UHGV virus genome: UHGV-0333071
DNA: 24,121 bases
Direction: 5' to 3' (one strand)
From: a virus
Part shown: one piece after another, positions 1-24,121 of the stretch
How positions within the stretch are numbered: position 1 is the stretch's first letter
Layout of the letters: every line of letters starts with the position of its first letter
The notes under the pieces: model-generated
Databases searched by the model: none
Seen by the model: only the letters and a program-made list of their open reading frames with translations
What the model was told of the DNA's origin: nothing
Made by a program: the position numbers and the translations under genes

Positions 1-8389: not shown

Positions 8390-8919
8390 ATCAGATGCAC
8401 CCCTACGCGTGGTTGCCGCAGCATGTTTCGCATCACGTTGGCCGCCTCGGCCAGCAGGCTGGCGCGGGTGTCCTGGCTTTCCTGCCCCGGATGCGATTCA
8501 CGCCGCCCGATGGTGGCGAACTCCCCCAGTAAATCGGCCTTTGCGCGGGCGTAGACCGCTTTTTTGTACTGGGCTGTTAACTGGGTTTCGTCGCCCATCT
8601 TTGCACCCGGTACATCTGCGGCCCGCTCGCAGGCTTTCGCGTTCCAGTACGTAACCACGTCGGCCAGCGCGTCGTTTACCTCCGCAATAGCTGCCAGCAG
8701 GGCCACGCCTGCGGTTTCTGGCGGCAGATCACCGGGCAGCGTGCGCACCTTCTGAAACTCGGCCAGATCGAGATCGGGCCAGAATGTCACGCCGTTGGTG
8801 ATCGCTGTTGGCGTCACCGTCACTGGCTTGCCGCTGATACTGAAACTTGGGCCACTCATTGGCGTACCTCGGTTTTGTAATAGAAACGGGCTAACGGGTT
8901 CCACGGCCAACAACCGCAT
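8386..8919 (-). CDS. L: Head completion/stabilisation protein (gpL-like)
   Basis: 177-aa ORF immediately downstream of the small terminase gene, as in P2 O-N-M-L. Confidence 0.65.
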   Translation of the reverse strand: MRLLAVEPVSPFLLQNRGTPMSGPSFSISGKPVTVTPTAITNGVTFWPDLDLAEFQKVRTLPGDLPPETAGVALLAAIAEVNDALADVVTYWNAKACERAADVPGAKMGDETQLTAQYKKAVYARAKADLLGEFATIGRRESHPGQESQDTRASLLAEAANVMRNMLRQPRVGVHLI

Positions 8920-8961
8920 GGTTGATGCCTCCCCCGCGCCCGTCCCGGCTTGCGGGAGTCG

Positions 8962-9663
8962 TTAAAGCTGGGTCAGGCCGTTAATCCTGGCGCGGATTTT
9001 TTCGCGCATGGTCTTAACTCCGGCGTTTTTGTTGTACGCCGCCGCCTGGGCCAAAAGGGCGTCGGCCTGCTCCAGCGTGTTCACATCATCCACGGCAGTG
9101 GCACGCGGCTGCCCCTTCTCGTCGCGCAGCAGGTAAAGACCGGCGAACTTGAACCACTTCGCGTTAATGTCTTCGTGCAAACGCCACTTTTCGCGGATGT
9201 TTTCAAACGTGCGGCTGAAATAGGGTTCGATGCTGTGACCGGCTTCCGCCTGCATGATCGCCCACTCCAGCACCGTATCGGCCACAAAGGCGGGCAGGTT
9301 GCTTTTGAAGTTCTCCGGCGTGGCCTGGCTCTCACTGATAGCCACGTCAGCCCAGTCCAGCGCCTTGCCCATTTCCCCCGTATCGAACAGCCAGATCACA
9401 CAGTAAACCAGGGCCGGATTGGCAAAGCGGGCATCACCGGCAAGGTATGCTTCAACGGTCGGCATCCAGCGCGGCAAAAGGACATCGCGTTTCATATCCA
9501 TGCGGTCTGCACGCGTCAGGCTGCGAAGTCGTTCAACATCCCTTTCCAGCTCCAGCATTTGAATGTGAAAGCTGACCGGCGATGCCGTCAGGGCTTCGCA
9601 CTTATCCAGCGCCTTTGCGGCTTTTACGCGTGCTCGGTGTCTCTGACACGGGGTCATAGCCAT
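8962..9663 (-). CDS. M: Terminase small (endonuclease) subunit, gpM-like
   Basis: 233 aa, positioned after the capsid gene; size and sequence fit the P2 gpM family. Confidence 0.75.
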   Translation of the reverse strand: MAMTPCQRHRARVKAAKALDKCEALTASPVSFHIQMLELERDVERLRSLTRADRMDMKRDVLLPRWMPTVEAYLAGDARFANPALVYCVIWLFDTGEMGKALDWADVAISESQATPENFKSNLPAFVADTVLEWAIMQAEAGHSIEPYFSRTFENIREKWRLHEDINAKWFKFAGLYLLRDEKGQPRATAVDDVNTLEQADALLAQAAAYNKNAGVKTMREKIRARINGLTQL

Positions 9664-9665
9664 TT

Positions 9666-10688
9666 TTACGCGCCCCCTCCCGGTGCAACTTCGCCGGTCG
9701 CAAGGGTGATTTTGTCGAATGCCGCATACAGCTCGTCATGCTCGACGCCGTAACCTTCCATGCGCAGATAGTTGTTCTCGAAGCGCTTGCGGTCGTCGTT
9801 CCATTCCGCTTTACGCTTACGTGTACCCTGCTGGGTGTAGATATGCAGGTTGTCCAGCGTGGTGACGATAAGGCGGCCCTCCGGCATAAACGGCGGGGTG
9901 TACACGGTACGGCCAGCAATCTGGCGGCCAATAAGCTGCGCGGCAACTTTCTCAGTCGGGCGATCAATCTTATTCATCATCGTGGTGGCGTCGTTGCCGA
10001 TAAGGTCAGCGGAAGCCAGCACGACCAGGCGCGGGTCATTGCGGAATGGCTCATAAATGCAGGTGTGCACCAGGTCCGTGACTGCCGCGTCCAGCCCAAT
10101 AAAGTCAGCCCCTGACGCACCGATAGTGACGGCATCAGAAATAATCTGCTCAGATGAACGGTCTTTAACGATTTTGTGCCAGCCGATGTTGACGTCTTCG
10201 CCGTTCGGGTTGGCTTCCGGGTCGGTGTCTTCTGCAACACTCGTACCGTTGAACGCCACGCGTAACATGTCCAGCGCGAAAGATTCGTTGCTGAATGCCT
10301 GAATACGCTGGAAAAACTCCTCTTCGCTGCCCGCGTTCGCCCAGACAACCAGCAGGGAGTAAGGCAGATACGAACCAGAATCCGTTTCTACCAACTTGTA
10401 CTCGTTACCGGACACACCCAGGGCGCGAGAGAAACGACCGTCTTTTTTACGTCCGGTATAAATACCCGGTTTACCGGTGCTGACCACCTGGCCGGTGATC
10501 TGGTCCACATCCAGCACGTTAGGCAGCAGACGCAGGAACTCAGAACTTTGCAGCAGGGCATTGCGCAGCTGGGTTTCTTTCGGATTGGTCAGCGAGAAGT
10601 AGCGCGACGTGTCCACCTGGCCGTTAGCTTTCGCCAGGCCTGCGGCAAACTTACGCAGCATCTGCTCTGCTTTTGGGGTTAATTGCAT
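9666..10688 (-). CDS. N: Major capsid protein, gpN-like
   Basis: 340 aa between scaffold and small terminase; P2-family major capsid size and synteny. Confidence 0.8.
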   Translation of the reverse strand: MQLTPKAEQMLRKFAAGLAKANGQVDTSRYFSLTNPKETQLRNALLQSSEFLRLLPNVLDVDQITGQVVSTGKPGIYTGRKKDGRFSRALGVSGNEYKLVETDSGSYLPYSLLVVWANAGSEEEFFQRIQAFSNESFALDMLRVAFNGTSVAEDTDPEANPNGEDVNIGWHKIVKDRSSEQIISDAVTIGASGADFIGLDAAVTDLVHTCIYEPFRNDPRLVVLASADLIGNDATTMMNKIDRPTEKVAAQLIGRQIAGRTVYTPPFMPEGRLIVTTLDNLHIYTQQGTRKRKAEWNDDRKRFENNYLRMEGYGVEHDELYAAFDKITLATGEVAPGGGA

Positions 10689-10716
10689 AATCTTTTATTC
10701 CTGAAAAGAATGGCTG

Positions 10717-11775
10717 TTAAACAAACTCAAACGGTTCTTTGCTTCCGCCCGGCGCACTGCCAGGGCGGCGAGTATTACCGTTTTCCATCGCTGACAACTT
10801 GGTCAGGACGGTAGTCAGCTGCGTGGTCAGGTTGTCCATCTGGTTGCCAGCTTGGCGACGGGCGGAAAAGTCATGTCGACGGCTGGCGCGTGGGCGCTTC
10901 GCTGGCGTCACATTGAATGACTTCATGACTTTTGCCAGGTTGGCTTTAGCGGCGCTGAATTCTTCCGCTTTGACTTCGTCTTCCGGGTTTTCGATAACGT
11001 CCTGCGCTAGCTCGGCCACCTCGTCGGCAGCATCAGCGATCTGGGCGGCAACATCTGCCACCACATCGGCGGCCTGTTCCGGGGTATCAACCGTGTCAGC
11101 GTCACCCGCTGCGGCGTCTTTACCGCTTTTAAGCAGATCCAGCATTTGCTGAATGAGCGCTTTTAATTCTTCCATTTCTTCTCCGTCGCCCTCGGTGGGC
11201 TTATCAGTGTTTGGCTCTGGCGTTGGCGTAAAATCTTTACTGGCCGAAAATAAACGCGACCAGAAAGAATCTTTTTTATCCGGTTTACTTGTCTGTAATT
11301 TTCCTAAGCTGAATGTTTCCAGACTCCCGCGCTCGGCGTCTTTTTCTTCACCGGCTAAAACAAATTTAAGTTTTTCCGTTCCCAGACTTGCCGGAATATC
11401 CGTTACAGCCAGCCCGAAAAGATATTCACGACCACTGCCTGCAAAATCAGTGACAAATTCGGCTGACGTAAATAACTTTTGCCCCATACGGTTGGCATCA
11501 ATTAAAAATTGATTCGGGATTAACTGGGCATATAACTTCGTGACGTCACCTTCCGTTTCCACTTTCAGCGCGTCCACTTCCCCCAGATTGCAGGTAAATT
11601 CACGTTCGCCGATATCGTATTGCGGGTGATGCGGCCAAATCATGGCAGTGTAGGTTTTGCGGGTGTAGGTTTCTGCCGCATCAATCAACCATTGAGGTTC
11701 AATGGTGCGACCGTCCACAGCCTGTCCAGATGTGGCAATACATAGCCAATCCGTGCGGTAATGAGATTGCGGCAT
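10717..11775 (-). CDS. O: Capsid scaffolding protein, gpO-like
   Basis: 352 aa with an acidic, Ala-rich coiled-coil C-terminal half (..DAAAGDADTVDTPEQAADVVADVAAQIADAADEVAELAQD..), first gene of the leftward late operon and divergent from P. Confidence 0.8.
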   Translation of the reverse strand: MPQSHYRTDWLCIATSGQAVDGRTIEPQWLIDAAETYTRKTYTAMIWPHHPQYDIGEREFTCNLGEVDALKVETEGDVTKLYAQLIPNQFLIDANRMGQKLFTSAEFVTDFAGSGREYLFGLAVTDIPASLGTEKLKFVLAGEEKDAERGSLETFSLGKLQTSKPDKKDSFWSRLFSASKDFTPTPEPNTDKPTEGDGEEMEELKALIQQMLDLLKSGKDAAAGDADTVDTPEQAADVVADVAAQIADAADEVAELAQDVIENPEDEVKAEEFSAAKANLAKVMKSFNVTPAKRPRASRRHDFSARRQAGNQMDNLTTQLTTVLTKLSAMENGNTRRPGSAPGGSKEPFEFV

Positions 11776-11952
11776 AGCTGACCTTTAATAATGAATTTAA
11801 ATAACAATGATTCGGTTGTGGTGGTCAGTATTGCGAATTGATTAAAACAGCGCGACCGCTTTATTTCTTATGTATTCGGTTATAACTGGATAGCCACTCT
11901 TTACCGATATTTAATTATCAATTCTGCATAATAATCACGCCATAATAGCCGC
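11776..11952. promoter_or_regulatory. Divergent late promoter region between O (leftward) and P (rightward)
   Basis: 177-bp AT-rich non-coding gap between the divergent O and P genes, the position of the Ogr-dependent late promoters in P2. Individual promoter elements not assigned. Confidence 0.4.
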
Positions 11953-13764
11953 ATGGCTAAATATTCCGATGAATTAAAAGAAGCGGCCCGCACGCTTTAT
12001 ATAAAAAGCTGGACGCCGAAAGATATTGCGCAGGAACTGAATATTCCACCGCGTACAATTTACCACTGGGCTGACGTCGGGAAGTGGGCATCACTGCTGC
12101 CTGTTGAATCGGTGGAAAATGTCATCGCCCGCCGTATCGACCAGCTCTCCCGCCGCGAGAAAAAAACAGCGCTGGAACTGGAAGAACTGCGCGATCTGAT
12201 TGCTCACCATGTGAAACTCATGGCGCAGCGCAGCAAGCACGCCGAAAAGCTGGCAGAAATTCAGGCTCAGAAAGCGGCTTATGATGGTGAAGGGTACTGC
12301 CTCAGCAGCGCAGGCGGGGAACCAGGGGAAAGAAAGCGCCGGTATAAGAAAAACGACGTTTCCGGTATTACAGCGGAAATGCTCGACACCTGGGCGCGGG
12401 AACATCTCTTCGAGTACCAGCTGCACTGCCGCGAACATAAAGGCGAAGACTGGCGCTTCATTCTGAAAAGCCGACAGGTCGGCATGACCTATTATTTCGC
12501 CTGGGAGGCATTCGAAGATGCTGTCATTACCGGTGATAACCAGGTCTTTTTCTCTGCAAGCCGCTCCCAGTCTGAAATCTTCCGTGAATACATCGTCCAG
12601 ATCGCCCAGAACCATTTCGGCGTGACGCTGACGGGTAAAAATATCCGCCTCAGCAACGGCGCAATACTGCGCTTTTTGTCCACGAACGCCAGCACCGCGC
12701 AGGGCTTTAACGGCCACCTGTATGGCGATGAGGTTTTCTGGATCCCGAAATTCACGCGCCTGCACGAAGTTGCCAGCGCAATGGCGACGCATAACAAATA
12801 CCGGACGACCTACTTTTCGACGCCCAGCGCGAAAACGCACCAGGCTTACCCGGTCTGGACTGGCGAAGCCTGGCGCGGGGACGACCCGAAACGCAAAGGT
12901 GTGGCGTTCCCGACAGAAAGCGAAATGCGCCAGGGTATTCTCTGCCCGGACCAGATCTGGCGCTACATCATCACGATGGAAGACGCTATCGAAGGTGGCC
13001 TCGGTGCGCTTGTCGATATTGAACGGCTGCGCAACAAATACAGCCCGACCGCGTTCGCCATGCTCTACATGTGCCAGTTCGTTGACAGTAAGGACGCGGT
13101 TTTCAAGTTCTCCGCGCTTGTCGGCTGTGAAGTGGACCGGGCCACATGGGGCGACTTTGATCTGACAGCTGCGCGGCCCTTCGGCAATCGCGAAGTATGG
13201 GCAGGCTTTGACCCGTCACGATCCGGCGACAACTCCACCTTTGTGTTAATCGCGCCCCCCATAGAGGACGGCGAGCGCTTCCGCGTGCTGGCCGTCTGGC
13301 AATGGCAGGGCTTTAACTTCAGCTGGCAGGCCGACCAGATAAAGCAGCTTATGCGCCGCTTTAACATCACTTACATCGGGATCGATACAACCGGCATAGG
13401 TAAGGGCGTTTATGACCTGGTCAGCAAGTTTGCACCTCGCGAAGCCACACCCATTCTTTACAGCGTCGAAAGCAAAAACCGCCTGGTAATGAAGATGATC
13501 GACGTTGTCGAGCGTAAACGCATCGAATGGGCAAAAGACGCCGTAGACGAAACGAACAAAGAGCGCGTCGAAATTCCGGCCAGCTTTATGGCTATCCGGC
13601 GCACGACAACCAACAGCGGCAACGCGCTGACGTTTGTTGCCGAACGTTCAGACGCGACCGGCCATGCAGATGTTTTCTTCGCTATCTCGCACGCCGTAAT
13701 TAACGAACCTATCGATCACGAATATGACCGCCCATCGGGCTGGTACTTTGGGAAAGCAGCATGA
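11953..13764 (+). CDS. P: Terminase large (ATPase) subunit, gpP-like
   Basis: 603-aa ORF, divergent from O and followed by the portal gene with 4-nt overlap. Confidence 0.85.
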   Translation: MAKYSDELKEAARTLYIKSWTPKDIAQELNIPPRTIYHWADVGKWASLLPVESVENVIARRIDQLSRREKKTALELEELRDLIAHHVKLMAQRSKHAEKLAEIQAQKAAYDGEGYCLSSAGGEPGERKRRYKKNDVSGITAEMLDTWAREHLFEYQLHCREHKGEDWRFILKSRQVGMTYYFAWEAFEDAVITGDNQVFFSASRSQSEIFREYIVQIAQNHFGVTLTGKNIRLSNGAILRFLSTNASTAQGFNGHLYGDEVFWIPKFTRLHEVASAMATHNKYRTTYFSTPSAKTHQAYPVWTGEAWRGDDPKRKGVAFPTESEMRQGILCPDQIWRYIITMEDAIEGGLGALVDIERLRNKYSPTAFAMLYMCQFVDSKDAVFKFSALVGCEVDRATWGDFDLTAARPFGNREVWAGFDPSRSGDNSTFVLIAPPIEDGERFRVLAVWQWQGFNFSWQADQIKQLMRRFNITYIGIDTTGIGKGVYDLVSKFAPREATPILYSVESKNRLVMKMIDVVERKRIEWAKDAVDETNKERVEIPASFMAIRRTTTNSGNALTFVAERSDATGHADVFFAISHAVINEPIDHEYDRPSGWYFGKAA

Positions 13765-14822
13765 CAAAGAAACAGCGTAATAATAAAAAATTCGGGTCCA
13801 TGACCGGCAGCAGGGTTGAAACCTTCACGCCAGGGCGCGGAAGCGTGATCACATTTGGCGAACCAGAACCCATCCTGACGACCGGCACGGATTATCACAA
13901 TATCTGGTATGACAATGAGTATGACCACTGGCGACTTCCGATTGATCGCCTGGCGCTGGCCCAGTTGCCGAACCTTAACGGCCAGCATGGTGGCGTACTG
14001 TATGCGCGGCGCAATATGGTTGCCGGTGGCTACATCGGCGGCGGCCTGACGCCGGACCAGGTCGAACAGGCTGTCTTTGATTACCTGCTGTTTGGTGACG
14101 TCGCTATCCTGAAAATTCGTAACGTATTCGGGGAAGTGATCGACCTGCTGCCGTTGCCGTCGCTGTATCTGCGCTGCCGGAAAGACGGCTCTTTTGCTGT
14201 TCTGCAGGAAGGGCCAGCGCTTATCTATGACCCGGAAGACATCGTATTCTTTAAAATGTACGACCCGCGCCAGCAAGTGTATGGCCTGCCTGACTATATC
14301 GGCGGCATCCATTCGGTGTTACTCAACAGTGAGGCAACCATCTTCCGACGCCGTTACTACAATAACGGGGCGCACATGGGCTTTATTCTCTATACCAGCG
14401 ATCCAAATCTGACGCTGGAAATGGAAAACGAAATCAAAGAGAAGATCGCCCAGTCCAAAGGGCTGGGTAACTTCCGCAATATGTTTATCAACATCCCGAA
14501 GGGCGACCCGGAAGGGGTTAAAATCATGCCAGTGGGCGAAGTCAGCGCAAAGGATGAATTCGCCAATATCAAAGGGATCACCGCACAGGATATCTTTACC
14601 GCCCACCGTTTCCCCGCAGGCCTGGCAGGTATCATCCCGACCAACGGCGCGGTAATGGGCAACCCTGAAACCGCCCGCACAACCTATCGCAAGGATGAAG
14701 TTATCCCCTTGCAGCGCAAGCTAATGAACGGCGTCAACAATGACCCGGAGATCCCCGCACACTTGCACCTGGTTTTTGACGTGGATATCCCGGCAATTAC
14801 CACCGAAAAGGGCGAAAAATGA
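13761..14822 (+). CDS. Q: Portal protein, gpQ-like
   Basis: 353-aa ORF downstream of P; P2-type P-then-Q order, size as P2 gpQ. Confidence 0.85.
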   Translation: MTKKQRNNKKFGSMTGSRVETFTPGRGSVITFGEPEPILTTGTDYHNIWYDNEYDHWRLPIDRLALAQLPNLNGQHGGVLYARRNMVAGGYIGGGLTPDQVEQAVFDYLLFGDVAILKIRNVFGEVIDLLPLPSLYLRCRKDGSFAVLQEGPALIYDPEDIVFFKMYDPRQQVYGLPDYIGGIHSVLLNSEATIFRRRYYNNGAHMGFILYTSDPNLTLEMENEIKEKIAQSKGLGNFRNMFINIPKGDPEGVKIMPVGEVSAKDEFANIKGITAQDIFTAHRFPAGLAGIIPTNGAVMGNPETARTTYRKDEVIPLQRKLMNGVNNDPEIPAHLHLVFDVDIPAITTEKGEK

Positions 14823-15145
14823 GCGCAGTTAAGTTAAAATCATCCCCATTGTTAGCAATGGCGTGCGGGATGGTGAACATGCGAGTTTTTAAAATTAAAT
14901 GCCCAGAATGCGGCTCACCGGCCATCATTCGTAAATCTGACTGGAAAGACAAAAAACTGGCTGATTTATACTGCGCCTGCACGGAAGTTGAATGCGGCCA
15001 CACCTTTGTTTTTAACGCCCAGTTTTCACATACCCTTAGCCCCAGCGGGCTGACTGGCAACAAGCTGGTTAAATTCCTGATTGACCGGCTCAAGCCGGAA
15101 GAAAAACAAATTGCTTTAGATTTGTTGAAAGGATTAAATGTATAA
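14819..15145 (+). CDS. ogr: Ogr/Delta-family zinc-finger late transcription activator
   Basis: Exact C-x2-C-x22-C-x4-C spacing (CPEC...22 aa...C-TEVE-C), the Ogr/Delta/186-B signature. Start is either 14819 (ATGA overlap with the Q stop) or the internal ATG at 14879 (MRVFKIKCPECG..). Confidence 0.8.
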   Translation: MSAVKLKSSPLLAMACGMVNMRVFKIKCPECGSPAIIRKSDWKDKKLADLYCACTEVECGHTFVFNAQFSHTLSPSGLTGNKLVKFLIDRLKPEEKQIALDLLKGLNV

Positions 15146-15171
15146 AAAGCTCCCCAGTTGGAGAGCTTTTT
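15144..15171. terminator. Bidirectional intrinsic terminator
   Basis: aaaaagctcccca / tggagagcttttt form an inverted repeat (about 11-13 bp stem, one mismatch) flanked by an A-run on one side and a T-run on the other, in the 33-bp gap between the convergent ogr-like and ATPase genes. Confidence 0.6.
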
Positions 15172-15178
15172 AAAATAG

Positions 15179-17467
15179 TTACACTGAGCCACTATATATA
15201 ATATTCAACGCCCTTGTGCAATATGCAATTAACTCCCCTGGGAATATAGGCTCATTTGCAGCATTAGCATTGGTATCATGATGAAATTTACCAGCATAGC
15301 TATTTATTTCATTTAACTCATTTGTAATTGACGAGGCATGGTGAAGAGGTGAACCAGGTTGTGACGCAACTATCGCCTGTACTATTTCACCAAACAACTT
15401 ACCTGATGGGATATGATTAGGGAATCGACGATGTAAATACCCCTCTAACAATGGACGAATTGCAGTAGCAACGTCTTTTTCATTATATGGTTCACCATTG
15501 ACATATCCACTTACTAATCGATGATTTTTATAATAAGCAGACTCGCATTCAATATCTAGATCAAGAGAAACAAGAGTACTAAACTGCCCATGCGTATGAA
15601 CAACTTTAATTAGAGACAAAAGATTCGGATCATTCAACTTCTTGATGAAGTCATCTCTTAACTTTTTAATAAAAAAAGCATCATGTGCTAAGATTATTAA
15701 CTGTTTGCAGTTATCACATATTTTTTTAAGTTCGTTTACTGTCTGTTGCTTTCTGTGTGTATCAAAACTACACATAGGGTCATCAATTAGTACAATTTTA
15801 TTAGTAAGATTTTGATCTTCAGATATGACAGCAATGAAAAATGCAAATGCAAGAGTGCGTTTGTCACCTTCGCTTAAACAGGTTTTGAACCCAGCATCTT
15901 CACCTTGTAATGTAATTCTATTTCCTCGAAGATTTAATGCATACTCGGTTCTAGGCTCTCCTGTGCCACGATAGTTATAGGTTACTTCTTCAATAGTAAA
16001 GGCTGCTCCAAACTTCTGAAGTAAAATATTAATCGATGATTCATATCGACCAAGAGTTGCCTGCATTATGGTATTAAGAGTGTTTTTTTTCGCTTCCTTT
16101 TCTGCTAAAGCCGCTGTTTCAACAGCTTTAGCAGCAGTATATTCATTAATCAAGTTAACTACAGCTGGAGAATATCGAGTCTTTATAGCATTGAGTCGAT
16201 TATTTTCTTCAGTCAATGTCTGAATATTAATATTTTCCAAGCTGGTTTTATAATCATCAATCTGGTTATTCAAAATGTCTAGTTGTTCATTAAACTCAGT
16301 AACACACTGAACCATTTTATCAATAATTGCCTGGCACTCACCTTCAAATTTTTGTTCTAACTTATCCAAAGGTGATGCAGTTTTTATTTTCACACAATCG
16401 GTTAATATTCCATCTAGTGAGGTTTTAAGCTCATCTAGCTTATTAATATCTAATGATGGTGTGTTTAGTGATAAGTATTCCCCCCAAGAAAGAATGTTTT
16501 CAGTAATGCTAATCTGCTCTTGGTTTTTTAATGGTATATTAAAGGATGACAATATGGCCGCTTTTTTGTTTTCTAATAAGCTTATCTCTTTAATGAAATT
16601 TCTATATTCTGTATTAAAGTATGTTTTATAAGCATCTATAAGACTAAGTCCTTCCACTGTTTGCGCGCAAAAAGGACAAGTATCTTCTTTTAAAAATTTC
16701 TGCCCATCACTTATCCATTTTTGAGCACCATCATCAGATAAATGCTGGAAATGTGCATCAACTACAGAACTTGCATTCTCATCAATTTTATCAACAGTTG
16801 TATACATTACATTAAAGAAATTCTGTATATCCACTGTGAATTCAGTCAGCTTTTTAAGTTTGTTTTTATTTTTAATAACACTAATTCTTTGGGACTTACC
16901 TTGTTCCACTAAGTTAGCAGCGATCAAATCATCAATATTATCAATACTTCTCAGGCGTATATATTGAGATAGGGTATAATGACCACGATAACCAGTTAAT
17001 CTTGCCTCTACATTTCTTTTTGCAGTAGTACAATTTGTGGCATGTTGACTAGCTGCATCAAACTCTATCTTTGCAGCAACAGCCGACTGACCTAACGCAA
17101 AACTTAGGAGGTTTTTTCTTTGCCCTGGTGTAATTTCACCTCCAGAATAAACATTCGTATCTATAAAATCCAAATCAAAAACATGAAAATCAGTAAACTT
17201 CCTATCCCATTGATTATTTTCAAACTTAGCTCTATTTCCTTGACTAAATTGCAGATCAATAAATTGATCTACACTAGAGTTAAATGTCTTTCTGCTCAAT
17301 AACACATTAGACGCTGAGTGTGTATAAGAACGCATTATTGATGCAAGAGTTGACTTCCCCCTTCCATTATCGCCATAAATTAATGATATTTTTTTGAATT
17401 GAATGGCTGCAGGACGGATGTCGTTAAAGAGACCAACACCAGTAATCTTATGAATTCTTTCTAACAT
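15179..17467 (-). CDS. Rad50/SMC-like ABC ATPase with CxxC zinc-hook coiled-coil and C-terminal nuclease-like domain (RloC-like anticodon-nuclease candidate); putative anti-phage defence protein
   Basis: 762-aa ORF in strongly AT-rich DNA. Walker A GDNGRGKST (aa 32-40), long coiled-coil insertion with CPFC at aa 264-267 (nt 16667-16678), ABC signature LSEGDKR (aa 531-537), Walker B IVLIDDP (aa 558-564), H-loop LAHD (aa 593-596), then about 150 aa containing R671-x3-E675 and HH709-710. AAGGA RBS 7 nt upstream. Confidence 0.6.
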   Translation of the reverse strand: MLERIHKITGVGLFNDIRPAAIQFKKISLIYGDNGRGKSTLASIMRSYTHSASNVLLSRKTFNSSVDQFIDLQFSQGNRAKFENNQWDRKFTDFHVFDLDFIDTNVYSGGEITPGQRKNLLSFALGQSAVAAKIEFDAASQHATNCTTAKRNVEARLTGYRGHYTLSQYIRLRSIDNIDDLIAANLVEQGKSQRISVIKNKNKLKKLTEFTVDIQNFFNVMYTTVDKIDENASSVVDAHFQHLSDDGAQKWISDGQKFLKEDTCPFCAQTVEGLSLIDAYKTYFNTEYRNFIKEISLLENKKAAILSSFNIPLKNQEQISITENILSWGEYLSLNTPSLDINKLDELKTSLDGILTDCVKIKTASPLDKLEQKFEGECQAIIDKMVQCVTEFNEQLDILNNQIDDYKTSLENINIQTLTEENNRLNAIKTRYSPAVVNLINEYTAAKAVETAALAEKEAKKNTLNTIMQATLGRYESSINILLQKFGAAFTIEEVTYNYRGTGEPRTEYALNLRGNRITLQGEDAGFKTCLSEGDKRTLAFAFFIAVISEDQNLTNKIVLIDDPMCSFDTHRKQQTVNELKKICDNCKQLIILAHDAFFIKKLRDDFIKKLNDPNLLSLIKVVHTHGQFSTLVSLDLDIECESAYYKNHRLVSGYVNGEPYNEKDVATAIRPLLEGYLHRRFPNHIPSGKLFGEIVQAIVASQPGSPLHHASSITNELNEINSYAGKFHHDTNANAANEPIFPGELIAYCTRALNIIYSGSV

Positions 17468-17635
17468 GATATATCCTTTAATGTCATGCGGTTTAGATTC
17501 GGTTGATAATCTACTTTTTTATAAAATCGCCTTCAACCCCAAATTAAGATTCCTCTTAAATCACAAATTTCATTGATCACTATCACATTTTTACGCCCTT
17601 GATTTTAATTCTGTAGTGAAATTAATTTGTAGCTA
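17468..17635 (-). promoter_or_regulatory. Promoter/leader region of the island ATPase gene (candidate -35 TTGAAG / 17-bp spacer / -10 TAGATT on minus strand)
   Basis: 168-bp AT-rich gap between the A stop and the ATPase start; hexamers at plus coordinates 17531-17536 and 17508-17513; RBS at about 17475-17479. Promoter call is by eye only. Confidence 0.3.
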
Positions 17636-20227
17636 TTAATTTCTCAACATCTTCCAGTATTCTCCAATAGGGTCGAAACGAAGTTTTGACGAAGCTACTC
17701 CATGCTCATCACGCAGCCGCTCCCATAATTTATTCACCGTCCGTGACTCGTTGGGTAATTGACGCGTTATCAACTGGCCGCCAGCACTGGCCCGATAAAC
17801 TTTGCCGCTAATCTCCAGACGGCTCCCCATTAACAGCGAAACGGCCTGAATCTCTGAAATCTCAACCAAACACAACGCCGCATCAGCCAGCAGACTGGCA
17901 ACCGCAGGGGCAAGAACTGCCCGCTTGGCTTTTTCAGCCGCCGATCTGGCCTCGGTTTTTTCCACGGCAGAACGCCAGGCGGTATCTAATTCGCTTCCTA
18001 GCTCGTAAGGCGATCCGCTTTTCTGCCTTTTGAATGGTGTTTCACGTAGTCGCCGCATCAATTTGCGCCGCGTTGACTGGTCCATATTTTCAAAATCGAC
18101 GATTTCTTCTTCTGACTCTTCTGTCATACCCTCCACATCAGGCGAAAAATTGGTGATTTTTTCGGCTTCCGTAGAGTTATTGACAGAACTCCAAGCGTCG
18201 CCGGTTGGCGACGGCAAAAGATCAACCCCCAAACCGGGGCCGTTTTGGGCCTCGGTGTTAGCTTTGTATTTGGCGCGGATTTTCCACTTAACCAGACGAG
18301 TGCAAATACGGGAGGCATCACCCAGACGCGGCGACCAGACCCCGAAAACCTTTTCGGGGATCTCACAATAAGCATTCATTTCATCAGCTGGCTGATAGGC
18401 CAGACGGACGACATAGTTTTCACGCGGGATCAAAACACCACCCTGGCGGATGATGTAGGTAGCAAAGCACCCGACATCGGCAGCGGCGCAAACCGCATCC
18501 ATTGCAGGATCCACAAGCAACGGCGCACCGCGCTTGAAGGTATTGTCAATTTTCTGGCGGGTCGTGATCTGATTGCTCAGTTTGCGCAGCTCGCGGTAAA
18601 CCGATATGGGCGGCTGTCCGATGGGCTGAAACTGGCGGATGCGGTGGAGTGACGCCCAGGCCATTGCATATTTGGCTGTTTCATTCAGCGGCTTGCCGCT
18701 TTCGTCGTCCAGTTCACCGGCCAGCGCGTGACCGTCGATATTCTTCGAAATGTATTTGGCGATATACGCCGTTGCTGACCCTTTCCGTGGGTCCATTTTT
18801 TTTGACTTGAAACGAGCACCGGTATTGCGGCCCAGCTCGTCGCGGTCTTCCGCAATGAAGTAGGCGCGAAGGATCGCAACCGTGGCTTTAACCTGCTCTT
18901 GTGGCATAAATAGCAACGCGTGCCAGTGTGGCGTCCCATCGTGATGCGGTTCGGCGACGCGGAAGCCATAAGGGCGCAAATCTTCGCGTTTCAGTTTGGC
19001 GGTTGCCCGGTTCCATACACGGCATAAATAGCGCTGCGCCTGGGCGACGGTGGAATGATTCCATTTGGCGTTATGGTGGCCGGACGCAATATTGCTGTGA
19101 TATTTCGACGGGCAAGTAATGGTCAGGAAGATGCCAACATCGCCGCGACTTTGGGCGACAAGTTCAACCCCAGCCATTCGGGCCATAAGCTCATGGCGAC
19201 GAATAGCCGGGTTAGACGTGGATTTATTAATCATTTCCTCAAGCGACGAAACGTTGCCGTCTTCGTCTACCAGTTCATGACTTTTGAAAAAATCCCGGTT
19301 CTTACGGCGCTGTTCCTGCCACTCGATCAGGCTGGAAGCGCTAACGTAGACGTGCGCTTTTTTATTTACCGCGCCAACAGCACGCAGCTGGTTCTCGCGC
19401 CAGTCACAACGCAAGCGCCAGATTTTGCGCCCCCACCAGTCAGGTGAAGCCATACGCAAAATGGCCGTGCATATGCGCTCGCGTTCCCACGGCGCATACC
19501 ATGCAGGCGGCACAATACGAAGCGCCAGCATTTCGCGGCCCAGGTGGCAATAAAGCCAGTCCAGTTCTTCGACGTTCATGTCGGAAACATTCCGCCCCAG
19601 GGCTTCGCATTCCGTCCCAAGCATTTCAGCCATGCGGCTGGCGATCTCATTAGCGGCGCTTAGTGCCTCCCGCTTTGTGAAATCAGCCAGTCGTTGCCAG
19701 CGCCCGAACCAGTACGCGGCCAGTTCGCCGGTGAGATCAGGCGAAACACCTTGCCTTGTGCGCACAACATCAAGACGCAGCAATGATTTTTTCACGGTCC
19801 CCATAAGAAAATCATTGGTGTGTCTGGCTTCACGGTTGGCCCGTAACCATTCAATTTTTTTGCGCCAGACTTCACGAATGAAGAACGGCTCTGATAATAA
19901 ACGCGCTTCGACACCTTCCGACGTATTGGCCCAGGCTGCCGCCGTAGCTTTGGCGGCTTCCATTTCCTGCCGGATTATATTTTGATGGACGGCCAGTGGC
20001 AGGCCGCACGGTTCGTACCTGTCCAGCGCCTGGATAAGCGCGTTACGGTCGCGAACATCGTCGGGGTTGTAACCGGCGCGTTTGAAGATGTGATCGATGT
20101 GTTTTTTTACGGCAGGATGATGCGCCACCGCCCCGGCAAGCGGGGCGATTTTTTTCGGTTCGTAGGTGTACAGGCCAACAGCTGGGCGCGGCGCGTTCCA
20201 GGACCATGCAAAAGCGGCGTCAGACAT
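17636..20227 (-). CDS. A: Replication initiation endonuclease, P2 gpA family
   Basis: N-terminus ..AFAWSWNAPRPAVG.. resembles P2 gpA (..AYAWNAPREAVG..) as recalled. Preferred start is the ATG at 20227 (GAGG RBS); the ORF track uses GTG at 20248. Confidence 0.85.
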   Translation of the reverse strand: MSDAAFAWSWNAPRPAVGLYTYEPKKIAPLAGAVAHHPAVKKHIDHIFKRAGYNPDDVRDRNALIQALDRYEPCGLPLAVHQNIIRQEMEAAKATAAAWANTSEGVEARLLSEPFFIREVWRKKIEWLRANREARHTNDFLMGTVKKSLLRLDVVRTRQGVSPDLTGELAAYWFGRWQRLADFTKREALSAANEIASRMAEMLGTECEALGRNVSDMNVEELDWLYCHLGREMLALRIVPPAWYAPWERERICTAILRMASPDWWGRKIWRLRCDWRENQLRAVGAVNKKAHVYVSASSLIEWQEQRRKNRDFFKSHELVDEDGNVSSLEEMINKSTSNPAIRRHELMARMAGVELVAQSRGDVGIFLTITCPSKYHSNIASGHHNAKWNHSTVAQAQRYLCRVWNRATAKLKREDLRPYGFRVAEPHHDGTPHWHALLFMPQEQVKATVAILRAYFIAEDRDELGRNTGARFKSKKMDPRKGSATAYIAKYISKNIDGHALAGELDDESGKPLNETAKYAMAWASLHRIRQFQPIGQPPISVYRELRKLSNQITTRQKIDNTFKRGAPLLVDPAMDAVCAAADVGCFATYIIRQGGVLIPRENYVVRLAYQPADEMNAYCEIPEKVFGVWSPRLGDASRICTRLVKWKIRAKYKANTEAQNGPGLGVDLLPSPTGDAWSSVNNSTEAEKITNFSPDVEGMTEESEEEIVDFENMDQSTRRKLMRRLRETPFKRQKSGSPYELGSELDTAWRSAVEKTEARSAAEKAKRAVLAPAVASLLADAALCLVEISEIQAVSLLMGSRLEISGKVYRASAGGQLITRQLPNESRTVNKLWERLRDEHGVASSKLRFDPIGEYWKMLRN

Positions 20228-20241
20228 GGGATGCCTCGCTA

Positions 20242-21246
20242 TTACCACGTTTCCGGGTTATCGGACGGCTCGCAAATATCGCAGTTGCCTCGACAATCAA
20301 ACGACCATCCCTCCTCACATGCGGCGATACCTGGGCAACATTTCGCACAGTGACCACCTTCATAGCGCCCGCAGCCATCACAGACAGGCAGCACGCCGAT
20401 TACTTCACTGGCGGCCCCTCGGGTAATGGCGTTCGCGCTGACAGAACGGTTAACGCTGATTTCCTGGAAGTTGAAAGCGCGATAAATCTCGCGGGTAGCT
20501 GGGGTGTCGCTATTTGACAGGATCACCGGCGAACCAGTAAGGCGGTTAGTATCCAGCAGGGCGGCAGCTAACTGGCGATGCTCTTTAATGCCAAACGGGG
20601 CAGTGTGGTATTGGGTGAAATTAGCGGTGTCGCTTGCTGGCAGGTATGGCGGATCGCAGTAGATAACCGCGTCACTACCAATCATGATTTTTAACGTGCT
20701 CTGGAAATCGCAGCACACGAAAATAGCTTTCGTGTCGTTAGCTTTTTCAGAGAATAAACGGATCTGTTCTTCCGGGAAATAAGGCGGGGTTTTGTGTCGC
20801 CCAAAGGGAACGTTATATCCACCCTGTTGGTTGTAGCGTACTACGCCGTTATATCCGTGACGGTTCAGGTAAAGAAATTGTGCTGCACGAAGAATCTTGC
20901 CCGTGTCCGGTCCGTCCTCAAACACATTGCGCGATGACAGAAGGTCATGGGCGCGAGCGTTGAAATCGTCGCGGATCCACTTATAGCCGTCTTTATCGCC
21001 GTACACTTTAAACAGCGGGCGAGCAGCGTCTATCACCGCATCAGGCCAGCGGGTTATCTGGCGATACAGGTTAATTAAATCTGGGTTGATATCACTCAGG
21101 ATATAACGGCGATATTCAGTATTGAGGAAAACAGAAGCACCGCCGACAAACGGTTCCACCAGGCAATCGGCTTTTGGCAGAATCGGCAGCAAATCAGGCA
21201 TAACGCGGCCTTTACCACCGGGCCATTTAACGAGAGATCGAATCAT
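20242..21246 (-). CDS. dam: DNA adenine methyltransferase (Dam family, GATC-type) with Cys-rich C-terminal extension
   Basis: Near-colinear similarity to E. coli Dam as recalled (..KWPGGKG.., ..CLVEPFVGGASVFLNT.., ..FLYLNRHGYNGVVRYN.., ..VIYCDPPY..). Extra C-terminal tail of about 50 aa with ten cysteines. Confidence 0.85.
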   Translation of the reverse strand: MIRSLVKWPGGKGRVMPDLLPILPKADCLVEPFVGGASVFLNTEYRRYILSDINPDLINLYRQITRWPDAVIDAARPLFKVYGDKDGYKWIRDDFNARAHDLLSSRNVFEDGPDTGKILRAAQFLYLNRHGYNGVVRYNQQGGYNVPFGRHKTPPYFPEEQIRLFSEKANDTKAIFVCCDFQSTLKIMIGSDAVIYCDPPYLPASDTANFTQYHTAPFGIKEHRQLAAALLDTNRLTGSPVILSNSDTPATREIYRAFNFQEISVNRSVSANAITRGAASEVIGVLPVCDGCGRYEGGHCAKCCPGIAACEEGWSFDCRGNCDICEPSDNPETW

Positions 21247-21316
21247 TTTTACTTTCTCCAGGGTGCAAGAAGCCCGACGCGTTAGCGTCTGTTTCTTTTA
21301 TGTGGGTAGTTAGTTA

Positions 21317-21706
21317 TTAATTGACTGCGTTATCTAGCGCGGGTGGTTTGTCGCGTATCGCCTGAATTTCGGCGCGTGGTGCGGCGTAGTCCTCAAATTC
21401 CCACGGCATTGATGCTGCAAATTCGGAAAGGCGCTTAATGCCCATCAAAAGGCACGTTTGCTCCTTTTCGGTTAGATTTTCGTAAGTGCAACCCAACTGT
21501 TTGGCGGTCAGTTTCGGCATTCCGGCTATGTATCTGGACGCATCGTTTGCCAGGATGAAAATCACCTTTTTATAGGCATCATCCAGGCGGTTAAACCGGG
21601 TTGCAGTGTCGTTCACGCGTGAGGCGTTCAAACTTGCTTGCAGTCGCGCCCGTTGCTCTAAGAACTGGCGGCGGCCAGGCTGTTGTCCTGTCTTATCCAT
21701 CAACAT
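21317..21706 (-). CDS. Hypothetical early-operon protein
   Basis: Minus-strand ORF between the small upstream ORF and dam. Preferred start is the ATG at 21706 (GGAGG RBS 5 nt upstream); the track ORF begins at GTG 21712. Confidence 0.5.
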   Translation of the reverse strand: MLMDKTGQQPGRRQFLEQRARLQASLNASRVNDTATRFNRLDDAYKKVIFILANDASRYIAGMPKLTAKQLGCTYENLTEKEQTCLLMGIKRLSEFAASMPWEFEDYAAPRAEIQAIRDKPPALDNAVN

Positions 21707-21721
21707 AACCACCTCCCCGAA

Positions 21722-21943
21722 CTACGCAAAGATGCCCATTAAGCGGGAAAACCAGCGGCGCTTATTACGCGGGCGCGACATAAACGGTACACGGCAGTTT
21801 TTAACAAATTGAACATCTGCCGCTTTAGGCTGGAAGAACCGCCCGTCCGGGGTTTCAATCCAGCCGCGTTGATGCTGACGGTGGGTGATCTGCTGGCCGT
21901 GGGTGAGCAGGCTGGCAAGTGAAGGGCATTGTGTTAAGTCCAT
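21722..21943 (-). CDS. Hypothetical small basic early-operon protein (73 aa)
   Basis: Preferred start is the ATG at 21943 (GGAG RBS 6 nt upstream; MDLTQCPSLASLL...); the longer track ORF from 22015 would run into the opposite-strand gene. Confidence 0.45.
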   Translation of the reverse strand: MDLTQCPSLASLLTHGQQITHRQHQRGWIETPDGRFFQPKAADVQFVKNCRVPFMSRPRNKRRWFSRLMGIFA

Positions 21944-22081
21944 GTTGATCTCCGTCATATTCAAAAAGTGCCGGGATACAACCCCACGCCCGGCGCGTGT
22001 TTCCTGTGATAACATCGCTATGCCTGTGAAACTTTGAGAGGTGAATCAGGCATAACAATCACCAACACAGAAGGAGTTGTA

Positions 22082-22543
22082 ATGAAATTCAATGTTTTTT
22101 TAAAAGTAAACCATGGCGCACACTGGGTTCTCTCCTCCGGCTCACCTATTTTTGAAAGCACTTTATTTGAAACACGGCCAGAGGCTATTAATGACCTTGA
22201 AAAATTTGTAACCGGCATGGAATCACCAACATTTATTGACAATGACAATAGCGATAGCCCCTCCCCAGCAACAGTTATTTTCAAACAGATTGATTCCCGC
22301 TGGCATTGGACATTATTTTTTTCATTCAATGGAGTACGATCTAAAATCGCCGAAAGCTCAGAAAAAGGCTTTGACTCATTAGAACTTGCCAAACAAAAAG
22401 CCAAGATTTTCTGTAATTCCATTGTCGACGCTCCAATTCTTGACCAGTTTGATATTGCCATTCCTGGCCTAGGCTTCACAAAATCCTTTGAACATGCACA
22501 TAACATCGGCGACATTCACCCATCTAGTAAATGGGTAAAGTAA
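22082..22543 (+). CDS. YegP/DUF1508-like tandem-domain protein (unknown function)
   Basis: Only plus-strand gene in the early region; AAGGAG RBS 6 nt before the ATG at 22082; AT-rich. Two roughly 50-aa segments (KFNVFLKVNHGAHWVLSSGSPIFESTLFETRPEAINDLEKF and WHWTLFFSFNGVRSKIAESSEKGFDSLELAKQKAKIF) follow the YegP repeat pattern as recalled. Confidence 0.45.
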   Translation: MKFNVFLKVNHGAHWVLSSGSPIFESTLFETRPEAINDLEKFVTGMESPTFIDNDNSDSPSPATVIFKQIDSRWHWTLFFSFNGVRSKIAESSEKGFDSLELAKQKAKIFCNSIVDAPILDQFDIAIPGLGFTKSFEHAHNIGDIHPSSKWVK

Positions 22544-22547
22544 GCAG

Positions 22548-22895
22548 TCATTGTGGCGTTACAATTTTTCTTGTGCGGGGTGGAACATCTCGCACGGTTT
22601 CATCATCAACAATCAATTCATAAATTTGAATGCTGTTATCAGATTTTGATATTTCATCAAATACCTGAAAAAGAAAACTCATGAATTGCTCATAAGTAAC
22701 AGTAGGATCAATAAACCCTCCCGCAACACATAACAAAGGTGTTAGTCCTGAGTTATTCACTACTGAGATACTATTCAACTGATCAAGACGAAAAAAATAA
22801 TTACCGGCCGGTGTTCTTTTATCATTTATATGAATAAACACATTTGATAATGCTATATGACTATCTGAGAGTTTAAAGATTTTTGCCGTGTCCAT
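22548..22895 (-). CDS. Hypothetical protein (115 aa), AT-rich cargo gene downstream of cox
   Basis: A long ORF in AT-rich DNA is unlikely by chance. Sits 22 nt downstream of the cox stop; tail-to-tail with the YegP-like gene with a 4-nt gap. RBS is weak. Confidence 0.45.
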   Translation of the reverse strand: MDTAKIFKLSDSHIALSNVFIHINDKRTPAGNYFFRLDQLNSISVVNNSGLTPLLCVAGGFIDPTVTYEQFMSFLFQVFDEISKSDNSIQIYELIVDDETVRDVPPRTRKIVTPQ

Positions 22896-22917
22896 TTTAT
22901 TCAGCCCTGTAAGTTGC

Positions 22918-23193
22918 TTATGATGGATTGCCCAGACCCAACCACATTAACCACCCTTCCCTAATTTCCTTCGGGCGGCTCTCATACGCCATTTTCATTC
23001 CGTTGTTCCAGGCTGGGAGGTAGACCCAGTACTCACCTGCCCGCCCGGAAGTTGATTGCGGATCGGTCATCTCAACTACGGGTAGCTTTCCTTTTTCAAT
23101 CATTCCCCTTACTGCTGCCGGTGTTTTGCCGATCAGTTTTGCAAACTCCTGGTACGGGACAGCATCACTAATACTGACAACTTGTTTGCTCAT
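22918..23193 (-). CDS. cox: Cox (excisionase / repressor of the lysogenic promoter)
   Basis: 91 aa, near-identical along its length to P2 Cox as recalled (..AVPYQEFAKLIGK..GKLPVVEMTDPQS..GRAGEYWVYLPAWNNG..ESRPKEIREGWLMWLGLG..). Confidence 0.9.
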   Translation of the reverse strand: MSKQVVSISDAVPYQEFAKLIGKTPAAVRGMIEKGKLPVVEMTDPQSTSGRAGEYWVYLPAWNNGMKMAYESRPKEIREGWLMWLGLGNPS

Positions 23194-23316
23194 CTGCTAA
23201 CCTCGTATCTAGATCTAACCAATGGGTTTCAAAGTTCTTTAATGGGCTTTGATGCACATTGACAACATCTAAAACCACATTAGAGAGTTTCGATAATATT
23301 AGAGGATCTTGATAAC
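23194..23316. promoter_or_regulatory. C/cox switch region: candidate C-operator direct repeats and convergent promoters
   Basis: Direct repeats AATGGGTTTCAAAG (23221-23234) and AATGGGCTTTGATG (23241-23254), 20 bp apart, bracket a candidate early-promoter -10 on the minus strand (about 23236-23241). A perfect TTGACA sits on the plus strand at 23259-23264, and GATAAT at 23292-23297. Confidence 0.45.
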
Positions 23317-23616
23317 ATGTCAACGCCCATAAGCGAAAAACTAGCGTTAGTTCGTGAGTCAGAGCGACTAAACCGGAAGCAATTCGCTGAAATAACAGGA
23401 GTTCCTTACAGTTCTCTAACTTATTATGAGAGCGGAAGAACTACGCCACCCACTGACGTAACGATGAAAATTCTCCAGCACCCCAGATTTAGCAAATACA
23501 CGTTGTGGTTTATGACAGATCAGGTTGCTCCCGAAGCCGGTCAGATAGCACCGGCCCTCGCACACTTTGGGCAAGATGTAACAACATCGCAGCACTCAGA
23601 CCAAAAGATTGGTTAA
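23317..23616 (+). CDS. C: Immunity repressor C
   Basis: 99 aa, closely matching P2 C as recalled (MS..ISEK..L.R.SE.L.R.Q.A..TGVPY..L.YYESGR.TPPTDV.M.ILQ.P.F.KYTLWFMT.Q.APE.GQIAPALAHFGQ..). Confidence 0.9.
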   Translation: MSTPISEKLALVRESERLNRKQFAEITGVPYSSLTYYESGRTTPPTDVTMKILQHPRFSKYTLWFMTDQVAPEAGQIAPALAHFGQDVTTSQHSDQKIG

Positions 23617-23761
23617 CCATTCACCAGGCGCATCTTTATTACAAAATTTGTTTACTTGTTGCCAAATACAACAAGCACAACAAGTTTGTGAAATCTAAGC
23701 GCAAGGGAAAATTAACAGCAGCAAAGAAAACGCAACCTAGCACCATTCATTTGGGGGTCTT

Positions 23762-24121
23762 ATGACAATTAAGAAACTCGATGATGGTCGATATGAAGTG
23801 GACGTCAGACCTGCAGGGCGCAACGGAAAGCGCATCCGCAGGAAGTTCGATAAGAAAAGTGAAGCTATCGCTTTTGAAAAACATACGCAGTACAACCATC
23901 ACAACAAAGATTGGTTGGCTAAACCGACAGATAAGCGGCATCTGTCTGAATTAACAAAAGTCTGGTGGGATCTGAAAGGTAAGCATGAAGAACACGGAAA
24001 ATCCAATTTGGGTAAGATTGAAATCTTTACCCGGATCACTGATGACCCTTGCGCGTTCCAGATAACCAAAGCGCTTATTAGCCAGTACAGCATGACTCGC
24101 AGAGGGCAAGGCATAAAACCG
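23762..24121 (+). CDS. int: Integrase (tyrosine recombinase), N-terminal 120 aa; 3' end beyond the window
   Basis: Translation from ATG 23762 gives MTIKKLDDGRYEVDVRPAGRNGKRIRRKFDKKSEAIAFEKHTQYNHHNKDWLAKPTDKR..., matching the P2 Int N-terminus as recalled. Absent from the ORF track because it has no stop in the window. Confidence 0.9.
   Translation, partial: MTIKKLDDGRYEVDVRPAGRNGKRIRRKFDKKSEAIAFEKHTQYNHHNKDWLAKPTDKRHLSELTKVWWDLKGKHEEHGKSNLGKIEIFTRITDDPCAFQITKALISQYSMTRRGQGIKP

Follow-up and report, generated by a model that had tools for sequence, protein, structure and literature searches.

The gene at positions 14819-15145 of the window (the whole 24,121-nt stretch of viral DNA analyzed here, UHGV-0333071) encodes a genuine Ogr/Delta-family zinc-finger protein. 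Its location directly behind the portal gene is, as judged from the compared genomes, the rule for the HP1/K139-like branch of Peduoviridae and not an unusual feature. Within the model developed below, the gene probably acts as an Ogr/Delta-family activator of late transcription in an HP1/K139-type phage of the P2 family. Neither the identity nor the position of the gene is new: near-identical phages and RefSeq genomes of E. coli already carry its annotation, and the placement has been published for this lineage. What appears mildly new is an upstream start codon predicted to be coupled to gene Q, together with a LexA box that the enterobacterial clade has apparently lost.

The window is a P2-family prophage (Peduoviridae, Irrigatiovirus-like) of the HP1/K139 type. 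It is approx. 97% identical to Salmonella phages SW5, SW3 and SI7, and its positions 1-15103 are collinear with SW5 (Peduoviridae, Irrigatiovirus) at 96.8% DNA identity. The regulator shared by these three Irrigatiovirus phages (QEI25482.1) is 96.5% identical to the protein of the window. SW5 shares with the window the neighboring genes P and Q as well as the ATGA overlap, whereas the last ~14 codons of the ogr homologue and all downstream DNA differ. The Q-type ORF is annotated as a portal protein gene in SW5, ESSI-2 and vB_YenM_324 (YenM324). The genes for scaffold (O), capsid (N), small terminase (M) and tail proteins lie on the minus strand, divergent from P. Features of the distinguished genes and sites are summarized in Table 1. 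An antisense ORF at 14797-15192 (131 aa) has no match in PHROGs or NCBIfam and was dismissed as spurious.

Table 1. Genes and predicted sequence elements in the P-Q-ogr region of the window.
Feature	Coordinates	Strand	Evidence or remark
Large terminase subunit (gpP-like)	11953..13764	+	Pfam Terminase_6N, Terminase_6C, Terminase_5
Portal protein (gpQ-like)	13761..14822	+	Pfam Phage_portal PF04860, E 1.3e-13
Ogr/Delta-type gene, long form, 108 aa	14819..15145	+	ATG overlaps Q stop
Core (short) form, 88 aa, MRVFKIKCPEC start	14879..15145	+	ATG in all relatives but L037 (GTG)
Zinc-finger core, C28 codon to C59 codon	14900..14995	+	C-x2-C-x22-C-x4-C
Candidate -10, TAAAAT	14835..14840	+	Exact in 66/68 unique relatives
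Shine-Dalgarno-like GGGA	14867..14870	+	8 nt ahead of internal ATG; GG/GGAG block conserved
Putative -10-like AATACT, O-operon side	11827..11832	-	Within conserved block CAGTATTGCGAATT
Candidate activator-binding dyad, between divergent O and P operons	11875..11898		18-sequence alignment
Putative -10-like CATAAT, P-operon side	11941..11946	+	6 nt ahead of P start codon
Hairpin and U-run right after the stop of the Ogr/Delta-type gene	15149..15171		-14.7 kcal/mol, z = -2.9; GCTCCCCAGTTGGAGAGCTTTTT

Assignment of the gene to the Ogr/Delta family is based on its zinc finger. A sequence-only reading of this DNA had recognized a finger of the C-x2-C-x22-C-x4-C type, and this motif is indeed present, formed by C28, C31, C54 and C59 of the 108-aa protein, which has an additional cysteine at position 52. 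The Pfam family Ogr_Delta (PF04606) matches the protein with 62.9 bits (E 2.6e-17; gathering score 26.3), with residues 27-73 aligned to model positions 1-47 of 47. A second match, to PHROG 603 ('transcriptional regulator'), extends over residues 1-105 (E 3.7e-41). The four cysteines are invariant across eight aligned homologues, P2 Ogr among them, and the spacing of the finger is likewise conserved. One finger cysteine is missing in only two of 80 related loci, replaced by Arg in L042 and by Asn in L036. P2 Ogr, protein B of phage 186 and P4 Delta belong to the same Pfam family and carry a finger of identical spacing.

P2 Ogr activates late promoters by contacting the RNA polymerase alpha subunit. 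The P2-Ogr equivalog model of NCBIfam (NF007241) gives the 108-aa protein 19.8 bits and its cut-off of 116 is not reached, so attributing the same late-activator function to this protein is an extrapolation from the common domain. The low score, together with only 25% amino acid identity to P2 Ogr and the absence of P2-type binding sites (see below), would also suit an Ogr-fold zinc finger that has another job, such as regulation of the adjacent variable/defence region or of lysogeny, and literature searches turned up no experiments on the Ogr homologues found in the HP1-like branch. We consider such a role very improbable: the gene is the sole Ogr-like gene in the complete genome of SW5, a viable phage with P2-type late genes, its position is fixed relative to P-Q while the region downstream is variable, and the annotations of SW5 and K139 contain no other candidate late activator.

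The sequence-only reading also counted about 45 'extra' residues behind the last cysteine. There are 49 residues following C59, but P2 Ogr, a 72-aa protein whose last cysteine is at position 35, has 37 of its own, so none of them can be regarded as extra. The two tails are unrelated in sequence. A tail motif, SHTLSPS...L..L.PE..Q, is kept in SW5, ESSI-2, YenM324, K139, phiO18P and F108. The post-finger tail is thus no addition but a sequence specific to the subgroup (in fuller form SHTLSPS..T…L…L.PE..Q..L), conserved from Salmonella to Vibrio and Pasteurella phages. The homologues in K139 (Orf13), phiO18P, F108, HP1/HP2 and Smhb1 fall into the same subfamily as the protein of the window, with 34-52% identity. 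They share with it the conserved C-terminal tail, and their genes likewise lie behind the portal gene in the orientation of P and Q.

The position of the gene was compared across relatives. In seven named phages, each representing another genus – SW5 (Irrigatiovirus), ESSI-2 (Seongnamvirus), vB_YenM_324 (Tresduoquattuorvirus), K139, phiO18P, F108 and HP1 – the genes P, Q and the ogr homologue lie on one strand and are followed by a variable region and then by a replication gene. The K139 homologue is orf13, annotated as 'zinc-finger protein'. A sequence match to the Ogr homologue adjoins the portal gene in HP2 as well. Relatives belonging to the clade of the window are encoded at 80 IMG/VR loci (57-99% identity), and in 78 of these the portal stop codon is found 37-80 nt upstream of the conserved core ATG; the remaining two comprise one in-frame Q-ogr fusion and one locus without a portal match. 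Among K139- and F108-type loci (metagenomic or prophage), a portal gene of the same orientation precedes the ogr homologue in 64 of 67, at a distance that is usually 58-112 nt but larger where small genes have been inserted. An orthologue, WP_000247826.1, is present in E. coli RefSeq genomes as 'ogr/Delta-like zinc finger family protein'. Placement of the Ogr homologue after the portal gene has also been given for K139 and Smhb1 in a 2021 paper (PMC8537503).

Placement next to the portal gene had been highlighted by the sequence-only reading as a departure from P2, and a comparison with related prophages had been suggested. The departure is real, since according to the P2 record ogr follows the tail gene D, beside att. 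It is, however, not noteworthy, because the post-portal site is the norm in all of the sets listed above and is typical of the lineage. To search for a second Ogr-like gene, a profile built from the alignment of homologues and the cysteine pattern were run against all six frames of the window, of the complete 30-kb SW5 genome and of P2. Only the known genes were found. Neither the window nor SW5 has a second ogr at the canonical or any other position, so the gene is not a paralogue of a canonical copy. An additional cysteine-pattern match inside the Dam methylase gene was rejected, being out of frame and without profile support.

Deviating loci were also encountered. The HP1 and HP2 records carry no annotation of the Ogr homologue (L007:3440-3720 in HP1 strain c1; 9329-9553 in HP2), and in the HP1 reference it is split across two frames just past the first cysteine pair, as the result of either a frameshift or a sequencing error. 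In the metagenomic relative L036 (L036:1043-2400) a deletion has taken out the Q stop codon and the upstream ATG, generating the portal-ogr in-frame fusion, which keeps TAAAAT and the internal ATG.

The DNA target of P2 Ogr has the form TGT-N12-ACA. This pattern occurs four times in the window, which is the level expected by chance, and none of the four lies in the O-P intergenic region (11776-11952) or in any other intergenic DNA; the target of the protein of the window is therefore a guess. An alignment of 18 diverse O-P intergenic regions revealed a conserved dyad with the consensus TTCGG(A/T)TAT…CCGAA (TTCGG-N14-CCGAA). In the window its left half, TTCGG, is invariant and its right half is degenerate (CCACT); a perfect right half, CCGAA, is found in K139, ESSI-2 and YenM324. 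The 33-kb K139 genome contains a single perfect TTCGG-N14-CCGAA, located exactly in the P16/P17 intergenic region. Since the K139 annotation shows just one long late operon besides P-Q, one site may be enough for its late programme. From this conservation we infer that the Ogr homologue of the window may bind a dyad of the TTCGG type.

On both sides of the dyad, conserved -10-like hexamers could be distinguished (Table 1). The ATAAT of the P-side hexamer is invariant, or nearly so, in the 18 aligned sequences. By our own count, the predicted O-side and P-side transcription starts each lie approx. 66 bp from the dyad centre; in the P2 record, one annotated site between pO and pP is approx. 55 bp from each start. 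Ahead of the terminase ATG, a Shine-Dalgarno sequence is missing from many relatives, and the arrangement hints at a P mRNA that is leaderless or has a very short leader.

Dual transcription of P2 ogr was reportedly described by Birkeland, Lindqvist and Christie (J Bacteriol 1991). As a small single-copy gene that comes last in a late operon and shares its terminator, P2 ogr resembles the gene of the window. In the P2 record a single terminator is entered 'for ogr transcript and F operon', and an own promoter of ogr is placed in the D-ogr gap. In the window, no terminator was found between Q and the gene, and the hairpin located right after the gene's stop codon is probably a two-way terminator serving both P-Q-ogr and the convergent gene at 15179-17467. 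Read-through from the P promoter, and hence feedback, is therefore likely. A palindrome at 14846-14861 was considered as a terminator and rejected, as it has no U-run on the plus strand and is not conserved. The positive feedback loop that had been proposed from co-transcription with P-Q is reasonable, although P2 already has the same topology.

It had further been suggested that an internal promoter within the last ~150 bp of Q drives early expression of the gene. A scan of positions 11500-15400 for the sigma-70 consensus gave no plus-strand match in or after Q, and a strong promoter within the end of Q is thus unsupported. A promoter of the gene's own is better founded, provided that it is moved downstream: a near-invariant -10-like hexamer, TAAAAT, lies 13-18 nt past the Q stop codon, so that a -35 element, if there is one, would lie within the last codons of Q. 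The -35 region is poor, GCGAAA matching the consensus at 3/6 positions when read by eye. Of the elements ahead of the core ATG, TAAAAT is conserved best; it precedes this ATG by 38 nt, and its two exceptions (TAGAAT and TAAGAT) are changed at hexamer positions 3-4 alone. In the long reading frame the hexamer falls on Leu-Lys-Ser codons, and the usual synonymous alternatives are absent from the 68 unique sequences. It is also kept in L046, which has no long ORF, in L053, where the hexamer itself overlaps the Q stop codon and is read in a different frame, and in the fusion locus L036. Near-invariance, lack of synonymous variants and retention outside the long frame argue for selection on the DNA and not on the peptide. 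An own promoter just after the Q stop is therefore best described as probable, weak and unproven. When the DNA upstream of the gene was compared with the repressor/cox switch region, with the O-P region and with the remaining intergenic DNA, the operator-like words in common were scattered 8-9-mers, none of them convincing.

A separate promoter is more readily recognized in deeper relatives. The phages K139, phiO18P and F108, and others related to them, have a -10 hexamer (TATGAT, TATCAT, TAATAT, TAGAAT or TAAAAT) 34-40 nt before the ATG, a range that includes the 38 nt of the window. Overlapping this promoter, 8-11 nt upstream of the hexamer and approx. 64 nt before the ATG, there is a perfect gamma-proteobacterial LexA box, CTGT-N8-ACAG. 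Such a box is present in about 48 of the 56 unique upstream regions of K139-, phiO18P- and F108-like phages (including L091-L154), for example at L004:3435-3450 (K139), L005:3428 and L006:3429. K139 has exactly two perfect LexA boxes in 33 kb, one at the promoter annotated for orf12 and one at that of orf13, the latter (P13) reading CTGTACAAAAACACAG. These boxes suggest direct SOS control of the late activator in K139-like, phiO18P and F108-like phages; no paper describing SOS/LexA control of an Ogr homologue was found.

The K139-type genes, which belong to Vibrio, Aeromonas and Pasteurellaceae members, are separated from Q by a gap of 65-270 nt, which carries the own promoter and the perfect LexA box. 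In the window this gap has closed, there is no LexA box, and an upstream ATG is predicted to be coupled to the Q stop. No CTGT-N8-ACAG was detected near the gene of the window, even with up to one mismatch. None of the 68 unique members of its clade has a LexA box at the matching site, because the end of Q now fills that space; the -10 hexamer alone is retained.

Two start codons of the gene are conserved. The first ATG (14819-14821) overlaps the Q stop codon TGA (14820-14822) as ATGA, in agreement with the sequence-only reading, which had the gene directly following Q, with start and stop overlapping if the first ATG is used. An ATG beside or overlapping the Q stop (ATGA, TGATG or TAAAATG) occurs in nearly all of the 80 relatives, in differing surrounding sequence; the exceptions are three loci with TTG, one in which a gap of 13 nt intervenes and one without an upstream start. 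The spacer between the Q stop and the core ATG is 56 or 50 nt long in 46 of 49 unique sequences. The frame of the gene is free of stop codons in 47/49 unique spacers, compared with 22/49 and 2/49 for the other two frames.

The internal, core ATG is the only start in K139, phiO18P and L046, and the F108 start is one codon further upstream. It is preceded by a conserved Shine-Dalgarno-like block (Table 1), which takes the strong form GGGAGG in L053 and phiO18P. The N-terminal extension added by the upstream start (17-20 residues, 20 in the window) shows poor conservation as protein, so that the long form may be unimportant or not be produced at all. The databases are in conflict over this start codon, which the present comparison brings to light: the GenBank records of SW5, ESSI-2 and YenM324 use an ORF of 106-108 aa overlapping the Q stop (108 aa in the form seen here), while RefSeq/PGAP annotates the E. 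coli orthologue (L090:4571-4846) as a 91-aa protein starting 48 nt past the Q stop, i.e. 9 nt upstream of the core ATG (14870 in the window).

If the RefSeq choice is followed, the short form alone would be made (from ATG 14879, or from 14870), the gene would be a separate transcription unit and the upstream ATG would have no function. This would accord with the variable residues of the extension and with K139, phiO18P, F108 and L046, all of which have the short form only. We hold it to be unlikely, as a start codon at the Q stop recurs in differing contexts across lineages of 57-100% identity, the stop-free spacers are strongly biased towards the frame of the gene, and Q and the gene are not separated by a terminator. 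The GenBank choice leads to the opposite scheme, in which there is no own promoter and only the 108-aa form is produced, coupled to the portal gene, with basal activity of the P promoter starting expression and feedback amplifying it. The recurrent ATG at the Q stop, the open frame behind it and the empty sigma-70 scan are compatible with this scheme, but conservation of TAAAAT at the DNA level (also in L046 and L053), universal retention of the internal start with its Shine-Dalgarno sequence, the clearly separate promoter at the matching site of deeper relatives and the poorly conserved extension peptide make it distinctly improbable.

The preferred model, in which the gene encodes a late activator with two starts and its own promoter, would operate as follows. 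The protein would bind the TTCGG-N14-CCGAA-type dyad, situated midway between the O and P promoters, and activate both, in parallel with P2 Ogr at TGT-N12-ACA. The first molecules would come from the weak own promoter of the gene, with TAAAAT as its -10 element, and this transcript would be translated from the internal ATG to give the 88-aa product. Once the P promoter fires, the gene would also be read as the third cistron of P-Q-ogr, with ribosomes handed from the Q stop to the overlapping ATG. Positive feedback would result, in the same topology as that of P2 ogr, which ends the late F operon.

We also put forward, as a tentative possibility that we would not yet favour, that the enterobacterial clade has been rewired: LexA control would have been lost, the gene drawn up to the portal gene and two forms of the protein made. 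If this is true, the short form, expressed from the residual weak promoter, would start the late programme, and the longer form, translationally coupled to the portal protein, would lock the programme on via feedback. Late control in HP1/K139-type phages in any case becomes clearer from the comparison: a single activator gene ends the P-Q operon, a single dyad lies between the divergent pair of late promoters and, in a large number of relatives, the activator's promoter bears a host LexA box.

The variable region starts directly behind the gene. The convergent minus-strand gene at 15179-17467 encodes a 762-aa AAA_13 ATPase, assigned by PADLOC to the candidate defence family PDC-S06 (E 3e-76). 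Its G+C content is approx. 33%, versus approx. 55% for the phage, and SW5 has a DNA methylase gene at the same spot. The junction with SW5, at position 15103, falls within the final 14 codons of the ogr homologue and thus alters its C-terminal residues. The 8-mer ATTCGGTT occurs on the plus strand at 2077, 11810, 11874 and 17497, giving four copies versus approx. 1.07 expected, a count reached in one of 100 shuffles. It includes the left half of the dyad. Three of the copies are intergenic: the O-P region contains two of them, and the third precedes the PDC-S06 gene.

The region behind the ogr homologue differs in another respect between subclades. In that of the window, the DNA separating the ogr homologue from the replication gene has no LexA box; in that of ESSI-2 and YenM324, this unannotated stretch carries a perfect box, at L002:7773-7788 (ESSI-2), at L003:7501-7516 (YenM324) and approx. 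205 nt past the ogr stop in L047-L089. This box may mark the promoter of a small SOS-controlled gene, e.g. one encoding a Tum-like antirepressor.

Follow-up and report, generated by a model that had tools for sequence, protein, structure and literature searches.

The window, i.e. the whole 24,121-nt stretch of DNA analysed (UHGV virus genome UHGV-0333071), belongs to a P2/HP1-like temperate phage of Peduoviridae close to Irrigatiovirus SI7. Pfam profiles identified gpA, the portal, the terminase, gpO, gpN, gpM, gpL, gpR, Cox, Fil and the integrase on the contig. Between the Pfam-identified gpA and (ogr-)gpQ, an AT-rich island with a single cargo gene was located. The coordinates of the genes, motifs and regulatory features are presented in Table 1.

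Table 1. Features of the gpA–gpQ interval and its flanks (positions in the window; aa, residues of the cargo protein).
Feature	Position	Strand	Basis
Terminase (P)	11953–13764	+	Pfam
Portal (Q)	13761–14822	+	Pfam
Ogr/Delta-like zinc-finger late-gene activator, left flank	14819–15145	+	Pfam Ogr_Delta 2.6e-17
Exchangeable AT-rich cassette, variable module of the A-Q hotspot	15104–17720	.	homology breaks, L005 divergence, GC
Bidirectional intrinsic terminator, common to ogr (+) and cargo gene (-)	15143–15172	.	folding energy, A/T runs
Cargo gene, 762-aa RloC-family ABC-ATPase/HEPN protein, predicted anticodon nuclease	15179–17467	-	Pfam, PADLOC, homologs
C-terminal HEPN-fold nuclease domain, predicted, aa 637–758	15194–15559	-	fold
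FHHDTN block with H729/H730, putative catalytic histidine	15269–15286	-	conservation
RPLLEGYLHRRFP block with R671 and E675 of the putative catalytic triad	15419–15457	-	conservation
Switch (linchpin) histidine H595	15683–15685	-	conservation
Walker B/D-loop IVLIDDPMCSFD, aa 558–569	15761–15796	-	conservation
ABC signature-like LSEGDKRT, aa 531–538	15854–15877	-	conservation, PDB alignments
Helical coiled-coil-like insert splitting the ABC head, aa 127–485	16013–17089	-	AF2 secondary structure
CPFC, candidate zinc hook, aa 264–267	16667–16678	-	conservation, AF2
Walker A/P-loop GDNGRGKST, aa 32–40	17348–17374	-	conservation
Upstream intergenic region, Shine-Dalgarno AAGGA 17474–17478	17468–17635	-	sequence
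Candidate sigma-70-like promoter	-35 TTGAAG 17531–17536; -10 TAGATT 17508–17513	-	weak match
Replication gene A, right flank	17636–20248	-	Pfam Phage_GPA 1e-106
D12 Dam methylase	20242–21246	-	Pfam

The GC content of the block 15104–17699 was determined to be 0.337, and that of the remainder of the window 0.538. The values along the sequence were 0.30–0.40 at approximately 15000–17600 and 0.50–0.59 in the adjoining phage genes. Among 328 other segments of equal length, the minimum GC was 0.441 and the mean 0.546 (sd 0.035), which places the island about 6 SD low. The sharp drop in base composition described in the earlier note was therefore reproduced by computation, the island having the lowest GC of all equal-length segments, and a uniform GC content was not seen. 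The GC3 of the cargo ORF was 0.24, compared with 0.58–0.65 for A, Q and P.

In alignments with phage SW5 and with E. coli prophages whose cargo differs, the homology ended at 15103 and restarted at 17700–17721; therefore, the variable unit is slightly wider than 15144–17635, the limits proposed earlier. The island itself stood, but its exact edges had to be moved: the true cassette spans 15104–17720, and the final ~14 codons (42 nt) of ogr and the final ~28 codons of A (~85 nt, 17636–17720), i.e. the 3' tails of the two genes, belong to it. The comparison with L005, a relative of the same lineage with the same cargo family, resulted in identities of 97–99% in the flanks and 76–89% in the cassette block, and the boundaries used in this allelic replacement were the same as those between unrelated cargos. 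The tail of A was 76% identical to that of L005 and the remainder of A 98%, with the tail peptides still aligning. The tail peptide of ogr was also still homologous (EEKQIALDLLKGLNV vs EERQFALDLLNGQTA), its GC being 0.21 vs 0.60 in SW5. Both tails have thus kept homology at the peptide level, yet they are AT-rich (at least that of ogr) or more diverged. The junctions are graded and lie within reading frames that remain open. The most likely source of the cassette is a related phage with a lower GC background, from which it would have been acquired through homologous recombination within ogr and A.

The gpA–gpQ interval has been described as the old/tin defence hotspot of P2 (PMC9122126, PMC13586616). 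Behind ~95% identical flanks, the same slot holds a methylase and a 66-aa ORF in Salmonella phages SW5, SW3 and SI7, and a 925-aa protein of no known function in the prophages of 19 complete E. coli genomes. Three unrelated cargos, that of the window included, are thereby found behind ~95–97% identical flanks. The proposal that the locus is the variable tin/old-equivalent hotspot of P2 holds because relatives with ~95% identical flanks carry other cargo, and it agrees with the gpA/gpQ position; conserved flanks with variable cargo were observed, not the same gene throughout. L005 and a Klebsiella P2-like prophage have a gene of the cargo family in the slot as well, and a Providencia P2-like prophage (L030) has there an RloC-like gene and a homolog of the defence system PD-T7-5 (5e-133). 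In the case of E. coli lambdoid prophages, a gene of the family is located in the nin-like region. The search of the slot for the P2 cos core, in which as many as 3 mismatches were allowed, gave no match, and the comparison with relatives revealed no stretch of conserved non-coding DNA there; the cos-adjacency of the P2 hotspot is therefore not obviously applicable to this lineage.

The folding energies of the hairpin between ogr and the cargo gene were -14.1 kcal/mol on the plus strand (z -5.4) and -18.0 kcal/mol on the minus strand (z -5.9). None of the 200 shuffles was equally stable, and U-tracts follow the hairpin on both strands. The bidirectional terminator, previously placed at 15144–15171, was confirmed by these values; a consensus terminator scan overlooked it because of one bulge or mismatch. 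In SW5, a different hairpin occupies the equivalent position. The other limit of the island had been assigned to a promoter of its own, and this part was retained only as a weak candidate. The sequence TTGAAG-N17-TAGATT, picked manually, matches the consensus at 8 of 12 positions; the promoter scan returned nothing on the minus strand upstream of the cargo gene, and the manual match is below the scanner threshold and is thus referred to as a candidate only. The proximal ~100 nt upstream, which hold this candidate, are ~95% identical to L005, and the CDS is 88% identical. No terminator between A and the cargo gene was found by the terminator scan or in the sequence; therefore, read-through from the early operon is possible.

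The cargo protein was matched by Pfam AAA_13 (1.9e-38) and, as the best profile match, by PADLOC PDC-S06 (3e-76 over residues 1–689). Both alignments end before the last ~70–150 residues. The PADLOC matches to AriA and AbiLi were weak, the NCBIfam search resulted in sub-threshold generic ABC matches only, and the PDB sequence search gave weak generic matches to the ABC/Rad50 signature and Walker B, with no RloC or PrrC structure. The homologs of the protein are labelled 'wobble nucleotide-excising tRNase' (JGI/UniRef). The P. tunicata D2 protein (P0058; EAR30186.1; 758 aa) is 40% identical to the cargo protein over the full length, and its species, strain and length match entry 56 of the original RloC ortholog table, the entries of which were screened by the discoverers for ABC, CXXC and triad motifs (Davidov & Kaufmann 2008). 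The published residues K44, C291, D572, R692, E696 and H737 of GkaRloC are collinear with K38, C264, D562, R671, E675 and H730 of the cargo protein, respectively. The link to GkaRloC/AbaRloC is thus made indirectly, through the 2008 ortholog table, COG-type labels and the collinear motifs. As judged from the sequence, the architecture is of the RloC type, and the cargo likely is a putative stand-alone abortive-infection anticodon nuclease.

The AF2 model of the cargo protein had a pLDDT of 84.6 and, at full length, matched SMC/Rad50 heads with coiled coils (E 3e-10 to 1e-5; Foldseek, PDB libraries). The ABC-ATPase motifs of RloC, i.e. Walker A, signature, Walker B/D-loop and switch His, are all present, and their invariance was scored over 64 homologs. 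In Walker A, N34, G35, G37, K38, S39 and T40 are invariant, D33 is nearly invariant and G32 is not conserved. In the signature-like motif, which aligns with the signature region of Rad50 and EcfA in the PDB sequence matches, S532, E533, D535, R537 and T538 are invariant, as are D562, D563, P564, M565, C566, S567 and D569 of the Walker B/D-loop. The invariant H595-D596 pair follows the strand 589–594 of the model. C264, C267 and the subsequent Q269 are likewise invariant, and CPFC sits in the only low-confidence loop of the insert (256–270), presumably its tip. Twelve CxxC variants occur in the family, each followed by xQ.

The C-terminal domain of the cargo protein is, in the model, an all-helical HEPN fold, as shared by RloC and PrrC. 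Its RPLLEGYLHRRFP block contains invariant R671, P672, L674, E675, G676, Y677, H679, R681 and P683, and both H729 and H730 are invariant over the 64 homologs. The spacing from E675 was determined to be 53 residues to H729 and 54 to H730 in 138 of the 138 family members examined. The published RloC triad is Arg-X3-Glu-X36-52-His, and the spacing is therefore 1–2 residues beyond the published range; the P. tunicata member has the same 53-residue spacing and was still included in the original RloC table. Just upstream of H729/H730, where the consensus is NxYAGxFHHDTN, there is no arginine as in the canonical HEPN Rx4-6H motif. The active sites of HEPN proteins are usually formed jointly by the two subunits of a dimer. 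Two other assignments were rejected: H685 in RRFPNH as the Rx4-6H histidine, which is not conserved, and H709/H710 as the triad histidine (spacing x33/34), neither of which is conserved. The enterobacterial phage-borne clade is marked by the fixed 53-residue spacing and by the FHHDTN active-site loop without the HEPN arginine.

The cargo gene is under purifying selection, with a dN/dS of 0.12 overall and 0.08–0.15 per domain. Members of its 90% cluster were found in isolate genomes (drafts) of E. coli, Citrobacter and Salmonella. The tblastn search of 50,697 deposited (GenBank) phage genomes gave no homolog of the cargo, and the megablast search of 5,426 complete E. coli genomes gave no match to the cassette; phage carriage is therefore rare. 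The gene is thus rare in finished genomes, though present in drafts. A conserved partner gene was sought beside the prophage copies, and none was present. In a subset of the non-phage members, the neighbours were type III mod/res, type I hsdR, SNF2 and DUF2130 genes. The window was found to contain no tRNA genes, hence no phage-encoded decoy tRNAs.

Taken together, we consider it probable (roughly 70%) that the island is an exchanged cassette in the gpA–gpQ hotspot carrying a single stand-alone suicide tRNA nuclease (putative) of the RloC family. From the homologous RloC enzymes of G. kaustophilus and A. baylyi, a mechanism can be outlined in which the protein encoded by the prophage would be kept silent as a zinc-hook-locked dimer until another phage infects and a DNA signal, either free DNA ends or the breakdown of host DNA, is sensed by the ATPase head. 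The signal would lead to ATP hydrolysis and to the release of the HEPN nuclease, which may then cut tRNA anticodon loops. In RloC, two successive cuts excise the wobble nucleotide, and this lesion is hard for phage tRNA-repair enzymes to mend. The cleavage of tRNA would halt translation and abort the infection, by which sibling lysogens would be protected. We also infer the RNase activity, the tRNA substrate, the DNA-end trigger, the abortive-infection phenotype and the expression of the cargo in the lysogen.

The cargo could instead be an abortive ABC-HEPN RNase of a sister lineage of RloC (e.g. of APECO1_4465 type) with another RNA target, such as mRNA, rRNA or other tRNA sites, or with a trigger other than DNA ends, e.g. 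a phage protein. The HEPN paper separates the prophage-borne ABC-HEPN group (APECO1_4465) from RloC proper, and the unvarying spacing, the FHHDTN block lacking the Rx4-6H arginine and the Pfam/PADLOC profiles that stop short of the last part of the C-domain are in correlation with such a separation. In vitro, moreover, GkaRloC was promiscuous, and the RloC papers leave its natural substrate and its trigger unsettled. However, the discoverers of RloC counted a member of the family among its orthologs after the screening for the ABC, CxxC and triad motifs, the CxxC, R-x3-E and His are all invariant, and the non-phage members are restriction-linked like the original rlo genes. We regard the sister-lineage assignment as unlikely, albeit the most serious of the alternatives.

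A more far-reaching and somewhat more doubtful reading is that the phage-borne enterobacterial clade is a functionally distinct ABC-HEPN sentinel, which may have been repeatedly selected for the slot of Old as both would combine an ABC-ATPase sensor of DNA damage with a two-cut tRNase. The A-Q slot would then prefer convergent tRNA-amputating systems that are tuned to the DNA ends of competitors and ignore the replication and cos cutting of the resident phage.

It is very improbable that the protein is a Rad50/SbcC-like accessory of DNA metabolism, aiding the replication, recombination or packaging of the phage itself rather than acting as a defence toxin. Its N-terminal two-thirds do resemble SMC/Rad50 heads with a coiled coil, and the gene is directly downstream of the replication gene A with no terminator between them. 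In contrast, Rad50/SbcC lacks a HEPN fold with invariant residues of putative catalytic role, no gene for an Mre11/SbcD-like partner lies next to the cargo gene, the slot is dispensable, with unrelated cargo in ~95% identical phages, and relatives of the gene are found in R-M loci. A chimeric assembly, or an insertion that is decaying and without function, is hardly credible as an explanation of the AT-rich block, even though the contig was assembled from a metagenome (ENA ERZ10621065 NODE_630) and the contrast in composition is extreme, since the same arrangement, collinear over 12 kb, is found in the independent sample L005 (SRR23754842), the 90% cluster has members in isolate genomes of three enterobacterial genera, the ORF is intact and under the purifying selection given above, and the junctions are graded within open reading frames.

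The cassette shows the exact junctions of a P2-like defence swap: recombination takes place within ogr and A, at their 3' ends, and its junctions are shared by unrelated cargos and divergent alleles alike. For E. coli, Citrobacter and Salmonella, the predicted RloC-type nuclease is now placed in phages and prophages. According to the RloC papers, the antiviral role and the natural trigger are still open and no phage protection has been demonstrated; the A. baylyi RloC model has no known infecting phage, and a recent defence screen gave RloC as 'not tested'. A coliphage-type carrier would make both the role and the trigger directly testable with standard phage panels. If the clade were indeed a distinct sentinel, it would provide the first tractable coliphage model for the natural trigger and antiviral role of RloC. 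Current concepts are unchanged by the cassette, a neat instance of a kind already known and one that was to be expected: RloC orthologs beside phage replication and capsid genes were tabulated already in 2008, and descriptions of the A-Q defence hotspot date back to 2022 (Rousset et al. 2022; NAR 2026 gkag898).

In comparison with known systems, the locus shares with the P2-like A-Q hotspot the gpA–gpQ location, the conserved flanks, the variable cargo, the AT-rich moron-like composition and the defence occupants. It differs in that an ogr/delta gene fused behind Q forms the left arm and in the lack of a P2-type cos site or conserved non-coding DNA. PDC-S06, the closest PADLOC profile, is a computational candidate defence class without a described mechanism and is treated as a prediction in the one discussion found in the literature; the match is thus a label and not a function. 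E. coli PrrC, linked to EcoprrI, is similar in its ABC ATPase, the C-terminal HEPN anticodon-nuclease domain with Arg-x3-Glu...His, and the abortive logic predicted for the cargo. However, PrrC has about 400 aa, contains no coiled-coil/zinc-hook insert and is always found within a type Ic hsd locus that silences it, whereas the cargo protein is about twice as long, with a 360-aa insert, and its gene has ogr and gpA as neighbours and no hsd gene beside it. Its PADLOC matches did not include a PrrC model.

P2 Old, the canonical occupant of the A-Q slot, combines an ABC ATPase with TOPRIM and reportedly acts as an abortive tRNase, nicking tRNA twice in response to DNA defects (bioRxiv 10.64898/2026.07.10.737580). 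The slot, the single-gene system, predicted to be abortive for the cargo as well, and the ABC-ATPase sensor fused to a nuclease are common to both, and the logic of Old parallels that of RloC because Old reportedly cuts tRNA twice and responds to DNA defects or ends. In contrast to Old, the predicted effector of the cargo is HEPN and not TOPRIM, and the ATPase has a Rad50-like coiled-coil/CxxC insert. The OLD-family models of PADLOC and Pfam gave no significant match to the cargo beyond generic ABC similarity. The cargo effector is an analogue and not a homologue of the Old effector, and the parallel is of use for comparison, Old now being reported as an ABC-ATPase-coupled tRNase of this very locus.

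The comparison with RloC (GkaRloC and A. baylyi ACIAD0152; Davidov & Kaufmann 2008, Klaiman et al. 2012, 2013) revealed three differences: the Glu–His spacing of 53–54 instead of the published 36–52, His-His in place of the Ser-His of the RloC motif, and the carriage of the cargo protein, with a function predicted here from its sequence, in a P2-like phage hotspot. The similarities comprise the ABC head motifs with the switch His, the long helical insert with the invariant CxxC, the C-terminal HEPN-type domain with invariant Arg-x3-Glu...His, the collinear key residues and the comparable length (762 vs 804 aa). Like RloC, the cargo gene stands alone without an obligatory R-M partner, and its non-phage relatives are restriction-linked.

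Membership of the cargo protein (762 aa) in the RloC family was well supported by sequence comparison, though indirectly: the tie to the characterised enzymes GkaRloC and AbaRloC lies in residue order and the original ortholog table. The protein matched Pfam AAA_13 (1.9e-38), and its top PADLOC match was the candidate defence family PDC-S06 (3e-76, residues 1-689); nothing specific was obtained from NCBIfam. A homologue search in 5.8 billion proteins resulted in a tight family of ~760 aa, several members of which are labelled 'wobble nucleotide-excising tRNase' in JGI and UniRef. As these labels are automated, the RloC-defining features, i.e. ABC motifs, a coiled-coil/CXXC zinc-hook insert and Arg-X3-Glu-X36-52-His (PMC2610378), were tested directly. 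Conservation was scored over 64-117 homologues with identities down to 36%, and the resulting motifs are listed in the table. H685, H709 and H710 were ruled out as motif histidines because they are not conserved among the homologues.

Features of the window, the cargo protein and the corresponding slot of relatives
Feature	Position	Strand	Remarks
Terminase P	11953-13764	+	Pfam
Portal Q	13761-14822	+	Pfam
Ogr/Delta	14819-15145	+	Pfam
Hairpin	15144-15171	both	-14.1 kcal/mol (plus), -18.0 (minus); z -5.4, -5.9
Cargo ORF	15179-17467	-	762 aa; single ORF filling the island
Shine-Dalgarno AAGGA	7 nt upstream of cargo ATG	-	
Promoter candidate TTGAAG-N17-TAGATT	17536-17508	-	8/12 consensus positions; within the conserved ~100 nt
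gpA	17636-20248	-	Pfam
D12 Dam methylase	20242-21246	-	Pfam
153-aa ORF	22082-22543	+	phrog_9021 (unknown function); strand opposite to neighbours
115-aa ORF	22548-22895	-	phrog_10410
Walker A GDNGRGKST	aa 32-40		invariant or nearly so
CPFC cysteines	C264, C267		invariant or nearly so
Signature-like LSEGDKRT	aa 531-538		invariant or nearly so
Walker B/D-loop IVLIDDPMCSFD	aa 558-569		invariant or nearly so
Switch His	H595		invariant or nearly so
Arg, Glu, His-His	R671, E675, H729, H730		invariant or nearly so
SW5 (Salmonella phage), A-Q slot			230-aa DNA methylase + 66-aa ORF
E. coli prophage L002, A-Q slot	3209-5986	-	925-aa protein, phrog_10073/18005 (unknown function)
Providencia sp. PAZ2 chromosome (L030), P2-like prophage A-Q slot	6419-13998		RloC-family gene + 377-aa PD-T7-5 homolog (5e-133)

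K44, C291, D572, R692, E696 and H737 of GkaRloC were collinear with K38, C264, D562, R671, E675 and H730 of the cargo protein. A 758-aa protein of Pseudoalteromonas tunicata D2 (EAR30186.1) shared 40% identity with the cargo protein over the full length; a protein of that strain and length is listed as entry 56 in the original table of orthologs, whose members had been screened for each of the three motif sets. The Glu-to-His spacing was 53-54 residues in 138/138 members, the P. tunicata protein included, which exceeds the published X36-52 by 1-2. Immediately before the His-His pair, the family lacks the arginine of the generic Rx4-6H motif of HEPN proteins. It is unlikely, though the best surviving alternative, that the family is instead an ABC-HEPN sister lineage acting on a different RNA or responding to a different trigger. 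The AlphaFold model built on the family alignment was confident (pLDDT 84.6) and consisted of a split ABC head, a helical insert (127-485) and an all-helical C-terminal domain, with CPFC located within 256-270, the sole disordered loop of the insert. In the structure match, the full model resembled the coiled-coil-bearing heads of SMC and Rad50. That the protein acts like Rad50 in the DNA metabolism of the phage is very improbable: it has a HEPN domain, no Mre11/SbcD partner is present, and the slot is dispensable.

The drop in base composition claimed in the earlier note was borne out by the sliding GC profile: a trough of 0.30-0.40 was detected over ~15000-17600, compared with 0.50-0.59 in the genes on either side. 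The GC of 15104-17699 was 0.337 and that of the remaining window 0.538; among 328 equal-length windows elsewhere the minimum was 0.441 (mean 0.546, sd 0.035). The GC3 of the cargo ORF was 0.24, whereas those of A, Q and P were 0.58-0.65. The hairpin lies 6 nt past the cargo stop codon and immediately past that of ogr, and U-runs follow on both strands. The fold, the U-runs and the position after both stop codons make it a credible bidirectional terminator, in agreement with the earlier assignment; a simple terminator scanner missed it because of one bulge.

The gpA-gpQ interval is a hotspot of P2-like phages, occupied by old and tin in P2 (PMC9122126; PMC13586616), and the island is located there, as the earlier note had placed it. 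The variable cargo proposed for this locus was put to a refutation test by megablast with 13700-20300. The Salmonella phages SW5, SW3 and SI7 (Irrigatiovirus, Peduoviridae) and 19 complete E. coli genomes matched with a flank identity of ~95% but a query coverage of only 59%, and these relatives hold different genes between the conserved flanks. E. coli FDAARGOS_1059 (L002 in the table) and 18 further complete genomes, among them O103:H2, O111:H2 and O45:H2 strains, carry the gene for the 925-aa protein; in strain 99E2750 it is split into two ORFs of 610 and 312 aa. Its product had no match in Pfam or PADLOC and is an uncharacterised candidate defence gene of prophages in pathogenic E. coli.

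Homology to the relatives with other cargo stopped at 15103 and restarted at 17700 (SW5) or 17721 (E. coli), so the variable unit extends into the 3' ends of ogr (~14 codons) and A (~28 codons). The island stands, but the limits first drawn for it, 15144-17635, were slightly too narrow. An independent contig of the same phage lineage (L005) carries a cargo-family gene in the same slot. Its flanks were 97-99% identical to the window, while the block 15104-17720, which also contains the terminator, the intergenic region and the tails of both genes, was just 76-89% identical; even a divergent allele is thus exchanged at the same boundaries. The peptides encoded by the ogr and A tails were alignable to those of the relatives, the junctions being gradients and not breaks, and the ogr tail was AT-rich (GC 0.21, 0.60 in SW5). 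Such junctions and composition point to recombination between homologous sequences inside ogr and A, the partner being a related phage of lower-GC background. An assembly chimera is scarcely credible given the independent contig, the isolate-genome members of the 90% cluster and the intact, constrained ORF.

The window belongs to a 27-kb metagenome contig with the gene order int-cI-cox-...-fil-dam-A-[cargo]-ogr-Q-P-O-N-M-L-R-S..., which is that of a P2/HP1-like phage. Here, the end of Q and the ogr/delta gene overlap; in P2, ogr is near att. The P2-type cos core was missing from the whole window, and comparison with the relatives revealed no conserved non-coding DNA between ogr and A (14819-15178, 17468-17635); in this lineage, unlike in P2, the cos site probably lies outside the A-Q slot. 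Another short homology break was observed at the A-dam junction (20216-20396, A start/dam end), where SW5 has an additional cytosine methyltransferase and a small ORF. The Dam of the window is 334 aa long (296 aa in the E. coli prophages), and its cysteine-rich C-terminal tail, CDGCGRYEGGHCAKCCPGIAACEEGWSFDCRGNCDICE, overlaps the A start. Between cox and fil, the early operon contains a second AT-rich patch (22000-23000, GC 0.36-0.41), which is a possible additional moron or accessory slot; neither of its two ORFs had a Pfam or PADLOC match.

The start-proximal ~100 nt of the cargo gene were ~95% conserved between the two alleles, compared with 88% in the coding sequence. The promoter candidate was not reported by the promoter scanner. 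No terminator was found between A and the cargo gene, and co-transcription with the early operon is therefore possible. The dN/dS between the alleles was 0.12 overall and 0.08-0.15 in each of four domains; the whole protein is under purifying selection.

The cargo gene was rare in finished phage and E. coli genomes, and phage-borne copies were always solitary. An RloC-family gene of 56% identity was located between gpA and gpQ of a Klebsiella P2-like prophage. The E. coli lambdoid prophages L008-L010 have a 46%-identical gene in their nin-like region, from the replication genes to Q. It is flanked by a DUF977 gene and hok, without a companion gene, and rusA and antiterminator Q lie downstream; the family has been captured also by this unrelated type of temperate phage. 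Its range covers many bacterial phyla and two archaea (80 species-representative genomes), and the P2-type slot was found in only 1/80 of these loci, that of Providencia (52% identity). The gene there has the opposite orientation to that in the window, and the locus appears to be a defence slot of two genes that was acquired independently. In a subset of non-phage loci, the neighbours were type III mod/res, type I hsdR, SNF2 helicase and DUF2130 genes; this is the 'restriction-linked' context behind the name of the rlo genes. A DUF2130 protein (~427 aa, 4.4e-82) was encoded directly upstream in 20/80 loci (e.g. L020 6658-7941), more commonly than any R-M gene, and was absent beside phage-borne copies. 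Outside phages, it is a possible partner that has escaped notice.

The hotspot and RloC as a family counted among defence systems were already known, and the 2008 ortholog table placed the E. coli APEC O1 ortholog between 'phage replication initiation' and 'capsid' genes. Of modest interest are the exact limits of the cassette, which fall within ogr and A, the scarcity of its gene among finished genomes, and the parallel with Old; a coliphage-borne RloC would open the RloC trigger and antiviral role to experiment. In the published model, RloC has an internal switch: the nuclease is kept silent by the zinc hook and activated by ATP hydrolysis together with DNA, especially DNA with ends, and the wobble nucleotide is excised via two successive cuts; the self-contained control was considered by its authors to allow mobility of rloC without a partner (PMC3458546; PMC3874168), which fits a one-gene phage cassette. 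On the basis of this model, the cargo would be a prophage-encoded abortive-infection anticodon nuclease, with its activity, substrate, trigger and phenotype all predicted. P2 Old, the type occupant of the A-Q slot, is reported in a recent preprint to be an abortive tRNase coupled to an ABC ATPase; it nicks twice and responds to DNA defects, according to that work (bioRxiv 10.64898/2026.07.10.737580). The cargo protein would thus be a functional analogue of Old in which a HEPN effector replaces TOPRIM.

What the first reader, a model, noticed from the sequence alone, without database searches (positions are those of the whole stretch)
15179..17467. Single-gene RloC-like defence candidate: ABC ATPase with zinc-hook coiled-coil and C-terminal nuclease-like domain
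Seen in the sequence: a 762-aa protein with a split ABC ATPase head (Walker A GDNGRGKST; signature LSEGDKR; Walker B IVLIDDP; H-loop LAHD) interrupted by a roughly 480-aa insertion that contains CPFC near its middle, the Rad50-type zinc-hook layout. The last ~150 aa carry R-x3-E followed about 34 residues later by HH, reminiscent of the Arg/Glu/His arrangement of the PrrC/RloC anticodon-nuclease domain (from memory). Established knowledge: RloC is a Rad50-like, zinc-hook-containing relative of PrrC, proposed as a translation-disabling antiviral back-up. Inference: this is a phage-borne RloC-type tRNA-cleaving defence or superinfection-exclusion factor. It has no adjacent partner gene. If the C-terminal domain is not an anticodon nuclease, the protein would be a new ATPase-effector fusion.
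Basis: partly seen in the sequence, partly recalled or inferred. Interest (0 to 1): 0.85.

Follow-up and report, generated by a model that had tools for sequence, protein, structure and literature searches.

The report
Prophage-borne divergent RloC-like ATPase–HEPN nuclease
A P2-like prophage carries, in its known swap-in slot for anti-phage genes, one gene for a Rad50-like ATPase fused to an RNA-cutting (HEPN) domain; it is a divergent relative of the known tRNA-cutting protein RloC, so it is interesting but not a new kind of system.

The parts
15179..17467 (-). CDS, 762 aa: RloC-like ABC ATPase / hook arm / HEPN protein
   Evidence: ORF. Pfam AAA_13 1.9e-38. PADLOC PDC-S06 3e-76. 219 homologues.
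17129..17467 (-). ABC ATPase N-lobe (res 1-113) with Walker A GDNGRGKST at 17348-17374 (K38)
   Evidence: K38 is present in 208/208 relatives.
16010..17128 (-). Helical arm inserted in the ATPase head (res 114-486)
   Evidence: AF2 model: helices 114-486, with a low-confidence apex at 244-266. Foldseek hits are SMC/Rad50/JetC/Lamassu/retron PtuA heads with coiled coils.
16667..16678 (-). CPFC (C264, C267): putative zinc hook
   Evidence: C264 and C267 are present in 208/208 relatives, with W251, G255 and Q269 nearly invariant. The motif aligns with TCPFC of the APEC O1 protein.
15563..16009 (-). ABC ATPase C-lobe (res 487-635): signature LSEGDKR, Walker B IVLIDDP (a DD pair, not DE), H-loop LAHD, then a beta-hairpin
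   Evidence: The hhalign anchor runs from the H-loop onward.
15182..15562 (-). C-terminal HEPN-fold domain (res 636-762), the predicted RNase
15443..15457 (-). R671-P-L-L-E675: the Arg and Glu of the PrrC/RloC-type triad
   Evidence: R671 and E675 are present in 208/208 relatives. They align with R and E of MRNILE in the APEC O1/PrrC-type profile.
15278..15283 (-). H729-H730: conserved His pair, the predicted catalytic His
   Evidence: Present in 205/208 and 208/208 relatives. The low-confidence extension of the hhalign alignment pairs H730 with the His of ...INRxSH. The pair is kept in viral relatives of 25-32% identity.
15338..15343 (-).
   Evidence: Present in only 17/208 and 101/208 relatives.
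17468..17635 (-). 168-nt AT-rich spacer between the gpA stop and the ATG. It has an AAGGA ribosome-binding site 7 nt before the ATG. An own promoter is possible but not shown.
   Evidence: Sequence. The promoter scan found no site above background on this strand.
15145..15171 (.). Hairpin AAAAGCTC-N10-GAGCTTTT flanked by A and T runs, between the convergent ogr-like gene and this gene; a likely bidirectional terminator
   Evidence: Read directly from the sequence. The scan did not report it.
15104..17699 (.). Swapped cargo cassette (2596 bp, 33.7% GC)
   Evidence: blastn against Salmonella phage SW5 breaks at 15103 and 17700. SW5 has a 66-aa ORF plus a methylase there. GC values.
17636..20248 (-). 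Flank: P2 gpA-type replication endonuclease
   Evidence: Pfam Phage_GPA. 94.7% identical to the SW5/SI7 gene.
13761..15145 (+). Flank: portal (13761-14822) and Ogr/Delta-type regulator (14819-15145)
   Evidence: Pfam Phage_portal and Ogr_Delta. phrog_603. 97.6% identical to SW5.

Best explanation
This is a prophage-encoded, single-polypeptide RloC-type protein. It has a Rad50/SMC-like ABC ATPase head, split by a ~370-aa helical arm that carries a conserved CP[FY]C hook, followed by a C-terminal HEPN ribonuclease domain.

Shown here:
- the motifs, the fold and their family-wide conservation;
- homology to a canonical AAA_13 protein that matches the PrrC model: BLASTP over the ATPase, arm and hook, and profile-profile comparison into the C-terminal region;
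- the position of the gene as the only cargo in the gpA-portal hotspot of a P2-like prophage.

Inferred by analogy with Geobacillus and Acinetobacter RloC (PMC2610378, PMC3458546, PMC3874168):
- The protein dimerises through its ATP-engaged heads and through zinc shared by two hooks.
- The ATPase and hook keep the HEPN RNase silent in the lysogen.
- DNA ends or abnormal replication DNA made by an infecting phage switch the RNase on.
- Using R671, E675 and H729/H730, the RNase cuts tRNA anticodon loops or another translation RNA. Translation stops, the incoming phage's cycle aborts, and the lysogen population and the prophage are protected.
For: Architecture and motifs:
- Walker A, signature, DD-type Walker B and H-loop are present.
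- K38, D562, D563, C264 and C267 are 208/208 and H595 is 207/208 in relatives down to 26% identity.

Fold:
- The full-length AF2 model has pLDDT 83 and matches SMC/Rad50/JetC/Lamassu heads.

Family placement:
- Pfam AAA_13 1.9e-38 and PADLOC PDC-S06 3e-76.
- IMG names relatives 'wobble nucleotide-excising tRNase'.

Link to canonical RloC/PrrC:
- The 738-aa ATPase in the gpA-portal slot of the APEC O1 P2-like prophage matches the PADLOC PrrC model (9.7e-13) and the whole AAA_13 model.
- It aligns with this protein over residues 25-612, with the CPFC motifs in register (E 3e-10).
- Profile-profile comparison from the H-loop onward gives Prob 94%, E 1.5e-7, with R671 aligned to R and E675 to E.
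- The nuclease domain alone scores 25.1, against 11.2 +/- 2.2 (maximum 21.4) for 100 column-shuffled controls.
- R671, E675 and H730 are 208/208.

Context:
- The cassette is low-GC. The same slot holds other cargo in phage SW5.
- Relatives sit in the same slot of Klebsiella and Providencia P2-like prophages, in an E. coli lambdoid prophage, beside BstA-like or reverse-transcriptase genes, and in 13 IMG/VR viral contigs.
- The gpA-gpQ interval is a documented hotspot of anti-phage systems (PMC9122126).
Against: - There is no experimental evidence for this subfamily. PDC-S06 is only a candidate group.
- The HEPN domain is not matched by Pfam AAA_13 positions 590-713 or by the PADLOC PrrC model, either in the whole protein or alone.
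- The arginine of the HEPN Rx4-6H motif is absent. R at position 723 occurs in only 25/208 relatives.
- The Glu-to-His spacing is 53-54 residues, just outside the 36-52 range given for RloC in PMC2610378.
- The His alignment lies in the low-confidence part of the hhalign alignment.
- The domain-only P-value (7.5e-4) is modest.
- I could not inspect the model coordinates, so I have not shown that R671, E675 and H729/H730 cluster in space.
- No promoter was identified, so expression in the lysogen is unproven.
- The identity of the APEC O1 gene with 'APECO1_4465'/'APECO1 RloC' rests on its position, size and prophage context, not on an accession match.
Confidence: 0.62

Rival explanations
1. The architecture is the same, but the HEPN domain is a general RNase acting on mRNA or rRNA, as in RnlA/LsoA or Csm6, rather than an anticodon nuclease. 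The outcome is still abortive infection, but with a different RNA target.
For: The C-domain matches generic HEPN folds but not the PrrC/RloC nuclease models. Its motifs differ from the canonical ones: LEGYLHRRFP and NxYAGxFHHD instead of MRNILEYYF and RYINRxSHSD.
Against: Profile-profile comparison links the domain specifically to the PrrC/RloC-type C-domain, with Arg and Glu in register. Both characterised RloCs, which share only 33% identity, cleave tRNA (PMC3874168).
Confidence: 0.2
2. The protein is a DNA-transaction or prophage-maintenance factor, for example an SMC/Rad50-like DNA tether or an addiction module. Its HEPN domain would be non-catalytic, serving in RNA or ligand binding or in dimerisation, as in MtlR-type HEPN domains.
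For: The best structural matches of the whole protein are DNA-binding SMC/Rad50 heads. The Rx4-6H arginine is missing. About a quarter of P2 hotspots carry non-defence cargo (PMC9122126).
Against: Arg, Glu and His are invariant at the positions that are catalytic in PrrC/RloC. No Mre11/SbcD-like partner gene is present. The Walker B is the DD type seen in the PrrC/RloC-type sequences here (IDDP), not the DE type expected for Rad50/SMC from general knowledge. Relatives lie next to other defence genes.
Confidence: 0.1
3. The protein is an OLD/Gabija-like ABC ATPase with a DNA nuclease effector. This is the alternative the first reader raised.
For: P2 itself carries old, an ABC ATPase plus TOPRIM protein, in this slot (PMC9122126; bioRxiv 10.64898/2026.07.10.737580). 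There are weak PADLOC hits to AriA, AbiLi and mad3 ATPases.
Confidence: 0.02

Closest known systems
RloC (Geobacillus kaustophilus, Acinetobacter baylyi; Davidov & Kaufmann 2008, Klaiman 2012, 2014)
   Same: One polypeptide of 658-897 aa. PrrC-like ABC motifs. A coiled-coil arm with a CxxC hook. A C-terminal R-x3-E...H domain assigned to the HEPN superfamily. A stand-alone gene that is rarely linked to R-M genes.
   Different: The Glu-to-His spacing is 53-54 residues, not 36-52. The motif is FHHD rather than 'SH'. The RYINR arginines are missing, and there is an extra invariant LHRRFP motif. The hook is at residue 264, against 291 and 314 in the two characterised proteins. Activity is untested.
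E. coli APEC O1 P2-prophage AAA_13 ATPase (APECO1_RS04465, 738 aa); probably 'APECO1 RloC' (PMC3458546) and 'APECO1_4465' ABC-HEPN (PMC3710099)
   Same: It occupies the same gpA-portal slot of a P2-like prophage and has the same architecture. BLASTP aligns the ATPase, arm and hook, with the hooks in register; profile-profile comparison extends the match into the C-terminal region. Both hit PADLOC PDC-S06.
   Different: Identity is only 21%. The APEC O1 protein matches the PADLOC PrrC model and the full AAA_13 model, including the nuclease part, and the window protein does not. It has relatives in deposited phage genomes, some annotated 'translation-disabling ACNase', whereas the window protein has none.
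PrrC anticodon nuclease
   Same: An ABC ATPase with DD-type Walker B (IDDP, as in the PrrC-size relative P0352) plus a C-terminal R-x3-E...H HEPN domain. It is a translation-disabling back-up defence.
   Different: PrrC is about 400 aa with no arm or hook. It is always embedded in a type Ic hsd locus and is activated by phage Stp. There is no hsd locus here, and the PrrC model does not match.
P2 Old (ABC ATPase + TOPRIM), same hotspot
   Same: Single-gene cargo of the gpA-portal slot. An ABC ATPase sensor fused to a nuclease. It was recently reported to act as a tRNase triggered by DNA defects (bioRxiv 10.64898/2026.07.10.737580).
   Different: Its effector is TOPRIM, not HEPN. It has no long arm or hook. 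It is not homologous beyond the ABC core.
PADLOC candidate PDC-S06
   Same: The best model, PDLC04895, matches at 3e-76, and all relatives tested also hit it best.
   Different: The match stops at about residue 689, so the last ~70 aa, including the HH motif, are not covered. PDC-S06 is a computational candidate without validation.

Membership tests
RloC (as defined in PMC2610378) | PrrC-like ABC ATPase motifs (Walker A, signature, Walker B/D-loop, H-loop) | tested here: met
   Motifs verified and conserved. AAA_13 1.9e-38. BLASTP to the APEC O1 protein E 3e-10.
RloC (as defined in PMC2610378) | Coiled-coil insert in the ATPase head with a conserved CxxC at its apex | tested here: met
   Helical insert at res 114-486. 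C264 and C267 are 208/208. CPFC is in register with the APEC O1 protein. Zinc binding itself cannot be tested here.
RloC (as defined in PMC2610378) | C-proximal Arg-X3-Glu-X36-52-His triad | tested here: inconclusive
   R671 and E675 are 208/208, H730 is 208/208 and H729 is 205/208. The spacing is X53/X54, 54 in 193/208 relatives, which is just outside the stated range. The His pairing comes from the low-confidence part of the alignment.
RloC (as defined in PMC2610378) | Size 658-897 aa | tested here: met
   The protein is 762 aa. Relatives are 730-850 aa.
RloC (as defined in PMC2610378) | C-domain recognised by sequence models of the PrrC/RloC nuclease | tested here: not met
   The AAA_13 match ends at model position 589 of 713. 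There is no PADLOC PrrC hit. The C-domain alone has no Pfam or PADLOC hit. The APEC O1 protein and the PrrC-size P0352 cover AAA_13 to position 713. Only profile-profile comparison links the domains.
RloC (as defined in PMC2610378) | Wobble-nucleotide-excising tRNase activity, regulated by the zinc hook and a DNA-dependent ATPase | not testable with these tools
   This needs expression, tRNA analysis and mutants.
PrrC | About 400 aa, no coiled-coil insert, embedded in a type Ic hsd R-M locus | tested here: not met
   The protein is 762 aa with a 373-aa insert. The neighbours are phage genes only.
HEPN superfamily | All-alpha up-down helical bundle fold | tested here: met
HEPN superfamily | Rx4-6H catalytic motif | tested here: not met
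   H729/H730 are conserved, but R at position 723 occurs in only 25/208 relatives and no other conserved R/K lies 4-6 residues upstream.
Rad50/SbcC | Adjacent Mre11/SbcD nuclease partner gene | tested here: not met
   No partner gene is present. The Walker B is IDDP, with D562 and D563 in 208/208 relatives, rather than the DE pair expected for Rad50/SMC from general knowledge.
OLD / Gabija GajA class | C-terminal TOPRIM nuclease | tested here: not met
   The C-domain is all-helical with a HEPN fold.
P2 gpA-gpQ hotspot cargo (PMC9122126) | Variable genes between the replication endonuclease and the portal of a P2-like phage | tested here: met
   Flanks identified. The same slot in SW5 has different content. 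The cassette is low-GC.
PADLOC PDC-S06 | Match to a PDC-S06 model | tested here: met
   PDLC04895 at 3e-76 over residues 1-689.

The most novel reading that the evidence does not exclude
This protein may represent a large, uncharacterised sister clade of RloC, with 1149 clusters at 50% identity. Its HEPN site has been rebuilt: R-x3-E plus LHRRFP on one helix, a [FY]HH pair before the last helix, and no Rx4-6H arginine. Such a site could have a different RNA target or a different cleavage chemistry from PrrC/RloC. Together with P2 Old, it would show that the P2 gpA-portal slot repeatedly recruits unrelated ABC-ATPase-coupled RNases that sense DNA and shut down translation.
Probability: 0.25. 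Interest if true: 0.55.

Novelty: new member of a known kind. Interest (0 to 1): 0.35.

Why it matters
tRNA- and translation-targeting nucleases are now recognised as a common anti-phage strategy. RloC itself has never been tied to a specific phage trigger, and no structure of PrrC or RloC turned up in the PDB searches here.

This clade offers a compact, single-gene version carried by P2-like and lambdoid prophages of enterobacteria, so it can be tested directly in E. coli or Salmonella. Its altered active-site motifs could show which residues of the PrrC/RloC nuclease are truly essential.

For annotation, these proteins are currently labelled only 'AAA family ATPase'. The conserved His pair 729/730 is the one to mutate, not 709/710.

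Tried and rejected
- Direct searches found nothing. megablast of the gene against 5426 E. coli genomes gave no hit. tblastn against 50,697 phage records gave no hit.
- phmmer and profile searches of PDB sequences found only generic ABC/Rad50 heads for the whole protein, and chance gyrase B matches for the C-domain. Foldseek against PDB structures also returned no PrrC or RloC entry.
- The C-domain alone had no hit in Pfam, PADLOC or PHROGs.
- The AlphaFold-database fold library (afdb50) was unavailable, so I could not compare the model with predicted PrrC/RloC structures.
- The supplement of the HEPN paper holds no alignments.
- I could not obtain the sequences of G. kaustophilus or A. baylyi RloC, or of E. 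coli PrrC. As a canonical proxy I used the APEC O1 prophage protein, found by walking the annotated genome, together with its PrrC-size relatives.
- A first hhalign run with the shallow 22-sequence alignment gave only P 0.005. It improved when I used 122 more diverse sequences.
- The promoter and terminator scan was uninformative in this AT-rich DNA.
- There are no tRNA genes and no Rfam matches in the window.
- The TOPRIM/OLD and Rad50-Mre11 readings were rejected on fold and context.
Full report
**1. Observation**

The ORF at 15179-17467 on the minus strand starts with ATG and encodes 762 aa.
- Walker A GDNGRGKST (K38)
- signature LSEGDKR (531-537)
- Walker B IVLIDDP (558-564)
- H-loop LAHD (593-596)
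- CPFC (264-267)
- RPLLE (671-675)
- HH (709-710)

The gene is not a chance ORF. It is a 2.3-kb open frame in 34% GC DNA. It has 219 homologues in the large protein collection, nearly all about 760 aa and aligned end to end.

Two details need correction. The helical insertion is about 373 aa (res 114-486 in the AlphaFold model), not about 480 aa.

**2. Surroundings**

The window is part of a P2-like (Peduoviridae) phage genome. The exact protein is found on a 27-kb metagenome contig that also encodes integrase, repressor, Cox, Fil, a Dam-type methylase, gpA, this gene, Ogr/Delta, portal, terminase and capsid and tail genes.

The flanks are 94-98% identical to Salmonella phages SW5, SW3 and SI7 of the genus Irrigatiovirus. 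Homology to SW5 stops at 15103 and resumes at 17700. In that interval SW5 carries a 66-aa ORF and a DNA methylase instead.

The cassette is 33.7% GC, against 54-55% in the flanks. It lies between the replication endonuclease gpA and the portal. Rousset et al. (PMC9122126) described exactly this interval as the P2 hotspot of anti-phage systems; in P2 itself it holds old and tin.

The gene is alone in the cassette. A hairpin flanked by A and T runs (15145-15171) separates it from the convergent ogr-like gene. A 168-nt AT-rich spacer with an AAGGA ribosome-binding site precedes the ATG. The scan identified no promoter.

**3. Anatomy of the ATPase and arm**

Pfam assigns AAA_13, the family that covers canonical RloC-like and PrrC-size proteins end to end, at 1.9e-38. 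The match covers only model positions 130-589 of 713. PADLOC's best hit is the unvalidated candidate PDC-S06 (3e-76, residues 1-689), and no PrrC model hit appears.

The full-length AlphaFold model has pLDDT 83. It shows an ABC head made of residues 1-113 and 487-635, a broken helical arm at 114-486, and a low-confidence apex around C264/C267. Foldseek against the PDB returns SMC, Rad50, JetC, Lamassu and retron PtuA heads.

In 208 full-length relatives (26-87% identity to the window protein), K38, D562, D563, C264 and C267 are invariant, and H595, W251 and G255 are nearly so. The Walker B is of the 'DD' type (IDDP), as in the PrrC/RloC-type sequences examined here. From general knowledge, Rad50/SMC heads have 'DE' at this position.

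**4. The C-terminal domain**

Within the family, R671 and E675 are 208/208, H730 is 208/208 and H729 is 205/208. Viral relatives with only 25-32% identity still keep R-x3-E ... [FY]HH.

**5. Link to canonical RloC/PrrC**

I could not retrieve the characterised RloC or PrrC sequences. Klaiman et al. (PMC3458546) refer to an 'E. coli APECO1 RloC', and Anantharaman et al. describe 'APECO1_4465', an ABC-HEPN protein found in prophages.

Walking the annotated APEC O1 genome, I found a P2-like prophage at 919.8-950 kb. Its gpA-portal slot holds a 738-aa 'AAA family ATPase'. Identifying this gene with the published names is my inference from position, size and context. That protein matches:
- the whole AAA_13 model, positions 11-713;
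- PADLOC PDC-S06 at 1e-254;
- the PADLOC PrrC model at 9.7e-13, over its C-terminal 240 residues.

Its C-terminus reads ...MRNILEYYF...FYRYINRGSHSD, that is R-x3-E-x39-SH. This fits the RloC motif of Davidov & Kaufmann (PMC2610378): R-X3-E-X36-52-H, often with Ser before His. Its relatives include PrrC-size proteins of 396 aa.

The window protein aligns with the APEC O1 protein at 21% identity over residues 25-612 (E 3e-10), with TCPFC opposite TCPFC.

I then ran profile-profile comparison with hhalign. The query was 122 sequences of the window's family, starting at the H-loop. The target was 77 APEC O1/PrrC-type sequences.
- The full comparison gives Prob 94% and E 1.5e-7. It aligns the beta-hairpin, the first helix and IRPLLEGYL with MRNILEYYF, so R pairs with R and E with E.
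- Restricted to the nuclease domain, the score is 25.1 (P 7.5e-4). One hundred column-shuffled controls gave 11.2 +/- 2.2, maximum 21.4.
- The low-confidence extension of the alignment places H730 opposite the catalytic His and H729 opposite the preceding Ser.

I conclude that the C-domain is a divergent homologue of the PrrC/RloC nuclease domain. The homology is beyond the reach of single-profile models. The domain differs from the canonical one in three ways. It lacks the RYINR arginines: R at position 723 occurs in only 25/208 relatives. It has a three-residue longer loop before the His. It adds an invariant LHRRFP motif after the Glu.

**6. Distribution**

The C-domain profile finds 1149 clusters at 50% identity, 741 of them below 1e-10. 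The best 150 are all proteins of about 760 aa with the domain at the C-terminus, or fragments of such proteins.

Members occur in several mobile contexts:
- the same gpA-portal slot of Klebsiella and Providencia P2-like prophages;
- a lambdoid E. coli prophage beside hok/gef;
- an integrase island next to a KilA-N/BstA-like gene in Pseudomonas;
- next to a reverse transcriptase in Pseudoalteromonas;
- 13 IMG/VR viral contigs, one 99% identical to the window protein.

No neighbour is conserved, which is consistent with a self-contained single-gene system. The clade is rare in E. coli: the E. coli version is in 8 of 5426 complete genomes. It is absent from deposited phage genomes. The canonical APEC O1 type is present in nine phage records, four of them annotated 'translation-disabling ACNase'.

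**7. Mechanism**

What is shown is the architecture, the fold, the conserved residues, the homology and the mobile-cargo context. What follows is inferred from the RloC literature (PMC2610378, PMC3458546, PMC3874168).
- Dimers are held by ATP-engaged heads and by a shared zinc at the hooks.
- The ATPase and hook silence the nuclease.
- DNA ends or damage activate it.
- It then cuts tRNA anticodon loops and stops translation.

In a prophage this would abort infection by competing phages. The recent report that P2 Old, the cargo of the same slot, is an ABC-ATPase-coupled tRNase triggered by DNA defects (bioRxiv 10.64898/2026.07.10.737580) makes this functional theme plausible for the locus.

The substrate is the weakest link. 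The active-site motifs differ from those of PrrC/RloC, so a different RNA target remains possible.

**8. Comparison and novelty**

By the 2008 definition the protein meets the ATPase, hook and size criteria. It has the Arg/Glu/His triad with a spacing one or two residues outside the published range. It fails recognition by the PrrC/RloC nuclease sequence models and lacks the HEPN Rx4-6H arginine.

It is not a PrrC: it has an arm and no hsd locus. It is not a Rad50/SbcC: it has no Mre11/SbcD partner and a DD-type Walker B. It is not of the OLD class: it has no TOPRIM domain.

Prophage-borne ABC-HEPN proteins were already noted in 2013. The wider group is listed by PADLOC as PDC-S06 and labelled by IMG as 'wobble nucleotide-excising tRNase'. 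I therefore rate it a new, divergent member of a known kind.

Interest is moderate at 0.35. The finding is a good experimental handle on an under-studied defence protein, and it corrects which residues to mutate, but it would not surprise a specialist. The most novel reading still open is that this clade has a rebuilt HEPN site with a different target or chemistry. I give that a probability of about 0.25.

Noticed in passing
window 15104-17699 (breakpoints 15103 and 17700): The cargo swap relative to Salmonella phage SW5 has its breakpoints inside the 3' ends of both flanking genes: the last ~14 codons of the ogr-like gene and the last ~21 codons of gpA. The exchange therefore replaced the gene ends as well as the intergenic cargo.
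   Followed up: partly
window 15145-15171: A hairpin, AAAAGCTC-N10-GAGCTTTT, is flanked by A and T runs between the convergent ogr-like gene and the 762-aa gene. It is probably a bidirectional terminator. The consensus scan did not report it.
   Followed up: partly
window 22000-23500: A second low-GC patch (39-41%) lies between cox and fil. It holds two convergent ORFs of unknown function: 22548-22895 (-) in phrog_10410 and 22034-22543 (+) in phrog_9021. It may be another variable cargo spot.
   Followed up: partly
L010:43266-44852 (E. coli APEC O1, NC_008563.1 943266-944852): The APEC O1 P2-like prophage carries a second accessory gene after the tail-fibre assembly gene, annotated 'P-loop ATPase, Sll1717 family'. 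An IS21-family element next to it interrupts the tail sheath gene.
   Followed up: no
L003:8001-10292 and hit H16 (NZ_CP053787.1): The E. coli member of this clade (46% identity) sits in a lambdoid prophage between a DUF977 gene and hok/gef. It occurs in only 8 of 5426 complete genomes, and one copy is split by IS1.
   Followed up: partly
L011:3765-5054 and L015:8897-9649: Relatives in Pseudoalteromonas and Pseudomonas lie next to a reverse-transcriptase gene and a KilA-N/BstA_C gene respectively. This suggests defence-island neighbourhoods outside prophages.
   Followed up: no
window 13761-15145: The Ogr/Delta-type regulator gene overlaps the portal stop codon by 4 nt (14819-14822), so it sits directly downstream of the portal at the edge of the hotspot. 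From memory, this is a different position from ogr in P2.
   Followed up: no
window 15179-17467, residues ~690-762: All tested family members match the closest PADLOC model (PDLC04895) only up to about residue 685-711. The proteins that model was built from therefore probably carry a different C-terminal tail after the R-x3-E helix. That would indicate further variation of the effector end within PDC-S06.
   Followed up: partly

Follow-up and report, generated by a model that had tools for sequence, protein, structure and literature searches.

What does the cysteine-rich end of a phage-borne DNA adenine methyltransferase do, and is it a real part of the enzyme? The question is raised by one gene in a 24,121-nucleotide virus sequence (UHGV virus genome UHGV-0333071, referred to here as the window). 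A preliminary description, made from the sequence alone, read this gene as a Dam homologue ending in an appended, zinc-ribbon-like module that could alter targeting, regulation or partner binding. Phages often encode orphan Dam enzymes. Little is understood so far of what these do in the phage life cycle (PMC7556043).

The methyltransferase and its locus

The open reading frame encodes a product of 334 aa with the C-terminus ..VCDGCGRYEGGHCAKCCPGIAACEEGWSFDCRGNCDICEPSDNPETW, and its TAA stop codon is followed by TAG (coordinates of all features in Table 1). Its assignment to the Dam family was confirmed by matches to PF02086 (E 5.6e-58; 197 bits against a Pfam cut-off of 22) and to the NCBIfam model TIGR00571 (260.7 bits against a cut-off of 114.85), as well as by 46% identity to E. 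coli Dam over 261 aligned residues. The AdoMet-binding motif I (FxGxG, here read FVGG) was found at residues 33-36 and the catalytic motif IV, DPPY, at residues 198-201, which is the motif order of the alpha class, and the columns of both motifs were invariant across 96 homologues. An AlphaFold2 model of the full-length protein (mean pLDDT 81.6) matched structures of E. coli Dam in a Foldseek search with an E-value of 5e-26 and TM-scores, normalised to the target, of 0.91-0.93. The residues of E. coli Dam which we take to be its contacts with GATC (K9, Y119, N120, R124 and P134) are aligned with identical residues in the window Dam (K7, Y132, N133, R137 and P147), and L122 of the E. coli enzyme is replaced by V. 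The gene product is a Dam-family (D12) N6-adenine methyltransferase, predicted from these alignments to be of the GATC type.

The score of the host-type Dam equivalog NF008152 (PRK10904), 258.4 bits, was below its cut-off of 441, and the window Dam is therefore regarded as a phage paralogue and not as the chromosomal Dam. The enzyme itself is already known and automatically annotated, while its tail is unannotated. An identical protein is listed as 'MULTISPECIES: DNA adenine methylase [Citrobacter]' and was deposited for several Citrobacter species, near-identical copies are present in Salmonella enterica, and the 90%-identity cluster to which it belongs has 218 members from many independent assemblies.

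The order of the early operon (repressor, Cox, a Fil-like gene, Dam and gpA) is like that of P2 and 186. Between Cox and Dam there are, in this order, two genes of no assigned function, then the Fil-like gene and then a phrog_7428 gene; the last, encoding 131 aa of no assigned function, is the upstream neighbour of Dam. On the downstream side the gene for the gpA replication endonuclease directly abuts the tail. No nuclease partner was seen adjacent to Dam, where the neighbours are phrog_7428 and gpA, and the best PADLOC model for the protein was 'orphan methyltransferase' (E 6e-88). As had been proposed, the enzyme is thus, by its gene neighbourhood, a solitary (orphan) methyltransferase with no cognate endonuclease next to it. 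GATC occurs 99 times in the window against an expectation of 80 +/- 8, and neither avoidance nor informative clustering of this site was seen there. Taken with its database relatives, the gene is the early-operon Dam of a P2-like Citrobacter or Salmonella prophage.

Table 1. Positions of the Dam gene, the parts of its product, neighbouring features and the small early proteins with similar tips
Feature	Sequence	Positions	Strand	Description
HTH repressor	window	23317-23616	+	
Cox	window	22918-23193	-	
Dam methyltransferase gene	window	20242..21246	-	334 codons + TAA (ORF list, sequence)
Catalytic body, aa 3-284	window	20395..21240	-	phmmer against PDB: aa 3-284 = E. coli Dam 5-266
Approximate 5' recombination junction	window	20366..20410	-	within ..SEVIGVLxVCxGCG.. 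codons; SI7 identity falls, SEN5 identity rises
C-terminal tail, aa 285-334, type A allele	window	20245..20394	-	Cys-rich, acidic
First Cys cluster	window	20335..20382	-	C289-x2-C292-x7-C300-x2-C303, then C304; CDGCG..CAKCC
Second Cys cluster	window	20272..20319	-	C310-x7-C318-x3-C322-x2-C325; type A-specific
Acidic tip EPSDNPETW	window	20245..20271	-	aromatic last residue
3' boundary of tail module	window	20225..20241	-	second in-frame stop, ribosome-binding site, probable gpA start (sequence)
TAG, second in-frame stop	window	20239-20241	-	
GAGG ribosome-binding site	window	20234-20237	-	
Probable ATG start of gpA	window	20225-20227	-	
Small early protein	L005	4975-5271		ends ..SIEDTPF
Small early protein	L006	5208-5429		ends ..LLDEAPF
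Small early protein	L015	4145-4432		ends ..DPDDELPF

Composition, exchange and selection of the tail

In the alignment with E. coli Dam, residues 285-334 of the window Dam take the place of the last 12 residues of the host enzyme. The preliminary description had located the tail at 20245-20400, and this interval indeed covers codons ~283-334 and encodes the ending that was quoted. The same account counted ten cysteines in it, and the actual number is nine (aa 289, 292, 300, 303, 304, 310, 318, 322 and 325, a span of 37 residues; C-terminal stretch ..GVLPVCDGCGRYEGGHCAKCCPGIAACEEGWSFDCRGNCDICEPSDNPETW). It also gave the protein as about 55 aa longer than the 278 aa of E. coli Dam; the total excess is 56 aa, but the tail accounts for only ~38 of these, and ~20 lie inside the body, mostly as an internal insertion relative to E. 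coli Dam at about aa 97-117. Cysteine makes up 9 of the 48 residues of aa 287-334, compared with 4 of the 286 in the body (binomial P = 2e-8). The same 48 residues have a net charge of -6 and include just three K or R.

Tails of this kind are common in the prophage Dam lineage and not an oddity of the window gene, as they had first appeared to be. We ran the alignment that had been suggested for gauging the spread of the tail with the 120 closest homologues, which were from Enterobacterales wherever the source named an organism and were mostly 300-335 aa long. The pattern CxxC-x(5-12)-CxxC was present in 77 of them, usually in the form VCxGCGRxGGGxCPDCGP, and all seven homologue loci that were examined (7/7) had a P2-like early operon. 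Cys-containing tails mostly had 4-7 cysteines. What follows the knuckles is variable, for example ..AMGDATYNEMLATAAANGVEAF, ..CAGYS..ESDSDVLPGYWESEENPIPL or, in the window, a five-cysteine second cluster; another tail type has the spacing C-x4-C-x2-C-x5-C. Among 91 distinct tails 88% were net negative, with a median of -4, whereas the bodies average about +5.

A minority of related prophage Dams are tail-less (277-283 aa) or have a Cys-free tail, which argues that the tail is not needed for methylation as such. We considered a split-gene version, with a zinc-ribbon ORF following the tail-less Dams, and rejected it since there is none at that position; downstream of the tail-less Dams lies a small protein with an ..ELPF tip. 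When the tail was used as a query against 50,697 phage records, only those of SI7/SW3/SW5, phiT5282H and SEN4/SEN5 were recovered. The match to the Dams of jumbo Erwinia phages reaches just aa 286 of the query, and the tail is therefore absent from these enzymes.

The extreme C-terminus also follows a pattern. The last residue was F, L or W in 75 of 111 long tails, most of them with acidic residues before it, and F alone occupied this position in 49 of the 111 (5% background). Relatives of the window Dam end, for instance, in ..EENPIPL, ..NAEPF or ..VEAF. Similar tips were found on unrelated small early proteins that adjoin Dam in related prophages (Table 1), and the ..ELPF ending was present in all eight (8/8) database homologues of the L015 small protein.

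Comparison of the DNA with that of cultured phages revealed a mosaic gene. The body shares 95-100% of its nucleotides with that of Salmonella phage SI7 as far as codon ~285, where the homology ends. The tail, in turn, is 88-90% identical to that of phage SEN5, the body of which is just 53-75% identical, and matches to E. coli prophages end at window position 20396. Relative to SI7, the 150-bp tail stands in place of ~1.26 kb comprising the SI7 tail, a 75-aa ORF and a Dcm gene. Furthermore, within single 90%-identity clusters one body is found with differing tails. From these identity patterns the tail is an interchangeable module that has been exchanged independently of the body. Recombination at the margin of a variable gene cassette might account for part of this frequent swapping.

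Selection on the tail was assessed over the last 49 codons, comparing the window with SEN5 and with two metagenomic prophages, L005 and L006. Against these three diverged alleles dN/dS was 0.06-0.18, with dS ranging from 0.43 to more than 1.5, near saturation. All nine cysteines of the window are kept in SEN5, L005 and L006, and SEN5 has one more, a tenth, where the window Dam has R319. Judged by these substitutions, the tail is under strong purifying selection. Together with its exchange independent of the body, this bears out the earlier view of the tail as an appended module.

The nine-cysteine allele, here called type A, is rare and yet is always borne by a Dam. A scan for the type A pattern gave one match in 185,579 species genomes (Citrobacter meridianamericanus) and six in IMG/VR, and in each of these seven further loci the tail was on a Dam of 327-334 aa with DPPY. 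The tips of type A tails vary among DNPETW, DNGEPF and DNGENF. Whichever gene comes next (gpA, Dcm or other), each type A tail is followed by a stretch reading TAATAGCGAG(G/A)(C/G)ATC, and at least five different genes were found downstream of such tails.

These data also bear on an artefactual or neutral origin of the tail, for example by a frame error, by read-through into a spacer or as a functionless leftover of recombination. The tail starts exactly at the mosaic junction and some relatives have no tail at all, and both points speak for such an origin. However, the frame and the nine cysteines have been kept despite near-saturated synonymous sites, the same protein recurs in many assemblies, as the 218-member cluster attests, and the tail is present at seven independent loci, so that we give this explanation hardly any credence. 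A frame or sequencing error, in particular, which the preliminary description had named as a way in which the module could prove illusory, is ruled out by the low dN/dS and by the constant association of the type A tail with Dam.

Predicted structure and possible roles of the tail

Structure prediction, which had also been suggested for the tail, gave a divided result. In the full-length AlphaFold2 model the beginning of the tail was predicted with confidence, with pLDDT values of 92 for aa 281-290 and 81 for aa 291-300. The value fell to 67 for aa 301-310 and was below 50 over aa 314-334, and the isolated tail, modelled with 19 tails as input, reached a mean pLDDT of only 44. In this model a structured first knuckle pair is plausible, and the confident prediction of the knuckle together with the last strand that precedes it suggests that the knuckle packs on the catalytic domain. 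The low values for the remainder point to possible disorder, or to a requirement of metal for folding, in the second cluster and the tip.

The label 'zinc-ribbon-like' can be retained for the cysteine signature, CxxCG..CxxC, and not for family membership, as neither a zinc-ribbon family nor a solved structure matches the tail. No Pfam family matched the window tail at E-values up to 10, and none of the NCBIfam families covered the tail when three tail types were queried. The best Pfam match of any tail, to the RZ-type ZnF at E 0.08, was obtained with a related tail and not with that of the window. A tail profile searched against PDB sequences gave nothing significant (best E 1). PHROG 56 does span the tail and is labelled merely 'DNA methyltransferase'. 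The CXXC domain, the DnaJ CxxCxGxG motif and the Ogr/Delta zinc finger were considered as relatives and rejected, given the lack of a profile match and their different cysteine spacing.

A word-index search with the tail alone, a method that is insensitive for so short a query, recovered only one 91-aa Dam fragment. An exhaustive phmmer search with the tail (49 aa) among 1.84 billion representative sequences gave six matches, all of them giant proteins built of a repeat, APTCxxTGLTEGxHCSVC, that resembles PVCDGCGRYEGGHCAKC. Their E-values are sums over many repeats, and the likeness is regarded as one of knuckle pattern, not as a sign of homology. Among the 1.84 billion representatives, the search revealed no further kind of protein that carries the tail.

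We lean, with slightly better than even confidence, towards an early-operon P2-like prophage Dam that carries a metal-stabilised (zinc by default) adaptor or regulatory tail. Its two CxxC knuckles, C289-x2-C292 and C300-x2-C303, form a CxxCG-x7-CxxC pair that is most probably the first metal site and would chelate one metal ion, presumably zinc. The five further cysteines of the type A allele (the second cluster and C304) are a possible second metal site. The free acidic-aromatic C-terminus would then either bind a partner protein, much as the SSB tip DDDIPF docks on client proteins, or fold back onto the enzyme's own basic DNA-binding surface and act in autoinhibition. Metal binding, the choice of metal and a function as adaptor or in autoinhibition are inferred here.

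Whether the tail could instead act on DNA can be weighed against the same pattern. A DNA-binding zinc ribbon might change which sites the enzyme selects, how processive it is or how tightly it binds, for instance, hemimethylated or single-stranded DNA of the phage origin. Arrangements of the type CxxC..CxxC are common in nucleic-acid-binding zinc ribbons, the motif is conserved, and Dam lies directly upstream of the gene for the replication initiator gpA. Yet the tail is strongly acidic (net -6, with K or R at 3 of 48 positions), 88% of the 91 tails have a net negative charge, and no DNA-binding zinc-finger profile in Pfam matched. The hypervariable sequence after the knuckle, which differs between near-identical enzymes, would also be unusual for an element that reads DNA. 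As the tail is strongly acidic and the body basic, we infer that the tail does not bind DNA, and its charge makes altered DNA targeting the least likely of the three roles that had been suggested; partner binding or regulation fits better. A DNA-binding ribbon appears unlikely to us.

The number of cysteines, nine within 37 residues, brings to mind an Fe-S cluster or a redox-sensitive switch that would make methylase activity respond to cellular redox or iron status. The C-terminal [4Fe-4S] loop of EndoIII and MutY has the spacing C-x6-C-x2-C-x5-C, to which the C-x4-C-x2-C-x5-C of some related tails is close, and the top PDB profile matches, although weak (E >= 1), were to ferredoxin and glutaredoxin-like proteins. 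Against this, the core seen most often, CxxCG..CPDCG, has the pattern typical of rubredoxin or zinc knuckles, the C-x7-C-x3-C-x2-C of the window fits no known Fe-S motif and departs from the EndoIII/MutY spacing, and the PDB matches were not significant. We consider an Fe-S or redox function quite improbable.

The aromatic tip allows two further proposals. One is that it serves as a degradation or turnover signal through which a host protease would keep phage Dam low or transient, with the knuckles as a mere spacer. Host Dam is subject to Lon proteolysis and over-production of Dam is mutagenic, and there is strong enrichment of non-polar or aromatic last residues in tails that are unrelated otherwise. 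The acidic residues ahead of the last residue, however, are unlike the non-polar ssrA-type tags, and a turnover signal would leave the conservation of the cysteines unexplained, which together make it very improbable in our judgement.

The other proposal, which we draw by analogy, is a more specific form of the adaptor reading. Metal-scaffolded arms would present a docking peptide like the C-terminus of SSB (SSB-Ct), shared by Dam and the small ..ELPF and ..EAPF proteins, that tethers its carriers to, or competes for, the host SSB-client hub at replication forks. The fast exchange of tails would in that event reflect adjustment to different partners or escape from host sensing. The window's own tip, DNPETW, is like DDDIPF only in general character, namely acidic residues, a proline and a C-terminal aromatic. 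We regard this proposal as speculative and rather unlikely.

Comparison with known systems and significance

The window Dam belongs to an Enterobacterales Dam lineage with a selected, modular and probably metal-binding acidic tail, for which we found no description in a database or structure, and our literature search found no paper describing Cys-rich tails of phage Dam. The 48-residue tail offers a concrete handle on regulation, partner recruitment or autoinhibition of phage Dams. If its tip is a docking peptide, it would connect phage methylation with the hub of host replication and repair. Should the tail be merely a stabilising zinc knuckle, the gain would be a modest one of annotation, a new C-terminal domain family for Dam.

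Among characterized enzymes, E. coli Dam (PDB 2G1P, 4RTJ) is like the window Dam in the motif order FxGxG/DPPY and in the predicted fold. It differs in having a short, basic, Cys-free end of 12 residues in place of the acidic 50-residue tail with nine cysteines, and it is without the internal insertion of ~20 aa. The window Dam, unlike that of E. coli, is phage-borne in an early replication operon.

A cysteine-rich domain that binds two metals and is attached to a DNA methyltransferase is known from eukaryotic DNMT1 and MLL, where it is the CXXC zinc finger; the likeness to the Dam tail is conceptual only. The CXXC domain is basic and has two CGxCxxC motifs and a KFGG motif. The window tail has neither the CGxCxxC pair nor KFGG, is acidic and lacks a Pfam match, and it is not a member of this family. 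The knuckle pairs of zinc ribbons and rubredoxin have, as do the tails, two CxxC with Gly/Pro signatures and a short Gly-rich turn between them. The spacer of rubredoxin is nevertheless much longer than the 7-8 residues of the tails, and no Pfam zinc-ribbon or rubredoxin family matches them.

For the tip, a parallel is the SSB-Ct sequence DDDIPF, which is described as a docking hexapeptide (PMC5872125). SSB-Ct resembles the Dam tails in combining an acidic run and a hydrophobic or aromatic end on a flexible segment. It differs in ending I-P-F where the window has DNPETW, and in that the carrier of the window tip is a methyltransferase and not a single-strand-binding protein.

Also close are the Dams of the cultured Peduoviridae SI7/SW3/SW5, phiT5282H and SEN4/SEN5, whose genes lie between Cox and gpA as in the window. 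The records of these phages hold no annotation of the tail. The Dams of these cultured P2-like phages share the knuckle core VCxGCGRxGGGxC..C with the window tail. A short tail of the commoner kind, CPDCG..ATYN..VEPF or ..DLEAF, unlike that of the window, is found in SI7 and phiT5282H, whereas SEN4 and SEN5 bear a type A tail, with three differences in 49 residues. In SI7 and SEN5 a Dcm gene is placed between Dam and gpA, and in the window the tail abuts gpA.

Dam body and tails

Relative to E. coli Dam, the window enzyme carries an insertion of ~20 residues, listed in the table, which lies between the AdoMet-binding and DNA-recognition parts. This insertion is variable across homologues and contains a low-confidence loop (pLDDT <50 at aa 105-109).

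Dam tails free of cysteine repeatedly contain the motif W-x-G-[FLV]-D-[PL]-A (homologues P0015, P0061, P0096 and P0106, and the Dam tail of related locus L004), and one resembling it, W-[VIM]-x-V-D-P-[AS], was observed at the N-termini of the small proteins encoded downstream in L005 and L015. The occurrence of similar motifs in both places suggests that some Dam tails arose when the gene fused with the beginning of the one that follows. In the window Dam tail, GWSFD is found at a comparable position.

In a phmmer search of the 49-aa tail against 1.84 billion representative proteins, all six matches (P0122-P0127, 643-3106 aa) were giant proteins made of ~37-residue repeats containing ..H-T-x-V..APTCxxTGLTEGxHCSVC... 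The Cys/His pattern of these repeats resembles the first knuckle pair of the window Dam tail (CxxCG-x7-CxxC), and the repeat is possibly an undescribed metal-binding mini-domain.

Early operon and accessory genes

Small proteins encoded 3' of Dam in the related P2-like prophages L005, L006, L007 and L015 were observed to end in tips like the acidic C-terminus of SSB (DDDIPF). The ending ..ELPF was C-terminal in all eight database homologues of the L015 protein. The tip is absent from shorter homologues (L005 5271-5444 and L003 3472-3651) and so acts like a portable motif at the C-terminus.

Features of the window and of related loci
Feature	Location	Strand	Remark
Small early protein of unknown function	L015 4145-4432		tip ..DPDDELPF; just 3' of Dam
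Small early protein of unknown function	L005 4975-5271		tip ..SIEDTPF; just 3' of Dam
Small early protein of unknown function	L006 and L007 5208-5429		tip ..LLDEAPF; just 3' of Dam
Dam insertion	window 20896-20958		~20 residues, aa ~97-117
AAA_13 ATPase	window 15179-17467	-	762 aa; between gpA and portal + terminase genes
Fil homologue, phage-186-type	window 21722-22015	-	PF10893
Cox, P2-type	window 22918-23193	-	PF10743

The co-occurrence of P2-type Cox and a phage-186-type Fil homologue in one early operon is an example of the prophage's P2/186 mosaicism. The AAA_13 ATPase matched the PADLOC candidate defence family PDC-S06 (E 3e-76), and its gene occupies the position of the accessory 'hotspot' of P2-like phages, which harbours anti-phage genes, old and tin among them.

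The Dam-gpA junction

The Cys-rich acidic tail of the window Dam (type A tail) directly abuts the replication gene gpA. The mechanically called gpA ORF has GTG 20248 as its first codon and thereby overlaps Dam at its end (window 20225-20248, minus strand); the true start is likely ATG 20227, 7 nt after GAGG, because gpA begins with MSD(A/T)AFAW at this position in all three of the relatives L010, L012 and L013. Compared with Salmonella phage SI7, the closest cultured relative (L001, region 3360-4631), the window lacks a 75-aa hypothetical gene and a Dcm cytosine methyltransferase gene; the 150-bp type A tail (window 20245-20394) stands in place of ~1.26 kb of SI7.

Follow-up and report, generated by a model that had tools for sequence, protein, structure and literature searches.

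Sequence comparison indicates that the two-gene insert between cox and fil of this P2-like prophage is a real cassette, conserved yet dispensable, whose regulatory anatomy is unusual and well supported. It occupies positions 21970-22895 of the window, i.e. of the whole 24,121-nt stretch analysed here (UHGV-0333071), and comprises a plus-strand gene coding for a 153-aa protein (orf153) and a convergent minus-strand gene coding for a 115-aa protein (orf115). The reading to which we give an even chance sees it as an accessory unit in a variable slot right after cox. The orf153 gene would then be a moron-type unit lying antisense in the Pe operon, expressed in the lysogen and switched off by induction, and orf115 would be its counterpart in the early phase. 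The architecture and the model of its regulation are fairly likely; the specific role, in which orf153 would serve exclusion or defence in the lysogen and orf115 would be its early partner, is a guess.

The end of the window is the left arm of the prophage. A tyrosine integrase gene starts at 23763 on the plus strand, and a gene for a 99-aa C-type repressor with an HTH lies at 23317-23616 on the same strand. Facing the repressor gene, a consensus scan detected a Pe-like early promoter (TTGACA-16-TAATAT, 23296-23323, minus strand). The first gene of the early operon is cox (22918-23193, minus strand; Phage_Cox, PF10743, E 5e-43) and the second is orf115 (22548-22895, minus strand). Past the cassette, the next early gene is fil, of the 186 Fil family (21722-21943, minus strand; PF10893, E 4e-12; PHROG 816), with a likely start at ATG 21943 preceded by the Shine-Dalgarno sequence GGAGA; a 73-aa form of it is called by PGAP in E. 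coli. Beyond fil, the minus strand harbours a 131-aa ORF, a D12 adenine methylase gene (dam) and gpA (17636-20248). In this early run from cox to gpA, orf153 (22082-22543) is the sole plus-strand gene. Its reading frame is open from TTG 22034 to the stop at 22543, and ATG 22082 is the likely start, giving 153 aa.

The two genes lie tail to tail with a 4-nt gap (22544-22547), and the GC content is 0.32-0.44 over 22000-22900 versus 0.49-0.60 in the flanks. The initial annotation had described an AT-rich module of two convergent genes interrupting the early operon downstream of cox, and the ORFs, the gap and the GC dip are all as it described them. It had also proposed that early transcription toward dam and gpA runs antisense through orf153. 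This is probably correct, since Pe is the only minus-strand promoter-like site found by the consensus scan in 21600-23400, and cox and fil are contiguous in Salmonella phage SI7.

The slot directly downstream of cox is variable in a clade of Enterobacterales P2-like prophages. In SI7, cox abuts fil without a cassette; fil has 96.6% nucleotide identity with that of the window, and nucleotide homology stops at 21932. In E. coli 2013C-3033 (L038), whose backbone is the same as that of another, orf153-bearing prophage, the slot holds an unrelated convergent pair of like design, coding for 64 aa on the plus strand and 131 aa on the minus strand. In the IMG/VR contig 3300034521_000114 (L075), a 91-aa cargo takes the place of orf153, and orf115 is retained but continues, from about residue 108, as the C-terminus of another partner family. 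From this pattern of replacement, what is exchanged appears to be the cargo together with its promoter and terminator, and with them the 3' part of the opposing gene. The cassette is thus accessory and not core in P2-like phages, as the initial annotation had supposed. No E. coli prophage with the same cox and fil but devoid of the cassette was found, all 19 E. coli copies being of one identical lineage.

As judged from their sequences, orf153 and orf115 are real genes under purifying selection. Their products match full-length PHROGs 9021 and 10410, respectively, both of unknown function (~1e-62 in each case). A search of 5.8 billion proteins yielded 15 clusters for orf153 and 22 for orf115, the latter often on the same contigs as the former, and homologues extend down to 24% identity. 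When 1.84 billion representatives were searched exhaustively with a profile, only 24 relatives of orf153 emerged, all annotated as 'hypothetical'. The hosts of the orf153 relatives are Citrobacter, Kluyvera, Salmonella, Escherichia, Yersinia, Proteus, Enterobacter, Xenorhabdus, Hafnia and Erwinia. Pairwise Nei-Gojobori dN/dS values range from 0.12 to 0.37 for orf153 and from 0.06 to 0.31 for orf115, with synonymous sites saturated. The PHROG match, the homologues and the low dN/dS together uphold the earlier calling of the 115-aa ORF as a genuine gene.

The AT-rich, foreign composition and the occurrence of copies broken by IS elements or frameshifts (L019 among them) could be taken to mean that the insert is decaying or non-functional acquired DNA, with ORFs that are relics or due to chance. 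The probability of this is close to nil: purifying selection over saturated synonymous sites effectively refutes it, and it is also at odds with the confident folds, the conserved cis elements and the presence of full-length homologues in eight or more genera.

The cassette has a history distinct from that of its surroundings. Compared with sister prophages of E. coli and Citrobacter, the sequence is 90-100% identical at the nucleotide level as far as 22095 and from ~22878 onward; across both coding regions identity falls to 42-80%, with sharp boundaries at 22096-22877. Across the phage pairs compared, dS amounts to 0.5-1.5 for orf153/orf115 but to 0.04-0.09 for fil, cox and C. In one comparison, C and cox are 100% identical and the genes of the cassette pair are 64% and 77% identical. 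This contrast between the pair and the backbone points to old alleles that recombined into nearly identical backbones, independently of immunity type.

The association between the two genes extends to distant lineages. Lineages of Proteus, E. coli and Salmonella retain a homologue of orf115 as the partner (hhalign 95.7%; hmmsearch E 2e-45, 1e-16 and 1e-12) even though their orf153 proteins are only 25-35% identical, and they keep the convergent geometry, in which the two genes are separated by 4 nt or overlap by 4 nt. The pairing is maintained in four deep lineages. Elsewhere the partners differ: the convergent partner of the orf153 homologue is CII (PF06892) in a 186-like Hafnia prophage, and it is an unrelated 91-aa gene in Erwinia. 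From these comparisons, the pairing appears frequent but not obligatory. The finding of orf153 without orf115 in Hafnia and Erwinia, and of orf115 with another cargo in L075, makes an obligate two-protein system doubtful, and physical linkage alone could explain the co-occurrence of the two genes.

These data bear on a toxin-antitoxin or addiction-like pair with convergent overlapping transcripts, of type I as in txpA/RatA, in which one protein would inhibit growth and be neutralized by the other or by the antisense RNA, so as to stabilize the prophage or abort infection. Two small co-inherited genes whose transcripts overlap at their 3' ends, a pairing that has persisted in deep lineages and the presence of different convergent pairs in the same slot would all fit such a system. 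We nevertheless find it very unlikely. No domain of a toxin-antitoxin family was detected in Pfam or PADLOC, both proteins are soluble and acidic with neither membrane segments nor nuclease motifs, and orf153 homologues exist without orf115. Moreover, insertions of IS elements in orf115 beside an intact orf153 are tolerated in seven E. coli genomes, which disfavours orf115 as the essential antidote to a toxin expressed in the lysogen.

The orf153 product is predicted to be soluble and only mildly acidic. Its AlphaFold model (pLDDT 85, pTM 0.80) is composed of two beta-beta-beta-alpha(-beta) repeats. The DUF1508/YegP/UPF0339 fold is defined by a beta-beta-beta-alpha unit that forms a homodimer when single or a pseudo-dimer when in tandem, and the model has this organization. 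Thus, the predicted structure gives orf153 a UPF0339/DUF1508 (YegP)-like tandem fold at the level of structure, not at that of sequence. No Pfam family matches orf153 even at E<=1, including DUF1508 (PF07411, gathering score 22 bits), and among ten distant relatives scanned against PF07411 a single one (P0058) matches, with 17.1 bits and E 0.005, below the 22-bit cut-off. Profile searches of 1.84e9 and 5.8e9 proteins with the orf153 family returned no DUF1508-annotated protein. Searches of PDB sequences gave no match for either protein, and hmmsearch of the orf153 family profile against them gave nothing at E<=10. Accordingly, orf153 has no significant sequence similarity to YegP/UPF0339/DUF1508 proteins (PF07411; PDB 2K49, 2K8E, 6Q2Z, 3BID, 2K7I). 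The likeness to YegP/DUF1508 noted in the initial annotation therefore holds for the modelled fold but not for the Pfam family.

Two further features set orf153 apart from YegP. Most of the invariant residues of the family are found in a conserved, family-specific C-terminal tail, AP-I/V-x-D...F-S...I-x-D-x-H-P-S (W15, D144 and P147 are invariant, and H146 nearly so), and this extension of ~35 residues, with D144, H146 and P147, is missing from YegP. In addition, the orf153 family is restricted to the early regions of P2/186-like prophages. The literature that we searched gives no function for YegP. Its homologues are found downstream of the DNA-damage regulators capK/capS (PMC13373217). Tandem DUF1508 domains make a pseudo-dimer (bioRxiv 10.1101/2024.11.21.623966), and they have been compared with the ssDNA/RNA-binding sPC4/Whirly domains and proposed to be a sensor in Menshen NsnA (PMC12065111). 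With orf153, the YegP/DUF1508 fold gains a phage-borne, rapidly swapped relative, whose context points to conflict functions.

The orf115 product is an acidic protein with a predicted beta-rich core and one capping helix, and a C-terminal tail modelled with low confidence (pLDDT 52-63). It has no significant relative by structure or by sequence and no Pfam match, and its similarity to LytTR is below significance. No promoter of its own is visible for orf115 in the consensus scan.

The initial annotation had considered that the 3' ends of the two genes leave no room for terminators. This does not hold: a conserved, GC-rich and strand-asymmetric hairpin followed by a T-rich tail is embedded in the coding sequence of orf115. 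The intrinsic-terminator-like element (22573-22607, plus strand) begins 30 nt past the orf153 stop, within codons 97-108 of orf115, and is composed of the hairpin GTGCGGGGTGGAACATCTCGCAC (22573-22595) and the tail GGTTTCATCATC, in which the T-tract is interrupted in the window (4 T in 8). The hairpin folds at -17.9 kcal/mol on the plus strand (z -2.2) versus -9.4 kcal/mol on the minus strand (z -0.2), where G-U pairs make it weaker. A hairpin 9-47 nt past the stop and a T-rich tail are found in most of 13 lineages, including those with unrelated partner genes. Those hairpins are mostly at -10 to -15 kcal/mol, and weaker in Proteus (L027). The synonymous sites of the stem codons of orf115 are frozen, with V101 encoded by GTG and R107 by CGC in 8/8 alleles each, and R102 by CGA or CGG only. 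The 3' end of orf115 thus seems to contain an intrinsic terminator that would act in one direction only, on the orf153 transcript, and the slot provides an example of gene insulation by a putative terminator inside the coding sequence of the opposing gene.

At the other end of orf153, diverged lineages can be aligned upstream of the gene and share the same order of elements: interleaved repeats, extended -10, leader stem-loop, AGGAG and ATG. The repeats form a 30-bp GC-rich motif (21970-21999, plus strand), 26 nt from the fil start and directly upstream of the promoter element, in which two inverted repeats, GCCGGG...CCCGGC and CACG...CGTG, are interleaved in the order a-b-a'-b'. The motif occurs once in the window, with 0 occurrences expected by chance, and its pairing is kept with compensatory changes in distant lineages. 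It is followed by the extended -10-like element TGTGATAACAT (22005-22015, plus strand), with TG at 22007-22008 and the hexamer TAACAT at 22010-22015, and without a -35 hexamer. The aligned upstream regions share an invariant TGTGnTAnnnT, and T42, G43, T45, A46 and T50 of the extended -10 are invariant in 12 diverged upstream regions. A strict consensus promoter scan did not pick this element; from its conservation we infer that it is the promoter of orf153.

The leader of the orf153 mRNA would form a stem-loop, TATGCCTG-N20-CAGGCATA (22019-22054, plus strand), which folds at -14.9 kcal/mol and in which 6/8 pairs are changed on both sides across lineages, i.e. with compensation. Taken together, the motif and leader structures have 87% paired cells on the alignment versus 25-48% when the partners are slid; 9/18 pairs change on both sides, and 0/500 shuffles reach the observed pairing. 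The strong ribosome-binding site noted earlier ahead of the 153-aa gene is the Shine-Dalgarno sequence GAAGGAG (22070-22076, plus strand), 5 nt before the ATG, whose AGGAG is conserved in the alignment.

Several identities were considered for the region upstream of orf153 and for its motif. On reading the sequence, a LexA box and a full C-operator were rejected, the 9-mer TGATAACAT being all that the region has in common with the Pe/C region. The motif was also discarded as a terminator on the minus strand in front of fil, as other lineages have no consistent T-tract after it and the minus-strand fold has a z of ~0. Candidate roles for the motif are a binding site that overlaps the -35 region, a structure in RNA, and a short stretch of homology that anchors the exchange of cassettes. 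With its a-b-a'-b' order, short L1 and long L3, it may also fit an H-type pseudoknot on the early transcript, a DNA dyad or alternative hairpins.

The position of the cassette right after an excisionase/cox-type gene, a leftward promoter that lacks a -35 and has a dyad, located downstream of the early one, and, in Hafnia, CII itself as the convergent partner are all reminiscent of the CII/pE system of phage 186. By analogy, the cassette would be a lysis-lysogeny regulator that helps to establish or maintain lysogeny: early orf115 would activate the -35-less orf153 promoter via the motif, and leftward transcription and/or the orf153 protein would damp Pe and favour lysogeny. We regard this as quite unlikely. 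Unlike CII, orf115 has no CII (PF06892, CII/CP76) or HTH signature; it was rejected as a 186-type activator on the lack of a Pfam match and on its beta-rich predicted fold, and hmmsearch of its profile against the Hafnia CII gave an E of 1.9. The subthreshold LytTR similarity is a further argument against an activator. The cassette is dispensable and replaceable, and which allele it carries does not follow the immunity type, as in the comparison with identical C and cox. The orf153 transcript appears to end before cox, and its conserved terminator disfavours read-through into cox and C. Lastly, the motif precedes at least 38 unrelated cargos, as detailed below, and is thus not the operator of a cassette-specific activator.

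The reading that we favour, an accessory unit with a moron-type orf153 gene, accommodates these features as follows. The orf153 unit would run from the motif through the -35-less extended -10, the structured leader, the Shine-Dalgarno sequence and the coding sequence to the terminator within the convergent gene. In the lysogen, C would repress Pe and orf153 alone would be transcribed, the terminator stopping its transcript short of cox and the switch region. Upon induction or infection, transcription from Pe would produce orf115 and run antisense over orf153 to fil, dam and gpA, and this passage should silence orf153, both by collisions between polymerases and by pairing of sense with antisense RNA. 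The orf153 protein would act in the lysogen, for instance in exclusion or defence; its ligand may be single-stranded nucleic acid or a protein, in line with what has been proposed for tandem DUF1508, and orf115 would be its early-phase partner or neutralizer. Deep recombining alleles, replacement by other convergent pairs and the location between int and the primase gene suggest a specificity-type function in conflicts between phages or between phage and host. The search of PADLOC-DB v2 gave no direct support for a role in defence: neither orf153 nor orf115 matched any of its families at E<=1.

Alternatively, orf153 might be an ordinary lytic-phase gene, for example one for host takeover or anti-defence, inverted by happenstance and with a promoter that fires in infection and not in the lysogen; its convergent orientation would then carry no regulatory meaning. 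We think this improbable, to about the same degree as the CII-like regulator. The inside of the strongest early transcription unit, in antisense, is a poor place for such a gene, and a dedicated promoter and terminator with a geometry kept at ~25-35% identity indicate a selected arrangement. Furthermore, the family was found in prophages only. All recovered orf153-family contexts are early regions of P2- or 186-like prophages, with the gene on the strand opposite to the early operon, and tblastn searches with both proteins found no match in 50,697 deposited GenBank phage genomes or 72,556 plasmids. The orf153 profile likewise found none in GTDB representative genomes.

Morons are autonomous promoter-gene-terminator units between backbone genes, such as sieB in the pL operon of lambda and P22; the concept is said to come from Hendrix and Juhala. 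The orf153 unit resembles them in its deviant composition (low GC), its own predicted promoter and terminator, its presence or absence in close relatives, as in SI7, and an orientation compatible with expression from a repressed prophage. Unlike morons, it has its terminator encoded within a convergent early gene, comes with a co-varying early-operon partner and has at its 5' end a 30-bp motif common to dozens of unrelated cargo genes. Systems in which a prophage defends its host with self-immunity, as BstA/aba and P22 sieB/esc do, rely on an exclusion factor made in the lysogen and neutralized at the phage's own lytic switch. The likeness of orf153/orf115 to them would be limited to a possible mode of working; there is no homology.

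With the cassette, P2-like prophages gain a third variable slot, placed after cox within the early operon and built in another way, beside the well-studied gpA-gpQ hotspot. The classical defence hotspot of these phages is the old/tin locus between gpA and gpQ (Rousset 2022, PMC9122126), and the int-primase interval is a recognized minor one, with 8% of P2 defence systems (PMC13586616). The cassette lies within the minor int-gpA interval, and it has the location of a hotspot in that respect only. It shares with the P2 hotspots a variable locus, alternative cassettes and deep allelic diversity. In contrast with the classical one, it is outside gpA-gpQ, where the window has a separate AAA_13/PDC-S06 gene. 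It also lies antisense within the early operon and not at the end of an operon, and unlike known hotspot cargos its two genes match no known defence model.

Finally, we searched for the 30-bp motif beyond this cassette. A pattern scan identified it exactly in at least 120 IMG/VR contigs, and it is also present in many Enterobacterales among the GTDB representative genomes; its matches in high-GC actinomycetes of that set are probably due to chance. It was absent from the deposited phage genomes scanned, Rfam had no family for the region or for the whole window, and no paper describing the motif or the promoter linked to it was found in the literature searched. Among the matches listed, 107/120 motif loci have a plus-strand ORF preceded by a Shine-Dalgarno sequence, whose start is 37-40 or 68-85 nt downstream of the motif. 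The ORFs measure 37 to 195 aa and fall into at least 38 unrelated clusters, with orf153 accounting for 6/120 among the matches listed, and the motif was therefore rejected as a cassette-specific operator. Nine of the cargo families were scanned, and all are 'unknown' in PHROG or unmatched. Between the motif and the cargo's Shine-Dalgarno sequence, TGnTAnnnT occurs in 67/118 loci among the matches listed versus 4% of random windows; it lies at fixed offsets from the motif and often uses its last TG.

The motif together with the extended -10 might therefore be a portable 'launch pad' marking an undescribed class of Enterobacterales prophage cassettes. It would act as a common regulatory and/or recombination element for expression in the lysogen, silencing on induction and shuffling between phages. 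The pair orf153/orf115 would then be one case, the early protein neutralizing its cognate, an exclusion factor with a YegP fold made in the lysogen. We hold this broader proposal to be unlikely, though less so than the regulator or lytic-gene readings above. It would have many cargos lying antisense in early operons, by N, cox or fil, some with terminators inside the convergent early gene. In any case, the motif is a simple sequence handle with which dozens of unstudied small prophage genes can be retrieved, and the linked cargos are promising candidates for factors that lysogens express in exclusion, defence or host modulation. The motif is found ahead of cargos in lambdoid as well as P2-like phages. 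Among the matches listed, it has at least 41 different minus-strand neighbours, which include Fil, Cox, plain terminators and, in cI/cro-type prophages, an N-like arginine-rich protein. The start codons of the N-like, fil and cox neighbour genes are 23-35 nt from the motif.

The 30-bp motif upstream of orf153, the gene for the YegP-like protein, consists of two interleaved inverted repeats (21970-21999) and follows the pattern GCCGGG-N6-9-CCACGCCCGGCRCGTG. At least 38 small ORF families, unrelated to each other, lie downstream of this motif in at least 120 viral contigs, and in the usual case a predicted extended -10 element is fused to it. The loci were collected from IMG/VR (L039-L158) and GTDB (L160, L161, L171, L173, L175, L182, L185, L199, L200, L202, L204, L208, L209, L212 and L213). 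The prophages that harbour the motif include both lambdoid types, with cI/cro and N-like genes, and P2-like types. No match to it was found in Rfam, in deposited phage genomes or in the searched literature. In the window, the putative extended -10 of orf153 (22007-22015) is a second copy of the 9-mer TGATAACAT, which is also present at the start codon of the repressor gene C, in the -35 region of the early promoter Pe. This recurrence could have arisen by chance, as ~0.2 are expected. On either side of the Pe -10, direct repeats TTAGAG-N6-7-GATAA (23280-23318) represent candidate C operators.

Other convergent pairs occupy the same slot between cox and fil. In E. coli 2013C-3033 (L038, 4001-4702), it holds a 64-aa gene on the plus strand facing a 131-aa gene on the minus strand. 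In L075 (1-901), a 91-aa cargo gene lies opposite a chimera of orf115, the convergent partner of orf153; the C-terminus of this 183-aa protein (P0019) is similar to the 156-aa partner found in L097. The cargo and the 3' part of its partner gene seem to move jointly. In the 186-like prophage of Hafnia (L034, 5001-6018), the orf153 homologue codes for 164 residues and is arranged tail-to-tail with a 186-type CII gene (PF06892), with a gap of 4 nt. An unannotated divergent ORF has its apparent start a few nt from the ATG of that homologue. The arrangement in Erwinia (L036) is similar, the divergent ORF being a called 89-aa gene. The upstream architecture of these two loci differs from that of the cox-type lineages.

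Among 19 complete E. coli genomes with the sister prophage, 8 have the locus interrupted by an IS element (H24-H31). Seven of these copies carry an IS3-family element, which maps inside orf115 in L002 (6614-7827), where orf153 is intact despite the insertion; the eighth carries IS1A, placed only to locus level. Polar effects on fil, dam and A would be expected from such an insertion as well.

The orf153-family profile also matched two very large proteins at positions ~89-129, four times in P0055 (986 aa) and eight times in P0057 (2583 aa). P0055 additionally harbours cadherin-like, BNR and Reelin-type repeats. These matches probably reflect repeats or low complexity rather than homology.

The initial annotation, which called the cassette a second cargo module, implied a first. 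This is probably the minus-strand gene at 15179-17467, coding for a 762-aa AAA_13 ATPase (PF13166, E 2e-38) with a match to PDC-S06, a candidate system in PADLOC (E 3e-76). It is located between gpA and ogr/portal, the classical P2 gpA-gpQ defence hotspot. Lastly, the 334-aa D12 adenine methylase (20242-21246, minus strand) carries at its C-terminus a Cys-rich tail, CDGCGRYEGGHCAKCCPG...CRGNCDIC, whose coding sequence overlaps the gpA start. Its E. coli homologue (~296 aa) is devoid of this tail, and the alignment covers residues 1-293 only.

Follow-up and report, generated by a model that had tools for sequence, protein, structure and literature searches.

The cox-C region and its relatives

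The window (the whole 24,121 bp stretch of DNA analysed here) includes two divergently oriented genes, cox and C, that are separated by a spacer of 123 bp in the list of open reading frames, and an integrase gene lies downstream of C. These genes and the sites proposed within and beside the spacer are listed in Table 1. The cox product matches the Pfam family Phage_Cox (PF10743, E = 5e-43) and the structure entry for P2 Cox (4LHF, E = 8e-50), and the C product matches the P2 C structure entries 2XCJ and 2L49 over residues 1-99 (E = 1e-44) as well as HTH_3. A small helix-turn-helix C protein and a divergent Cox encoded first in the opposing operon, which are the sequence-level hallmarks of the P2 C/Cox family, are both found. 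As judged from its sequence, the 123 bp region is a P2-type lysis-lysogeny switch with a P2-like layout and an ordinary member of a known family, and in this respect the first-pass annotation, which had recognized such a switch, was correct.

Table 1. Coordinates of the genes and of the predicted or candidate sites in the cox-C region (-, strand of cox; +, strand of C)
Feature	Sequence	Position	Strand	Remarks
cox		22918..23193	-	91 aa; predicted repressor of Pc and excision directionality factor; open reading frame, Pfam and structure match
Palindromic element	GGTTAGATCTAGAT	23207..23220	-	Shortly upstream of the ribosome-binding site of cox (GAGG, 23201-23204); contains GATC
Cox-box-like site C	TTGAAACCC	23224..23232	-	6/8 consensus positions (7/8 in the 23231 register); inside the first AATGGG repeat
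Cox-box-like site B	TTAAAGAAC	23234..23242	-	7/8 consensus positions; between the two repeats; exactly 10 bp from A and C
Candidate Pc (B), -10	TTTAAT	23238..23243	+	P2-homologous position; 79 nt before the C ATG (77 nt for P2 Pc TATAAT)
Cox-box-like site A	TCAAAGCCC	23244..23252	-	7/8 consensus positions; inside the second AATGGG repeat
Third unit, degenerate	GTGGTTTTAGATGTTGTCAAT	23258..23278	-	Core lost, TTGTC for CTCTA
Candidate Pc (A)	TTGACA-18-GAGAGT	23259..23288	+	TTGACA 23259-23264, 18 bp, GAGAGT 23283-23288
Proposed operator unit 2	ATTATCGAAACTCTCTAAT	23279..23297	-	Core TAGAG 23281-23285 (C strand); covers Pe from the end of its -10 to about +10
Pe, -10	TAATAT	23296..23301	-	16 bp after the -35; start probably near 23289
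Proposed operator unit 1	GTTATCAAGATCCTCTAAT	23298..23316	-	Core CTCTA (cox strand), TAGAG 23300-23304 (C strand)
C		23317..23616	+	99-aa immunity repressor, helix-turn-helix; open reading frame and structure match
Pe, -35	TTGACA	23318..23323	-	Overlaps the C start codon; same place as the annotated Pe -35 of P2

The C protein had also been described as near-P2, which overstates the likeness, as it is identical to P2 C at 70 of 99 residues (70.7 %) and at only 33 of 50 in the DNA-binding N-terminal half. Its C-terminal stretch TLWFMTDQVAPEAGQIAPALAHFGQDVTTSQHSDQKIG is identical to that of the C protein of locus L034, in which the N-terminal DNA-binding half is of the P2 type. Helix 3, which was defined as the recognition helix of C by alanine scanning (PMC2995052), reads YSSLTYYES in the window and YGTLSYYES in P2, the differences falling at residues 32, 33 and 35. 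Comparison of the C gene with those of L034 and L116 indicates that it is a mosaic, with a predicted recombination event inside C between the parts for DNA binding and for the C-terminus.

Downstream of cox lie a 115-aa open reading frame on the cox strand (22548-22895) and a 169-aa open reading frame on the + strand (22034-22543), and the homologues of both in near-identical prophages have no Pfam match on record. The 169-aa open reading frame looks like an inserted accessory gene. The interval downstream of cox is also where an IS3-family element sits in several E. coli relatives (L013, L148 and L150). An Rfam scan of positions 22000-24121 returned one chance microRNA match only, at 23 bits against a threshold of 80.

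For comparison, 71 distinct C-cox spacers were gathered from genomes, metagenomes and viral contigs. Of these, 49 are accompanied by a C protein whose helix 3 is identical or nearly identical to that of the window (class A) and 22 belong to other classes, while exactly the helix 3 of the window is found with 43 distinct spacers; as related spacers share ancestry, counts of conservation in this sample do not represent independent events. The exact C protein of the window is present in 8,970 blocks of the assembly collection and in 19 of 5,426 complete genomes, and the spacer is nearly invariant among carriers of an identical C. A close DNA search of the phage genome collection yielded no more than the 3' part of C, found in Klebsiella phages, and none of the complete phages in that collection has a C of the window's class, the best C match being 74.7 %.

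The early promoter and the AATGGG repeats

Between cox and C, two direct repeats 20 bp apart had been noticed in the first pass, and both 14-mers are present (AATGGGTTTCAAAG, 23221-23234, and AATGGGCTTTGATG, 23241-23254; 20 bp from start to start), as are the hexamers TTGACA on the C strand (23259-23264) and TTGTCA on the cox strand (23265..23260). These AATGGG repeats had been interpreted as the operator of C, bracketing the -10 of the early promoter (Pe), by analogy with the geometry described for P2, which is itself correctly stated. In the annotated P2 sequence, the half-sites O1 (25894-25901) and O2 (25916-25923), both GTTTAGAT and 22 bp apart, flank the Pe -10 (25907-25912), the Pe -35 (25884-25889) overlaps the C start codon (25888-25890), and all of these lie within about 35 bp of C. 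The -10 and -35 of Pc, the promoter for C, are approximately 40-20 bp from the cox start codon. When the window is aligned with annotated P2, however, the AATGGG repeats fall on the cox/Pc side of the spacer, where P2 has its Cox boxes, and Pe and the likely operator are found about 45-95 bp away beside C.

The promoter that had been placed between the repeats, TTGTCA-18-TAAAGA, scores 4.97 with a position-weight matrix, which is below the median of the best scores in shuffled sequences (9.06; 95th percentile 12.2), whereas TTGACA-16-TAATAT beside C scores 13.0 and agrees with 10 of 12 consensus positions in a consensus scan. There the cox strand reads GTTGACATG..., with TTGACA (23323..23318) over the C start codon. 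The same -35 at the start of C is kept in 70 of the 71 related spacers, which represent several immunity classes including that of P2, and among class relatives the -10 is conserved as TAATAT or TAATAA. Given the homologous position in P2, the score and the conservation of the -35, Pe is placed adjoining C and not between the AATGGG repeats, and it would fire toward cox from a -35 that overlies the C start codon.

The repeats themselves match at 10 of 14 positions, but a direct repeat at least this good with a spacing of 10-40 bp occurs in 45 % of shuffled spacers and an exact pair of 6-mers in 53 %, and the bare pair is hence no better than chance. It acquires significance only as part of an array of three boxes, phased at 10 bp, that matches the cox-box consensus of P2. 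Conservation of the repeats with the same C had been expected of an operator. They are indeed invariant in prophages with an identical C, but the whole spacer is too, and only 4 of the 43 same-helix spacers contain two AATGGG copies; thus, the repeat does not track the specificity of C. In addition, AAAGCCCATT is present at two loci of a different class, L119 and L121. That the repeats exist and have a 20 bp spacing, and that operators of the C family are direct repeats of variable spacing and position (PMC1904268), can be cited in favour of the view that C binds here around an early-promoter -10. Against this stand, together with the frequency of such pairs in shuffled spacers, their scarcity among same-helix spacers and their presence in other immunity classes, the low score of the intervening promoter, the near-consensus Pe at the P2-homologous place and the fit of the motif to the consensus and phasing of Cox boxes, and we find this view barely credible.

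The cox-box consensus of P2 is TTAAA(G/C)NC(A/C), with boxes spaced 10-11 bp and overlapping Pc; Cox protects at least 70 bp over Pc, and P2 sites have at least six boxes each (PMC3936717). Both strands of the 24,121 bp window were scanned for arrays of at least three matches of 6/8 or better, phased at 10-11 bp, and a single array was recovered, with box starts at 23252, 23242 and 23232. After shuffling, a window holds a mean of 0.3 arrays, and one is present in 0.3 % of spacers. The array found here, read along the cox strand, is TCAAAGCCC-A-TTAAAGAAC-T-TTGAAACCC-ATT, such that the two AATGGG repeats correspond to boxes 1 and 3 of a triplet, and it is located where P2 has the mapped boxes TAAAAGGCA/TATAAGACA/TTAAACGCA, though three clear boxes can be discerned in the window as against at least six per site in P2. 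The sequence GAAACCCATT is conserved in most class-A spacers, and a 10 bp periodicity of CATT is also seen in P2 and in spacers of other classes that have a near-identical Cox. With the strict P2 consensus, the full three-box array is found in only 14 of the 43 same-helix spacers because box 1 is variable. The Cox proteins of the window and of P2 differ by T25P, R30G and D33E, and residues 25 and 33 have been proposed to set DNA specificity (PMC3936717); hence, the P2 consensus can be applied to this Cox only approximately. In L013, a prophage of E. coli in which the switch is 100 % identical, the segment between the int stop codon and the att core is homologous to the Cox-protected segment of P2, and this att arm carries TGAAAGCCC and TGAAAGCCA.

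The AATGGG/CATT array could instead chiefly reflect the architecture of Pc, or be a site for a host factor or for DNA bending, and not consist of specific Cox sites, with the operator of C still formed by the TAGAG units considered below. The -10 of P2 Pc does lie inside the homologous array, TTTAAT (23238-23243) stands at that position in the window, and A/T-rich sequence phased at 10 bp also gives intrinsic bending. However, TTTAAT (TCTAAT in relatives) does not have the near-invariant A at position 2 of the -10 hexamer, the 24 kb contain no second array matching the Cox consensus, which was derived independently, and homologous boxes are present in the att arm, a place in which a promoter would not be expected; we regard this explanation as unlikely. 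Most probably, the AATGGG repeats are bound by the opposing regulator, Cox. Oligomers of Cox would occupy the three 10 bp-phased boxes and repress Pc, as P2 Cox oligomers do on such a pattern; in P2, Cox also occupies similar sites of the att arm when the prophage is excised.

A possible IHF site picked out by eye at CATCAAAGCCCATT was rejected, as it does not fit WATCAANNNNTTR. L013 (4371-4480) and other relatives of the window adjoin yegR/yegS with the P2 att core CCCTTACACGGGCTTATTTTTTA, and several of them are in O103:H2, O45:H2 or O111:H2 strains. E. coli E22, which is referred to in the final section, we take to be an O103:H2 strain. Two further loci, L153 and L157, have the same C and int but carry a gene for a 758-aa Clp-type ATPase downstream of int, which suggests a second context of integration.

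The proposed operator of C and the candidates for Pc

The strongest direct repeat in the spacer, absent from the first-pass annotation, is a 19 bp pair beside C (23279-23316; units 1 and 2 in Table 1). The two units are arranged head to tail and are identical at 14 of 19 positions, a level reached in 1.2 % of shuffles, and between them they span Pe from immediately downstream of the -35 as far as about +10. In P2, the C footprint reaches approximately +16 (PMC1904263). Unit 1 lies between the -35 and the -10 of Pe, like O1 of P2, and is nearly invariant across the 49 class spacers, an invariance that has other possible causes because the C ribosome-binding site (GAGGA, 23302-23306) and the Pe spacer are both contained within the unit. 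Among class relatives, unit 2 retains the core YTCTA together with the flanking TC(R)..AT, and the linkers are variable. Taken together, the 49 class-A spacers reveal three units with the consensus TTNTCRANATYCTCTAA, separated by variable linkers and with core-to-core distances of 19-21 bp and then 20 bp, and in all 43 same-helix spacers two or more YTCTA cores lie no farther than 60 nt from C. In the third unit the relatives read ...TTCTCTAA, compared with ...GTTGTCAA in the window (23258-23278). Position 3 of this core is C in 45 of the 49 class spacers, and the complement of the degenerate core found in the window is the TTGACA at 23259-23264.

Two loci with a helix 3 of the P2 type, L034 and L116, served as a positive control. 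Both have GTTTAGAT/ATTTAGAT 22 bp apart around the -10, and the cox-proximal half of their spacers has diverged from P2 despite the retention of these half-sites. A natural variant is provided by L005, L029, L084 and L109 (spacers upstream of C at 701 or 1501), in which the DNA-binding half of C differs essentially by S32T and CTTTA replaces CTCTA in units 1 and 3. This covariation is suggestive, though it probably reflects a single evolutionary event. In the same four loci the middle unit is degenerate, leaving two cores approximately 41 bp apart.

The immunity repressor C therefore has a candidate operator that is distinct from the AATGGG repeats, and most likely binds the two 19 bp units at 23298-23316 and 23279-23297. 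As in P2, one C dimer would be bound per unit, and C on units 1 and 2 would block RNA polymerase at Pe and turn off cox and the early operon. For the joint model, in which the TAGAG units at Pe are the C operator and the AATGGG repeats are Cox-binding sites, we estimate a probability of about 0.7 from the sequence comparisons.

The GTTTAGAT pair of P2 is absent around the Pe -10 of the window; only TTTTAGAT (23267-23274) and GGTTAGAT (23213-23220) were found, 54 bp apart and downstream of Pe. It could be argued that the TAGAG repeats are not operators, that unit 1 is kept only as a ribosome-binding site and Pe spacer, and that C binds elsewhere, for example at these P2-like TTAGAT motifs. GAGGA in unit 1 is the likely C ribosome-binding site, the recognition helix of C is similar to that of P2, and the palindromic element GGTTAGATCTAGAT, which includes the second motif, matches P2 O2 and its flank (GTTTAGATGTAGAT) at 12 of 14 positions and is class-specific: TAGATCTAGAT is found in 47 of the 49 class-A spacers and in none of the 22 spacers of other classes, though Cox varies little from class to class. 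However, units 2 and 3 have no ribosome-binding role, and yet the core and the 20 bp register are kept in 43 of 43 spacers. Furthermore, the TTTTAGAT copy (23267-23274) is restricted to the lineage of the window, and the two TTAGAT motifs, at 54 bp apart, flank no promoter element, unlike every mapped C operator. We consider it very unlikely that C binds at these motifs in place of the TAGAG units. For GGTTAGATCTAGAT, a distal C site and an upstream element of Pc are both possibilities; as a fourth operator unit it was rejected, since its flank departs from the unit consensus and it lies 52 bp out of register.

Some further features of the region were noted. A GATC at 23305-23308 falls within proposed operator unit 1, and 43 of the 49 class spacers retain it. 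Positions 20242-21246 of this prophage encode a D12-class (Dam-like) adenine methyltransferase, the homologue of which in near-identical prophages is assigned to PF02086. In Xenorhabdus santafensis (L007, C at 1501), the C protein is 82 % identical to that of the window and both ATCTAGATCTAG and ATTAAAGGATCTAGATAA are retained in the spacer; upstream of this C, no homologue of Cox was found.

Two candidates for Pc can be put forward. Candidate A is the best promoter-like site on the C strand, with a score of 10.0 that lies between the median and the 95th percentile of shuffles, and if it is used Pe and Pc would overlap almost completely. It includes the TTGACA at 23259-23264, which had been assigned in the first pass to convergent, mutually interfering promoters. 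The convergent logic probably holds and the hexamer may serve as a Pc -35, but it is confined to the lineage of the window and is replaced by CTGACA in L071, which has an identical C. Candidate B is at the P2-homologous position, and with it the two transcripts would overlap by about 40 nt, much as in P2; the starts of P2 Pe and Pc were mapped by primer extension and those transcripts overlap by approximately 35 nt (PMC1904263). Promoter scoring of the 49 related spacers revealed no consistent position for Pc. The commonest best site was TTTAGA-18-GAGAAT (6.4), and TAGAGA-16-GAGAAT (5.8) shares the same -10.

These observations can be combined into a broader proposal, made up of inverted operator units, a relocated Pc that overlaps Pe and changed expression of C in the window lineage, which as a whole we hold to be doubtful. 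The operator would consist of head-to-tail units of about 20 bp, mostly three in number, with a TTAGA-type core on the opposite strand to the TTTAGAT of P2, so that the half-sites are inverted relative to Pe. TAGAGA of the third unit and GAGAAT of the second may double as the -35 and -10 of the relocated Pc, and C would then directly autoregulate its own promoter. In the window lineage, loss of the third core and gain of TTGACA may uncouple or strengthen the expression of C.

Comparison with P2 and other known switches

The operator predicted here, with units 1 and 2 at Pe bound by C, belongs to a system that is itself ordinary. Few helix-turn-helix families recognize direct repeats, and the P2-family repressors are one of them. 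By 2007, no more than three C proteins had a mapped operator, with half-site spacings of 22, 26 and 34 bp (PMC1904268), and the prediction is therefore new in detail, namely in the 19 bp spacing, the TAGAG core and the apparent inversion with respect to the TTTAGAT of P2. It supplies a putative operator for a very common P2-like immunity class of E. coli, and an error at the level of annotation, as to which repeats belong to which regulator, is corrected. A further class, with a 19 bp spacing, a possibly inverted core and a natural covariation of S32T with CTCTA-to-CTTTA, would add a useful data point on the evolution of immunity specificity; no concept is changed.

The likeness to P2 extends to the gene order (int-C/cox), to a spacer of similar length (123 bp here and 114 bp in P2), to the Pe -35 TTGACA over the C start codon with direct-repeat units over the Pe -10, and to the 10 bp-phased Cox-box-like sites on the cox side, and the att core is the same, with a homologous Cox-site region in the att arm. 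The differences are concentrated in the operator. The half-site core is TAGAG on the C strand, whereas GTTTAGAT is on the cox strand in P2, and hence the best match to the P2 site is in inverted orientation. The spacing is 19 bp instead of 22 bp, most class members have three units and not two, and the Pc -10 TATAAT of P2 is TTTAAT here. The published criterion for a shared immunity class is a C identity of at least 95 % (PMC3448106), and at 70.7 % identity the C of the window falls well outside immunity class I of P2. Together with the absence of a GTTTAGAT pair around the -10, this makes it likely that the immunity is distinct from that of P2, as had been surmised in the first pass from other repeats.

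The C proteins of WPhi and P2 Hy dis are likewise small and homologous, and each binds a pair of direct repeats close to Pe; the sequence, length, spacing and position of C operators differ between immunity classes (PMC1904268). Published descriptions set both of these phages apart from the window, with half-site spacings of 34 and 26 bp compared with 19 bp here. In one of them the half-sites flank the -35 (PMC1904268 and PMC2995052 disagree on which phage this is), whereas the units proposed here overlap the -10 and the start. Phage 186 also has lytic and lysogenic promoters that are face to face, and its excisionase-type regulator Apl binds direct repeats one helical turn apart between them (PMC7498355). 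It differs in its CI repressor, which is larger and unrelated, and in using CII for establishment, whereas the window has a small P2-type C and no cII. Likened by description, the switch of the window may represent the tentative immunity class VIII, that of prophage PhiECO4 of E. coli E22 (PMC3448106). The row for PhiECO4 in the published table has 'P2' in a column that we read as the integration site (Nilsson et al. 2011, PMC3448106).
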